Shown here piece by piece: positions 1 through 64,000 of a stretch of DNA of 64,000 bases. Below the pieces are notes generated by a model. It was not told where the DNA came from, made no database searches, and worked only from the letters and a program-made list of their open reading frames with translations. This DNA is from Fimicolochytrium jonesii (taxonomy: Eukaryota), in NCBI RefSeq assembly GCF_025526975.1, contig NW_026515687.1, forward strand, positions 248,001 through 312,000, read 5' to 3'. Made by a program: the position numbers and the translations under genes. Positions within the stretch are counted from its first letter, which is position 1. The number at the start of each line of letters is the position of its first letter.

Positions 1-789
1 TTTTTAGACGGACCGGTTACTTTCTATAACCTCCTCCCCCACCTTTTTTTGTCGTTCTGCGTCCACCCCACCACCTCTTTTTCTAGATTTGTCACTTTTT
101 TTTTGTTGTTTTGTCGCCCCTTTGTTATGGACTTGCGAAAACTGTCACGCTCTCTATGATAATGATATATCCGCGATTTTTGAAATTGCCCCCCTACGAA
201 CAAACCGTTTCTATGAGCCCTTTTACATACTTCCGAGATTCGGGCGCTCGAGATTCCACAGCGCCGAGATTGGGGGGGGGGGGGTGTCTGAAGCTTCTTC
301 GTTTTATATGCATGGCGGTGGGAGGAGGGGAACGCCACCCAACCCGACGTCGGGAGAAGCCAGCGAAGGCACCCTCCAACGAGGCGCAAATGTGCGGCGC
401 GCCGTCGGGGTGTGATAAGCGGCCGGGTTGAGGCTGTGCTGTCATTTTCGTGCCGTCAAAAACATGCTGTCTTGTCAGGCACCCCCATGGGTAGGTTACG
501 CTTATCGCACACAGGCCTCCCCTTCTGGATATGGTCTGATATAAGCGGGGGGGGGGGGGGGGCGTTTTCCGAGGTCATCCACCTCTCCGCATCTGGCATT
601 TGTGTGTTTTGATTTGCAGCCCTTCCTCTCGTTAGAGGACCGCTCGGAAAACGGATCCCGTTTGGATTACATCCCCACGTTCAGTGCGAGTGCGAGTCGG
701 GGCATACGAGTACAGCCCGGGAGGGTTGTGAAGACGCTTTTGAGAAAAAACGAAGTGTGCCCGTTGAACGAACGGAACGAACGAAAATC

Positions 790-2511
790 ATGCCCAGCGA
801 CCACCGGCCCGCAACGGCACCGGGGCGGGGCAGCGATGACGATCTGGATATCCGGATCGACACGGAGGAGGGCGGCCGGAGCGTCGCATGTGCGTCGGTG
901 GCAGGACAGGATTCATCGCGATTAGCGCAGCCGGCGCAATCGCAAGCGCCATTCCAATCGCAAGCGCAATTACAGCAGCAAGCGCATCTGCAGGACAGCC
1001 CGTCAGCACCACCACTCCATGCCCACGATCCGATTCTTGATCACAGCGGGTTGACGTCCTCGCCCTCGCCCTCGCGCGTCCCGGAGTCGGTGCCGTCGGA
1101 TGCACGGGGGTCGTCGGGGGGTGGTGAGACATCGGGGCCGGGACATCACCCTCAGTCTGAAACGCGTATCGATGTGCCCACATCATCCTCGTGGGTGGAT
1201 GTTCGGCCGACGCTCGGGGCAGAGGGAGAAGGGGTTGGGAAGCCGGATGACGGGGGTGGGACGCACGGGGTGGATCTCAGCGACCGGGCAGCCTCCACAG
1301 TCCCCCGGTCATCCCCACCCCACACGCCGCGAAGTTCCTCGATCCCCACAACGACGGTCATCACGATCGAGAAACCCGACCCCGCGCCGCCTACCTACAC
1401 ACCCGCGACCGAACCACCCCCGCCGCCGCCGCCGACGTACTACCCCCCCGCCCCCCGCACGCCCTGCATCCGCATCGCCACCTGCTTGTGTTTTCCGTTT
1501 TACGCCGTCGCGTACCTCCTCCCCCTCGGGCTGTGGACCGCCCTGCGGGTCCTGGTTCGCACGCTGTGGGACGCGGTGAGGGCGGTGGGGACCGCGCTCG
1601 TCTGGACCGCAAGCGGTGTGTGGACGTGGGTGCTGGCGCCGCTCGGGGCCGCGCTCGGCTGGTTCATCCGCACCTGCATCGTCGCGCCGCTCCGCGCCCT
1701 CGGACGCGCGGTGGGCACGTACGTCCTGCACCCGCTGCACACCGCCGTCGTCGCGGTCCTGAGGGGCGTCGGGTGGGCCGTGGGGAGGATATGCGCGGGG
1801 GTGGCGGCCGTGGGGGGCGTCGTCGGACGGTGCGTCGGCGCTGTGGGTGGGTGGGTTTGGACCACCGTCCTCGCCCCGCTCGGACACCTCCTCGCGCTCC
1901 TCGCGCGCGGGATCCACACCGCCGTCCTCCGCCCGGTGTGGGGCGCGGTCACGCGGGTCGCCGGGTGGATGTTCGCGGCGGTCGCGGCCGTCGGGGAGGG
2001 GTGCTGGTACGTCGCGCGCACGCTCGGGGGGGTGATCGCATGGGGCGCGGTCCGCGTGTGGAGGGGGGTGTGTGTCGTTGCGCGCGGCGTGCATGCGTAC
2101 GTGCTCACGCCCGTGTACCGGGTCGTCGCCGCCGTCGCCGCGGGGGTATGGTGGGTCGTGACGGCCGTCGCGGGCGGGTGTGGGTGGGTTGTGCGGACGA
2201 TCGGGCGCGCGGCTGCGCGGGTGGGGTCCGCTGTGTGGGCGGGGGTCAGGGTCGTTGGCCGGGGGGTACGCGATGGGCTCGTCGTGCCCGTCCTTGCGGG
2301 GCTGCGCGCCATCGGCACGGGTGTGCACCGGTATGTCCTCGCGCCGGTGTGGGGGGGTGTGGCGGCGGTTGGGAGGGTGGTTGCGGAGATGGGGAGGGCG
2401 GTGGTGAGGGGGGTGGAGGAGGTTGTTGTGCGGCCGGTTGCGGGGGTTGTGAAGGCGGTTGGGGAGGAGATTAGGGGGATTTTTAGGAGTGTTGCGGAGG
2501 TTTGGAAGTAA
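790..2511 (+). CDS. Hypothetical protein: disordered Pro/Ser-rich N-terminus, then many Trp/Val/Gly/Arg-rich amphipathic helical repeats
   Basis: Intronless ORF; first ATG at 790. C-terminal half has recurring units such as WVLAPLG, YVLHPLH, TVLAPLG, AVLRPVW, YVLTPVY, YVLAPVW. Confidence 0.7.
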   Translation: MPSDHRPATAPGRGSDDDLDIRIDTEEGGRSVACASVAGQDSSRLAQPAQSQAPFQSQAQLQQQAHLQDSPSAPPLHAHDPILDHSGLTSSPSPSRVPESVPSDARGSSGGGETSGPGHHPQSETRIDVPTSSSWVDVRPTLGAEGEGVGKPDDGGGTHGVDLSDRAASTVPRSSPPHTPRSSSIPTTTVITIEKPDPAPPTYTPATEPPPPPPPTYYPPAPRTPCIRIATCLCFPFYAVAYLLPLGLWTALRVLVRTLWDAVRAVGTALVWTASGVWTWVLAPLGAALGWFIRTCIVAPLRALGRAVGTYVLHPLHTAVVAVLRGVGWAVGRICAGVAAVGGVVGRCVGAVGGWVWTTVLAPLGHLLALLARGIHTAVLRPVWGAVTRVAGWMFAAVAAVGEGCWYVARTLGGVIAWGAVRVWRGVCVVARGVHAYVLTPVYRVVAAVAAGVWWVVTAVAGGCGWVVRTIGRAAARVGSAVWAGVRVVGRGVRDGLVVPVLAGLRAIGTGVHRYVLAPVWGGVAAVGRVVAEMGRAVVRGVEEVVVRPVAGVVKAVGEEIRGIFRSVAEVWK

Positions 2512-2767
2512 GGGGGAGGGCTAGTAATAGGGGGGCTTAAGTGATGGGAGGGAGGGGACCTTTGGGGAGATGGCTGTTTTGGGATGAATGTTTAAGCGTC
2601 GGTTTTTTTGGGGATAAGATTAGCGTAGTAGTGTATCTAGTTTTGGTAAATCATACTCAGAGGACATTTTCGTAGTCGTCGTTTCACCCGCCTTGTTTTG
2701 ACAAAAAGAAATGTATTCAGAAAAACACCAAACGCCATACCCCTCACCCAAAGGCCTATCTAAACAA

Positions 2768-2793
2768 CCCCCCCCCCCCCCCCCCCCCCCCCC
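2768..2793. repeat. 26-nt poly-C run (poly-G on the transcribed strand) abutting the ABC transporter stop codon
   Basis: Seen directly; the last C is part of the stop codon (cta 2793-2795). Confidence 0.9.
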
Positions 2794-5032
2794 TAATCCG
2801 TCCCTTCATCCCCCTCACTCGACCCCTCACTCTCCGGCCTGGACCCCGCCGGCGTCGCCCTAAAAACCTCCCTCAGCTCCCTCAACCGCTTCTCCGTCTT
2901 GGGCACCTCAATCAACCTCTGCTCCAACAAATTCTTCTCCTCCTGCAACGCCAACCTCCGTTCCGCATCCAATTTCGTGAAAACATACCCGCCCTGCCCG
3001 TCATACTGCAGGATCCAGTTATGGTATTTCCACAGACTCGGGCGGTGGGACACGGTTATCAGGGAGATGCCGAGGGATTGGGCGTGGGTGTACATGATCC
3101 GCTCAATGTCCATGGAGACCGAGGACGTGCATTCGTCGAGGATGGCGTAGCGGGGCTTATGGTAGAACAGCCGCGCCATGGCGATACGCTGCTTGTCACC
3201 GCCGGCCAGCACGTCCTTCCAGTCCTTTTCGGCGTCCCAGCCGCCTTCGCGGTCGACGATGGGTCCGATTTGGACGACGGAGAGGATGGCTTGTAGATCG
3301 GCGTCGGTGGTGTTTTTGGCGAGCATCTCGGCGTGCGTGTCCGGGTAGATGATCTGGTCGCGGAGGGTGCCCATGGATAAGTAAGGGCGTTGCGGGATGT
3401 AAAAGACCTTCTTGTAGTGCGGTTTCTCGACGGTGCCGCCGTACACGGGCCACAGGCCGCCGAGGATGCGGAAGAGGGAGGATTTGCCAGAGCCGTTGGG
3501 GCCGACGATGAGGAGGTGCATTCCGGGGTGGACGTGGAAGGTGAGGGCTTTGACGAGGACGTCGCCGTTGGGGGAGACGATGGGGACGTTTGTGAATTCG
3601 ATGTTTTCACCTTCGACGAGGCTTCCGCGGTGTTTGAGAGTGTTGACGTCGGCGTTGGAGGTGAGGGTTTTTTGGAACTTGCCGGCGCGCAGGTCTTCAA
3701 AGACAGTGGTGAGCTCAGAGACGCGCGCGGTGTAGCCGGCTAGTTCTGAGATCTCTTTGTACGAGTACCTATAGGAAAAGAGGCAACAGATGTACATCAG
3801 TTGACGACAAAGGGTGATTCACATCTGACAATCCGATTCCCTGGTTCTTACATGATGCGACCGAAAGCATCGGCCGAACTGAGCAACAAACGCCGGTTAG
3901 TGACAAACCCTTGCGTCCGACTGCCCACATCACTGCTCCCATCGGTTCCCGGCAACTCAAAGAAAGCCGGAATGCCGCAAATGGCCATGCCCATAGCGCC
4001 CCACACGTATTTGATGACAAAGTCCTCGAGCATTCCGTGCCAGATGCGGGTCTTGAAGATGCGGTTGACGTGGCGGATGAGGTTGAAGTAGTTCTGGTCG
4101 AGGTTGCCCTTTTCGACGGCGTGGCCGCCGTAAAGTGCGATCTCTTCCGCGTTTTCGATAAGGCGGGAATGGGTGAAGCGGAACTCGCCCTCGAGACGTT
4201 GCTCCTCAGCGACCATTTTTCCAAAGTGCGGGGTGAGCACGCGGAGTACCCACGCGGAGCTCTGGACGACGGCTGTAAGGCCAAAGATGCCTTCGCCGCC
4301 GACGTTCCTCGCGAGCTGCCAGTTGTAGAGTAGGGTGTCCAGGGTGGGTTTGCTGAGATTCGCGTACAGCTCCGACACGGCAAAGCAGAACTTGCTCACG
4401 TCCTGTGTGATGAGCTGGTCGGCGTTCTTGATGCGGTCATCGAGGTTCCCGACCTTGTAGAAGGTCATGTCTGCGAGGTACTGGTCATGGATGTGGTTGG
4501 TCAAGCGGGTTCGGAAAGCGATGGCCAGCTTGTTTTGCAGGAAGGTGAGCATGCTGTTGGTGTAGGTTGCGGGCACGGCTACGGCCATCCAGTATACGAT
4601 GTACAGCAGGAACTGGCGTCCTTGGCCGCGGACGAGGGCGCTGACGATTTTTCCATCGAGGTCTGCAATGTACAGCGACAGGAGCGTCCTTCCGAGCAGG
4701 AAACCTGAGAAGGTGTTGAGGAGCCAAAACTCCTTGCTGGAGACTCCCGGGATGATGATGCGCAGGAGCTTCCCGAACCGCTTGAAGAATACCGCGTCGA
4801 CATCCGCCCTTGGGCCCCCACCTTTCTTTCCCTTCCTGCTCCGACGTTGCTCCACCTCCTGAGCTGCGGCTGGACCGGTTTTTGGCTTTTGTTTTGTGAG
4901 TGCGGAGCGGACGCGGATTGCTAGGAATAGGAAGGCGAGGGTCCAACCACCGCGCGTTATAGCGCTTCTGTGTTGGGCATATTGCACGACGAGCTTGGCC
5001 AGGCCGGGCGGTAGGGTGACCTTTGATGACAT
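2793..5032 (-). CDS. PXA2: Peroxisomal ABC transporter, subfamily D (Pxa2/ABCD-like)
   Basis: Two exons (5032-3852, 3768-2793) with a GT-AG intron at 3851-3769. EAA motif region [23 protein letters not shown], Walker A GPNGSGKS, signature-like LAGGDKQR, Walker B AILDECTS. Confidence 0.9.
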
Positions 5033-5598
5033 TGTCGTGGGGTGGGTGGGGAAAGGGTGTGGCTACAATAAGGGTGAATGAAGGAATGCTCAGACTCGTC
5101 GGAGAATGCGCGAAAGGAAAGAGGTCGTGTGGGCTGGAGGTGGCGGGGGCGATCTCGCAGCGGGCCCCGTCGAGTGGCGAAGTGCAAGAAACAGACGAAG
5201 AAGGTTGGGTTGCGCTGAGACGAGTTGACGTAGCGATAGATAGAGCGTGGGAAATAAGCGCTTGCTACGTAGTATGCTTTCTCTGTGTAGTGACGACGTT
5301 TGGCGGACTTGCTACAGTTGGAATGGCAAGTGGAATGGGATGCAAGTTGCACATGGGGGAAATGCGCGCATGTGGGCCCGTGTGATTGATGGATCCCCTT
5401 TTCCCACGGGAGATCTCGACTTGCGCGCGCGTGCTGCGTGCTCCCTCCCTCCGTGCCTGCTGCTATCATCACAAGGAAGGCGACGGAACGCAATATCGAC
5501 AGTGGCCTCTTGCACCCACCCACACAGGGAGAGAAGACTTCGCCCCTTCACCCTGCAAGTCTTCCCACCCAAGTGGTGCTGAACAAGAGTACAGAGAA

Positions 5599-8500
5599 AT
5601 GGCTCTGACAGAGGTCGAGCACGGTCGCCAAAAGGCCTTCGCTCAGGTACCCCCGCCCTCCCCACCCCACCCCCGCCATCGTCTTCCAGCTTGCTCACTG
5701 AACGTCCTCACTCAAGCTCAGCGCCCTGCTCTCCTCTCCCTCCTTTCACGTCTAGCTGAAACCCCTGTGCGTTCGCATTCTGCAACCCGCTGTCTTTACA
5801 ACAATACGGCGCGATGAAACAAATCCCCTCATCTCCTTGTCAAAACAGCTGAAGAGCATAGGGGCATCCGATAACGGCTCACAGATCCTCGAAGCCGTGT
5901 TCGACTACGTCTGCTTTCCCTTGATGCAATTATTCAAGTATCCGTCACCTTCGACAATCGCTGTAGAAGGCGCTCTGGACTGCATACTATGTCTGTTACA
6001 GAACACACGCGAGGATTTCATGCCTCTGGCATTATATAGGGACCTGCTGGTCGCACTGCCATACCTGATATCCCGCGGGCGTATTGGAAAATCAGCAAAG
6101 GAAGCAGAAACAACACCTGAGGAACTTAAACAGCTGGGCGTTCAGTGCCTCGCCCAGATGCTGAGACGTGTGACCGTACCGACCGATGCCATGGACGCCA
6201 AATTTCTGGCCGATGCTGCGGAAACCAGTACCACAAAATACCTCTGCAAACCCGAGTATCAGCCAACACTGGCGCATGTAGTGGTCGTGCTTGTGGATAT
6301 CATCGACAAGGAACGCCACACCGATTTGCGATTAGCTGCGCTCGCGGTCATATCGGAGCTGGTGAAGAAGGTCTACGATGCAGATCATGTCGCCCAATTC
6401 CTGCCCGGAGTGAGCTCTACGCTAGTGAAGGTCTGCCTTCGAGACGAGAAACAATCGCATCGAATAATAGTCGCATCGCTCGCGGCATTTGCAGACATCA
6501 TCAGACACACCATGAACAATGAAGATTGCAGGGATCTGATTCCGAGGAAACAGATCGGGTGGACAGATTTGGTATCGATCGCTGAGAAAACGAGCGAGCT
6601 ACCACTGAAAGAAGAGGGCGCAGTGGCATTCGCAATGCCATCACCACCTCAACGCGGTATCACAACCAAACGGGATATAGCCTGGTTCAACGCCTCCTCC
6701 ACCCGTCTCACCACCCTCATCACCAATCTCTTCACAATCCGGCACCACGATCACTATAAAGTCCGCCAAGCATTTATCACCCTGTCCGCAGACATCATCA
6801 CCCATTCCGGCCAATCCCTCGCCACTTCCATCCCCATCCTCGTCGAAACCTTAGTCGGCTACGTCAACGACACCGTCCCGCAAGTCTCAAACGAAGCAAA
6901 ACACAAACTCGACACAGCAGCCAGCACCCTTTACCACCAATCCACGCTCGTCACGATGCTCAAGCGCAATTTCTACAGCATGCTCGAGTCCCTGCCCCGC
7001 CTGATCATGCAGGCGGACGACAGGAAGAAGTTGGAGGCGCTGAATATAGTCAATGGATACGTGGTGCTGTTGAAGACGGAAATACGGCCGTCGTTGAATG
7101 CGGCGATCCACAGGTGGTCGATTGGGGTGTTGAGGGTTGCAACTATGGAGACGGCGGATGTGAGGTTGGTGGAGGATCGGGGGAAGGGGTATGAGCTTGA
7201 TCGATTGGCGGCGGGTGATGAATCACCAGCCTCCGAAACTGGCGCATCCACACAGCTGAAAGCCAGGGCGGAATCTCTACACTTTCCACGCAAACATTTC
7301 CTCTACTTCCGCGACGACCGCGTCGAAGCCGCCCTTTCACAGATGTGCCGTCTCATAGGTCGGTACGGCGACATGGCCTTTCTCGCATCCCATTTCCTCA
7401 ACCATATCAAGAGCGAAGGGATTGAAGATTTTCAGGCACAGGCCACCTTCGTGTTGAATGAGATGCTACTCGGAGCCGCGGGATCAGGGATCGATCAAAT
7501 GTCATCAGAGGACATTGGCAACATTGGCAAACACGCTTCGCAAGCAATCAAGTCAATCGCGAAATCGGTAACCCAAGACCTCCTCCAGTGCTCCACCTGG
7601 ACCCACCCCACCAACCTCACCAACCAAACCTTCCGCCAAACTCTCACCTCCACCTCCACCTCCACCCCCACCCACCAAGGCAGCATAACCCACTTCAACA
7701 CCACAATCCTCAAACAAACGCTCCTCCTCGAATCCCTCGCCACCACCTCCCACATCCTCGGCCCGGACATGCAGGTCCTGCTCATGGACACCCTCTACAC
7801 CCTCCTCTCCAAAATCGGCGACTCCAACCGCGTCGTTAGCCATACCGCCATGACCGCCCTCCACTCCATCGCACTATCCCAATCCTACCCACGCACACCA
7901 CCCTACACACACATACCCAACGGCGCGGTGATTGAACTGATACTGGATAACATCGACTACATCGTCAATGCGGTCTCGAGGCATCTACGGTATTTGTCAA
8001 CCAACCCGGACGCGCCTGTCGTGTTACGAGCCGCGATCAGGACGGCTGGGGTGGGGATCGTGCCCTATATGGCGGACTCGGTAGAGGAGGTGCTGGATGC
8101 GGTGGATGCGTGGTATTTGAGGAGCGAGGGGATGGTTCAGGCGCTGGTGGGGGTTTTGGACGCGTTGGTGGAGGTTATGGATGATGGGGGTGTGGATGTT
8201 GTTGGGGAGAGTGATGAGCAGAGGGATGTAGGGACGGGGTTGAAGGGGTTGGATGCTGCGAGGGAGAGCGTGAGCGACAACCCGGAGTTCAAGGGGTGCT
8301 CACGGGAGATGATTGAGTTCTATCTGGAATTCGCACCATCCGCGGAATCGAAACCGGGGAATAGTGATGATACCGACGAACCCCTCACCCGCGCCGCCGC
8401 CGCCGAAAAGTTCTTCAAAGACCGCGCAGAGGGTCTTAACCCCTTCACCGGCGAATCCACCACCCCCCCCTCGCAAAATCCGCCCCGACCTCCCCACCCA

Positions 8501-9361
8501 CCCCCCGCAACCCCCTCGGACCCCACCCCGCCACCCCTCCCACCCCACCAACAGCTAACCCTCCTCATCCTCCCCAAACTGCCCCCCCTGCTAACCCACC
8601 CCTCCCCCACCCTGCGCCACGCGGCCCTCACCCTCCTCCAACGCTCCCTCCGCATCCTCCGCCCAACAACCCACCTCAACACCACCATCCACACCTTCTG
8701 GCCCATCGTCGTCAAACGAATGAGCGACACCGAACACTGGGTCGCGACCGAGGCGATGCGGTGCGTGGGGCTCATAGCCGCGCTCGCCGGCGGGTTCGTA
8801 GCCAAACGCGTCGGCGAGGATATCGTGCCGCGGTACGCGAAGATGATGGGGGCGTCAGAAGCCGTCGGCGGGCAACACAACAACAACCCCACCGCCGCAC
8901 ACCGCCGACACGAGGGGACCACGCACTCCCCCCGGCACAGGCTGCACCTCACGGCGCTGCGGACGGTCAGGTCGCTGGTCCCGCACGTCGCGCTGCCGGC
9001 GTCCGCGATCCGCACCCTCGTCGACGCGACACTCCCCTTCCTCAACGCCACGGCGTACCACGCGGAGGTTGTGCACGCCGCCACCGCGTTGCTGACGACG
9101 CTGGCAAGCGATCCCGCCGCCGCGGATGCCGTGTACTTGCCCCTGTGCGCCTGCTTGGGGGCGAGAGGTGTCCGGCTTTGCGGAGGGCAGCGTGAGCACG
9201 CGGTGCCCGGGTGGATGGTGGAGAAGTGGAGGGCCAAAGGCGGCTGCGAGGCGTTTTTGGAGGCGGGGGTGCAGGTGTTGCGCGCTGTGGATGGCGAGGC
9301 GTGGGAGGTGACGGAGGGGTGGGTCAAGGGTGGGGAGGGGAGGGTGCAGGTCTTTAGGTAG
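5599..9361 (+). CDS. TTI1: TEL2-interacting protein 1 (TTT complex, HEAT repeats)
   Basis: Exon 1 5599-5646, intron 5647-5755, exon 2 5756-9361, giving N-terminal AFAQ|LKPLCV. Family-typical FLPGVSS, NIDYIVNAVS and IHTFWPIVVKRM motifs. Confidence 0.85.
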
Positions 9362-9717
9362 GGTTGGAGGAACCGGGCGGAGTCCATGCGGCGTATGTAC
9401 TGTAGCCTTTTCTCGATTTGGACGCGATGTGTGCATAACCTGCCTACCCGTCTCGTAAGATCCCGTGGCAGCAACGTACGTAGTTTTTTCCCAACGATGA
9501 ATCCCCAATACATGATGCAAAAGAAGTGAAAATGGAAATATATGCAATGGGGGGGGGGGGGTTCATTCACAACCCCAGACCGGGGAAGAAAATCGCCTAA
9601 TCTAAATACGTCCTCAATGTATGGGAGATGAGAAAGCCCCGCCATCCACCGAGGCACAATATCGGGGTCTGATATCGACATGAATCTGCGGGGGCGTGTC
9701 ACCTCACCGCGCTTCAT

Positions 9718-12700
9718 CTACGCACCGCGCGCACGCGCAACAACCTCCCTCCACTTGTCGACGTCCGCGGCCTGCACGCCCGCCCACCCCTGCATCGTGT
9801 GCAAGACCCCGCTTGCAAACTCGACATCGGCGTTCCTGACCGCCGCGTCGATGATGAGGGTGAAGGTCTCGGTGTTGCGCAGGTGGGGCGGCATTTTGGC
9901 GGTGTAGTATGCTTTGGCGGCCGTGTAGCCGTCCGCGGTTTGGTGGGCGAGGAGGAGGGTCAGCGCGGCGTTTTCGAGGGGTGTTGTCGGGCCTGCGTGG
10001 GGAAAACCAACCACAATGATTAACTCTAGAAGAGAGTATAAAGAAAGTGGGTGGGGGGGAAGCGAAATCTGTAACTCACGTCTCTTGGTAGCATCAAACG
10101 CCGCCCTGAACTTCATCGCCGACACCGATTTGCCCGCTTGGGTGAACGCGCCCACAAGCACCTCGTACGTCCCCGTCGACACGCCCAACCGGCGTACACG
10201 GGTCATCTCCTCGTACAGCTGGTCCGCCGCGTCCAGGTCCCCGTGCCGACACGCAAACGCAATCAGGGCCTCAAACACATCTTCATTGGGGGGCAGGTTC
10301 TTCTGCACCATCATGGTTTTCACAGCGAGGAGGTCGGGGAGGGTGGTGCCTTCTTTCCGCGCGAGGCCGGATATGATGAGCGCGAATGTGTCGGCGGCCA
10401 TATGCAGCCCTTTCGATTCGGCCAGCTTCATCACGCGCAGGGCTTCAGGAAGGTCACCCGCGGCGCTGTATGCTTCAACGATGGCGCTGAAAGGTGGCAA
10501 GCTCAGTGTTTTATCCCAATGCTCGTCGACGTATTCTTCAAACAGCTGTTCGGCGGCGGAGAGGTCGTTGGAGATGCGGGAGTAGTGGGAGATCATCCCG
10601 GCGTATACGGTGTCGCGGAGGGGCAGGCCGAGGCGTTTAAGCTGCGCGAAGGTCTGTTCGACTTGGGTGTGTTTGCCCGCGCGTTGGTACATCGACACGA
10701 GGGCGATGTAGACTTCCTCCGCGAACTGTTTCTCGAGGGTGGTGTGTAGTGTCTTCTCGATGGTTTTGTATTCCTCGAACACCTTTTCGATGTTGGCCCA
10801 TTCGGATTCGCCTAATGTTTGTTGTGCGGCGGCGTAGTTGAAGAAACGGGTGAAATGCTTGGCTTGGTAAGGGTTTCGGCCGAACTTGGTCGCCATCTCA
10901 GCCATGATGGCGCTGACCTGGTTCACGCGGCCGTTCCTGGACATGAAGGTGAGCGCGATGGTTTGCGCGACGGTATCTTCGAACGCGTGGCGGGTACCCT
11001 CCTGGCATTTGGAAGCATATTCTAGGGTCATCTCGACGACTTTTGCAGCGGATCCGAGGTCGTTTGCAGTGGCTTTGAGCAGCTCTGCGATGGTCGAGAG
11101 TTGCGGCGCCTTGCTGCGTTCGTACAGGTACTTCATGAGCTCCACCGCCTCGTCGATCCGGTTTCCTCTGAGGTGCTGTTTGATTTGACTGTCGAGGCGC
11201 TGCGTCTCGTGCGGCATAAGCACCGCTTGGGCTTGTTCCGGGGTTACCTCTGGGGCGTTCAGACCCAGTTCACTCATCGCCTGGTTCCATTTGATGGCGT
11301 AGTCCGGCATGGGAGGGGTTCGCCGCGGCAAACTGGTTACGCCCATATCGCAAATTGTCTGGTTCGGTGCAATCCCGAGCCGCTTCATGTCATCTAGATA
11401 CCGTAGCAAGCGGATGCCAAATTCGTAATTGCGGAAACTACTATGGAACAAGGCGTGGAACAGGGTTTCAAAGTCCGTTACGGACAACTTCGGTTCCTTT
11501 TGCTGCCTGACCGCTTCGTCATAGGTGTAGGTGAGAGCTTGCGCGGAGTGGCTGTACAACGCGGTGTGTCTGTCTACCATTCCTACACGGTGGACTTTCA
11601 ACAGCAAACGCACATCGCTGTGCCGCAGCTTTGTGATGGCCATTGCCAGAGTGTGCCGGCTTTGACGAGCTTGCAATGCCGGATTGTCGCCGTACGCAAC
11701 TAAAGCACGCTCGAATAGGTCGACAATATCAGCTTCCCGGTTCGCTGCCTTGAGACTAGTCACCAGCGCTCTCGTAAAGGGCGGCGAAGGATTGAAGGCG
11801 GCTGCACAGATCATGTGGAACACCTTGAGCCCCGTCTCTATATCGTCCTTCTGGAGACACAGTACGGCATAGTTTGACAAGAGCTGAGCGTGGCGACGGA
11901 CGGCTAGATGGTCGTTTTCCAATAGAGCGACGATTTTCCCAGCGATTTCCAGATGTCCCTCTTTCACGGCGGGCTCCAAGAGTTGGCTAACGAGGTGTCC
12001 GTGCTGCCTCCCTGAGCTGTGGTCTTTGCCTATCTCGTCCAGCAACTGCTTGGCGCCCTCGATGTTGCCACTGAGCACGAAAAGGCGAGCCAAAGCGGAC
12101 CGCGTTGCCATGCTTACTGTCGCCGCCTTCGGGACGACATTTTCCAAGATGTCTTGAGCCGCCGCATAGCGACCTGCCGCCGTCAAAGCCGCGGCAAACG
12201 CGACATATCCCTCCTCCCTGCGGCTCACGCTCGATTTGGTGAAGTTCTCATACCACTTCTGCGCTTGGTACAAGTCGCCCGTCGCACCATAGACCTCGAT
12301 AATCGCGGCGTACGTCCCCGCCTGCGGCTTCAGGGACAGATTTCCGACAACCTTGATCCAATCCTCAACGCGGGAAACATCACGCCGCCTCCCGAGTACG
12401 CGGAATATGAGGGTCAATAGCGAAGCCCCGATTTCCTTCTCATAATCCTTCAACCCAAGCCCGACCACTTCCTCCAACGGGTCCAGCAGCCTCGGGTCGA
12501 GCAGCTCCTGCACCTTTTTCTCCGTCCTCAGAATGAGCCCTGCAGTCCCCTCCGCCCCCTTCTCACTCTTCTCCCGCAGACTATCCAGCTGACTCTCAGC
12601 CGCCTCCCGCTGCGACTGTCGTGACGAATCTTGATCTGCATATACTTGCGCAAGGGTCAGGAGAAACTCGGGCATCGGCTGGACGCCCGTCGATTTCATC

Positions 12701-13170
12701 CGGGTCCAAATCTGGTCCGCCCAGACTGCGTTCTTGGTTGTTGACGCTACTATGCGTTGGAGGTAGTGGGTGTAATGCTGCGATGTCCAGTTCGCGGTCG
12801 TAGATGGATCTTCTAATTTCTTCTGTGTCGCATTGTTGCCACGCCCATCGAAGAACTGATCTATATCTGCCCGCACGCTGTCCGGCACCGCGGTGCCAGA
12901 ACCGCTCCTACTGAAGTTGTTGAGGCCTCTCCGTGAACTTTCCTCCGGTTTGCCAAGTCCGCCGACCTTCAACGCCTCCCTTGCCAGGACTGCCTCTGCG
13001 CTTGGGGTTGCTTCTGGGGTTGCTTCTGTGCTTGCACACCTGGCGGGTACGAGAGCATTGCTCGACGGGCGGGCGAGTGGGGCTCTTGTTTCCGAGGCCC
13101 GACACCGCGCCGTGACATTTAGCAGATCACGGACCGCAAGACGGCGTGCACGGATGCTTCTGGGCAGCAT
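9718..13170 (-). CDS. Pentatricopeptide-repeat (PPR) protein, probably mitochondrial
   Basis: ATG at 13170 with Arg-rich presequence-like start MLPRSIRARRL. PPR-like units (TYAAIIEVYGATGD, VYAGMISHYSR, VFEALIAFACRHGD). Probable in-frame intron 10079-9993. Confidence 0.8.
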   Translation of the reverse strand: MLPRSIRARRLAVRDLLNVTARCRASETRAPLARPSSNALVPARCASTEATPEATPSAEAVLAREALKVGGLGKPEESSRRGLNNFSRSGSGTAVPDSVRADIDQFFDGRGNNATQKKLEDPSTTANWTSQHYTHYLQRIVASTTKNAVWADQIWTRMKSTGVQPMPEFLLTLAQVYADQDSSRQSQREAAESQLDSLREKSEKGAEGTAGLILRTEKKVQELLDPRLLDPLEEVVGLGLKDYEKEIGASLLTLIFRVLGRRRDVSRVEDWIKVVGNLSLKPQAGTYAAIIEVYGATGDLYQAQKWYENFTKSSVSRREEGYVAFAAALTAAGRYAAAQDILENVVPKAATVSMATRSALARLFVLSGNIEGAKQLLDEIGKDHSSGRQHGHLVSQLLEPAVKEGHLEIAGKIVALLENDHLAVRRHAQLLSNYAVLCLQKDDIETGLKVFHMICAAAFNPSPPFTRALVTSLKAANREADIVDLFERALVAYGDNPALQARQSRHTLAMAITKLRHSDVRLLLKVHRVGMVDRHTALYSHSAQALTYTYDEAVRQQKEPKLSVTDFETLFHALFHSSFRNYEFGIRLLRYLDDMKRLGIAPNQTICDMGVTSLPRRTPPMPDYAIKWNQAMSELGLNAPEVTPEQAQAVLMPHETQRLDSQIKQHLRGNRIDEAVELMKYLYERSKAPQLSTIAELLKATANDLGSAAKVVEMTLEYASKCQEGTRHAFEDTVAQTIALTFMSRNGRVNQVSAIMAEMATKFGRNPYQAKHFTRFFNYAAAQQTLGESEWANIEKVFEEYKTIEKTLHTTLEKQFAEEVYIALVSMYQRAGKHTQVEQTFAQLKRLGLPLRDTVYAGMISHYSRISNDLSAAEQLFEEYVDEHWDKTLSLPPFSAIVEAYSAAGDLPEALRVMKLAESKGLHMAADTFALIISGLARKEGTTLPDLLAVKTMMVQKNLPPNEDVFEALIAFACRHGDLDAADQLYEEMTRVRRLGVSTGTYEVLVGAFTQAGKSVSAMKFRAAFDATKRRELQISLPPHPLSLYSLLELIIVVGFPHAGPTTPLENAALTLLLAHQTADGYTAAKAYYTAKMPPHLRNTETFTLIIDAAVRNADVEFASGVLHTMQGWAGVQAADVDKWREVVARARGA

Positions 13171-13631
13171 CGCTGTGGTGGGGCTGCCTGAGCTAGGTAT
13201 TAGAGACGACCACGCAGGGCTGGGTCCAGGCAGCACATTTGCGATTTGCGCAAGTGGGTTTGCAGCTCGGAAAGTTGCCTTGGATTGAGGGCGTGATCAC
13301 GTGGGGAGTTTAATGTCTCGGCTCGGACTCCAGCGACCTCCACAAGCTAAGGCGATGGTCGTGACAATCTTTGGCTGTGATGTCGAACCTCAACTCAGGA
13401 TTCCACCAATAACACCCCCCACGAGTTTTTCGGACGGGTCCCTGGCAGGCGGAGGCTATCAGTCCACTCTGACGCGGAAGCATTCAGGGCCGGTGTATAG
13501 TCAACGACCTATACCTATTGTTGAAGTATACCGACGGCGAAAAGAGTATGTCTTCGTACGGGGAGGCCGGGAGCATTGCGTAGACCTTGAACACCAGAGC
13601 GTCTCTCATTGCGGGCGGCCTCAACCCTGCG

Positions 13632-15949
13632 ATGACCCCACAGTTCCTTCGCATAGCAGCACTTTCGCTCCTCCTCCACCTCGGTTTCCTATTCTACGGG
13701 TTCGTCCAGGACCAACACCCCGTCGTAAAATTTACCGACGTCGATTACCTCGTCTTCACCGACGGCGCCCGCTTCGTTGCCGAAGGCAAATCCCCCTACC
13801 AGCGTGCGACGTACCGCTACACACCCGCTCTTGCCTTCCTCGTCCTCCCCAATGTCCTTGTTCACAACTTGTGGGGAAAGCTCCTGTTTTCCGTATGTGA
13901 TCTCGCGGCGGGATGGTTCACCCACAGCATCTTGCGAATGCAAGGGATGAACGCGGACCGCGCCGCGAAGTATTCGGCGATATGGCTCCTGAATCCTTTT
14001 GTCGTCGCGATATCGACGAGGGGCAACGCGGAGAGCATTGTCGCTGTTTTGACTCTGGGGACGCTGTGGACCCTTTTGGCCAAGCGGCCGCGATTGAGTG
14101 CAGTGCTGCTCGGTGTTAGCGTGCACTTCAAATTGTATCCGATCATATACGCCTTGCCGATATGGCTGTTTCTGGATGAGAGCTACTTTGGTGGAATACG
14201 TAATGGAATGGCTCCCGGGACGCTCTTACAAAGAGCTAAGCGATTCTTCTCGTGGCGCAGGATCGAGTATGGGTGCCTTAGCGGGATGGTATTTTTGGGC
14301 TTATCAGGATGTATGTTCAGCATGTAAGGACATTCCTGGATCTTCAGCTTCTGGGATGTGTGCCGGTCAAATTGATTCGTGTATTGGCGGATCGTAACGC
14401 AGATACGGCGACGAGTTCGTCGAAGAGACATATCTCTACCACATCACGCGAAAAGATCACCGACACAACTTCTCGGCGTACTTCTACCACATGTACCTTT
14501 CCTCCGCCCCTTCGAAAGTAGCCAGCTCGGCAACGCTTCCACCATGGGTCGCTTCGATCCTATCGTTCCTGCCGCAGTTGGGGCTGGTATCACTCCTGGG
14601 GACCTTCCTAGCAAAGGACGTCGTGTTTGCGTGCTTTGCACAGACTTTCGCGTTTGTCATGCTGAACAAGGTTTGCACGTCTCAGGTAGGTTGGGGAGTG
14701 AGAATGTGGAACCGTGACTGGATGGAGAACGCGCGTACTCAGATATGCCGACCTTTGCAGTACTTCATGTGGTACCTATGCTTCCTCCCCGTGATACTAC
14801 CAAACAGTCGACTGCTCGCCGACAAATGGAAGCAAGGAGTAGCTTTGCTGCTCACCTGGGTTGGCGGACAGGTGAGAAGCCACTTTGCGCTGACTATTAC
14901 AGGCATCCCACACTCACGCGCAACAACCGTGGCAGGCACTCTGGCTCTCACAAGCATATCGCCTCGAACATCTCGGTGAAAACACTTTCCGCAAACTCTG
15001 GGCAGCGGGACTCGGCTTCTACCTCATCAACGCGGTACTTCTCTCCACTCTGATATCCTCTCACACATATGAGCCTTTATTGGTGAATGGGAGTATAAAA
15101 CCAGCTTTTGGAAGGGGCGGGGTTTCACACACCTCGGTGAAGGATAGTCGGAAAGCACGACCGATTGTTAGGCCCTCCTCAAGTCGGGCTGTGAAGGAGG
15201 ATGAGAAAGAGGAGCCGGCGATTGTGGAAAAGTTGGAACTGGTGGAAAAGAAGTTGGGGGAGGGGGCGACACAGTTCGTTGTGCAGCGGAAAGCAGCTGG
15301 TTCATCTATAGGAGGCATGTTCGCGTTATTTGGAATAGCCGTTGGGATCGGGATCATGATGGTAAGCGGATCTGGTGCAAGTCCGAATTGGGAGTGGAGG
15401 TATCTTGAACTAAACCCGGTTTGAAATGCTTCGGCCTCGACTTAGCACAGAATGCTTGACTGCTCTATCCCTCTCTGCGCATTACCATTCGCTATCTTGC
15501 TCGCCGCCCATCTATCCGCGGTGCGTCAAGGTACGACCCCCTCCCTTCTTTCCTCCGCCCACCCATCCCACATCCGTCAATCTGATCCCCCAACCTTCCA
15601 TCTCCTCAGAATCAATAACATTCATCGGCTCCCTCGGCGTCTCCCTCCAAACAACCTACTCCCTCGGCCGCACCAAGTCCCGCTTCATACCCCTCGACCG
15701 CATCGCCGACGTCATCATCAACGAGGGGATCACGATGCTGACGGTGCGGTATTACATGGCGGTTATGGTGAAGGGGGAGAGGGAGATGATTGTGGTTTTT
15801 GAGGTAGGTTGTTTGCCTGGGGCATGAGGGGTTTATTTGGGAAGGAGATTGATTTGTGTTGGATACAGAACTTTATGCCGAAGATTGATGTGCTGAGGAA
15901 GGTGTATAAGAGTGGGAGGAGTATCTTGTTTGATCCGGTAGAGGGATGA
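13632..15949 (+). CDS. GPI14: GPI mannosyltransferase I (PIG-M/Gpi14), reading in frame into a PIG-H/Gpi15 domain (putative fusion gene)
   Basis: Exons 13632-14323, 14403-14685, 14761-14871, 14936-15361, 15446-15530, 15610-15803, 15869-15949, all GT-AG. PIG-M motifs KFTDVDY, SPYQRATYRYTP, STRGNAE, RKDHRHNFS, NKVCTSQYFMWY. PIG-H motifs ESITFIGSLGV, FIPLDRIADVIINEG, YYMAV, VVFENFMP. Confidence 0.8.
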
Positions 15950-16306
15950 GGGGGGTTTTTTGGCCGTGGGCTCGGCAGAAGACGGTGTATTTGTCCTTCG
16001 ATGTATGAGTTTCGTAGTATGGAAGTAGTCCATTGTAGCCTACCGTCGCAGCAAAGAGGTGCTACTTGTTTACGATGAAATGGATATGCACTGCCTATCC
16101 CTATTTTGCTGGCACTCGCAACTTTCCCTTGATGCTGTTGTGCGGGTTGAGATCCGAGACGCGCTGTCCGCCTGCCTGGACATGTTTTGCATGCTCAACT
16201 TTCGCAACCGGTTTCTGGCTCAGGGCCGTGAATGGAGGACAACGATAGACACCAAGTGACCGACTTCCGCATTCTTTCACGTTCTTTCAAGAAATAGCCT
16301 CCAGCG

Positions 16307-18576
16307 ATGCCAAGGTGGGTGAGCGCAGCACCGGGTGGAAGCGGCCAAGGCAATCGCAACTCAAAACAGACTTGTTCATTCCCAGGGAGATCATCACCCT
16401 TCAAGCAGGGCAGTGCGGAAACCAAGGTATGAGAACTTTGCACATCTTGTACACTACGACGCTTATGTATTGCGGCCCCGGCCAAAGTCCCGAAATATGT
16501 GCATAGGCGTGCGCTTTGTATTTCCATTTGTTAACCCAATTCTTGCAGTGGGCCAGGAGTTCTGGAGTCAATTATGCGCAGAGCACGGAATCAGCCCTGA
16601 TGGGACGCTGAAAGAGTACGCGACCGACGGGACGGATAGGAAGGATGTGTTCTTCTACCAGGTCAGGATAGGCGCCTGGGATGTTGTCGGAGGGGAGATC
16701 ACATGTGCAGACTTCTGACCGTACGACCAGGCCGACGATGAGCATTACATTCCACGCGCGCTACTGCTGGATTTGGAGCCTCGAGTATGTACTTCATCAT
16801 CAATTGCATTACCCTCGACTGGGGCCGGATTGCTAAACACGCAGCACCTCGCATTCCCCAGGTCATCAACAACATCCTAACATCCCCCTACGCAAACCTA
16901 TACAATCCCGAAAACATCCTGCAATCGAAAGACGGGGGAGGTGCCGGGAACAACTGGGCGGCTGGATACGCCCAGGCCGAGAAGATCCACGAAGATATAA
17001 TAGAGATGATTGATCGAGAGGCTGATGGGAGTGATAGCTTGGAGGTACGGGTGGCCGGCAGTGGGTGGATATGTGCAGAGACTTCGGGGCTGACGACAAG
17101 ATTATAGGGGTTCAATCTCCTCCATTCGATTGCGGGAGGCACAGGGTCCGGATTGGGATCGTCGCTGCTGGAAACGCTGAACGATAGATACCCGAAGAAG
17201 TTGATTCAGACGTATTCGGTGTTTCCGAATAGTCAGGAGACGAGTGATGTGGTAGTGCAGCCGTATAACTCTATGCTGAGTCTGAAGCGATTGACGCTCA
17301 ATGCTGACTCGGTGGTATGTGCTGTCACAGTCTAACACCATCCTGGCTCTAGGTAGCGCTGATAGAAAACCTACTTGTTTCTTTAGGTGGTCCTCGACAA
17401 TGCGGCTCTCAATAGGATCGCCGCTGACACCCTCCATATTCAAAACCCAACATTTGCGCAAACGAATCAATTGGTATGTTCAGCTCGCGTTTCGAAGTGG
17501 TGAACTACAAGGCCTTGCTAATTCCTCCCCTCTCAGGTATCCACCGTCATGAGCGCGAGTACCACCACCCTACGATACCCTGGCTACATGAACAACGACC
17601 TCGTGGGCATCATCGCTTCCCTGATCCCAACACCGCGATGCCATTACCTCATGACCAGCTACACACCGTTCTCTGGGGAGCAAGTTGAAAAGGTCAGTAC
17701 ACCCACTACCGGTGATAGCCTATTCGTGGCGGGTTTCGGTGGACTTACGTTCTGTAAACACGCAGGCAAAGAGCATCCGGAAGACAACGGTGCTGGATGT
17801 GATGCGGAGACTGCTGCAACCAAAGAACAAGATGGTGTCGATCACACCGTCCAAAAAAAGTTGCTATATTTCCATTCTGAACATTATTCAGGGAGATGCG
17901 GACCCAACAGATGTGAGTATACTTACGGCTTTCCCGAATTGTGTCATACCTACGGTGCTCATCACTTCCCATTTGCGTTAAATAGGTGCACAAATCATTA
18001 ATGCGTATACGAGAAAGGCGGCTTGCACAGTTCATTCCATGGGGACCTGCTAGCATCCAGGTCGCGTTGTCGAAGAAGAGTCCGTATATACCGACGGCCC
18101 ACCGTGTTTCAGGGCTGATGCTGGCAAATCATACCAGCATTGCATCGGTGAGTACTGCCAAGGGAAGCGCCGAATTGCTGGATAAACAATCGCTGACCTC
18201 CCCCGCTTTCCCTTTTGCAGTTGTTCAAACGCACAATGGATCAATACGACCGCCTGCGTAAGCGCAACGCGTTCTTGGAGCAATACCGTCGAGAACCGAT
18301 GTTTGCGGATGGGTTGGATGAGTTTGATGATTCGAGGTTCGTTCTTGCACGCGGGGACTTTGAATCGATAGAAAGCGATTTGCAGATCTGGCACTGACTA
18401 GGGCAATGTGCGCATGCTGTAGGGAGGTTGTGCAAGAGCTAATCCATGAGTATGAGGCTTGTGAGAGCCCTGATTACATTAGCTGGGTAAGTCTTTTCTC
18501 ATTTGGTGTGTCTCGTTTTCTGCTTTGATCTTCGTGACACTTTTTTTTCATTTAGAATTCAAAACAACCAGTTTGA
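16307..18576 (+). CDS. TUB4: Gamma-tubulin
   Basis: Spliced start [16 protein letters not shown]. Motifs [60 protein letters not shown]. About 12 short GT-AG introns. Confidence 0.95.
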
Positions 18577-19498
18577 AGCTTAAGAAGGCCGGATGGTGGA
18601 TGTTGGACTATAGATCACTCGGGCCGTAAACAGATGAATATTGTATATAGACGGCTGGACGAGAAGACATCAGGAACCATCCTTTGGCCATAGCAGGAAG
18701 GAATGCCGCATTTCAGGATAGAAGGTTCGCCCATTCCGTACTCGGGGAGAGAGTAGAGGGCAGTGGCTGACGGTTGTAGCTTGACACTATCAGATGCGTG
18801 GCGGCCGCTGAATGGTTGTGGGCATTGGGTGGTCCATGCTTTCCCAGCGTGTGTGTGGCAGCCTGGGGTATTGGAATCTGGTAGGAGCCCCTTCTTTTGC
18901 ACACTGCACATGGCATATCGGGCACATGCTATACTAGTTGCCAAGCCCGGGGGAAGGAGAAAAAAAGGGGCCATGATTTCTTACGAGTTGTGCACATCTT
19001 TTCTCGTCGGTTACCGGTGGTAATATCGTATCATGGCCCAAATATATATTTAGGGCAACACCCCAACTTGAATAGACGCTTTCACGCCAAGAGCTTCACA
19101 GCCTCTCGGACATATCCTCTGGTGTCATTGGCAAGGCACTGCACATGCACGCTGAGGAGACGTTGAAAGGTTGAATGGGGATCCAGTCGAAGTATCGGAG
19201 CTTCGCGAAACTTGCCATCTATCTTCAACGTGGTCCGACACATTCGGGGCCTTTCCCAGTTACAATCGCAGGGCGAAACTCGCTTCATCTGAACACTGCA
19301 TCCAGTCCACTGAGGGGTTAGTCAGTGTCGCAGGAGGAAAACAGGGGCGGCCGATAAAGCATAGACCTTATCAACAAAGCAACGATATTCGCTGGTCCTC
19401 CTTCCTACCATCGCAAATCGCTGGGTGTAGCTGCCGAACAACTCCGAACCGGACAAAGGCGCTGCTACCCTCAGCACGACACACCAACCCTAGCCTAG

Positions 19499-22191
19499 AT
19501 GAGCGGAATCCGGTCGGACTTCGGCGGGGCGCACCGCTTTGATGATCACTCCGACGAATACGAGGATGACCCTTCGCGCCCGGGCATAAAAAGAAAACGA
19601 AGTCATGTCGCCTGTGACACTTGCCAACGAAAGGTAGGACTTCTCTTCTACTATGTCCTTCAGAGCCGATGTCAAAGATACTCAAAGTGTACGACCACCG
19701 TCCATTACAGAAATTAAAATGCGACGGGGTGAAGCCGAGCTGCACCACCTGCCTGCAAACGTTTGCTGAATGCACGTATAGGTCCGAAGCACAGAAGCGG
19801 AGTCAGCACCTAGGCGGAGACCACTACATGCGTCATCTGGATTCACAAATCAAGCACATCGAGAGTGTCATCAATCCCGCGCAGACTGACAACGGAGCAG
19901 GGAATCCGTTTATATTGCCTTCGGACGGGAACGGTATAGAAAGAGCCAGTCAGGAGCGATTGAGAAGCCTGATGAAGGAAACCCAAGACCAAGCTGCCGC
20001 CGACGAGGACTTCAATCCACCGCAAATAAGCACATTGACGCAACAAGGGATCACTCAAATGCTGATCAACGAACTGATCAACATGTACTTCCACTATGTG
20101 TCGCCATTCTTCCCTTTCATCCATAAGTATACCTTCTACACCCGCATCGCCGAGCAACCTCCTCTCCTCGTCAACGCCATGTGTGCGTTTGCGGCTCGAT
20201 TCTCGACGAATCCGAAACTGGAATCTGGGAGCCCCGCCACTGCTGGGGATCTGTTCTACCTGAAAGCGAGAGATATGGTCGATCAAGCCATCGACAATCC
20301 TAGTGTCAGCTCCGTCTGCGCTTTGCTTCTTCTGACTTCGTATGCTGCGGAGGGTGGTAGAGGTAGGCAAGCCGGGTGCGGCGTTAAACACATTGATGGA
20401 GGAGGGCGGAAGCTCTAACCTGTGCTCCCTTTTTCAGAATCGGCTGCTTACATGTACTCGGGGATGGCAATCAGGATGGCGCAGGAGTTGAGGCTGAATA
20501 TCGAACCCGAGCTTGACCCGCTGAATCATAGTGAGCCTGTAACGATGAGCTGGCTCGAACGAGAAACGAGAAGACGGGTATGGTGGGGCTGTGTGATAAC
20601 AGATCGTTATACTGGAGTCAGTTCAGATCGCAATATGATCATCGACGAGAAGGATTGCAAAGTTTATCTGCCATCTGGAGATGCTGAGTGGGCAGGACCG
20701 GCAAATCAGTTGACTGTTGTGGGACCCCGAACGGAAGACCCGTTCCAGCTTGCGATCATGACTTCTAGCAGCACATTCACTCCTGGGATGCAACTCCAGA
20801 GTACGCTAGCATACTACGCCGTTCTGATTAAAATATTCGGCAAGATTGTCGAGCGCAACGCCGAACTGCGCGTGGCACACCGTTCGAAGCAAACAAGCTC
20901 GCCCATTTCGGAGAGCGATTATCAGCTGTCGGTCCTGGATGCATCATTACGCGAATGGTTTGCGGCTTTACCGGATTGGATGCGTGAACTTGGAAATGAG
21001 TTTGTTCCAGAGCTCGAATCGCGAAACCCGCCTCCGTGGTCCGTCGTGTACCTGCACATGCTCTACTACACGTGCGTGATCCTGCTGCATCGGCCGAAGA
21101 TGTTGGAAGCTTTGCGACAGTCAAGTTCTGGTGCCAATGCGCTCTTTCAAAATCCGGCGTTCTTGGTCTGCGTGTCGAGCGCCAACTCGATAGCCAGCAT
21201 CGCATCGAAAATGGCAATCATCAACCCGCACTACATCTTCATGACGTCCTTCGTTTCATTCTCCATATTCCAAAGCGGGTTGGTGCACTTGCTCTGCCTG
21301 CAACTTGGCAGTCAGGGTATACTCACCCCGAGTCAGGCACAAGCGACCTTCGTGGCACAAGCCCCTCGGAACGTGACCCTCCATCTCGAAGCCCTGAAGA
21401 GCATCAGCAAGTTCTATTTCCTTCCAAACAAGGGCTACCTGATCTATAAGAATCTACTCGACACGTGCAACGCATCGCTCACTTCTCTCCCGCGAACGAT
21501 TTCAGCAGCCGGCATCACCGCCTCTGATCGATCCCCGACACCAGCGGGAAGCGATCAACACGGCTCCGACTCCTTTGGCACGCCCGGCGCGACTCCCTCT
21601 CCCGGCGCGAACTTCGGATCATTGGACGGCACGTCGGCCTCCATGTCTACACCCTCGCAATACGGGGAGATCTCCCCGTCCGGCGGCTTCCAAGCTTTCC
21701 ACCAGCCGCTCTCCCGCGCTCTGAGCCAACCCACCACCCAGCAACAACCGCAATCCTTCATTTCCACCAATCACTTCTCGGCCGGAATCAACGCGGCCCT
21801 CCTCACCCAGATCCAACAACAATCCGGCTCGAATTTCACGACCGGTTTCGGTCCACCGCCCGCCACCTCGTCCCGATCGGCGGACACGACCGCGCAGTAC
21901 CACGAGGATTTCACCTACCTCGTCGGGCCGAGTGGGTCCAACAACAATGGTGGTGCTGGGCAATTTTCATCGTGGGAGAGCCTGATGGGCGCCGGCGGAT
22001 CCGCCATGGGATCGTCGGATAGTCTGAACCCGGATAACAGTGACCTGGCGATGGAGACGCAGGCTGGGCGGAAGAATTCGCTGCAGGGGGAGTATGCCGG
22101 GGGCGCCGGGCAACAGCAACAACAGCAGCAGAGTAATAATGCGTTCAGCATCCACCCTAGTTTCCTTGCGCGGCCGCCTGACCAGAATTGA
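19499..22191 (+). CDS. Zn(II)2Cys6 fungal transcription factor with fungal-specific TF middle domain
   Basis: ACDTCQRK|KLKCDGVKPSCTTC...CTY across intron 19634-19710; second intron 20363-20437. Middle-region motifs YFHYVSPFFPFIH, GMAIRMAQELRL, ETRRRVWW. Confidence 0.9.
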
Positions 22192-22749
22192 GGGCGTGCG
22201 TTTTTATGCCTCTGCCCTCCGTGCGCGAGGGCTAGCTTCTGCGCATTGTGACGGCCGGATGTTGTACAACACGTGGTTGCTGAGCGCTCTCCGCGGGGCA
22301 GAGACTTCCCGCGTTCGCACCTGACCCTGACTTCGTAGTTCTCACCTTTTAATGAGGAAGGGGGAGAGGAGAGCGAGGCGGCGGGAGATCATACGTAGTA
22401 CTTGTCTCCTGTCCATGATGTGAAACTTTTTTCTTATAATATACCCATCTATGGTTTTTTCTCTAGGTTCACCTGCATAGCTTTCGTGCCGATGAACCCA
22501 GTAACACTCTTGAGCCGTCTCTCCCATCTCATATCATATTATGGGCATGAAGACGCAGATGGGCGCGATGCAGTAATATATTCGGGCAGGGTGTTGGAGT
22601 AAAATGTACAATGGGTCAATGTCAATTCCCCCGGGTGTCGGTATGACGGTTGCGGGTGGGGTGGGGCGTGAGGCGTTGATGGGTAGTAGGTAGTAGCAGA
22701 AGCGTCGGGGTCGGGTGGTATAGCGGTATCTACACGAATTCACACGAGT

Positions 22750-25003
22750 TTACACAAGCTTGTACTTGCGAGCCCACCAGTAAACGAGACTGGCGATCGC
22801 GATCATGACGAGGACGATGCCGTAGAACCATGCTATAGAGCCCGCTTGGCCGGGGACTGTTACGTTCATTCCGAAGAGACCTGTTCCGAAAAAACGGGTC
22901 AGAACACCAATTCCGAGACATCTCATTGAGAAAGGCGAACATACCAGTCACAACATTCAACGGCAACAGGATAGACGCCATGGCCGTCATCTTCATAACG
23001 ACGTCGTTGGTCTTGTTGGACGCGACGGTGATCTCGATGGAGATTTGGGCGAGGTAGTTGGAGTGTGCGCGGCCGAGGGTTTTTTCGTAGTGTGAGAGGT
23101 TTTGGACCATTGCGATTGCGTGGTCTGCAAAAGATCCACGATGGCGAATGAGACAGTGTCGCTAGAGCGCAACAGATGACGCGCAAGCTCAACACCCACC
23201 TTGGATATCCCCCAGATAAAGACTCGTCTCCGAATCATCCGACAACCGTTGCCCACATCGTTTGATCACCGTCTTCAGCACATCGGCTTTAGTGCTCAGC
23301 AGCCGCAGCAGCTGCATGACCTTCTTCCGTGCGTGGCCGATCCGGCGGAGCATGTCGCTTTGTTCGGATTCTTTGAGGATGAGGACGAGGTCGTCGATCG
23401 AGTCGACTTCGAGCTCGATAAATTTGAGGAGGGGCATGAAGCCGTCGGTTATGTCGTCGATTAGGGCGTAGTTGATCCAGTCTGTCCGGAGGGGAAGGCG
23501 GGGGTGAGACCAGTGTAGTTTGAGGGAGAGATTCGTGGGGTGTGTATGTACCTGGTGTAACGTGCAGGCCGTACAACCGCAGTTGATCTATACGCTTCAT
23601 GACGTTGTTTGGGTGGGGCACCGCTTGGCAGTGGAACTGCGTCGGAGAGCGTCCCGGTCAATTCACAAGGTTCGACGTACGAAATGGCATGCAGTATACA
23701 GCGCAAGGGACTCACCGACAGCACGCACTCCTTCATGACGACGATAAACACGTTGATGGGCTGCATGTAGTTCGCGCTGTCCTCGTCGCTGTCAAACGTG
23801 CGCATGCAGATGAAGTAGTAGTGGAGGAAGATCTCGCATTTCTCGCGCGTTTCCTCGGTTTGGATGTCTTCGATGGTCAGTGGGTGGATTCCGAAGAGCT
23901 AATGGGCAAGCAAATGTAAGCAATGGATCTGCGGAACCTCTCACGTTTTCAGCGAATAGTAAACGCACCCGGCTGAAGGTGACCATCTCAGAGTGGGAGG
24001 GGTCCGTCACATCGATCCAGAACGGTCCCTGGGTGAGCGTCTCCCTGATGGTTCCACCACCCGTCGGCAACAGCAGCGATTCAAGCTTGTCCCCTCGTAC
24101 CACACCCGTCTTCTCCGAGTAGAACAGATACCGCGGGTCCTGCGGTGGGTCCTGGTACTTCTTCCACGTATCCCGCGGCGCGACGGGTTTGGTCGCCGCC
24201 GACCCAATGACCTCTGCCACTGCATCGAAATCCAGCGAGTAGTCTCCCTCTTGCGGCACGCACACGTCGCCGCCTTGACTTTCATGGTCGCTCCCGCTGT
24301 CCCCTCGACGCTCAGCATCGGGCCGGCTCACTGTGTTTTGGCTTGGTCGATAGTCATTGGCTTCGTCGCCTCCCAGTTTGAGGTCACTGTCTCTGTTCAG
24401 CCAACCAAGCGACATGCGTCGGGACCCTCGTCGCCGCGGGGACTGGGTTCCCTCATCCTCACTCGACAATCTCCGTCGCGCGCTGCCAGCAGCTCCAGTA
24501 AGATCTTCAAAGTTCCCACCGTCCGTCTGCTCTACTGTTGGTGAGACCGTGGCCTGACTCTGCAGCCAGAAGTCGTTCTCCCTCCCCGAGTCACCCGACA
24601 TCCGCCGCCGCGTCGGTCCGTTTGGTGGCGATGTATGACCTCCTTGAGGTAGTTGGTAAGCGCCTGCTGCCGAGAAAGATGCTGCAGACGCCGCGTTTGG
24701 GTCGGTAAAGTTGTATTGCGATGGCCGGCGTCCGGGGTTATTGAAGGAACCTTGGGTAGTAACTGGCGCTGGCCGAGCGTTGGAAGGACTGCTTAGTTCG
24801 CGATTGACAGCAGGCCGGGTATCGTTGGGCGTGGGAGCAAAGCGAGCCCTCAGCCGTGGGCTGGCGCTTGCCGGCTGTTCGATGTTGGTGAGGTTTTGGT
24901 TGCTGAGGTTCGACATGCTGCTCTCGATGCTGTTGTTGTTGCTTGCTCCGTCCGTCGGCAACAGTGGTGCCGAGTCGGTGACTGACGGCCTTCCGTCAGA
25001 CAT
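22750..25003 (-). CDS. CorA-family Mg2+ transporter (Alr1/Mnr2-like)
   Basis: Multi-exon. FWIDV, HPLTIEDI, REKCEIF, LSHYEKTLGRAHSNYLAQ, and the CorA signature GLFGMNVTVPG followed by a second TM helix. Confidence 0.9.
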
Positions 25004-25816
25004 TGTGAGGGTGGCAGCCTGCTGTATAGGTAGTGGATCGCTCTATAATTGGTCGAGAGACTGAGACTGCCAGTTTCGTCGACAGGTGTGAAGTCGCGGC
25101 CCCTCTTTCGTGCAATATACTTGGGCGCCGGAACGAAGCTTTCCGTATGGTCTATGCGGGTTAGCGGGCGGTAGACCGCAGTGCCCTGAGTTTCCAAGAG
25201 CGATGGCCATGTAAGGGACGAAAACAGGACAGGACTCTCAGGGAAAAAGACGTCCTCGAAAAGGAGAGGGAGTGTCCGGAGCACTGAGATGCACAGATAA
25301 GCAACCTGCGCGTGTTTTGGCGCCCATGCTAATCAAAACGGATTAGCACCCGGGGGAGAATCGGCCAGGAGCGCGCTAATCAAAGTGGAATCGAAACTCG
25401 GATTGTTCTCGGTCCACAACTATCGAACAGCGCCGCTTTTGCGAGGGAAGTCGCTGAACTTTGAAGGCGAGGGAAGAACAGCGATAACAGATATCGGGGT
25501 GCTATCACGTTGCATTCGTTTTACCTACTCTTGAAAAGTTACGTCCAACCGTTGCTTCGCCCGCTGTATTCCGTTGCGACATGCTCATTTGCCAAGTCTG
25601 GACGGTTTGGGGGGTTCTTGGACGGACCACAGACTTGAAGCGCTGGGCACTCGACAAGGTAGAGTATTAGGTACTGGTATATTTGCTATATAGGCAAGAA
25701 CCCTTCTATGTCGGGCACAGCCCTAAACAAGGTACTTCTATGGGTTCCAATAAACGGCGACTTGTAACAGAAGGGGAGGAAATTACGCCAAACAACTAAT
25801 GTGCAATCTCTATAAT

Positions 25817-27172
25817 CTAGAACAGGAAGAAGGCGGCAACACCGGCAACACCGGCGACGGAGAGACCAACGATGCCAGTGCGCTTGGCAGCAGAGTAAAT
25901 GGGGCCGTCGGTGGGGCCGGGGGCCGGGGAGGAAGTCTCCGTGTAGGTGTAGGTCACTGGCTCGTCAGTGACGGGAGGGAGAGTCGGAACGTCGGTGGGT
26001 TCCGGCACGGGCTCGCTGGTGGGGACGGGATCGGTAGGCTCGGGCGTCTCGGTTGGCTCGTCGTCGGTGCAGGTTTCGGTGGGCTCGGGAACTTCAGTGG
26101 GCTCCGGAGTTTCAGTGGGCTCATCGTCCGTGCAAGTTTCGGTGGGCTCAGGAGTCTCGGTGGGCTCATCATCTGTGCAGGTTTCAGTGGGCTCGGGAAC
26201 ATCGGTAGGCTCAGGAGTCTCAGTAGGCTCTTCGGTAGGTTCAGGGACATCCGTAGGCTCAGGGGTCTCAGTAGGCTCCTCCGTGCACGTTTCAGAGGGC
26301 TCTTCAGTGGGCTCGGGAGTCTCGGTGGGCTCTACGGTAGGCTCAGGGGTCTCGGTGGGCTCGACAGTGGGCTCAGGAGTCTCGGTGGGCTCGACAGTGG
26401 GCTCAGGAGTCTCGGTGGGCTCAACGGTAGGTTCAGGAGTCTCGGTGGGCTCGACCGTAGGCTCAGGGGTCTCGGTAGGCTTGTCCGTGCAGGACGTCGT
26501 GGTGGGGACAACGATGGACGTGCTGGTCGTCTCATCATCCTGGTGCTGCTGGTGATCGCCAGTCTCGGTGGGCTCAGGAGAGTCGGTGGTGGTGGTCTCA
26601 TCATCCTGGTGCTGCTGGTGATCGCCAGTCTCGGTGGGCTCAGGGGAGGCAGTGGTGGTTGTCTCATCATCTTGATGTTGCTGGTGATCGCCAGTCTCCG
26701 TGGGCTCAGGGGAGGCAGTGGTGGTGGTCTCATCATCTTGGTGCTGCTGGTGGTCGCCAGTCTCGGTAGGCTCAGGAGAGTCGGTGGTGGTGGTCTCATC
26801 ATCCTGGTGCTGCTGGTGGTCGCCAGTCTCGGTGGGCTCAGGGTGCGCGACGCTGGTGGTCTCGTCATCCTGGTGCTGCTGGTGGTCGCCAGTCTCGGTG
26901 GGCTCAGGGTGCGCGACACTGGTGGTCTCGTCATCCTGGTGCTGCTGGTGATCGCCATCCTGCTGCTGCTGATGGTCATCGTCCTGACCAGGCTCGGGTC
27001 CGTCGGTCTGTTGGGGAGCGTCGTACGTGGTGGTAGGAGCATCACCGGCATAGCGACGCACGACGGCAACGCCGTTGCCAGCTTCGGCTTCGAACCGGTA
27101 AGGGGCGGCCGCGACGCTGCTCAACAGCATCACGGAGCCGACGAAGGCACCCACGGACTTGATTGCGACCAT
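25817..27172 (-). CDS. Secreted, probably GPI-anchored Thr/Glu/Pro-rich repeat surface protein
   Basis: Hydrophobic signal peptide, internal repeats, and C-terminal SAAKRT plus hydrophobic tail typical of a GPI signal. Confidence 0.8.
   Translation of the reverse strand: MVAIKSVGAFVGSVMLLSSVAAAPYRFEAEAGNGVAVVRRYAGDAPTTTYDAPQQTDGPEPGQDDDHQQQQDGDHQQHQDDETTSVAHPEPTETGDHQQHQDDETTSVAHPEPTETGDHQQHQDDETTTTDSPEPTETGDHQQHQDDETTTTASPEPTETGDHQQHQDDETTTTASPEPTETGDHQQHQDDETTTTDSPEPTETGDHQQHQDDETTSTSIVVPTTTSCTDKPTETPEPTVEPTETPEPTVEPTETPEPTVEPTETPEPTVEPTETPEPTVEPTETPEPTEEPSETCTEEPTETPEPTDVPEPTEEPTETPEPTDVPEPTETCTDDEPTETPEPTETCTDDEPTETPEPTEVPEPTETCTDDEPTETPEPTDPVPTSEPVPEPTDVPTLPPVTDEPVTYTYTETSSPAPGPTDGPIYSAAKRTGIVGLSVAGVAGVAAFFLF
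26020..26957 (-). repeat. Coding tandem repeats: 7 x ~66 bp (GDHQQHQDDETT....PEPTET) and multiple ~30-bp PTETPEPTVE units
   Basis: Seen directly in DNA and translation. Confidence 0.9.
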
Positions 27173-27981
27173 AATGAGGATCTAAGACGGGTATAGTCTA
27201 AGTATATGAGTAACTCGGGTTGGGATGAAACGGGCAAACAAGGGGAAGCGGGCTCGGTCGTCCTTTTTGTACGAGACGCCCGAGTTCTGCAACATACCCC
27301 AATATCACCTCCAGCATGTCAGCGGCACGGAAATCCATTTGAGAAATTTCCAGGTATATCATAATATCCACAGGCGCCACCCGCCGGATCGGCTAAAAAC
27401 CGTGACTCGGAGTCCATCATCATCACCATACGTCTTATTTCTTCGTCCAACCGGTCGTGAAAGAGTATCCTTCCATGCGTGGCGAGAGCGGCGAGACCAA
27501 TGGAGAAGCCCCGCAGCGGAGTTTATGGGAGATATCTCTGTGCTCTCATGACCGATAAAAGACCAACCAGGAAAAATTTGGACCGGTTGGGCGACGTTGG
27601 CTCTCAGCAGCGGCCGGTCCCCCAGCGAGCGCCAACAAATCGATCTTGATTCTTGAACGTGATTTTGAAACGCACAAAAATTTTTGGCGCTTGTTCGTGT
27701 TCGTCGGGCGATGGGCGTTCGTGATGGAAATTGGATGACGCGAGAAGCCAGAAGCGTCTTGGCTCCATATGGCTGCGCCCCCCCCACCCCCCCCCCTCTG
27801 AAATAATCAGCGACGCCAAATCACGTGAGTGACAGGTTTTGATTTCAATTGGAGGGGGGCAACAGCTTTTTGCGACAACATCACAAGCTTCTTCTTGGGT
27901 GGGCATTGTGCGAACGGAAGCGGTCGTTTTCGATCATCACACTTAAGAGATCGATTCACACACTCTGCACAGAGCCTGAGA

Positions 27982-29608
27982 ATGGACACCAACCGGCGAA
28001 AACGCAAAAGAACTCATAGGCCCAACAACAGACAGACACCGCTTGCCAAGGTGAAGCGAGAGATTTCCCCTGACCGCGACCGCGGCCGTGACCGTGCTCG
28101 TGAGGATCATGATGCCGAGACTCTTCACCGCCGCACGAAAGCGGCACTGGTAATTCAGAGGGCATACTGGCTGCTGCGATTTCGGCGTGCTATCAGAGGA
28201 GCAGGGTCGGGTTCGCAACACTCTAGGTGAGATTGAAATGCCGCGACACTCTTCGACATTACCGCCGACCGCTTGAGGCAGCCTGCATTGGGCGGCCTCG
28301 CGATATGCTCGCGACTTCGCGGTACACCTGACGGTATCGATCGCATGAGGCAGCCTGCAGTGGGGCGGCCTCGCGGTTCGTTTGCAACCATTCTACCTCG
28401 CCGCCATTCTACCTCGAAAACCCACTCCCATGCCCACATGACGACCTGCCTACTTCGCCTCAACTAACTCACGTACACTCCATTCCTCAGGCAAATCACC
28501 ATGAACGTGTCGAAGTCAAAGCCGGCACGACGTTCCAAAGCCTCCAGGAAAGCTTCCAAGGCAAGAAACCAACAGCACAAACTCAAACAGCATGAACACA
28601 TGCGGGAGCTATTGAAGACGGCGGGTGATACTGAGGCTGGAACTGAGCATAGAAGTGTTCACCAAGGTTCGTCGCATTATGCTGTCAGACCGTCTCTTCT
28701 CAACTTACAACGCAGCTGACCAACTGTTGTGTGTGGCCTAAGGTTCCAACGACAGTGCGTACATAATGTGGACAACAAGAAAGACCGAGCAGCAAACCAA
28801 CCCGCATCCGTTCGGAAAGCACCTTACGCACGAAGACTTCCTCGAGCAATATACTGGGGGAGTTGATCACGATCACCCGTACACCCGTCTGCATAGGAAC
28901 ACCGTTGTTGTAGCCGACCGCGCAACGGATGAGATTGTCTGTGTGGCAAGGTTTCGTCCGTTTGCGGATATGTCAGCGGTTGACAGGGACCGTTTCGAGG
29001 AGATCGCGCTCCACCTGGGCCGCCAGCAACAACTCAGCGGCAACATACAAGCTGAGTCGCCGAAGATTGAGGAGCATTATATAGACTTTCTCAATGAGCT
29101 TTCGCCTTACGTCTTGTCTCGCATCAAAAACCGGGCAAAGGAACTACGCGTGTCTAGTATTCCACAAGCGCAGTTTGGGGACCTCGTCGCAGACGACTCT
29201 TTTGCCAGCAACATCACCGCAACATGGGATGACTGTGCCACTAAGTTCCAACGTGATAACGATCAATCAAAATTCACATACGGAATCTGGTTCCCAGTCT
29301 CGAACAAGACGGGCAAGCTGAAAAGCAAGGCGGATGGATTTGCCTGTCATGGTGGAGCCTTTGTGAATGCGGACTACCGCATGTACGTGGACTTTGATGC
29401 GTGCGACGGCGTAGTCGAGATCATTTGGCGAGGGTCTGAGGATGCACACGCAACCACATCGTCTGTCAGAGGCCCTGACTCGAAACGCCTGGGCACATCT
29501 GTCCAAGTCAACGAAAAGCTGGCAAAACGTGTGGAACGATTGTTGCAGCTACGGGAGGCCGCGGGACGCATCTGTGGGCTTACGGAGACTTTAGAGCGAT
29601 TGCGCTGA
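27982..29608 (+). CDS. TET/JBP-like 2OG-Fe(II) dioxygenase-family protein, possibly catalytically degenerate
   Basis: Exons 27982-28226, 28491-28666, 28743-29608 with compatible phases and branch-like ACTAAC/GCTGAC (428 aa). Motifs VARFRPF, FASNIT, YGIWFP..TGKL, GGAF, VDF..GVVEIIW, distal H(AT), RLGTSVQV resemble fungal Tet-like oxygenases. The HxD position reads QRD. Confidence 0.6.
28274..28375 (+). repeat. Two ~30-bp imperfect direct repeats (tgaggcagcctgca.tgggcggcctcgcg) inside intron 1 of the TET-like gene
   Basis: Seen directly at ~28274 and ~28346. Confidence 0.8.
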
Positions 29609-31071
29609 TTCTGATTTGTATTTCGTGCCATAAACTCTACATATACGTGTGTGTTTTGAGAAGGGTACACCGGTCGTAATGTCATGGGCGCTTCCTTTGT
29701 TCCACTCCCCGAGCTGTGATAATAATAGAAACAGCGCCGGTCGGTGGGCTGCTCGCGTTCGCCCCCAAACGGCCACGGGACGTATGCGCGGACATGGGTC
29801 TCCACCCAATACAACCCCAAATGCCTCATGGCAAAGAATTTAGCTGCCTTCTAGTCCAATTGCGCGTGTGAATGCGGCCTCGCTTTTCAATAAATAGCGG
29901 CATTATCTGCGAAGGAACGATCTCTCATTATGGACGAACGAAGGCGGTCCAAGCAAAATTGACCGTTCGCAAGCCGGGAACAAGACTCCGTGACAGATCT
30001 CGTCGAAGTGGGGGTTGAGGAACGGTCGGCAAATGTGAAGAATCTCGGTGGGTTTGGGACGCTTAAAATCTTGTCCCGTCGTCCCTCCCACAGGATCGCA
30101 CACGTCTGTGGGCCGGTGACGTCCAGAAAATGTCGCGCATTCCTCTTCCACCATCAAGGGGAGAAATCCCGGTGTCGGTCTTTTTGTGCGTGGGATGCGC
30201 TGTTGATGAGCGGAGAGCGCGGATTGTAATGGTGGCGACATGTCCCAGGATGAAGGCCCGCGCGCGCTGCTATTCAAGGTGTATGCGATCGTGTACTCAT
30301 CAGAGATCGAGGATGATGGCCCAAGTGAGAGCATACGCTGAAGGCAGCTCCACGGCTATTCTCTCCTTGGTCATAAACTTCTCCTGAAATGCCCTACTGT
30401 GTTTCCTCAGCGAGTTTGAAACCTCCCGCTATAGAATCCTCCATGCGCTTTCCGGACAGTTCCGGACTCCGTTGCTTAAGCTCTAAGCTCGTCATTCTCA
30501 GGAAGGCACAATTCGGGCAAAAAGGGGTGGTACGCTGCACGCGCATCTCTTCGGCGGCCTTCGGTTGATGATCTCTCCATAACGTCCCATAGTCCAGGCG
30601 GAGGTGACGATGTGATTTCTCGGTGGTTGTCGTTGTTGTTCCAGCGTTTGTGTCCCAGCAATCCTCTCAGTTCAGGTGATCCCGTCGTGCAAGGGGAGGT
30701 CATTCTTTGTGCCGCTTGGTCTTGCTTGGCATCTTGGCAGGGGAAAGGGACGGCAAAAGACGCGGTTGGCTTTATTTTGCTGACTTTCCAGCTTCGCTCT
30801 CACTTCGCTCTGCTTCGCTGCCTTCACTATTTCGCAAGTGCCCACGGGAAGGCGACCCTGAGGCAATCACAGTAGAGGCGGCTGAAGTGGATGCGCCCGT
30901 TTTTCATAGATCAATAGGAACGGGATGTCACCCTCTTACCGCTGGCACTTTCGGTGCCTTTATAAAGGGGGTCCGCCGGTACCCAAGAACCGGAAATTGA
31001 CCACAAACAGCCATGCGGCGACAAGACGCTCGGAAAGGAACTTGGCAGTTTCGCAGAAGTTGCTATGCAAC

Positions 31072-34000
31072 ATGCTGCTATACCTGTGTGCGCGGAACAT
31101 AGCTCCCCGATGCCAGCGAAGGTATCACTCTGTCCATGCCGTTCCTGCCGAGACTGAGAACGCCATTGCGCCTACCACCGCGACAGCCGACGATGTCGCT
31201 TCCTCCTCCGCCGCCCTACCAGTCGAAGGTGTCGCTTCTTCATCCGCCCCTCCAGAAGTGACAGCCGAAAACGTTGCTTCCTCCTCGGCCCCGTCAGAAG
31301 TAGCAGCCGAAGATGCCGCTTCCTCATCCGCCCCTTCAGAAGTAATCGACGCCATAGGACCTTTGCAGCAAGATCCGATCAAGGCTTTTCGTCAAACATT
31401 GGTCTCCGCTCAGGATCTTCTCACTTGCTGGGGCGCCTTTCGTAAAATAACGAAACTGCCAGATCTGCAGACGCAACTATCTCAGCAGGACCTACGACTT
31501 TTCTTATTGCGCTTCCATGAACAATCTCTGAAGGTTTTGGCAAAAGCTCCAGATTCGATTTCGCGGAAACTCCCCGATTTGTGCAGAGTCATCGCCACAT
31601 GGTCGCATCTTGATCCAGCCGATCTCGTCGATGAGTACAACCTTGCCATTGAGATATATCTCAATCATCACCAGACGTCGGATGCGCAACGAGTGTTCGG
31701 GGTGCTCGAGGTGGGAGGCAAGCCCAACCTTCAGACCTGTACCCTGATGGTCCGCATGGCTCTGTACAAGACGGATGTGGAGGCCGCCGAAACTTGGATC
31801 GCGCGGATCAATGAAGCAGAAGGCCGCGTGCCAACGGAAATTTACGTGCAGCTTTTGAAGTTGCATGTAGCAACAGATGAGCAGAAGATCGACCCAACGA
31901 TAGCGGCATTGAAAAGCAAGAATATAAGCATCGGTTGGAAGCAGCTGAAGGAGCTCGGCCAATATGCCCTAACACGGAGGCGTTTAAAGGGTCTGGTAGC
32001 ATTGCTTCCACACATGATGGAGATTGAGCCTCGGGCCACTTTAGCAATTTTGGACCGTGCCGTAAAATTGTGTCGCCTCTATCCCGACCTTGCAGGGGCT
32101 CAGACCCTACTGGACTCAATGCAACGATGCGGGGATTACGGTGTCACGCCCCAGTTGCAGTGCCTGACAGCTAAACTTTACGCCGCGATTGGAGAACCCG
32201 AACAGCTTATTTCGTTTTTGGATCAAATGATCGATTGCGGGAATTCTCTTACCCTTGCGGAAGTGTCCGCTATTTTGAACATGTTCGTTCGACGGAAGCT
32301 TATTGGATATGTGGAGCCTTTCAAGACGAGAGTGATGGCCATGGGAATATTCTTTGACTTTCCCTCATACACATTGCTACTTCGAGCTAATGCGTCGTGT
32401 GACATGGTGAAGGAAGTAGAAGATACTCTGGATATGCTGTCGGAGAGTGTACAGTTCGAACAATGTATCCACGCTTTGAGGATGTACAGTAAACTTGATG
32501 ATTCGAAGAGCTGGCAGCGTTGCTACAATCGACTTGGACGTTTCGGGAACCTCATCGACGCCACGACAGCTCAAGACTGGATGAAGCTGCATCAGACCCG
32601 CGGAGGCCAGTTTGAAGACTGGCTTGTGACCCTCGTTGACGGCAGGGCTCTCAAAGTGACGGACCCTTCTGTCCCACAAACTCGGGAAAATCTTCGGCGA
32701 CTACTTGCTGCGGCTCTGAAGAACAACGATATCGGCCAAGCTGAATTTGCGATCCGAGAGCTCACTCGTCGTCATGTCAACGCTGCACCAGTGACTTTGC
32801 CAGCTATAGGCGCTTTGGCGATTCGTGAGCGAAACCGGTACTTATTGGACTACTGCATAGCGCAAGCAATCCACATCAACCTGGGACCCACGGACGTATT
32901 CAGGCTGGTCTCGGATGATGTGGAGGTTTCGATGGAGTCCACGGCTATGTTACGAGGTTTCATTTCATCGTTACTGGATCGACAAGAGCTTCGCGACGCA
33001 GTGTCAACCTACAGATCAACTCTGGGACCAGAGGAGGATTTCTCGACGAAATTCAAGGACTTGTTGATTGACGTGCTTATCGAGAAGAACCTTCGAGCGG
33101 CCACGGCATATCTCAAGGGGCGGGGAGCAAAGGCGATTGGTACGCCAGAGGCGTTTATCAAGGCTTTGACCTCCCTATCGTTGCGGTGTCGCCGTGAAGA
33201 TGAGAAGGCCCTAAGGGATTTTCTTTCACAATTGAAAGATTTGAATGTGCTGGCCCCGACCGATGTGATGAATCGTTTTTTGAAGAGTCTTGTCGCCAAT
33301 TCGAAAGCCAAGGAAGCAGCGAAGCTTGTAAAGGAAATGCGGAAGGCGACGGATCCTGTTGTCAAGCCAGACATTGTCACATACCAAGTGTTGATGCGTT
33401 CGCTTGCCGAGGCGAAGGAAGTCGAATTATTTCGGGGATACTGGAGTTGCCTCAGACAGGATGGCATCTATCCCGATCACGCTCTATATACCAGCCGCAT
33501 CGCCCTTCGTATCCGGCAAGGTGAAGTAAATTCCTTGGAGAGGGCTATTCGGGACCTACACGACGCCCAGAACGAGCTCGGACCTTTTCCTAAGCAGACC
33601 TACGGCATGCTGATCAAAGCCTTGTTGGACGCTGGAAATCTCGATCGTGCACGGATGATTCTAGACAAGATGACGCGTGCCAATGTTCTCCCCAATGAAT
33701 TCATTTATGGTTTGTTCCTATCCTATCACCTCAAGCACGAACAATATTCTGCCATGTTTTCTCTGGAACAAGAACAGAGAGCCGCCGGCCTACCCTTCAA
33801 CACCGTCCTCTACACAATACTTATCACGGCAGCGGCGAGACAAAAGGATGTTGCACGAGCGCATTTCTTATATCGGGAAATGAAGGCAGCCGGCATCGAA
33901 CCCGATGTTCAGGTCATGACCGCTGTCATGGCGGCATTCGCCGCGAACAAAAACATCGAAGGGATGATGGATGTTTATGAGGACATGCGGAAAATAGGTG

Positions 34001-35262
34001 TCAAGCCTACCCTCACAACGTGGAACACGATGCTGTCAGCATATGCCCGTATCAGCGATGTCAAGTCGGTCGATCGATTACTCGACGAGATGAAAACTGC
34101 TGGAGTTGAAGCAGATCAGACAACCTGGGAGGCGCTTTGGAAAGGAAACGCGACTTCGGGCAATATAAAGGAAATGCATCGTTACCTTTCCAAACTTGTC
34201 GGATCAGAACCCGGATACCCCCGACTCCAACGCGATGCGCGCTTTCCGACGCTCGTACTTCCCTTGTACAATCGCGTGCTCGATGCGCATGCTGCGAAGG
34301 GAGATGTTGCTGGAGTGGAGACCTGGTTCGCACTACTCCGCTCGGCCGATTTGAAGCCTGATATCTATAGTTACAGCCCTTTATTTGAAGTTTACGCCAG
34401 AGCGGGGGACTTTGCGAAAGTGGAGGAGGTTAAGCAAAAGGCATCGATGGAGGACATCCGACTTGACGCCAATGCAGTCAGTAGGGTTGTCAATGCCCTT
34501 CTTGCGGCTGGGCATCTTGACTTCGCCAATCGTTTCCTGGATTCGGCGGCGAAGGACGGGGTGACACTTGATCCGGCCGTCTTCAACCCCTTCATCGCAT
34601 ATTGGCAACGGGTCGACCACAAAAACGTTTTGAGCGTTGTAGAACAAATGCGCGCGAAAGGCGTCGAGCCAAACGTCGCAACCTATACGCAGTTGATCAA
34701 CGCATTAGCTCACTCGAATCGACACGAAGAAGGATGGGACATCTGGCGCTCCATGGTTGGCCAGAAAGAGCAGATTTTCCACAAAGGATGGGGCGTCTGG
34801 GCGACTGCGCTTGGCGAACAACCCATCAGCGCACACGTCGCGGCTTTGCAGATACGGCGGACGCCTATGGACGACCTGGCCTTACACTCAGGCTCGCTGC
34901 TGTCGATCCTTCTCGATCTTTGCGGATTTGCGGGCTGGGTTGACCGGGCAGATGTGCTGTGGAGTCGGGTTTCCATGTCATCTCGCAAGCTTGAAGAGAA
35001 TCATCTTGCGAGTTACGTCGAATGCCTGTTGCGTAATGGACAGCATGCCCGAGCGATCGAACTGGTCACCCGCGAAACCGGCGTACCACCGGCGATGCCC
35101 ACTCCTGGCCACAAGACTTATGGAACATTGTTGGGCATGCTGCAATCACAGGGGTTGATAGGGGAAAGAGAGGCTTTACTGTCGCATTTACGAGCAAAGC
35201 ACGGGGAGTGGCTTCTGCGCCGCATAGACCTGAAATACCCCGGTGTAGTAGGTAAAATGTGA
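31072..35262 (+). CDS. Pentatricopeptide-repeat (PPR) protein, probably mitochondrial
   Basis: Long intronless ORF with canonical PPR units (PDIVTYQVLM, NTVLYTILITAAA, PTLTTWNTMLSAYA, PNVATYTQLINALA). Start taken at ATG 31072 (uncertain). Confidence 0.9.
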   Translation: MLLYLCARNIAPRCQRRYHSVHAVPAETENAIAPTTATADDVASSSAALPVEGVASSSAPPEVTAENVASSSAPSEVAAEDAASSSAPSEVIDAIGPLQQDPIKAFRQTLVSAQDLLTCWGAFRKITKLPDLQTQLSQQDLRLFLLRFHEQSLKVLAKAPDSISRKLPDLCRVIATWSHLDPADLVDEYNLAIEIYLNHHQTSDAQRVFGVLEVGGKPNLQTCTLMVRMALYKTDVEAAETWIARINEAEGRVPTEIYVQLLKLHVATDEQKIDPTIAALKSKNISIGWKQLKELGQYALTRRRLKGLVALLPHMMEIEPRATLAILDRAVKLCRLYPDLAGAQTLLDSMQRCGDYGVTPQLQCLTAKLYAAIGEPEQLISFLDQMIDCGNSLTLAEVSAILNMFVRRKLIGYVEPFKTRVMAMGIFFDFPSYTLLLRANASCDMVKEVEDTLDMLSESVQFEQCIHALRMYSKLDDSKSWQRCYNRLGRFGNLIDATTAQDWMKLHQTRGGQFEDWLVTLVDGRALKVTDPSVPQTRENLRRLLAAALKNNDIGQAEFAIRELTRRHVNAAPVTLPAIGALAIRERNRYLLDYCIAQAIHINLGPTDVFRLVSDDVEVSMESTAMLRGFISSLLDRQELRDAVSTYRSTLGPEEDFSTKFKDLLIDVLIEKNLRAATAYLKGRGAKAIGTPEAFIKALTSLSLRCRREDEKALRDFLSQLKDLNVLAPTDVMNRFLKSLVANSKAKEAAKLVKEMRKATDPVVKPDIVTYQVLMRSLAEAKEVELFRGYWSCLRQDGIYPDHALYTSRIALRIRQGEVNSLERAIRDLHDAQNELGPFPKQTYGMLIKALLDAGNLDRARMILDKMTRANVLPNEFIYGLFLSYHLKHEQYSAMFSLEQEQRAAGLPFNTVLYTILITAAARQKDVARAHFLYREMKAAGIEPDVQVMTAVMAAFAANKNIEGMMDVYEDMRKIGVKPTLTTWNTMLSAYARISDVKSVDRLLDEMKTAGVEADQTTWEALWKGNATSGNIKEMHRYLSKLVGSEPGYPRLQRDARFPTLVLPLYNRVLDAHAAKGDVAGVETWFALLRSADLKPDIYSYSPLFEVYARAGDFAKVEEVKQKASMEDIRLDANAVSRVVNALLAAGHLDFANRFLDSAAKDGVTLDPAVFNPFIAYWQRVDHKNVLSVVEQMRAKGVEPNVATYTQLINALAHSNRHEEGWDIWRSMVGQKEQIFHKGWGVWATALGEQPISAHVAALQIRRTPMDDLALHSGSLLSILLDLCGFAGWVDRADVLWSRVSMSSRKLEENHLASYVECLLRNGQHARAIELVTRETGVPPAMPTPGHKTYGTLLGMLQSQGLIGEREALLSHLRAKHGEWLLRRIDLKYPGVVGKM

Positions 35263-35341
35263 TCGCGATGCTTACTTCTGTGATGCGAGGGCGTAATGGT
35301 GTCACATAGACTTCTATGCAGAAAAATAAGATTACTATGTA

Positions 35342-35496
35342 TAGTACGGAATAATCATGTACGTCGCAAAATGAAATAAGTGAAATAAAGCCCTATCTCT
35401 ACAAGTTGCCATCATCGGCGATGCCTCCGGCAGAGGTACAATGACGTGGATGGCAGATAACCACCACGGAAAATGGGATGGGGTGAAGACTCTAGA
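35342..35496 (-). ncRNA. Candidate Fanzor omegaRNA scaffold
   Basis: Directly 3' of the Fanzor stop, where omegaRNAs are normally encoded. Nested inverted repeats: tatct 35394-98 with agata 35455-59, tgccatc 35407-13 with gatggca 35449-55, inner tgcc-tcc-ggca 35422-32. Confidence 0.35.
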
Positions 35497-36424
35497 CTAC
35501 CGGTTACGGGAGAATGCGTCTGGTCTGCGGCCATCAATGCCAAACACCACCGAACGCACAATCCAGAGGAAATTCTTGGTGCTTAGGACGTCCCGATTGT
35601 GCACTTTCATCCGTAGTCATAGTGGTTGTCTTCTTCCAGGAATCTCAAATGGTGTCCAGTCTTGGTTGATACATTCGGGGTTGGCGCAACCCACCAATTC
35701 ATGGACAAATTCCATTCTTCCCTTTCTAGCTTGCCACGGCCGAGATGACAGCCGCTGTCGGATGTTTTTCCTCACACGCCCGTGGCAGTCTGGGCACACG
35801 GAAGACGTTCGATACTCATCTAGCAAGTAGCATGGAATGCTGTTTCTTGCAAAGAGTGTGCGGAATCTGATTTCCATGATGAGTTGGCATATTATAATAC
35901 ATAAAAAACAATGATGGCCACTCACCCCTTGGTCTTTGATGACTCCTGAAAGCGCATGGTCTTTCCAGCGTCGCTCCAATCACCCAAGATGGCCGCAAAA
36001 TGCTTTCCATACAGGCGTCGCATGTTCTTGATGAGCTTGCTCTCAGACTTTTGCCGCAGTGAGAACGCCTTGAATCTGCGAGCCACATGAATCTCATCCT
36101 GGTAAAACTCATCCAGGGCGGGATCTGGGATATGGATGTCAGCCCATGTATTACCAAAGTTGAAAATCAAAGTTGAAGTGGAACATCATACCCGCATGTT
36201 CGTAATCCACGATGAACGCTGAGAACGCCTCGATGTTCATGCTCTTGTGCGATGGAATATGTGATTCCATCTCAGCGATGCCGGCATTGATCTTTCGCTC
36301 TCTCATGTCTCTTTGAAAGTACCGAGACTTTGTCTCGACCGCCCGTTGATTGGATGTGTATCTGATATGGGGTGGTGCATTGTGAGGACGCTGCAACGGA
36401 ATGTCGCCGCAACGGGGATGGCAG

Positions 36425-36633
36425 GAGACAGGGGGACTGGCGGGCGGAGACGGGGGGCTGGCGGGTGGAGACCGGGGGGCTGGCTGGTGGAGATGGGGGG
36501 CTGGCGGGTGGAGACGGGGGGCTGGCGGGCGGAGACGGGGGGCTGGCGGGCGGAGACGGGGGGCTGGCGGGCAGAGACGGGGGCTGGCGGGCAGAGACGG
36601 GGGGCTGGCGGGCAGAGACGGGGGGGGGGGGGG
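36425..36633. repeat. GC-rich ~21-bp minisatellite (ggcggagacggggggctggcg, about 9-10 copies) ending in a poly-G run, inside Fanzor intron 4
   Basis: Seen directly. Confidence 0.9.
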
Positions 36634-36989
36634 TAGCGGGGACAGCAGGGCAGTAGTAATCAACTGAAACGTACCGAAATGGACCGCTCCTTTTTGATGT
36701 CTCGACAGAACAAGAGGTCACGCTTGCCCGGATCAATGCAGACGATGTTTGGAGCCTCCCTTAGTTTGGCGATGTGGTCCTCAAAATACAGCTGCTTGAC
36801 TTCTTCCTGCATTTGGGCTTTGCTGCGCTTCCGAGCGCGATGGCCGTACTTGAGCCCTGGCTTCTTGAGGTAGATGGTAGCGGAATACCCGTTTGTGCTG
36901 ATTGACCCATCAAATTTGAGACCAAGCTTCTCTCGATGTTTGAAGACCTTGTCCTATAATGCGTCATTCAGCAAGGTGATTGAAATAAG

Positions 36990-37523
36990 AGCCGCACCCT
37001 CATCAACCCGCACTCGCGCCTCCGCACCGTCCGCACACCCACCCACGCCATCCCCGCCGTCGTCCGCGGCCTGCACCGCTCCTGGTCCTACAAATGCGCC
37101 CGCAAATCCTACACCGCCGTCGGCGTCCACCGCATCCCCGACTCCCCCACCGCCCGATGCAACGGCGTCCTGATCCCCCTGTCCGACCCCAACACCGAGC
37201 TCCGGATGCTCAACGAGCGCAAGAAGGACTACGTCTGCGGAACGGTCAGAGTGGAGGACATCAAGATCCTCCACTTCAACACCCCGCCATCTCCACCCAC
37301 CATCTCAAACCCGTTTGAAACCACAACCACATCCCCCGCCGCGCCCGTCGTCGTGTGGGTGTACGAGCTCCCGCCCCCGTTGTCCCGCACAAGCGCGTGC
37401 ACGCGACCGGCGGCCCCGCACACACCAACCCCATGCACACCGATCCCGCAATCCTACATCGACTGCATCCTCACCGGCTTTCTCGCCATCCACCCAACCT
37501 TTGCGCGCCTCTTCATCAAAGGA
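36990..37523 (+). pseudogene. Gamma-glutamylcyclotransferase-like gene fragment nested antisense in Fanzor intron 3
   Basis: Open frame TLINPHSRLRT..AIPAVVRGLHRSWS..TAVGV..CNGVL..LNERKKDY..VWVY..PIPQSYIDCILTG..FARLFI. Lacks the N-terminal YGS start and the C-terminus. Confidence 0.65.
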
Positions 37524-38997
37524 TACAGACTTACATTCACATTGAGAAACTGCCCCCACAGCTCCTGCTTGCGTTCATCAGTGAGTTTCCCCATGCGACG
37601 TTGGCCAACATGCAGGATATGAGTGCCTAGGATCAGCGTGTCGATCCGAACAGATGACTGGATTCGAGATTTGCGCAGCGGGATAGCGGAAAACAGGCGC
37701 ATTCCACAGCGCTCATAGAGGCGCGAGAGCTCACAGTAGGCACCTGTGATGAGGCTAGGCAGGTGCAGACCATGATTAGACAAAAGAGGGCACCGCAGGA
37801 GGGGGGGGGGGGTTTCGCGTTATGTTCGGCGCGCGGCGAACACGTCGGCGGCGCTGGTTACGTTGACGCCATGGCGGTGGGCAAGAGCGTCGGTCGCGCC
37901 CTGGGCCCGCTGTGTGCGCACTGGCAGCGTCGTCAAGGCCCCGGGGGGGGGGGGCCGCAGGAGCCCAGCGTGCGGGCGCCCAGCGCCAACAGCGCATCGC
38001 GAACCACGTCGGCCGGGGTCCCGGCGGGCAGCCACTGGGCGTCGGCGTACCGAGCGCCTTGCTCACGTCGCTGCGCAGCCACGCACGAGTTGGGGGGGGG
38101 GGGTAAATATACAGGATGCAACTTACCTACATATGGCATTGCGTCCACTGCAAGGCTGTACGCAAGGGGCTCATCCTGGGGAGGAAACAGAGCCCATAAC
38201 TCGTCCAGGACGGTCCGCTCAAGTCGTGTGAGGCGCTCAAGCTCCTCTTCAGTTGGGTACTCTTCAAACGTCGCGTACTTTGTAAATTGACGGACACGAC
38301 GATAATAGTGTCGCCGCTGCGCTCTCCGGAGATGCCGTTCGACTTGCTTTAAACCAAGCCTCCCATTGATGTAGCGCAGAAACATTTGCATGAAATGCTC
38401 TTGTACATTGACTTTGAGGTTTGTGAAGATGCTGGTAGCCGTGTACGCTGCGGTCTGTTGGCAATTCCGCATGCGGATGGGGGCGAATCCGTGAACATCA
38501 CAGTAGTCTTGAACCCATGGACGCAACTCTTGCGCGATGACCGGATTGCCATTGTAGCCTGGATTGTTGAGCAGCTCAAACACCACACTGATGTGCTTGT
38601 CGGTGATGTCCGGGAAATCGTGTAGAGGATGATCAGCTGTGGTGGGCAGACGCAGTAAGTCAGGGCGTTGTTTCATGGGAAAGATACAGCGCAGTGTACC
38701 TCAAAAACTCACCAAGGTAGTACTTGAGAAAAAAGCTGGTGTGGCGCGCAAGGATGTGAACATTGCCGATGAATGCCGTCAGGCGCTCCCTTTGCTCCCT
38801 TTGAGCTTGATTATGGATGATTCGGTGAAGCGAAACCTTCGTGCTGGCATGCGTCTGCGGGCGGGGTCGCTGAACTGGTGGTGGAGGCGGGGGTTCAAGC
38901 ACCAGGGATCCACCCGGTGTGCTGGGAAAACGGAAAGGGATGGGAGCGGGGAGGTTCAACGGACGCTGCAGACCCCTGTCCGCGGGTGAGAGCCCTC

Positions 38998-39028
<31 letters not shown>

Positions 39029-39984
39029 CCCGTCTTCATCGCCGGAACTCTCGCCAACCATGTCTGCAATTGCTTGGGGCAAGTGGCGTTGGACAGACGG
39101 TGGGAACTCGAATCGTTGGGTTTGCAAAGGTGTCTGCACAGTTGGCAGACGTATGGGCAACCGCGGGGTAACCGGAGCAACCTTCCTCCTCTTCCGCCGT
39201 GGTGTGGTTGCTCCAGTAAAGATGCCACACCACGAGTGCCCCTGGAGCGCCTGGTGTGATGACATGTTGGCTGTGCTATGCCTTTTGCGTGCCGCGTGCC
39301 TGCTAAAGATGAGGTGTATGCAGGTGATTGCCGTGATGGCTGTGTTAGTGCTGTGGTAATGAAGCTGAGAACGGTGAGGAATTGCGGTTGTTACCTGGTG
39401 GTGGTTGAAGCTGAAGAGGGGATGCTTACTGCTCACAATAATTGCGTTGGGAGGGAAGGGGGCTGAAGGAGTAGAGTGCCAAGAAAGGGGGTTGGGAAGG
39501 AAGGTTGGTACATGTAATTGGGAGTGAGGATCCCCACGTTTTTTACACGCGTGTAAAGGATGGGATGTGGAATTGCCTCGAGGTGATTGCCGTGATAGCC
39601 GGATATTGGGTACATTTTGAAGGGCGGATGGTCTGGCCAGATGGGCTGGGCTAGGAAAGGGAAAGGAACTATATGTGCTGCGATTCCATATATAAGAAAC
39701 GCTCGGGTACGCAAGGGAAACCTGCCAACATTCAACATTCAAAGAAGCTGTTCGATTTCTGTATCATAGACCTATTGCTATTGCTATGTACGTGTTCGGC
39801 GGCAGAGTGACTATGACAGCGAAGCGATTGGGAAGGCGAGAGAGCGTACCGCGAGACTGCCCCTAGCGTTTTTACCGAGGCATCCACGACTACGACGGCG
39901 AGGCGATGGAGGAAGTTGATAGCGTACTGCGAGTGCCCAGATCCAGGCTACACCTCAAGCGATTGGGAAGTCGAGAGAACGACT

Positions 39985-40093
39985 CGCGAGCCCGGCGACT
40001 ATTCGTCGCTGGACTCGAGCGATCGTGACTTGAAGGTGACTTGAAGAGCGAACCGCGAGTCCGGCGACTATTCCTCGCTGGACTCAAGCGATC
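39985..40093. repeat. Two 40-bp direct repeats with 3 mismatches, in a locally repetitive stretch (39820-40100)
   Basis: cgcgagcccggcgactattcgtcgctggactcgagcgatc (39985-40024) versus cgcgagtccggcgactattcctcgctggactcaagcgatc (40054-40093). Confidence 0.85.
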
Positions 40094-40338
40094 ACGGAAG
40101 TTGAGAGCGGAACGTTCATGAGATCAGAATGCGGAGCAATGGCGACGGCGACTGCGACTGCGACGGCAATTGAATTCGATCTGCAGTCTGAGAGGGAGTG
40201 TTGTAAAACAACCTGTTTCAGCCACAGCTTCCTTTTATAGTGCCGAACCCTTTTTCCTCTCTGCAGTTAGAAAGCTTGCGTGTGCAGACCGTCCGATCGA
40301 ATGTCTATAAAGCGATAAACTATTTACAAAGCCGATCT

Positions 40339-43300
40339 TCACTTCTTCGAAGAAAATTTCAGCAAGTTTCGAAGCTTGTTTTTAAGACGGTCCTGCTTGT
40401 TCAGGCCTTTGTAGCTCCCGCTTTTCGCAGGCGAAGGTGCACTCTTTTCCTCCTTTTCCGTCTCAAGGGCTTTTGCTACGGTGTCGGAACTTGCCACTTC
40501 TGATACCACGACTGTGGTGTTCGTTGTAAGCCTATCATCTTCCTTGTCGCCTGCAATCGAAACCGTTTCACGCGTCTCCGTTGAGACAGACGGTGGCTCT
40601 GCTTGCGTTTCGCGCTCAGTAGCCTTGCTGGTGGCGTCGGCTACGTCCAATGGAATTTGGGCCTCCACATTTGCTGCAGAGATTCTTCCCTCTGACCCAT
40701 CGACATTCGGCGTCACTTCGGAATCGGATGCTACCTCGGGGTCAGCCGCATCTTGCAGCGTCGGAGCTCCATCTGAAACCAGACTGTTCCCGCCCGTGGA
40801 CACTTCGGTAGCATCATCGGTCTTGTCCGAAGCACTTTCTGATCCGGCCGTTTGCATGATCTCCTCCTGCTGCTGATCCTCTGTGCCCATGCTGGTCCGC
40901 GAGCTGGCCGAGGATTCCGACGACATATCAGAAGTTCCCGTGCTCGTCTCGGTAACTTCCGAGGACGCGACTGCAGTCTCCTCGGTGGACAAGCTGGTTC
41001 GCGAGCTGGCCGAGGATTCCGACGACATATCAGAAGTTCCCGTGCTTGCCTCGGTACCTTCCAAGGACGCAACTGAAATCTCCTTCGTGGACAAGAGGTG
41101 TGCGCTCGAGGCCGCTAATGCCGTATCAAAGACAGCGGCAAGCCCATCATCCGAGCTCTTTAGCGCTGTTTCGCTGATGTGCGGGCCTCCTGTTATCCAC
41201 TCTTCAGCATCGGCCTTTGAGTGATCCCCGCCTACGGCCTCTAATTGTTTCGCTGAGTTGTTGCCTCCGCTGGAAGAGGTTTTTTCGTAGCGCAGCGTTT
41301 CCCACCAAGGCACCTGATTATTATCATCAGGGAGGGGTTTTGGAGTTATTCCATTGTTGATTTGGTCTTCGCTTTGGGTGACAGAGGCCCCGGCTTCATC
41401 TGCGCTCCCAATTCCCTCCCCAGCTGGGTCCGCAACCACCCCTGTCTCCTTTTTAGCGCGTCTGCGTTCGCGACTCATAGCGCGTCTGCGTTCGCGGGCT
41501 GTACCTTTCGTTGCATTCTCAGCAGATGTTGAAGCGGTCGTTTCCTCCGGGACAGCGTCCGTTTCCCGGTCAGCAATGCTGTTACCTGCATCCGTCGTTT
41601 TTCCGCTTCCGTTTTCTCCCCGAGATACATCTTGAGCAGTGACAATGGTGGACTCCAACAAAGCTCCTGACTCAATTGGTTGGGGCGGGAAAGACAAAGT
41701 GACGTGCGCTGGGTCGAATCTCATATACCCGGACCGGATGGCGTGGCTCAATATAACAGCGATTAAAAGCGATCTGTCGGGCTTGGCAAATTCGCCGAGA
41801 TTGGCGGCGAGTCGTGACCTCACGTGTTGCTCCCACTTCGTTCGGTCTAACGGACCGTCGACACGTATCATCTCGATGATCTTCGATAGTTTCGCTTCGC
41901 TGACGTCAAGCAGATGCCTGGGAAGCGCCGAATCGGGCAATGTCAGAAAGAACAACTTCGACTCGTGATCGTTCACGCGGCGGAGATAGCCGTAATCCTC
42001 CAGCTTGGTCATGGTCAGGGATGCCAATGTGGCTGCCAGCTGTTTATCCACGTTACGTAAGGCCATGAAGGAATTTTGGATGATCGACCGCAAGGCCCTC
42101 CGTGATTTTCCAAATTGCGCAATGGAAGCATAGCTCTTTAGGACCGCATCATGAGAAAGTTCCTCCAGCAGTTCCTTTGTCGCAGCTGGCACCTTTACAA
42201 CTTTCGATTTGAAATGCAGAGCTCCTATATCGACTTTCTTGTGTTGTGACTCCGGATTGCTGTCCCCAATTTGAGAAGAGCCTGCAGCCAAATCCGATCT
42301 GTAAGACGATGCGTCGATTTTGACAACGGAAATGAGGAGACTCTCTTACCTTTAGGGGCGTTGTTGGCTGTAGCAGACTTGGTCGCCTCCTTCGCCTTCG
42401 CTCGCAACGCCGCTTTCGCTTCCGTGGCCTTCAACTTTATCGCTTTCGCTTCCGACTCCGCCTTCATTTCGGTCTTCCTTTCTGCAACCGCCTTCGCATT
42501 TGCTGCGCTTCTTTCCGCCTCCCACGCCAATTTAGCTGCCTTTCTTTGTTTCTTAGAGAGTGCCCCCAAGGTTTTGAGATATTCGTCTACACTCTCGGCT
42601 ACTGGGGACTCGTTCGGTTCTTTCTTCTCCCCAGAAGTGGGAAGAGAATCAGGTGGAGCAGAATTTCCGTTGGCTTCATCAATTGCCTTCCCTTTGGCAA
42701 TTGCCACTTCTTTTTCCTTCGCCTCCCACGCCATTCGAAATGCCTTTCTTTCTTTCTTAGTGAGGACCCCCAGGGTTTTGAGATAATCGTCTACATTCTC
42801 CTTTACTGGGAACTCGTTCGTATCGTTCTTCTTGTCAGAAGTGGAAACAGGTTCAGATGGCACAGAGTCCCCGCATGCCGCATCAGTTACCGGCTTTTCG
42901 ATTACATCTGATTCAACCGGTGAGGAGTTTTCGGAAATCTCGGACGTTGTAGATGGGGACCCGATTGGTTCAGACGGCGGCGTTCCAGGTAAAGCCTCCG
43001 ATTGCTGGTAACTGATTGCTTGAATCGGCGGTGACTTTGCTGAACTCTCCGGCTTTTGGGGGGATTCGTCCGGCGACTTCCCTACCTTGAGCATTTCGTA
43101 AAACCTCTCAGCCGACTTCGCTGAGCTCTCCGGCTTTTCGTAAAACGTCCCAGGCGATTTTGTTGCCGGCGGTTGATTGGAAATCGCAGGCGACTTCGCT
43201 GAGGTCTCCGGCTTCTGTTGAAGACTTCCAAGCGCCTTCGTGCTTTTTGTCGGCGATACCGTTGGCTCTGGGCCAGTTTTTCTCGAGGTACTGCTAGACG

Positions 43301-46300
43301 TCGATGGGCTTGGTGATTGCGGTTGAATCTCCTTTTTGATGGGAGTCGCGCGCCATCTTCCTCTGCCAACGCTTTCAATATGATTGCTGAGCTTCCAAAA
43401 CTCCAGGCAAGACCTTGCACAATCTTCCCTCTGCTCGACCGTGAGATCCCGCCAGTCACGGACATTCCGCTCCAACCATTTTTGCGCCTCAGGCCAGGAC
43501 TCTGAACGACCTCCGGAAAACAGCCCATTTTTGGCATAGGAGTGGTACACCGTATGCCAGTCGTGTCCGGGGTCCGTGATCAATTCCTTTGCTTTGTCCG
43601 CCTTCGAAGACGAAGACATTTGCCTGTCGTCGTCTCGGGCGACTTTGAGGGTCTCCCTCAATCGCTGTGCGCCCTCAGACTGGGCATGCGGTCGGCGAAT
43701 CATATTCTTGAGCACCATAAGGCTGGCCCGAGCATCGTTTGCAGCATAGAGAACCGAGCTCCAGCCCATCTCGGCCGGCCCCAAGTCCCATCTTATTGAA
43801 GATCCTGAGCGCCTGGTCTTATCCAGATCCTCGTTGCAAAAGAGGGCGGTGAGCGCTTGCAGACTCCTGGCGGGAAGATCCATGCTCTCCGCCAGAAGGT
43901 GTGTGTCAATGTACATTCCGCCAACTCTCTATTGACACAGGCATTAGAACTCAACGTGAATCATCGCCGGCGATTGCTGCTACTTACCAAACCATAATGC
44001 GCTTTCAGATTCAGGAGGTCATTGACGACTCCGACGCCAGTTTTCATGATATGACCGGACTGCAACAGAGAGCGAAGGAGGTTCGGAAAGCGTGTAGGAT
44101 CCAGCCGTTTCCCATTCGGATCCTGGCCCCTCCGATCACACATGCGATGTACCTGGAACTGGAGAGTCAGCTACTGGGAATTCCCCTGCCTGTCGATATC
44201 TGCGCATACCTGAAATATTCCGACTAGCGTATCCGCAAATGCAATCTGAACCAGGCTGGGTGGCCCTTTCATGCCCTCCCCGCGTCGCGCGGCTGTCTCC
44301 GTATCCACGCCGATTACCCGAAGAAGGCTTTCCTTTCTGCGATTTTTGGCGGCCCCCATAACCGTTTGCAAGAACTTATCCGCAACGGCGGGATCATCCA
44401 TCACATAAATGTGATAAGGTTCGGTGGTGTACGGCCGTATGCCTGCTTCTGAAAGCGCGCGGACGATATCAGGCACCATGCGATCAAGTGCAGAGACCAC
44501 GTGCCGGACGTTGTCGGCAGCTGCTTCTATTTCCTTGCGTGAATACTTTTCGCGAGTGGGAGCGGGACCTGGGATCAAACCCGTTCTTTCCAATGCTTCA
44601 ACGATCGCTGGGACCAGAATGGATCGAGATGGCAAAGCGCCATCAAACACGAGATCTGTGTTGGAATCCTTCTCCTTCCGTCGTGGTTGATCTGTGTTAA
44701 ATTCCTTCTCCTTCCGTCGCGGCTTCGTCGCAGTCTTGGGAGCTTCGACTTCGGCACCTGTGGACGTCGGCTCGGGTTTTTGAGGAGCAGGCGCGATAAC
44801 GTCAGCCGTAGCTCTTAGCAACCGAGTGAATCCCAAGCGCAGATGGAAAAGCAGCCAAGTTAATGACTCGCCCGCGAAGTCCGCAAACGTATACATTGCC
44901 CTCCAGGTGGCTTTCCCTCCCGATCTGACGAGGTCAACAAGCCACAGGCCTACACGACTTGTCGAGTGCGATAGTCGATTCCTCGCCCTTTGTGCCAACG
45001 AGGTGCCTCCCGTTGTGGAAGAGGCGTCCTGAGGAGTCGTTACCTGCCTTTCCTGATGAACGCCGCCTATAATCACTGATTGCTCGGCACTTGCGTGGGC
45101 GCTCTCATCGCCCACTTGCGAGTCTGATACCTTTTCCTTTTTGGCGTCGACAATTTGTTTCTCTTCCAAGGCGTCAACTTTACGTTGAATCGTTTGTAGC
45201 GCTTCCAACACGGACGTTTGGAATTCGATCGACTCTTGCGCGGAAATCTCTCGAGACTGCGGGTCGTCTGATGGTTGTGGAAGGGGCATATTTTCCAATA
45301 TTCGAAGCGATTGTTTGATGCTTTGTAATTCTTCAGTGATTTCATGTCGCCAGTCCAGGATGTTACGGGCTAGCCCATCATCGATTGTGCTCCCCCTACT
45401 GCGACGTCCACGAACGGACCGGCCACTTGTGATTGGCCTCTCGGTAGGGTTTACGGCTGCTTCGTAGATGTCGTAGCTGCGATCTCCTATATGCTGGAGG
45501 TCGCCATAGCCCTCGCGACTGTAGTGCTCTGAAGCAGCATCAGTATCACCCCTCCCAGATCCACGATACTCCTGAGGAACCTCGTCCCAATCTTCAGGCC
45601 TGTCGCGTGATTCCCGTTCCCTGTGAAGCTCCGACTCGTTGCCTTGGTATTCGTCAACGCTATTCGATGAGAGATGTGCCGAATCTTCATCGTATTCTCT
45701 TCTCCTCGCATCAATATGGAGGTCCCGTTCTTCCAAATCGTCGTCATCAAAGGGCGGGTTCTCTTTCGCGGTCGTGTCGATCGTCTCGGCAAAAATCTCG
45801 GTCGGGTCCATCACATCTTCGCTTTCCGTCATATGCTGCGCATGTGCAGTTTCAGTGTTTTCCCGCAGGGTGGATTCCGGCAACGACGCATCTGATGCAG
45901 CCTCTCTTGACTGCATCTCCAGGAGCTCCCTCTCGTCCTCCAACGCGGCAGCGAGGAGCTTGTTCAGTGGATCTAGGTATTCATCGTCTATAGACGCATC
46001 CGGAAGCTTCTGCGGAACTTTTGCGTCCGGCACATGCCCTTTCCGCTCTATTACCAGCTCGGATTGCAGCGGATTCCAGGGCATTGCTCGGCTTTCTGCA
46101 TTGCCCGAGTCGAAGCTGTTGGAGAACCGTTCTTTGCCCCCTCGCATTGTTCCTGAAAACATGTCGTCGATTGCTGCCTGGACGGCCGAGCTGGCCACAG
46201 TTTTCGTCTCGGTCACATCCATATCCGCTCGTTCCTCCTGCGCGGTCGGACCACCATCCGCCGCGAGCATCTCGTGTGATTGCACGGGGATGCCCCCTGA

Positions 46301-47176
46301 ATCCGAGGTGCTAGCGATGTCTGGATCCGGAGATACGGTAGGAATGCCCCGGATTGCTTTCGAGTAGAGATCTTCGCTGTTAGGAGTATTTTTCGGCACT
46401 GAATCATCATAAGCGATGGATTCTGTCAGCGCGGATGCACCCTGAATAGAGCTATCCGTCGGCCCAGAAGTATCGTGAGCAGAGGACTCTTCCGGCGCTG
46501 ATGCATCCCGAGCAGAGTCATCTGTTAACACTGAAGCATCATGGGCAGATGAATCTCCCGGCTCCGTTGCATCCTGAGCCGAGTTATCTGTCGGCACTGA
46601 ATCATCGGGGGTAGGCAAGTCTTCCGGCGCTGCCGCACGCTGAGCCGAGTCATCTGTCGGCACCGAGGCTTTATAAGTTGAGGATTCTTCCAGCGCTGGT
46701 GCATCCTGAGCAGAGCCATCTGTCGGCACTGAAGCATCAGATACAGAGTTATCTTTCGGCGCTGAAGCACTGTCATCCCATTCCTGTACATATTCTACAG
46801 CTGTCCTTGATGGCGCGACGACTTGTTGTTCCTATTTTTGTGAAAGTCATTACTCAACCGGGAAACGTTCGAAGATAGGGGGATGCATTCTTACTTTCAG
46901 GGAATCCAAATTTCCGCTCAGAAACGCTTTTTGCCGGTGCAGCTCCTCCTTGAGTGAATATGACTTGCGAGGTTCAATTGGACGGGACAGAGGGGAGAGT
47001 CCCCAGCGGCCGTCGCCTCGCGCTTTGGAGGTTGATGAAGTACGGAAGGTTCGCGTTCCCAAGGAGGAGAGCTCTTTCGCTTGATACGACGAGTGATTGC
47101 TTGCGAATAGACTGTTGAGAACCCAAAGGCTGACTCTCACGCGGCCGGCCGTTCGTAAGCAAGCGCATTGTGGCAT
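40339..47176 (-). CDS. Very large (~2,196 aa) protein with a central DEDDy 3'-5' exonuclease domain (WRN/EXD2/Mut-7-like)
   Basis: Exons 47176-46895, 46831-44210, 44152-43988, 43928-42350, 42281-40339 join in frame (6591 nt). Exo I VIGVDTE, LVQIA, KTGVGVVND, YIDT, RSLQAL, Exo III YAANDA. Confidence 0.75.
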
Positions 47177-47695
47177 CACTTTTCTAGCGCCTGTCCCGGA
47201 CCCGCTCAAAATCGGCGTGCCATGAATCAAAGGAAGCGACTTGAAGCAGCGTGAGTGGCTTGACGCTCAACCTCGTAGGCGCCTGAAACTGAAATTATGG
47301 GAATCACAATGTTGAAGTTGGGAGTGAATGCCTGGAAACCCGCAGCTGTTGAACTCCCGAAACTCCCCAGGTCTTGCTTGATAACGTAAGCACGGCAGAG
47401 GCGCACAAGTGGCGTCGCTTGTGGCGCTGCGGCTGTCAAAATGGTCGCCTGCGAACTCCGCTTTGCACACGCAGCTACCATCCAAATCATTGCCAATTGC
47501 CCGTTGCTCCGTTTGGCACTCCAGGCTCATATGGCGTTGGCCCGTCTGGGCCCACATTAGTATGAGGGAATGCCTCGATGAGATGACGCACAGCTCGGCA
47601 TGAAATTGGACCATGTCTCCTCGGAAACGATTTTGGGGTGTCCGTTTTCTGTCCATCATTCGTGACGGCAAAGACTTTGAGGAAGCTGCGTCGCC

Positions 47696-50600
47696 ATGTT
47701 AAGCAGTGATTCGACCGTTATTGAGGGGGTGAACCATCCCTCATTCTCAAGATTCTTCGAAGCACCTTTCTCAGATCGCATACCTTTCCAAAATGGGCCA
47801 GAGATCTCCTTCAATGGCGAGGTGTCGACCTTCCTTGCGATCCCTATCAAGCGTAATGATCGCTTGCTCTCCGCCAATGCGGGTGAATCTCCCTCTGGAG
47901 GGAGCTTCATGTCATTGTTGAAGGCAAAGAATAAGTCACCTGTCCCAGGCGGCTCCATTGGGGGACTGAAGCCATCCTCGATGAGGTTTCTCGACTTCAA
48001 GCGGGCTTTGCTTCCATCAATGCTCATGGCTGTGCGGAATATGCAGCCACATGGGGTATCAGAAAAAGACGGGGACAACGCATCGGAGGCTGATGGGGGG
48101 TACGGGAGCTATCGTAGCTCTAGCAGTGTGACGGAAGTTGCGGAGCTGCATACAGACCCTACGGCGCAACCGTCCGCGATGCTGGCAGACATGGAGAATG
48201 CTCTTGCGAATGGTAGCTCAGATTCCGACTCGGGAATCGACCGAACTGAGTTAGAAAAAGCGGAGGAACGGATAAGAGTTCAGCTGCTTCAGGCGACGGG
48301 ATTACTGCTTCCGACGGATTCCCAGTGGTACTTGCTGAATGAACTACGAATTCATGCCGGCGCACCTGAGCGATCTGAAGCCGGTATTGAGCGACTATCC
48401 CAGTAAGTGCATTGTCAGTCCTATTATATTATGGTAGACCAGTATCCAACTAATGTGCTCAGTTACTATGCGCAACTTCTGTATCTAGAACCCAAATTTC
48501 CATTTGAAACGGATGAGGTGTGTACGAAACTGCTTAATCTGCGGGCGACTGGCGCCCTGACTTATGTTACTAGATCCGCATGAACTTCAACTGGTATGAG
48601 GCGTTCTTCCCCGGACGAAGAGGTCAGTAGAACTCTATCGTTGAAGTGCTGAATGGGAACTTCCACTGACAGACGGATTGCAGTGATCACCAATTGCATA
48701 CAATTCGAGAAGGCCTCGGTCCTTTTCAACATCGCCGCTGTCTATACGTCTCTGGCTCTCTCACAAAGCTTATGGACGCCAGATGGGAAGCGGAAAGCTG
48801 CCAAACACTTCCAAGTGCGTGCAGTAGATCTGCACTGTCCATCCTTCACATTGGCGCTGATCTCAATATCCATCAACTAGAAAGGGGCCGGTGTCTTGTT
48901 CCACATCCGAGATCGCCTATGTGCCCGTTTCAAACCAAAATTGGACAAGCAGAGTGACCTAAGCGAAGTCACCCTTACAGCAGCCGCGGAATTGATGCTG
49001 GCTCAGGCTATGGAGTGCTTCTATGAGAAGGCAACCGACAGTAAGTAAGGATGAAGGTATTTCGTAAACTTGTTCTGTCAGTCAGATTGATGGACAGAAA
49101 ACATCCAAATTTGGCAGCTAAGGCGAGTTCAGGTGTAACTGCCAAGATCGCGGCACAAACAGCAGACTACTATGAAGTGGCATCTCGTGCGGCGAGGCTG
49201 TCTACCGGGAACTACAAAATGCGATTCCCGGAGGTACGTAGCTGCTATGATTGACACTTGGTTCACGACTTGCGGCTCATTACTCCAAACAGACATGGGC
49301 CCAGCACATCAAATCAAAGACGCAGATGTTTTCCGCCATCGCCCATATGCACACAGCGCCAGAGTCCGCTGCTGAAGCCGCCGTCGGCGAAAGGATTACC
49401 CGCGTCTCGATTGCAAAGGAGTTGATTGAGCAGGCTGCCAAGCATAGCAAGGACGTTGGGGGAGCTTTGCATGAGTTGATCCAGGTTTGGTACCCTCAAA
49501 GAGCTTTGCCGACATAGTGGGGCCTTGGTCTTGACCGTCTCTCCTGACAGGGCCATGCAAAAATCATAGGCACCGCCCACTCATTCCTCGTCCATGCCAA
49601 CTTTGAGCGGCATCACCACCCCACTTTCGATCATCGGCTGCTGCCACCGCTGAAGCGACCTCAAGATTCGTTGGTGAACCCGACACCACTGGAAGAATCG
49701 ATCGCGGATCCACGAAACTTCCCGGACTTGTTCCATGCCATCATGTCGCCTACCAACCATACTGGCATCAAAGCCATCTTGGCGGACTGCAAGCAGAAGA
49801 TCGAGTCTGGGCGGTCGGAGTTGCTGAGCTGCGTTGTCGATATCGATTGGTATGTGCATCCCAGCATTTGGCACCACCCGCCATGATGGATCTCACACGC
49901 CCCAACAGCAAACTGGCATCACTGGGTCTTTCAGTCCCACAACCACTCTCACCTGGCGAGGAGGCAAAATCAGCATCGCCGACGGGTGCGGAGCCGATGA
50001 CAACGCAAGGTCTTCAGAACCGCGCTATGATCTTAGTTGAGGAGATTCGCACAACAACAAACGAGGAAGATGCATTCACGAGCGCGGAAATGATGGAATG
50101 TCTTGACAGTCTTGTTCGCATAGCTGGAGACAACATCAAAGAGGTGAGAAGAAGCTTTGCGGTAATTCTGGCGCCTCAGACACGCATGGCTCACTAACCC
50201 TTACATCGTAGTCGTTCGAGATTCTGAACAATCAGCCGGCATCGACTGCATCTCCGCATGTCGTCAACGTACGAGCAGCCGCAACAAAGTACAATTCCGG
50301 TGTAATGGAAATGACCGCGCAGCTTGCTGATTTGAAAAGGAAGTGGGATGCTGGTGTTGCCGACATAGCCGCCTACTCAGAGGTTCGTGCAACAACGCAC
50401 AAGGGAACCAACTCCTCAACGTCATACTCATGTGCAACTTCATAGGAGGACATCGAAACAGTCCTGCAAATCAACACCTCCGGCTACCTCCAAGCCCGCA
50501 ACCCCCTCGCCCATCTCGAATCCGCCCGCCGCGAACGCGACATCCTCCTCCGCAAAATCGACGCTCTCCGAAACGTATGCGACGACCACATCAATGAGAT

Positions 50601-53600
50601 CGAAAAGCTGGAACGCGCAGATGAGGCCAGCGCGACATCCACTTCCGTGGGCATCGATGTGCACTCCGCCATCCAGGCTCGCCATGAACAGCTTCGCATG
50701 GTCGAAGATGCGCTGAAGGCTGTGCAGAAGGATAAAGAAGGGCTCTTGAATCGGCTGGAGCATCTCAGCAGGGTTCTGCAGTCTACATCTGGGGGAAAAG
50801 GGGAGGCGCAGACGCGGCAGATTGTGGAGAAGCTGTTGAATTCTATGGGGCGATACAGGGAATGGCGACTTCGACTTGAGGACTGCGTCGGGAAAGGCTT
50901 GAAGACTCGGGAGGAGTCGTGTCGCCTGCTTGTCCGCTGCTTGCGGCTTCCCAAAACGCCTGCTCCCGGGGAAGATGGTGGCGACGGTCCTGCTGACAGC
51001 GGAGATGTCCCTGCCAAACATATCGCGGATCCTCCAGTCGGTGCTTCAAGAGATCCGCTACTCCTGCAGCTTGCGTTCGAGGATGCTCTAAAGCCCCTGC
51101 ATTCCTCTTTGGCCGTGCCCATTGAGAGTTCAAAGAGTCCCAAACCAGGTAAGTGCATCACTGGCGCATGGTGCTTCTCAACACCGGAATCCCGGCTGAA
51201 CAGTCCGTTTCACAGGCCATGCGGTACCGCCATACAACCCTGACGTCGTCGAGATGTCCAGCACCGGCCGCCTTTCTCAGCTCCGTAGCGCTTTAGCATC
51301 GTCCGGCATTTCTCCCACGGGCCAGATGCAACGAAAAGACATCGAAAAGGTGACATTCCCCGAAATCGAGCAGCCCGAAGTGCTCATGGCCGGCATCGAC
51401 ACACGCGGTGGCGAAGATGCATGGAAAAACCTCCTTGACGCGGAACGAGAGCGCGTGACGAAGCTCTTGATCGATAAGGCCGACAGCGACCTTCGTCTGA
51501 GCAGACTAGAAGAAGAACTCCAACATCAAGCGATTCAGAACGCCGAGGCAAAGGCAAAGAGGGACGAGGAGGCCCGCGAGACATTGCGAAATGTGCCCAT
51601 CAGCAATGCGCCTTATCATCCATTGAACGCAGTGCAACGAGACAAATCCAGTGTTTCACCCATAAAGCGAAAGCCAGCCCACCCGTCCGGCAGCCGCCCC
51701 AATCCCGCATCGGATGCTAAAGGGAAGAAACCCGCCGGTCCGGCGCGATCGTTCTCCGCGGCCGCTGTAGGCGCGGATAGGATACGTCAGCTTCTGCGAT
51801 TTGTGGGGCGGAAGAAGGACGGCTCGGGAACTAGTCCGAACCTGGATCCCACGTCGCGCAAGTCGAGCTATGCGACGGCGTACGACGGCCCACCGGGTGG
51901 TCGGATCTTCAGTTCTGCATCTCGGCTTGCGGAGCCGCCGATGCGCGGCCATGGGCCCCTTCCACAGCCGCCAGTGCAAACAAGGCAAGCGCCTGCCGTA
52001 AGCGAGAATGTGCACTTCGAAGCAACTCTGCAGGTACCGAAACCCGCATCGTTGGGTCCTTCACAAGCATCGCTTGCGCCTTCTCAAAGGTCAGTGGTAG
52101 AGCATGCCAGTGAAGACGAGCATATCTCCCGACAATTGCTCGCGGAACTGAAGCTGGAGGACTACGATGTCATTCAATCGCCGGAGAGAGACATGACCGA
52201 GATGTTGCCGATCGCCACTCCTGATGCAGATCTCCCTACGCGCATGGACGACATTTACACCCAAATTCGAGCCTTGATGCTTTCTCAAGATGCGCTGCGA
52301 ACGCAGAAGGCGAATGATATGAGGGAAGCTCTTACGACCATTCTCGAAAGCTACAATCTTCGCATTGGGGGTGTAGAGGACAATGTAGGACACTGGACCA
52401 AGGCGAAGCTGGAGGATGCTCGGAATCGGCTGACGGATGCGTTGGAGCGGGTTGAGAGGGAGGAGAAGAGAAAGCTCGACGAGGAGCGGTTGGCGCGAGG
52501 CACCGACAAGTTGCGTGAGCAAATGTACCAGAGGGAAAAATCCCGACGGGAGCAGCGCGAGCAGGAGGCCGATCGTAGACGAGCTGAACAGCGCGCCTTC
52601 GAGAAGCATTTCCGCCAGATGGTGGAGGAAGAGGAAAGGCAAGCTGAGAAAGTCAGGAAGGACTCGTATTTTGTCCCGCGGGATGCTTCGTACACAGCAG
52701 GTCGGCTGAGCAAGGATGACGACCCGGATGCGCGTGGACCGAAAGATGCATCGAGAAGAAAGAAAGGAGAAAAAAATCAGGCTCGGGATGCGGAGTCCAC
52801 CTCCAAGTCCAAGGATAAAGGAAAAGGACGAGCAGATGCGCACCGGTCTCCGCCGCCCGCCGGACGCATTACGGAGTGGGTGGAAGAGCAGCGTCGGATG
52901 TCGCAAAGCAGTGCCTCGGGATCAGGCGAAGCGAGTGGAGCACATGCAGGTCACCCTGATGAAGGAGTTGCTGGGCTGGCCGGTCCGAGCACAAGCTACC
53001 ACAAGGCACAGATACGAGCCCGCGTAGAAGGTGTTCGTGACCGCGGCGATACTTCCAACTACGAGCGAATCGCGTCTGCGGCTGCGGCTGCTGCCGCTGC
53101 AGGCGTTTCTGTGGCATTTCGAATGGGCGATGAAACGGATGACGGCTATGCTAAAGGCGGGACCAAATCGCAACAGCCAGCGCAACCAGGTCGTGGCATT
53201 TCTAGACGTGATCCAGTGGGCAACGTCAGCTTCGATTTGCAGCCGGCTCATGCAGAGCAAAGCGCAGTGCCACCACAACATTCTATCCGGCGCAAACCTT
53301 CAACCAGCTTTCCGATGCCGCACCATCCAATCCAACACCCTCACCCGATCGAAGCAGCCTATGCCGACCTCCAAGATCCCTACGAGTATCATGCTTATGA
53401 GGATGGACACGGCCCAGCTACTGCGGCAGAGCCTTTCCCCCGGTACAGCGGGCACGGTCGTGAGTCCGACCGTCGTAGGAAAGGTACGAATGAGACACAG
53501 AGAATGTATAAATGTCTAGCATACCCCGACTAAGTCTCTTCTCTCCTGTTTGCAGCGCATGACCCCAGGGGTGACCTGGGAGGATTCAAGCTGGAGAACG

Positions 53601-53671
53601 ACGAAGTAGCAAAGGATTTCGTCACTGATCGAGTCGCTTCTTTCGAAAGAACTCGGAAAGGCCCCGGTTGA
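47696..53671 (+). CDS. BRO1-domain protein with coiled-coil and long disordered C-terminus
   Basis: Multi-exon. BRO1 motifs YYAQLLYLEPKFP, FNWYEAF, FEKASVLFNIAA, KHFQ|KGAG, LMLAQAMECFYEKA, AKIAAQTADYY. Continuity to 53671 inferred from GT-AG junctions, not every phase checked. Confidence 0.7.
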
Positions 53672-54340
53672 GGATTGTCCCGTGAGTACTAATGGATCCT
53701 CTGTATTATGTATACTCCATATCCCATATCCTTATCCTCAATCAGTCATAATTATCGTTATCCTCAAACCCCCAATATGCCATGATCTAATATCTTATAT
53801 CTCTCGTATAATAATCATCATAAATTTTTGCGCTTCACCCTCACGAGTGTACACCAGGGTCCTAACGACGACACCGGAGAGGCACCACTAAAGGGGCAAT
53901 GCGCAAAGGTTGTGTGGACTCTGAAGGGAACAGGAAACTTCCGCGGAGCGGAGATCTGGCTTAGGTAAGGATGTGAAACGCGCGAAATTTCGGTGAAACA
54001 GCGTTTGATGTTGATCGACACCTCCTGTCAGTCGCTACGCACAATGGAAGAGCAGACAGACACTGCTCGTCCAGGTTTCAACCCCCACGTCACCCACCCA
54101 TCTGCCGACGGGAAAGTATAATACGTACGAGTGGGCAACTCCTGTCAGAAGGAGAACGCTTGCTGGCGTGGGCGGTTTTGAGTTCTTTTTGCGATATGCC
54201 CCTCTCCGGCATCACACATCCCGCGGAGCACACTTGCGCTCAGCGTCGCATCCATGGGCGAAGCTGCTCCGGGCGCACGAGGGGGACGCTATCGAGCCTA
54301 AGAAAAATGGGACCACGTTGGAGTATGGGATGCCGATTTG

Positions 54341-54347
54341 TATAAAA
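54341..54347 (+). promoter_or_regulatory. Possible TATA box of the Egh16-like gene
   Basis: tataaaa about 100 nt upstream of ATG 54441. Confidence 0.4.
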
Positions 54348-54440
54348 GGGGGGCAGGTTTGCGTCTACCCTTCACCGTCATCACTCATCTGCTGAACACT
54401 CTCTCTCGCATCAAACCAAACCCCCCGCAAGGTCAACAAC

Positions 54441-55301
54441 ATGCAAATCGTCGCTCTCGCCACTATCCTGTCTGCCTGCGTCGCACAGGTCGTCGCTCAC
54501 GGCAAGCTGACCTCCCCTCTCGGCTTGAACGTCAACCCCGCGGTCGCCCTCGACAGCCAGAGAGACGTCGCTCTCGGTGTTTCCAAGAGGAATGCATGTG
54601 GACGTGTCCTCGGCGGCGGGGCAAATGCCATTGACCGCACCGACACCACGCCCCGTGCCACTTTCCAAGCCGGCTCTTCAGCGGATATCGTCTACCGCAT
54701 CGTCAACCAAGATGGTGCTGGCCCGTTGACGGTCTCGTTTTCTCCCGACAACGGTCAGACATGGACGGACGCCGAAGTCACAACAAACGCCCCCGGTCGT
54801 GGTGGAATTAACCTTGCCAACCTCCGAGGTGGTGCGGATGCCACCGTCACTTTCAACGTTCCCAACATGGAATGCCCCGAAGGATCTTGCTTGATGCAAG
54901 TGAGGAATCCCATCTCTTTCGGATCTTGCGCTCCCGTCGCCGTCGGTGCTGCGCTCACAAACAACATCGTGAAGGACTTTGCCAACTCCGGAGGTGCGGC
55001 AGCACCTGCTGCTGCTGCAAAGGGTGCTGGAAGGGGGAGGAAGGCTGGTGCCGGTGCTGCTCGTGCCGGTGGTGCTCGTACCGGTGCTGCGGGTGCCGCT
55101 GCGCCCGCTGGCGGAAATGCAGGTGGTATTGCGGCCAGGATCAAGGCGATTGCGGCAAAGGCGAACGGCGGAGCTGCTGGTGCTGGTGCTGCCGGAGCCG
55201 GTGCTGCAAAGAAAGCGGCGGGAGCAGCCGGAGGATTGAGGGCTAAACTCGCAGGGGCGAGGAAGGCCGGTGGCGCGAAAGCCAAACAGGCGGCGGCTTA
55301 A
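54441..55301 (+). CDS. Secreted Egh16/GAS1-like (DUF3129) protein with Ala/Gly/Lys-rich tail
   Basis: Signal peptide ending VVA-H. Signature VNQDGAGP, VTTNAPG, C..G.C.MQVRN...FGSC. Confidence 0.7.
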   Translation: MQIVALATILSACVAQVVAHGKLTSPLGLNVNPAVALDSQRDVALGVSKRNACGRVLGGGANAIDRTDTTPRATFQAGSSADIVYRIVNQDGAGPLTVSFSPDNGQTWTDAEVTTNAPGRGGINLANLRGGADATVTFNVPNMECPEGSCLMQVRNPISFGSCAPVAVGAALTNNIVKDFANSGGAAAPAAAAKGAGRGRKAGAGAARAGGARTGAAGAAAPAGGNAGGIAARIKAIAAKANGGAAGAGAAGAGAAKKAAGAAGGLRAKLAGARKAGGAKAKQAAA

Positions 55302-55763
55302 AGGCAAGGCCCTCATCTGATCGCAACTCCGACTCTTCTCTGTGGATAGTTTTGGTTCCATTGTAAATTAGCAGTCTTCGCTTGTAAATAGACGCTCAGC
55401 TTGAGCTGTAGCTCGCATGTAAATATCAAAGACACATGTATAGAAGTACTTCGACTCCCTGAACTCCCTTCTATGATGGCTGTTGTGAACGTGGCTGTTC
55501 CGAGAGGTCTTTCTGACAGGCCGTCAGTCTACAGTCGAGTGTCCAAACTCGGTGCCTGGTCATGACGTACAAGAACGCGAACTTCACGCGAGGCTTTGCC
55601 ACACTGGATATTTCTTCCCGTCGCTCCCGTCGAGTTTCTCCGCCAATACGGTCCATAAAAGATGGGCGGTTCCGCAGATAGAAAACATTCAGCAAATCGT
55701 AGACTCGCCCTAGATTTAGCCAAAGAGAACGACAAGTCCAGTTGATGAGAGCATCCATACGAC

Positions 55764-56874
55764 ATGGAAAAATACCCTCAACTACACTTTCACCAAAGAG
55801 CAACACAACCAGGCATGCCTACCCAGTCGACAATCAAGCGAGAGCGGTCCCTGTCGTCCTCCTCGCAGGACAGGAACGAGCCGCAGAAGAAAGTCAAGGT
55901 TGAAGAATCTGTGACTTTAGACTGTAAAGATGAGACATCCGCAGATCCAGCAAGCGCAACGTCGAAGCTGGCAGTGGAGACTGGATTCTCCATCGCACGA
56001 CGACCAAAGACCGAGACGAAGCTGTCTCCAGTGAACCACGAAGCCAATGCTACTCCCACAGTGAAGGACCTGCTCCCAACAGCTACCCTCCCGCCGGCGA
56101 TCGACGTGACGCCCGGCATCAACCTAGAGAACAAGCAAGTGATCCAAAAGTCGCCCGGATTGGATTTGGTGTACTACAAGCATTTCGTCAGGACGCCCAC
56201 ATCGACGCGGTTCATGAAATGGTGCTTGGAGGAACTGAACTGGTACCGCGTGCAGTACAAGACTAGGGGGATGCAGGTGTGTGACTTGCGTACGAGACCG
56301 GGACAAACGATGTCGTCGAAACTGAGCATTAGACTTTTGGCAGATAACAACACCGCGATTTACGACCGTCTTTGGGATCGACGAGACTCATTCGCCTGCG
56401 TCAACGTACAATATGCCACCCCGGCCGATTCCAGAACCGCTGCAGATCCTCAAAGCGCATGTGGAGAAAGTCACTGGGGCCAAGTTCAACTTCACCCTCT
56501 TGAACTATTATCAGGATGGAAAGGATTCCATAACCTACCACTCCGATGACGAATCCTTCCTCGGCAAGAATCCCACTATCGCATCGCTGACCCTGGGAGG
56601 CTGTAGAGATTTTCTGATGAAGAACAAAGTGGATGCCTCCAAAAAGGAGAAGTATTTCCTCGAAGATGGTGATCTGCTCGTGATGCAAGGCACTACGCAA
56701 TCCCAGTGGCTGCACGCGATACCTAAACGTGCTACAGCATTACCGCGGATCAATATCACGTTTCGGAAGGCGATCAATGTTGCGGGTACGAAGAACTACT
56801 ACAAATACAACGTTGGAGATGGAGGGATATACGCTTTCCGGAACGGGAAGATGGTGCAGAAAGAGACAGCGTGA
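55764..56874 (+). CDS. AlkB-family 2OG-Fe(II) dioxygenase (ALKBH2/3-like DNA repair)
   Basis: Intron 56277-56343. TPRFTT, LLNYYQDGKDSITYHSDDE, IASLTLG, WLHAIPKR, RINITFR. Start 55764 or 55815. Confidence 0.9.
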
Positions 56875-56917
56875 GGGTGGGGCGGGATGGATTGAACGCG
56901 TAGATAGTGGGGTCTCA

Positions 56918-59900
56918 TCAAGGATTTGCTTCATACGTCCGTACACATCCGTCGGCACCGCACGCGTAGATGGTGTTGTCGACCACTTCAGCTTGCATAA
57001 TTCCATAGGGCGTGAGTCCGGCTCGCTCGGAGGTTGGGGAGGTCTCTGGAGGTGGGGTGGGGCTATCGCGGATTGCGCTCCATGTGTGCTTCTCTTTGAA
57101 CGACTGCAGATCCCATAGCTATTGCGTAGGGGCGTTACAACATATGAGAAGCTCGTTTTTTTTTTTTGGAAAATTCAACCATAGAAACATGTACCTTGAC
57201 GTGGCCGCCCATGGACCCTGAAACTAGATTCCCATTTTCCACATCTATACAGAGAGTTTTGACGAGATGGTCGTGGCCGTGGAAACTGTCCAACAGCGCG
57301 CGTTGCCGCATATCGAAGATGTCTGGGAAACGTCGATTAGCAGCTAGTCACTGCAACCTATATATAATGGGAACATCACTCACATATGTCACCCTTCTTG
57401 GATCCGGAGAACAGAAGCTGGTGACGTGCCGAATACGCCACGCTGTAAGCCCCGCTTTCCGCAACAGTGAACGCTTTGAAAACAGATTGTGAGATTGAGT
57501 TGGGAAACAGAAGTTCTCCGCCATCTCCTATAGACTTACCTCCCACACGAGCTTTCGAAGCGGGTAGAAGTGTGTCCCACAAGCACACGTTCCTAGAAAC
57601 ACTTTGATAAGTGACAACCTTAATGAAAGCCGGTGGCATGTACACGTACTGGTTGTTGGTGGAAACACCCGCAGAGGCAAGCAAAGTACTTGAGTTCAAG
57701 AACGTGAAATCGTTCGTGAACAACGAGTGACATCCGAGCACCATTGCCGGCGTCGACGCGTCGGCGCTAGCATCGAATCGCCAAAGGTACACGTCCCCTT
57801 TGGAGTCACTTCCTCCAAAGCGCGCACCGAAGGGGTCAAATCTGGTGCGAGTGAAACGGGCGGTTGTGCCGCTCGTGTAGGTCACCAACTCTTTGGCTTG
57901 CCCGAATTGGTACAGTTGCACCACTGCTGGTGTTGTTGGGGGATCGCTGATGCCCGCGAGATCTATGATCAAGGTGGATTGAGTTTGCATCCCGCGAGCT
58001 GTGGGTTCTGGGAGAGGAGAACTCACAGTAGTTGAGCGTTGGATGTGATGCTAATGATGAGACCCCGGGTACGGTGTGCCGTAACTGGCTCCCATTCAGA
58101 TCGGTGTTTGACGTTGCTAGGAAGGAAGGAGTCAAGGAACAAATATTTGCCCCAATAAAAGCTTTTGCCTACTCACACTCCTTTCTGAGATTCCGCATGC
58201 CTTTCTGCAGGGCTTTCTGCATCGAATCGAAGCTCAGGTTTCTGACCATCGACCCTCGCCTCATCGGGTTAGGAGCGCCAGCATCTGCGTCGTCGGTGCG
58301 TGACAGCCTCGGCCCTTCTAGGGAATTTCTGGCCGCCGTTTCCCGCAATGATATGTCATCAACCGTGGCCTGAATATCCGTGAAGGTGCCCCGGCGCTGA
58401 AAGGTCTCACTAGTTAGCTTGGATCTCCTGGGAGTCTGGGACGCGTACGGAGACATACTTGGAAGAACTGCCTTGCATTTGCAATGTCGACTTCGAGGAT
58501 ACCACGATGAGTTCCTATTGCCATTTGATTATGGTCAAGCTGCAGTCCAGTCAGTATACGTCTTATCTTTGGGCTCCACTGCGCTCACGATAATTGCAAG
58601 ATAATTTACCGGATTCATTGCGAAGGTGTGGATAATGTCCTTAGTCCGGTAAACGAGCTTGGGTTCACTCGTTGTTGGTTTCGCTTCCGTTTCTTCTGCA
58701 GGGGTTTGACCGAAGTCATCCAACTTATTGGCGGAATCCGCCGGCTTTGCAACTTCCTCGTCCCGCGCTTGCTTGACAAAGTGAAGCATCTTGCCGACAC
58801 TGACGGTTTTACGTATTGTATCCCATAGCCTCTTCTTTTCATCGGTATCCAAGTATTTCCGTACTTTTTCTGTGTAGTAGGGTCAGCCAGCGCCATATTC
58901 ACAAGTATAAGTAGCTACGGTGTCCATACCAGGTTTGATACCGCCCTTCTTCCACCGATTTGCAACCGGCCTCTGAAGGTCGAACAAGACGGTGCTCATC
59001 CGCGTTAGGATGCCCTCAACGAGAAAGCGATGCTCTTCATCCGACGCGGTATTGTTCCCTTTCCTCAACTGTGCAAGGTACGCCTGGAAAGTCAGAGCAA
59101 TGTGTTGGAAGAAGAGCACAACCATAAGCGAGTCCGCGATCGGATTGATATCCAAGGGCAGCTCCTGCTTTAAGAGACTGTCGCCTTCAAAGTCGTCTTC
59201 ATCGGGATCGGTGTCAACCCGTCTCAACGTGAGACCATCGTCATCTTCCCCGAATTCTGACTGCTTTGGAACCGGAATGTTCACAATGTCCATAAAGTCC
59301 GATCCGAGATCTCTCACTCTATTCGACAAAATCCCGTCGAAAATGCGATCGCAGCTGCCCATTAGGACATTCATCAGTGCATAATTGGAGGATCGCAGCG
59401 CACACAGGGCCATAGTGAGGTATGCTGTTATCGCAGCTTGGGATACGGCCTCGCGTTTGATGTCCGGGACGCTTTCCGATTGCACGCGTTCGAACCACCG
59501 GGTCAAGAATAACAGCAGTTGCCTTGACAAGGACTCTGTGAAGCCCGGAACCCGGGCGTCCACTTTGAATCCATCGCCGAAAGCCAGCTTGGCCACCACA
59601 TTGCTCTTCTCTAGCAGAAAGAGCTCCACAATGGAGCCGTAGTCTTGGAGTGTGCCGCGGAGAGGTATGATTGCGCCATACGCGACGATGGCGTCCATCT
59701 CCCGACATCTTGACGTTAGAACTTGGTCCATGACATCAACGGGCATCTGCACAATCTCGAGCAGAGTTTGGATCCCCTTGACGAGCAAAATCGTGTAGTC
59801 TCGGAAGGTCGATTCAACAGAGAGGATATGTCGATTGCGAGAGACGATCGTTACGGATTTGTACACTGCCTGGACTATGCGCATGGCGAGGATCCATTTG

Positions 59901-62900
59901 TACAAGCGCATGTTGCGTTGCTCCAACTCGAAGCGGAGCCGAGTCTTGTCGTCCATAGGCGGAGCGGCCGCTACAGCTTTATTTTCATCCGCAGCAGCTT
60001 CAGACGTGGCGTGAACTTCCTGATCGTCGTCCAGATTTTCGTCGGCTTCCTCTGGATCCTCGTCGTCCCCGTACCCGCCGCCCATGCTCTTCTTGAAGGC
60101 CTCAAACTCATCGTCTATGGACAAGGGGTTGGCGTTGGCGACCGGCTCACCCCAATCAAGGCCCCCGGCTGCCTTAGCGGGCGGCGGTGAACTTGGTGCC
60201 CCCCAATCGAAACTATCTGACGCTGTTGGCTTCTTCGGAGATGAGGCCGGAGCGCCCCAGTCGTATCCGCCAGCGCTATCTGAAGTCGACGGCTGCGAGG
60301 CAGGAGCGCCCCAGTCAAGATCAGCAGCTCTACTGGGTGGGTCCTCTTTCTTGGGCGTAGCAGGAGCACCCCAATCGAAATCAGATGCCTTCGCTTTTGG
60401 TTCTTCATGCGCAGAAGTCTCCGCCGGTGCGCCCCAATCAAAGTCAGCCGCTCGGCTCTTCGGCTCTTCAGCAGTGGAAGACGCGGGAGCGCCCCAATCG
60501 AAGTCACCAGCCTTCGCGGGCGTTGCATCCACCGCCGCAGCCTGTGAACCACTGCCAAAAGCATCAAAGTCCAGATTCCCGCCAACATACGAATCAGAAG
60601 GCGGCGCTTTGAGTTCCACAATGGCTTCGTCTCCGATATATTGCCCGATGAGTGCATCGGCTTTCCTAATGATATCCAACGCGAGGCCAGGGCAACCCAG
60701 CCGCTCGTAGGCCTGTGCACTTCGGTACACGAACTCTCCTTCCAGGTCTCGAGGGATGCGAGGTTGTGGATAGCGCATGGTCCGATATGAGCGTCGCAGA
60801 TGGTGGTAAAATAGCACGAGAGTGGGATCCAGGAAGGATTGAGGATTAAGGGCCGTGGTAGGTGGGTCCGGCAGCCTTTCTTGAAGGGATGATAAGGGTT
60901 CCTACGCCGCGTATTAGTACACATTCATTCCAGATGTCAAATTATTGTCAGCTTACCAAGATGGCCAACAGTGCAGCATCCTTGTCCTTCAGAAGCGTGA
61001 ATCCCATGCTAGCCAGCCATCGATCGCCCTTCTCGAGCGCACTCGGAATGATGCTGGTCAACAGTGTTTCCTTCAGCGTCTTACTTTCTTCCCCTGTTTG
61101 ACGAAAATGAGTACGGGTTTCCAAGCCGTTGCAGAAGAGGTGTGAAAAGGCCACGAACCTTCATAGAGCCGACATAGAATGATGGCAAGCTGTGGATCAT
61201 TCAACTGCTTCAGACAGACGCTAACGGCGTCTTTCAGTTTGTCCGCAAGGAGAAAGAACGCGACGGAGTTCTCTGCTCAATCGTTAGACGAAGGCGTCCT
61301 AAGTATGCAATCAAACAGTTCGTACCATATCGCTGTTTGCCCAGCAACGCAAACGCATTCTTCATAGCAGCACTCCTCCACCTCTCCTCCTCAAAATCAT
61401 TTCCAAGGAACTTCAACATAGCCGCTTGTTCCGGGTGTGAATTTGCCAGCTTCCACAATCCCAGCAGTACATTCTTCTTCTTCAGCGCAATGTAGAACAG
61501 AGCACAGTCTACGGGATTTCGGGTGTCGTCCTTGCCCATGTACTGGTTTCGCGCGATTGTCTCCATGGTTTTCCGCATGGTTTCTGGGTTGCGGAGCCAG
61601 TAGCCTAATCCGAGAGATTTCGCGTCGCTCCACAAGACTTTGTTGTTGCAGGCTTGGGTGACGACTTCTAGGAGACTGTCCTATATTGCATTGGATCTCC
61701 TTTGAATGGATGGGACCACATGGACCTTATCATAAGGGATGCTCGCTCACCTGAGACTCGCTGAAAAATGCCCACACAATATCTCTCGAAGTCAGAGCCG
61801 TCCGCTTTGACTGCGAAGGAAGTGACGTTTGCGAAAACATGAACAGCCTCATAAACAGCATATAGCGAACGCCATTCTCATCCATAGACCGCTTCTGCTT
61901 TTCGACCTGCAAGAACTAACGTCAATGCAAAAGCATTTGGCGTGTGGCCAGCAAGACTGTCGATCGTACCTGAACAAACGTGTCAATCACCGCCAACAGC
62001 AGCATCTGTTCATGGCCAGTCACGTTCGGCAGAGAGACGGTTGCGAGCTTCTCGGACAGATATGCGGCAGCTTCGTCGGGGAATTCACCAACTTTCGGTT
62101 CCTTGCTAACAAAACAGAGGTTACGATTGTGCAATGATGTACCTTCCCGTGTTGTGATAGAACGCGATACTTACTGGCCGCCGTCCTCATCAAATCCAAA
62201 AAGGGAGTCGTAGTCTCGCTCTCTGCGGTTGTCTGGCTGTGGAGCAAGGTCGGGCGTTGGACAGTCAGAAGAGAAGTGCGATACCGTGAAACAGTGGAGG
62301 GCAACTCACGTCTTCTTCAGCAAAGAACTTCCACAGCGGCATGGGCGTCTCGGTTATGGCTTTGCCAGTCTCGCTCATCAACTTGACGAAATGATATAGG
62401 AGCGACAAACTATATCGGACGAAATCGAATTTCCCTGATGAAACAACGGTGATTAGCAGCCTACAACCGGAAAACTCCAGACGACCACTTCGCATCCCAT
62501 CGTATACGTACCCCACAACAAATATTGCATCAGCAAATGTGGGTGATGATCCGGAAGCCTCCCATTCTTATCATCAACCACCGTAAATATATGGTCCAGC
62601 CGTGTATCACTCGCATTCTCTTGCGCAATCAATCCCGCCTGCTCATCAGCCTGGATCCACTTATCATACACCCTTACTTGCAGCGTCGTAGCAACCATCA
62701 AAGATCCATTCGGCAGCCATGACACCGCAGTGGTGGTCTCCTGCCATGAGAGATCGATCGAGCTGATGACTTCCCATACTATGGGATCCTCGGGGAAGAC
62801 CAGACGACATTGGCTGTATATGGCAACACGGTTCGCGGTTCCGATGACGAGAAGGTGCTGGCCGTCTGAAGACATGAACCAATCCAGGGCGACGATTGGG

Positions 62901-64000
62901 GTGGTGAGCTTGGTGGACCATTCTTTTTTCATCTCGAGGCCAGTGGCTTCGTTGCTCCAGATGGAAAGGTCGCTTCCACTTTCGAAACTGCTGACTATGG
63001 CCATTTTGCCGAATGCGTCCGTCTCGAACTTCGACACGTTCTCTGCGTCGATATCAAACTCCGCGACAACACGCCACGCGGCCTCATCCGCCACAGCAGG
63101 AACATCTCCATCGCCTGTATCCAAAAGCGATGCCAAACTCCCGTTGCCACAATGCCAGAACCGAACCCGCTTGTCAGAGGAGTACGTGAGAAATATGTGA
63201 GCTCCCAATGGCGAATGAGGGTAGAAACTCAAGCTCAGATCGTCCGTCGGTAGGGTGAGAAATATATCTGACGGTTGGAGACCCGTAGAGGCGTTCAACT
63301 CGCTGCTGTGAATGAGTGACGTGAATTGCAATGTGTTTCCTGGATAGCAGTGTTAATTGCATGTCCATTGCGTATGCATTGCTTTCACTGACATACGTTC
63401 GAACCGTAGAGACCATGTTTGAATCTGCCCCGTCCGCTTGGCAATCCCAACCAGGAAGACGTTAGCGGCATCGCTCTGCCCGGCGTCCGAATCACCTGCT
63501 TTTGCATCAGCATCCACATATGCGTGGACATATGCAAGTGGTTCTGAGAGCTCCTTTGACGGTAGGTCGCCCAGAGATTGCGCTTTATTGCCTTCCAATG
63601 TGTATACAGTCAACTTCCCAACCTGTTGCAGGACGAAGAATAGACCTTGTGGAGAGCACCTGTGAGTTAGGGCGCTTTTGTTTTCAAACGCCGAGGAGTA
63701 CAACATACCATGTGGAAGCCAAACGACGGACGTAGAGTCTGCGTCCACGTTCTCCTCCGGAGGTATCGTTGCTATCGACGAAAGGCCGTCCGTAGTCCGA
63801 AGTCCCATCTGAAGCAATGTTTGAGTATTTGCCGAGCCTCGTTGGGTACTCGTTTGAGAACTGACCTGAGGAGCGCTACTCCTAAAGATCATAACTTCCG
63901 CATCTTTCGCTATCGTCGCGACATACGGAAGGCGGGGGTGCCGTATGACCTTGTGCACCGCTTTCCTGTGTCCATTCCAAGAATGGTAATGCGCCAAGCG
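56918..64000 (-). CDS. RAV1: RAVE complex subunit Rav1 / DmX-like (rabconnectin-3 alpha) WD40 protein, 5'-partial
   Basis: Multi-exon. Rav1 C-domain motifs LPDHHPHLLMQYLLW, MDENGVRY, WAFFSESQ, LGLGYWL, ALFYIALKKK, RWRSAAMKNAFALLGKQRY, plus C-terminal WD40 repeats. Start lies beyond the window. Confidence 0.9.

What the first reader, a model, noticed from the sequence alone, without database searches (positions are those of the whole stretch)
13632..15949. Apparent in-frame fusion of PIG-M (Gpi14) and PIG-H (Gpi15)
Seen: the last PIG-M exon (from 14936, ALWLSQAYRLEHLGENTF...) has no stop. It runs through a ~50-aa hydrophilic linker into two TM segments and a complete PIG-H domain ending at TGA 15947-15949. 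There is no in-frame ATG until 15317, at the first TM segment, and no intergenic space. Known: PIG-H belongs to the cytosol-facing GPI-GlcNAc transferase (step 1) and PIG-M adds the first mannose in the ER lumen; they are normally separate genes. Inference: a fusion would tether two non-consecutive steps on opposite membrane faces, hinting at a GPI metabolon or coupling around the flipping step.
Basis: partly seen in the sequence, partly recalled or inferred. Interest (0 to 1): 0.8.

Follow-up and report, generated by a model that had tools for sequence, protein, structure and literature searches.

The report
Fused PIG-M–PIG-H GPI gene in chytrids
In this soil chytrid fungus and five related genera, the enzyme that adds the first mannose to GPI anchors (PIG-M) and a subunit of the complex that starts GPI synthesis (PIG-H) are encoded in one reading frame, which likely leashes two normally separate membrane complexes together.

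Summary
The fusion is real at the DNA level. Seven exons (13632-15949) give a 623-residue frame without internal stop. It holds a complete PIG-M with its catalytic and donor-binding residues, a 40-residue variable linker, and a complete PIG-H. The first two strands of PIG-H's fold lie 28 codons upstream of the first in-frame ATG, so PIG-H cannot start there intact.

Twelve database proteins from six genera of one chytrid branch (Spizellomycetales; PIG-M tree 96/96) carry both domains; other chytrids sampled are unfused. Linkers vary from 28 to 82 residues at 14% identity, and only 1 of 13 contains a Met. Both joined ends are cytosolic in published homologues, so no topology change is needed.

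Best reading: a flexible leash that ties mannosyltransferase I to the GlcNAc-transferase complex. Coupling to lipid flipping has no support, and a near-neutral fusion is a strong rival. No RNA evidence was obtained and no whole genome was available. I found no paper describing the fusion, but one relevant fungal fusion survey was unavailable. This scan noted the same fusion before on another genome (e1-7219890).

The parts
13632..14323 (+). Exon 1: start codon and PIG-M residues 1-231, with the DxD motif (D36/D38, 13737-13745), E134 and K167
14403..14685 (+). Exon 2: PIG-M residues 231-325, with H244, R247 and Q325
14761..14871 (+). Exon 3: PIG-M residues 326-362, with Y326 and W329
14936..15361 (+). 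Exon 4, the junction exon: end of PIG-M, tail, linker, PIG-H hairpin and first membrane helix in one uninterrupted frame (residues 363-504)
14936..15064 (+). Last PIG-M helices (residues 363-405); the Pfam profile ends at residue 402
15065..15112 (+). PIG-M cytosolic tail (406-421), 38% identical among genera, also seen in an unfused PIG-M
15113..15232 (+). Variable hydrophilic linker (422-461): no stop, no in-frame Met, 14% identity among genera, pLDDT under 50
15233..15289 (+). PIG-H N-terminal beta-hairpin (462-480), strands 1-2 of the split PH-like domain, upstream of the first in-frame ATG
   Evidence: PMC9767466 passage
15317..15319 (+). First in-frame ATG after PIG-M (M490), inside the first PIG-H membrane helix; not conserved in relatives
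15362..15445 (+). Intron 4 (84 nt); a second AG at 15449-15450 would give a frameshift and early stop
15446..15530 (+). Exon 5: second PIG-H hydrophobic helix (505-533)
15610..15803 (+). Exon 6: PIG-H core domain PF10181 (534-597)
15869..15949 (+). Exon 7: C-terminal helix of PIG-H (598-623) and stop TGA 15947-15949; missed by the public model P0001

Best explanation
This is one reading frame joining a complete PIG-M to a complete PIG-H, shared by six genera of one chytrid branch, and it likely makes a single ER membrane protein whose flexible cytosolic linker leashes GPI mannosyltransferase I to the GPI-GlcNAc transferase complex. Shown: the open frame, both domains, the intact PIG-M active-site residues, and a single branch of fused proteins on the PIG-M tree. 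Inferred from published homologues: 12 + 2 membrane helices with the join in the cytosol; the PIG-M half binding PIG-X/Pbn1 and adding mannose in the lumen; the PIG-H half assembling with PIG-A, -C, -Q, -P and -Y. Inferred and untested: the leash keeps the two complexes close and at 1:1 expression, so GlcN-(acyl)PI meets PIG-M near where its precursor is made, and this proximity is why the fusion was kept. It is not a rigid channel, because deacetylation, flipping and acylation by other proteins lie between the two steps.
For: Open 623-aa frame. PF05007 plus PF10181 on 12 proteins from six genera, and a 13th truncated model (P0134). In one search, 7 of the 120 listed proteins carry PF10181, and all 7 are of this branch. 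The fused rows form one branch, 96/96, 7 of 25 rows. Nine Gpi14 catalytic and donor residues are kept in 13 of 13 rows (three of them in 12 of 13, as P0007 lacks that exon; numbering from PMC12653191). The model matches Gpi14 9wno_A at Z 37.3, rmsd 3.5, 392 aligned. Residues 462-604 match EROS 8kei_D 1-146 at Z 8.9, rmsd 4.7, 127 aligned; PMC9767466 states that PIGH is predicted to share EROS's PH domain split by two membrane helices, with strands 1-2 before them. A Met lies in the linker in only 1 of 13, and P0121 has none in its whole PIG-H half. Both partners belong to one pathway, which a random neighbour fusion would rarely give (rough inference).
Against: There is no transcript or protein evidence. 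The relatives are gene models whose DNA I could not read. No function was tested. The linker varies threefold in length at 14% identity, so geometry is unconstrained, as a neutral fusion would also predict. The other chytrids, fungi and animals sampled are unfused (113 of 120 listed lack PF10181), so the tether is dispensable elsewhere. Standalone PIG-H or PIG-X genes in these genomes were not checked. The EROS match is only just above the tool's noise level (Z 7-8).
Confidence: 0.5

Rival explanations
1. Near-neutral fusion. Two neighbouring ER-membrane genes merged once by loss of a stop. This was tolerated because both joined ends are cytosolic and both genes need similar expression, and it persisted because splitting again needs a new promoter, start and 3' end. 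The halves work independently and proximity gives no benefit.
For: Linker of 28-82 residues at 14% identity, disordered in both models; single origin; unfused in the other lineages listed; compatible topology (PMC12653191, PMC4404575).
Against: A random neighbour would rarely belong to the same pathway (about 25 genes among roughly ten thousand; gene total recalled). No case of re-splitting was seen among the 9 species labels with testable models. No other GPI gene turned up among 32 long ORFs of the window scanned, so there is no sign of a prior GPI cluster here.
Confidence: 0.3
2. Not one final protein: either two transcripts, with gene predictors merging two close genes, or one chain cut in the linker after translation.
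For: No RNA or proteomic data were seen; predictors do merge neighbours (P0196); an exposed disordered linker could be cut; an alternative acceptor at 15450 or retention of intron 4 would give a PIG-M-only product.
Against: In the window the junction lies inside one exon with no intron needed. A start at 15317 would drop strands 1-2 of the PIG-H fold. 12 of 13 linkers have no Met. The models come from four accession series (KNC, TPX, KAI, KAJ). No shared motif that could be a cut site is visible in the linker alignment.
Confidence: 0.08
3. In-cis chaperone. PIG-H has the fold of EROS, an ER chaperone of membrane proteins, and in the fusion it would stabilise or help fold PIG-M, perhaps easing the need for PIG-X/Pbn1.
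For: EROS is the best match for residues 462-604 among 48,161 chains (Z 8.9); PMC9767466 notes the shared organisation; the roles of PIG-H within GPI-GnT are unclear (PMC7125958); PIG-M needs a stabilising partner (PMC7125958).
Against: A shared fold shows no function. The unconserved long linker and poorly conserved PIG-H helices (17% identity) do not suggest a fixed interface. Pbn1 contributes a luminal domain (PMC12653191) that PIG-H lacks. PIG-X presence in these fungi was not tested.
Confidence: 0.07
4. One reading: the fusion builds a fixed machine that hands the glycolipid across the membrane, coupling step 1 to mannosylation around the flip.
For: The two activities face opposite sides, and the flip lies between them (PMC7125958).
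Against: The join is on the cytosolic side only; PIG-H is non-catalytic; PIG-L, the flip and PIG-W act in between (PMC7125958); the linker is unconserved and low-confidence in both models; a separate scramblase, CLPTM1L, is reported in mammals (reference title only).
Confidence: 0.05

Closest known systems
PIG-M / Gpi14, catalytic subunit of GPI mannosyltransferase I (Pfam PF05007; PDB 9wno_A)
   Same: Full-length domain, GT-C fold (Z 37.3), DxD motif and donor-binding residues all kept.
   Different: No stop after the last helix; continues through a linker into PIG-H.
PIG-H / Gpi15, non-catalytic subunit of GPI-GlcNAc transferase (Pfam PF10181)
   Same: Core domain 1-67/67, short N-terminal part, two hydrophobic helices, C-terminal soluble domain ending in a helix.
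   Different: Has no start codon of its own ahead of the fold; its N-terminus is tied to PIG-M.
EROS / CYBC1 (PDB 8kei_D), PH domain split by two membrane helices
   Same: Same predicted layout over residues 462-604 (Z 8.9, rmsd 4.7, 127 aligned); likeness to PIGH already noted in PMC9767466.
   Different: 12% identity; chaperone of NOX2, not a GPI protein; no evidence of shared function.
Lineage-specific fusions of same-pathway genes used as 'Rosetta stone' predictions of interaction (concept recalled, no call)
   Same: One lineage encodes on one chain what others encode separately.
   Different: Joins an enzyme of one complex to an accessory subunit of another complex, with three steps in between (deacetylation, flip, acylation), not consecutive enzymes or subunits of one complex.

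Membership tests
PIG-M/Gpi14 | Complete PF05007 domain | tested here: met
   Profile 1-259/259 across exons 1-4; P0001 E 1.4e-81
PIG-M/Gpi14 | DxD motif and Dol-P-Man-binding residues (C. glabrata D37, D39, E140, K173, H239, R242, Q318, Y319, W322) | tested here: met
   D36, D38, E134, K167, H244, R247, Q325, Y326, W329 in the window protein
PIG-M/Gpi14 | GT-C fold of Gpi14 | tested here: met
   9wno_A: Foldseek E 1.8e-21; Z 37.3, rmsd 3.5, 392 aligned, model 1-425
PIG-M/Gpi14 | Works with PIG-X/Pbn1 | not tested
PIG-M/Gpi14 | Alpha-1,4-mannosyltransferase activity on GlcN-(acyl)PI | not testable with these tools
   Needs complementation or an enzyme assay
PIG-H/Gpi15 | PF10181 core domain | tested here: met
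   1-67/67, E 1.4e-21, 76 bits against a cut-off of 25
PIG-H/Gpi15 | Short N-terminal part, two membrane helices, long C-terminal soluble part (PMC4404575) | tested here: met
   Strands 462-480, helices 487-508 and 517-527, strands 530-600; the helices have low pLDDT (about 47-56) and the second is about 6 residues shorter than in relatives
PIG-H/Gpi15 | PH-like domain split by the two helices (predicted for PIGH in PMC9767466) | tested here: met
   EROS 8kei_D Z 8.9 over 462-604; PH domains 3hsa and 3dcx Z 7.3-7.4 over about 465-601; Z values are modest
PIG-H/Gpi15 | Subunit of GPI-GnT with PIG-A, -C, -Q, -P, -Y | not testable with these tools
   Needs pull-down or complementation
Channelling metabolon | Joined parts catalyse consecutive steps | tested here: not met
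   PIGH is step 1 and non-catalytic, PIGM is step 6 in Table 2 of PMC7125958
Channelling metabolon | Fixed interface between the parts | tested here: inconclusive
   Linker unconserved and low-confidence; no contact map is returned and no complex prediction was obtained

The most novel reading that the evidence does not exclude
The fusion is a Rosetta stone: GPI-GlcNAc transferase and GPI mannosyltransferase I, on opposite sides of the flip, form one early-GPI assembly in all eukaryotes, with the EROS-like PIG-H as the organising subunit. Spizellomycetales have made that link covalent, and the fused protein could be used to purify the whole assembly, including PIG-L, PIG-W and the fungal scramblase.
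Probability: 0.2. Interest if true: 0.85.

Novelty: new variant of a known kind. Interest (0 to 1): 0.55.

Why it matters
GPI synthesis is described as separate enzymes and complexes, and the specific role of PIG-H in GPI-GnT is unclear (PMC7125958). A natural, viable PIG-M–PIG-H chain shows that the two complexes can be joined. It gives a direct test of whether early GPI steps are organised together: split the gene in a chytrid, or build the fusion in laboratory yeast, and use it as bait. It is also a candidate shared marker of Spizellomycetales. It corrects annotation too: these proteins are named as only one of their halves, and several models miss the last exon.

Tried and rejected
RNA evidence: no RNA holder was listed for 13500-16200; this is no evidence either way, and no reads were laid. 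Whole genome: none held, so standalone PIG-M, PIG-H and PIG-X copies were not searched. Complex prediction of the two halves was not available. The two single-chain models gave pTM 0.71 and 0.70, which says nothing firm about contact between the halves. The protein atlas gave no answer. The search with residues 400-604 found only P0001, although fused relatives exist, so that search is insensitive here. My own PIG-H profile found 11 of the 270 proteins then held and missed the partial PIG-H in P0134, so diverged remnants could be missed elsewhere. The metagenome scan gave 2 loci (37-41% identity), neither with a PIG-H hit nearby. No solved PIG-H structure was found by sequence. The acceptor at 15450 was rejected for the main form because it stops after two codons. 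The read-through end of the public model was rejected: exon 7 adds 21 bits against a profile of the other genera. A sequencing-error explanation was rejected because relatives share the open frame. The tail of Quaeritorhiza PIG-M (P0013) was rejected as a PIG-H relic: no hit, and it sits elsewhere on the tree. The first tree (40 rows) finished only as a quick search (SH-aLRT 92); the careful tree used 25 of those rows, with near-duplicates, most unnamed rows and the distant Fusarium and Branchiostoma rows left out. A 2012 PNAS survey of fungal gene fusions (recalled) was not held and may already list this fusion.

Full report
Observation. The region 13632-15949 holds one gene of seven exons: 13632-14323, 14403-14685, 14761-14871, 14936-15361, 15446-15530, 15610-15803 and 15869-15949. 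All six introns are GT-AG and 64-84 nt long; the spliced frame is 623 residues with no internal stop. Pfam places PIG-M (PF05007) over exons 1-4, ending at profile position 259/259 forty residues into exon 4, and PIG-H (PF10181, 1-67/67, E 1.4e-21) in exon 6. The junction lies inside exon 4 and needs no intron. The only in-frame ATG between 15040 and 15330 is 15317. Intron 4 has two AGs five bases apart; only the first (15445) keeps the frame.

Source and public model. The junction exon matches one database protein, P0001 (604 aa), which its source labels Fimicolochytrium jonesii, a chytrid of the Spizellomycetales. It is identical to my model through residue 597, so the public annotation already joins the two domains, though it names only PIG-M. 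It reads through intron 6. Exon 7 is the better end: it adds 21 bits against a profile built from 7 proteins of the other genera, and the matching helix forms in the model of P0271.

Relatives. A search with P0001 gave 2841 hits, of which 120 were listed; 7 of the 120 carry PF10181, and all 7 belong to Fimicolochytrium, Spizellomyces, Geranomyces, Powellomyces or Phlyctochytrium arcticum. Cluster look-ups added S. punctatus, further strains and two Gaertneriomyces proteins. Pfam confirms both domains on 12 proteins. A 13th, P0134, has the hairpin and helices but a derailed C-terminus. The Thoreauomyces model is a first-exon fragment and cannot be judged. Batrachochytrium, Polyrhizophydium, Chytridiales, Synchytrium, Cladochytrium, Quaeritorhiza and the anaerobic gut fungi have PIG-M without PIG-H. 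On a tree of the PIG-M domain alone, the 7 fused rows among 25 form one branch (96/96), next to the unfused Rhizophydiales (quick tree of 40 rows, 92). This fits one origin. Unnamed fragment rows such as P0272 cannot be scored as fused or unfused.

Why it is not two merged genes. From the last PIG-M helix to the PIG-H hairpin the spacer is 28-82 residues. Among six genera, identity is 60% in PIG-M, 38% in its tail, 14% in the linker, 36% in the hairpin, 17% in the two helices and 46% in the PIG-H core. A saturated linker that stays open and in frame has about a 5% chance in one genome and about 9e-9 over six, if the linkers are independent and free of introns; I could check the DNA only for the window. 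Only 1 of 13 linkers holds a Met, and P0121 has none in its PIG-H half (the script's 'True' flag for P0121 is an artefact of 'not found'). The AlphaFold2 model (mean pLDDT 80.7) shows strands 462-480 at pLDDT about 82 after a linker under 50. Residues 462-604 align to EROS from its first residue (8kei_D 1-146, Z 8.9, rmsd 4.7, 127 aligned), the best match for this part among 48,161 chains. This Z is modest. However, PMC9767466 (passages seen) describes EROS as a PH domain with strands 1-2 before two inserted membrane helices, and says PIGH is predicted to be organised alike. A protein starting at 15317 would therefore lack the first two strands of its fold.

Both halves look intact. The model matches Candida glabrata Gpi14 (9wno_A) at Z 37.3. 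The DxD motif and seven donor-binding residues named in PMC12653191 (abstract and Results read) are kept in all 13 rows, except three positions in P0007, whose model lacks that exon. That paper places both Gpi14 termini in the cytoplasm; PMC4404575 (passages) gives PIGH a cytoplasmic N-terminus and two helices. The join therefore needs no change of topology. No activity was tested.

Mechanism. Per PMC7125958 (passages), PIGH is an essential, non-catalytic subunit of step 1, and PIGM acts after deacetylation, flipping and acylation. The fusion ties an enzyme of one complex to an accessory subunit of another through an unconserved cytosolic linker. I infer a leash that gives proximity and 1:1 expression (0.5). 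A near-neutral fusion fits the linker equally well (0.3); what speaks against it is mainly the low chance that a random neighbour belongs to the same pathway, a rough argument weakened by the fact that same-membrane partners fuse more easily. Separate transcripts or cleavage (0.08), an EROS-like chaperone role in cis (0.07) and a fixed machine coupled to the flip (0.05) are less likely. CLPTM1L as a scramblase was seen only as a reference title in PMC13409885 (passages). The EROS structure preprint 10.1101/2023.09.11.557130 was seen as passages and does not mention PIG-H.

Limits. No RNA run was listed and no genome was held, so expression, splicing and standalone paralogues are open. No unfused PIG-M with a Spizellomycetales name appeared among the 120 listed, apart from the fragment found later; standalone PIG-H was not searched. 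Complex prediction and the protein atlas were not available.

Novelty. Seven full-text searches listed no title or abstract opening that describes this fusion; I saw listings only, except for the papers named above. The library lacks most subscription papers, and a 2012 survey of fungal gene fusions (recalled) was not held; its supplement may list this case. The scan noted the same fusion on another genome (e1-7219890); a search by sequence found nothing. Both parts are known families, so this is a new variant of a known kind: a solid, lineage-wide and testable fusion with an unproven function. Interest 0.55.

Noticed in passing
window 15441-15450: Two acceptor AGs five bases apart at the end of intron 4; the second, or retention of the intron, would give PIG-M plus hairpin and one helix with an early stop, a possible PIG-M-only form or decay target.
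   Followed up: partly
window 15804-15949; P0001, P0002, P0006, P0007, P0121: The public model P0001 reads through intron 6 and misses the last exon; four relatives' models diverge at the same point, probably the same error.
   Followed up: partly
P0134, P0271 (Gaertneriomyces): Shortest linker (28 residues) and a long PIG-M branch (1.41 against 0.1-0.5 for the other fused rows); P0134's model derails after the second PIG-H helix.
   Followed up: partly
P0129 (1058 aa), P0169 (930 aa): Two unnamed representatives carry a squalene/phytoene synthase domain N-terminal to PIG-M; either a second fusion or merged gene models.
   Followed up: no
P0013 (Quaeritorhiza) C-terminal tail: A short stretch loosely resembles the PIG-H hairpin; no profile hit and a different place on the tree, so probably chance.
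   Followed up: yes
window 9718-13296 (-) and about 16360-18500 (+): Neighbours are a large PPR protein gene, head to head with about 460 bp between the start codons, and a downstream tubulin-like gene (gamma-tubulin by recalled motif, not confirmed by a scan); neither is GPI-related.
   Followed up: partly
window 28742-29608 (+): ORF with a Tet-like 2OG-Fe(II) oxygenase domain (PF20515, E 7e-34).
   Followed up: no
window 54396-55301 (+): ORF with an Egh16-like domain (PF11327, E 3.9e-11).
   Followed up: no

Follow-up and report, generated by a model that had tools for sequence, protein, structure and literature searches.

The window analysed here is a 64,000-nt stretch of the Fimicolochytrium jonesii genome and is eukaryotic and gene-dense. 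Its minus strand carries a Fanzor element, flanked by a PPR gene (end 35262) and an unrelated ORF (end 40339), and the gene within it (35497-39265) is a Spizellomyces-type Fanzor1 whose seven exons are separated by six GT-AG introns of 76, 383, 581, 313, 67 and 59 nt, counted from intron 1 to intron 6. The gene model was built with the help of F. jonesii sister protein models, which are automated predictions rather than transcripts. When stretches of exons 2 to 7 were compared with a structure database, SpuFz1 (8gkh_P) ranked first for each of the six (E 1.2e-8 to 6.9e-26), and the Spu-type homology spans REC, WED, RuvC and the zinc ribbon. Exon 1 (38713-39265) starts at the ATG used in the sister models; exon 2 (38127-38636) and exon 3 (37535-37743) match SpuFz1 with E values of 6.9e-26 and 5.9e-13. 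Exon 4 (36675-36953) contains the first RuvC aspartate motif, IDPG, exon 5 spans 36192-36361, and exon 6 (35926-36124) matches SpuFz1 at 6e-17. Exon 7 (35497-35866) contributes DEYRT and HNRD, which complete the catalytic D, E, D set, as well as CPDC and CxNPxC of the C4 zinc ribbon.

The gene belongs to a family of at least 28 annotated copies distributed over many contigs of F. jonesii. A search with exon 2 recovered 17 proteins from 663 candidates, all from this species and 16 of them at 75-92% identity, and cluster look-ups added 11 further sisters. Several sister models retain all three catalytic motifs (P0172, for example, with 761 aa). Fanzor relatives were also sought outside the species, and none turned up among 108 stretches from viral contigs or 130 from metagenome contigs.

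The copy in the window is broken. One extra base near 36683 in exon 4 shifts the frame relative to the sisters, R-P/L-F-R-Y-T being the reading in 17 of the 19 models listed for this junction, and a premature TGA in exon 7 (35619-35617) comes ahead of the last catalytic aspartate motif, so that the reading frame is not intact; by-eye reading suggests that an in-frame alternative acceptor near 36391 could bypass the frameshift. The closest sister is 93% identical. Over 695 well-defined alignment columns (those with fewer than five rows or less than 70% agreement were dropped) there are 26 departures from the majority reading of 27 sisters, 15 of them private to this copy. Its exons are mildly CpG-depleted (0.88 vs 0.96-1.13 in 10 host ORFs). 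No terminal inverted repeats of the expected ~30 nt were detected between 35200-35500 and 39260-40500, where the best pairings were 14/20 and 19/30. Fanzor elements are not known to have a transposase in this lineage.

Several features lie around the gene. Directly after the Fanzor stop, a stretch on the minus strand (35380-35500) is rich in hairpins, as judged without a shuffle control, and occupies the site where SpuFz1 has its omega-RNA; it gave no Rfam match. Upstream of the start, 39822-40093 holds two imperfect direct-repeat pairs of 34 and 49 nt (85-88%), one of them palindromic in character, which may fall outside the left end of the element. Elsewhere in the window, the minus strand carries extended coding repeats in tandem (26031-27029), whose units measure 30 and 66 nt and which likely belong to a surface protein.

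Intron 3 and the parent of its insert

Intron 3 (37534-36954, minus strand) is 581 nt long, in phase 0, with intact GTAAGT and TAG ends. Splicing it out fuses FLNVN with DKVF, colinear with SpuFz1; of the 19 sister models that extend across this junction, 18 read it alike. A preliminary description had placed ~535 bp of C-rich, coding-like DNA between these splice ends, and we confirm this arrangement, with the insert itself measuring 519 nt (36999-37517). It is preceded on the Fanzor strand by a 17-nt 5' stub with the GTAAGT donor (37518-37534) and followed by a 45-nt 3' stub with the TAG acceptor (36954-36998); within the 3' stub the CTRAY branch consensus is absent, CTGAA and ATGAC being the nearest approaches. 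On the Fanzor strand the insert brings a cryptic branch site (CTGAC) and acceptor (CAG) at 37249-37235 and a cryptic donor (GTGAGG) at 37474, signals that could disturb splicing of intron 3.

The insert has a reading frame open on the plus strand, antisense to Fanzor as the preliminary description had it, and a composition of 46% C and 66% GC, with C in 115 of 173 third positions. C-rich third positions are a trait of the host: four of 10 window ORFs reach 54-70% over 173 codons, compared with 66% in the insert. Abrupt C-rich or G-rich coding stretches of 65-72% GC also occur in the host genes at 790-2511, 7560-7900 and 8400-9360, and these resemble the insert in style. The insert contains neither an intron nor poly(A), and runs of five or more A or T are absent.

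The supposition that a host gene had been captured, and that its frame was GGCT-like, held up once the parent was identified. In a HMMER search of 1.84 billion proteins, F. jonesii XP_052928548.1 (P0019; EV422DRAFT_516375, 393 aa) was the best of 144 matches with an E value of 1.8e-101, the next best reaching 56%; at 393 aa it lay outside the 95-305 aa size limit of the first protein search. That first search with the insert returned just one Obelidium protein among 113 candidates, so that within its size range no annotated duplicate of the cargo came up. Compared at the protein level, the insert corresponds to residues 166-338 of the parent with 160 of 173 residues identical and no gaps (160/175 in the BLAST alignment). 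The parent's 90% cluster has one member, and orthologues occur in Spizellomyces, Geranomyces, Rhizophlyctis and other chytrids. A predicted structure of the parent (pLDDT mostly >90 over the domain) matches ChaC2, AIG2-like and GGCT chains with E values of 3e-6 to 1e-4, its GGCT-like signal in the Atlas is 0.91-0.93, and its match to Pfam GGACT (E 0.0022) falls below the curated cut-off; on this modeled basis the parent has a GGCT (cyclotransferase) fold. The parent lies on a contig of 1,794,109 nt and the window on one of 573,532 nt, so the copy was made in trans. A sister Fanzor, P0004, on the parent's contig was considered as a sign of an adjacent donor and rejected, as it is 48 accession numbers away.

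The insert is cut at both ends, as had been noted: it begins just past the YLFGYGS motif and ends ahead of the TxGW motif. Its frame has no start ahead of the homology and lacks YGS and the C-terminal 55 residues. These truncations, together with the loss of the conserved residues D237, E240 and R245 described below, argue against an intact plus-strand gene nested within the intron. A chimeric assembly is countered by the 13 private changes of the insert and their CpG bias, which rule out a mis-join of the parent. Both readings are barely credible, and we reject them.

Decay of the captured fragment

Among the 13 amino-acid differences between insert and parent, seven are single CpG transitions in the direction of the insert, one is the reverse and five are of other kinds. 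CpG targets changed 16-fold more often than other sites (p 8e-6). Four of the 13 changes (D237N, E240K, R245C and C326F) affect residues that 70% or more of 14 relatives have in common, about as predicted from the share of such positions overall (64/173); conserved sites have therefore not been spared, as expected of a fragment that is decaying. Three of the residues lost, D237, E240 and R245, are invariant or nearly so in 63 relatives, and the insert reads LNERK where the conserved LDxRE is expected. E240, nearly invariant in these 63 relatives, is presumably the catalytic glutamate of a GGCT-like enzyme, in keeping with the alignment. Selection on the open frame was considered and rejected: 63-65% of neutral simulations with 13 amino-acid changes (600 runs each, indels left out) were likewise stop-free, and an open frame is thus no sign of selection. 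The captured fragment is decaying and is neither a gene nor an enzyme.

The insert has diverged from its parent by 7.5%, compared with 2.2-3.7% for the Fanzor exons. The rate of CpG change is higher in the insert than in the exons (p 0.02, on a majority-based exon count that misses CpG sites decayed in many copies), whereas the rate of non-CpG change is no different (p 0.15-0.46). This pattern of decay hints at CpG methylation of transposon DNA in F. jonesii. High 6mA has been reported for the species (PMC11258239), and the accessible text of that report gives no 5mC value for it.

Transcription of Fanzor would produce RNA antisense to the parent, and the insert, ~92% identical to the parent as protein, might have been retained as a source of antisense or small RNA regulating that gene. 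The location of the insert within a spliced intron, the frameshift and premature stop of the copy that carries it, and the accumulation of CpG-type changes, as in silent methylated DNA, all weaken this proposal, and we regard it as very improbable.

Junctions and the route of capture

The two junctions of the insert share a 7-nt direct repeat, TCATCAA, on the plus strand. The left copy (37000-37006) lies within the parent-like part, and the right copy (37513-37519) comprises 5 parent-like nt and 2 nt of intron. When pairs of points were drawn at random, a match of 7 nt lay no more than 4 nt from both points in 93 of 19,980 pairs from the window and 437 of 17,643 pairs from within the insert, giving a chance of 0.5-2.5% for a comparison in which the empty site is a reconstruction and the parent is compared as protein. 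Removal of the insert and one TCATCAA leaves a reconstructed intron of 68 nt, comparable with the unexpanded introns of 76, 67 and 59 nt. CATA, the target motif of SpuFz1, which may not apply to this family, was not found near either junction.

We think it probable that a 519-nt piece of a GGCT-fold gene was copied once into intron 3 by microhomology-guided break repair and has since been decaying without function. A break would have occurred in a short native intron 3 (68 nt if the reconstruction holds), after which a CTCATCAA-like word common to both sites could have let one broken end prime the synthesis of ~0.5 kb from the host gene on another contig. Rejoining at a TCATC word would have left TCATCAA on both sides and both splice ends in place, such that intron 3 could still be removed. 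Methylation of the fragment along with the rest of the transposon would probably have followed, and deamination at CpG sites would have worn it down; whatever antisense RNA arose would be short-lived, a by-product of an intron in a dead copy. The preliminary description had offered two routes, templated break repair and capture of the Pack-MULE or Helitron kind. The first agrees with the repeat at the junctions and with an empty intron of 68 nt as reconstructed. The second has no support, since neither terminal inverted repeats nor another annotated copy of the cargo came to light. The Fanzor element showed no transposase and no long inverted repeats of the MULE type, and a scan of 10 frames gave no RepHel family.

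The template might instead have been reverse-transcribed host mRNA, patched in as cDNA at a break. Over 173 codons the insert follows the spliced protein with no intron in between, and the donor is on another contig, both of which are compatible with a cDNA. On the other side, poly(A) is absent and the insert begins and ends within the coding sequence; in addition, four single-ORF proteins of 286-1445 aa match database entries exactly as encoded in the window, so long single exons do occur in this genome and the parent may have no intron in the captured region. We judge a cDNA template improbable. A GGCT scan of metagenomes yielded 12 loci in 89 stretches at 26-31% identity, too distant for placing the parent's introns.

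The 7.5% divergence of the insert, a donor in trans and the enlargement of further introns count against a single repair event at this site. As the insert has diverged further than the exons, an older capture inherited from a source copy is possible, and this leads to a broader alternative, in which capture took place in an active source copy that then spread, introns serving as cargo sites that spare the nuclease frame (a Pack-Fanzor). The other introns bear on this. Three of the six (introns 2, 3 and 4) are enlarged, and the exons contain no comparable insert. Introns make up ~17% of the reconstructed gene, and the chance that all three expansions would be intronic is ~0.5%, a value that uses reconstructed lengths and assumes the expansions to be independent and private. 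Confinement to introns could reflect selection in an active lineage or the fragility of C-runs.

Intron 2 (37744-38126, minus strand; 383 nt) contains ~290 nt of 76% GC that a C12 run bounds on either side and another C12 run interrupts, and this GC-rich piece is possibly a second capture. Comparison of the intron 2 sequence with proteins gave 0 of 302 candidates, the Atlas gave just unnamed bacterial clusters of 40-45 aa, and there was no Pfam family under E 0.1, no Rfam family and no second copy within the window. To judge from GC by codon position, it may be part of a coding sequence that runs in the same sense as Fanzor, with a change of frame at the middle C12 run. Intron 4 (36362-36674, minus strand; 313 nt) holds a tandem array of a 21-nt unit (9.6 copies, 92% matches, 36424-36625) beside a C14 run. 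The sister model P0017 reads into intron 4 and has a different C-rich sequence there.

Spread from a source copy would fit the location of all three expansions in introns, the amplification of the family, which has 28 or more annotated members spread over many contigs, and a divergence of the insert (13/173) that exceeds the private divergence of the exons (15/695). Set against this, no second copy of the cargo occurs among annotated proteins, where unannotated copies would escape, and none of the 27 sister models, annotated models being the ones covered, matches the cores of introns 2, 3 or 4. The excess divergence of the insert is also limited to CpG sites, and the C12-C14 runs in introns 2 and 4 could cause fragility without selection. 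We consider capture in an active source copy unlikely. Similarly unlikely is the general proposition that Fanzor introns act as cargo sites for host pieces (in introns 3 and 2) that are spread genome-wide, perhaps where Fanzor itself cuts DNA under RNA guidance.

If a single microhomology-guided repair event is the correct reading, the locus is a tidy, dated example of a repair-mediated duplication in an early-diverging fungus in which the parent, the junction signature and the CpG decay are all visible. Should sisters share the cargo or hold other pieces in their introns, they would show how Fanzor copies itself and moves host DNA.

Comparison with known captures and Fanzor elements

Repair-mediated duplications into transposons have been described by Pace et al. 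2009 (PMC2671141), and the insert resembles those cases in having a single donor, a length of a few hundred nt, a transposon as its site and no poly(A); the microhomology that marks them is a putative feature here. Some of those duplications carry a short target duplication, and 17 of the 29 distant duplications examined there had the poly(A/T) tracts of retrotransposition. The vertebrate cases lie mostly <5 kb from their donor, whereas here the donor is on another contig. The insert also differs from them in interrupting a spliceosomal intron and in having a fungal Fanzor as its carrier.

Tan et al. 2021 (PMC8277862) attribute single-copy Pack-TIRs to gap filling that does not depend on transposition. 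With these the insert shares host sequence within a DNA element, putative microhomology at the breakpoints and little loss of the element, but the terminal inverted repeats and target duplication of Pack-TIRs (PMC8277862) were not found for this Fanzor. A truncated piece of a host gene in a mobile element is likewise found in Pack-MULEs (PMC8277862) and gene-capturing Helitrons. Pack-MULEs differ in their long terminal inverted repeats, which were not found here, and their target duplication is 9-bp (PMC8277862); Helitron ends are given as TC...CTRR with a 3' hairpin (PMC3627910).

Among Fanzor elements, a search of open-access literature gave no report of a host-gene fragment in an intron; the supplementary locus tables of PMC10432273, outside that search, may list such cargo. 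The capture belongs to a known class of accident, one for which we found no reported instance in a Fanzor in the open-access literature. Saito et al. (PMC10432273) describe 11 Spu loci whose repeats enclose additional genes, and those named in the accessible text are Gypsy/Ty3 genes, which differ from a host-gene fragment in an intron.

Introns in Fanzor genes are generally known (PMC10530073). The F. jonesii family resembles SPu-1/SpuFz1 of Spizellomyces punctatus, the nearest relative with a solved structure, in being multi-copy and in its RuvC and zinc-ribbon motifs (PMC3627910, PMC10432273). SPu-1 is described as one intronless ORF with inverted repeats of 30-33 nt (PMC3627910), whereas genes of the F. 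jonesii family contain six introns and extend at the N-terminus by a proline-rich stretch, and in the present copy repeats were not detected. A six-intron family of at least 28 copies, set beside the intronless SPu-1, offers a useful case of intron gain.
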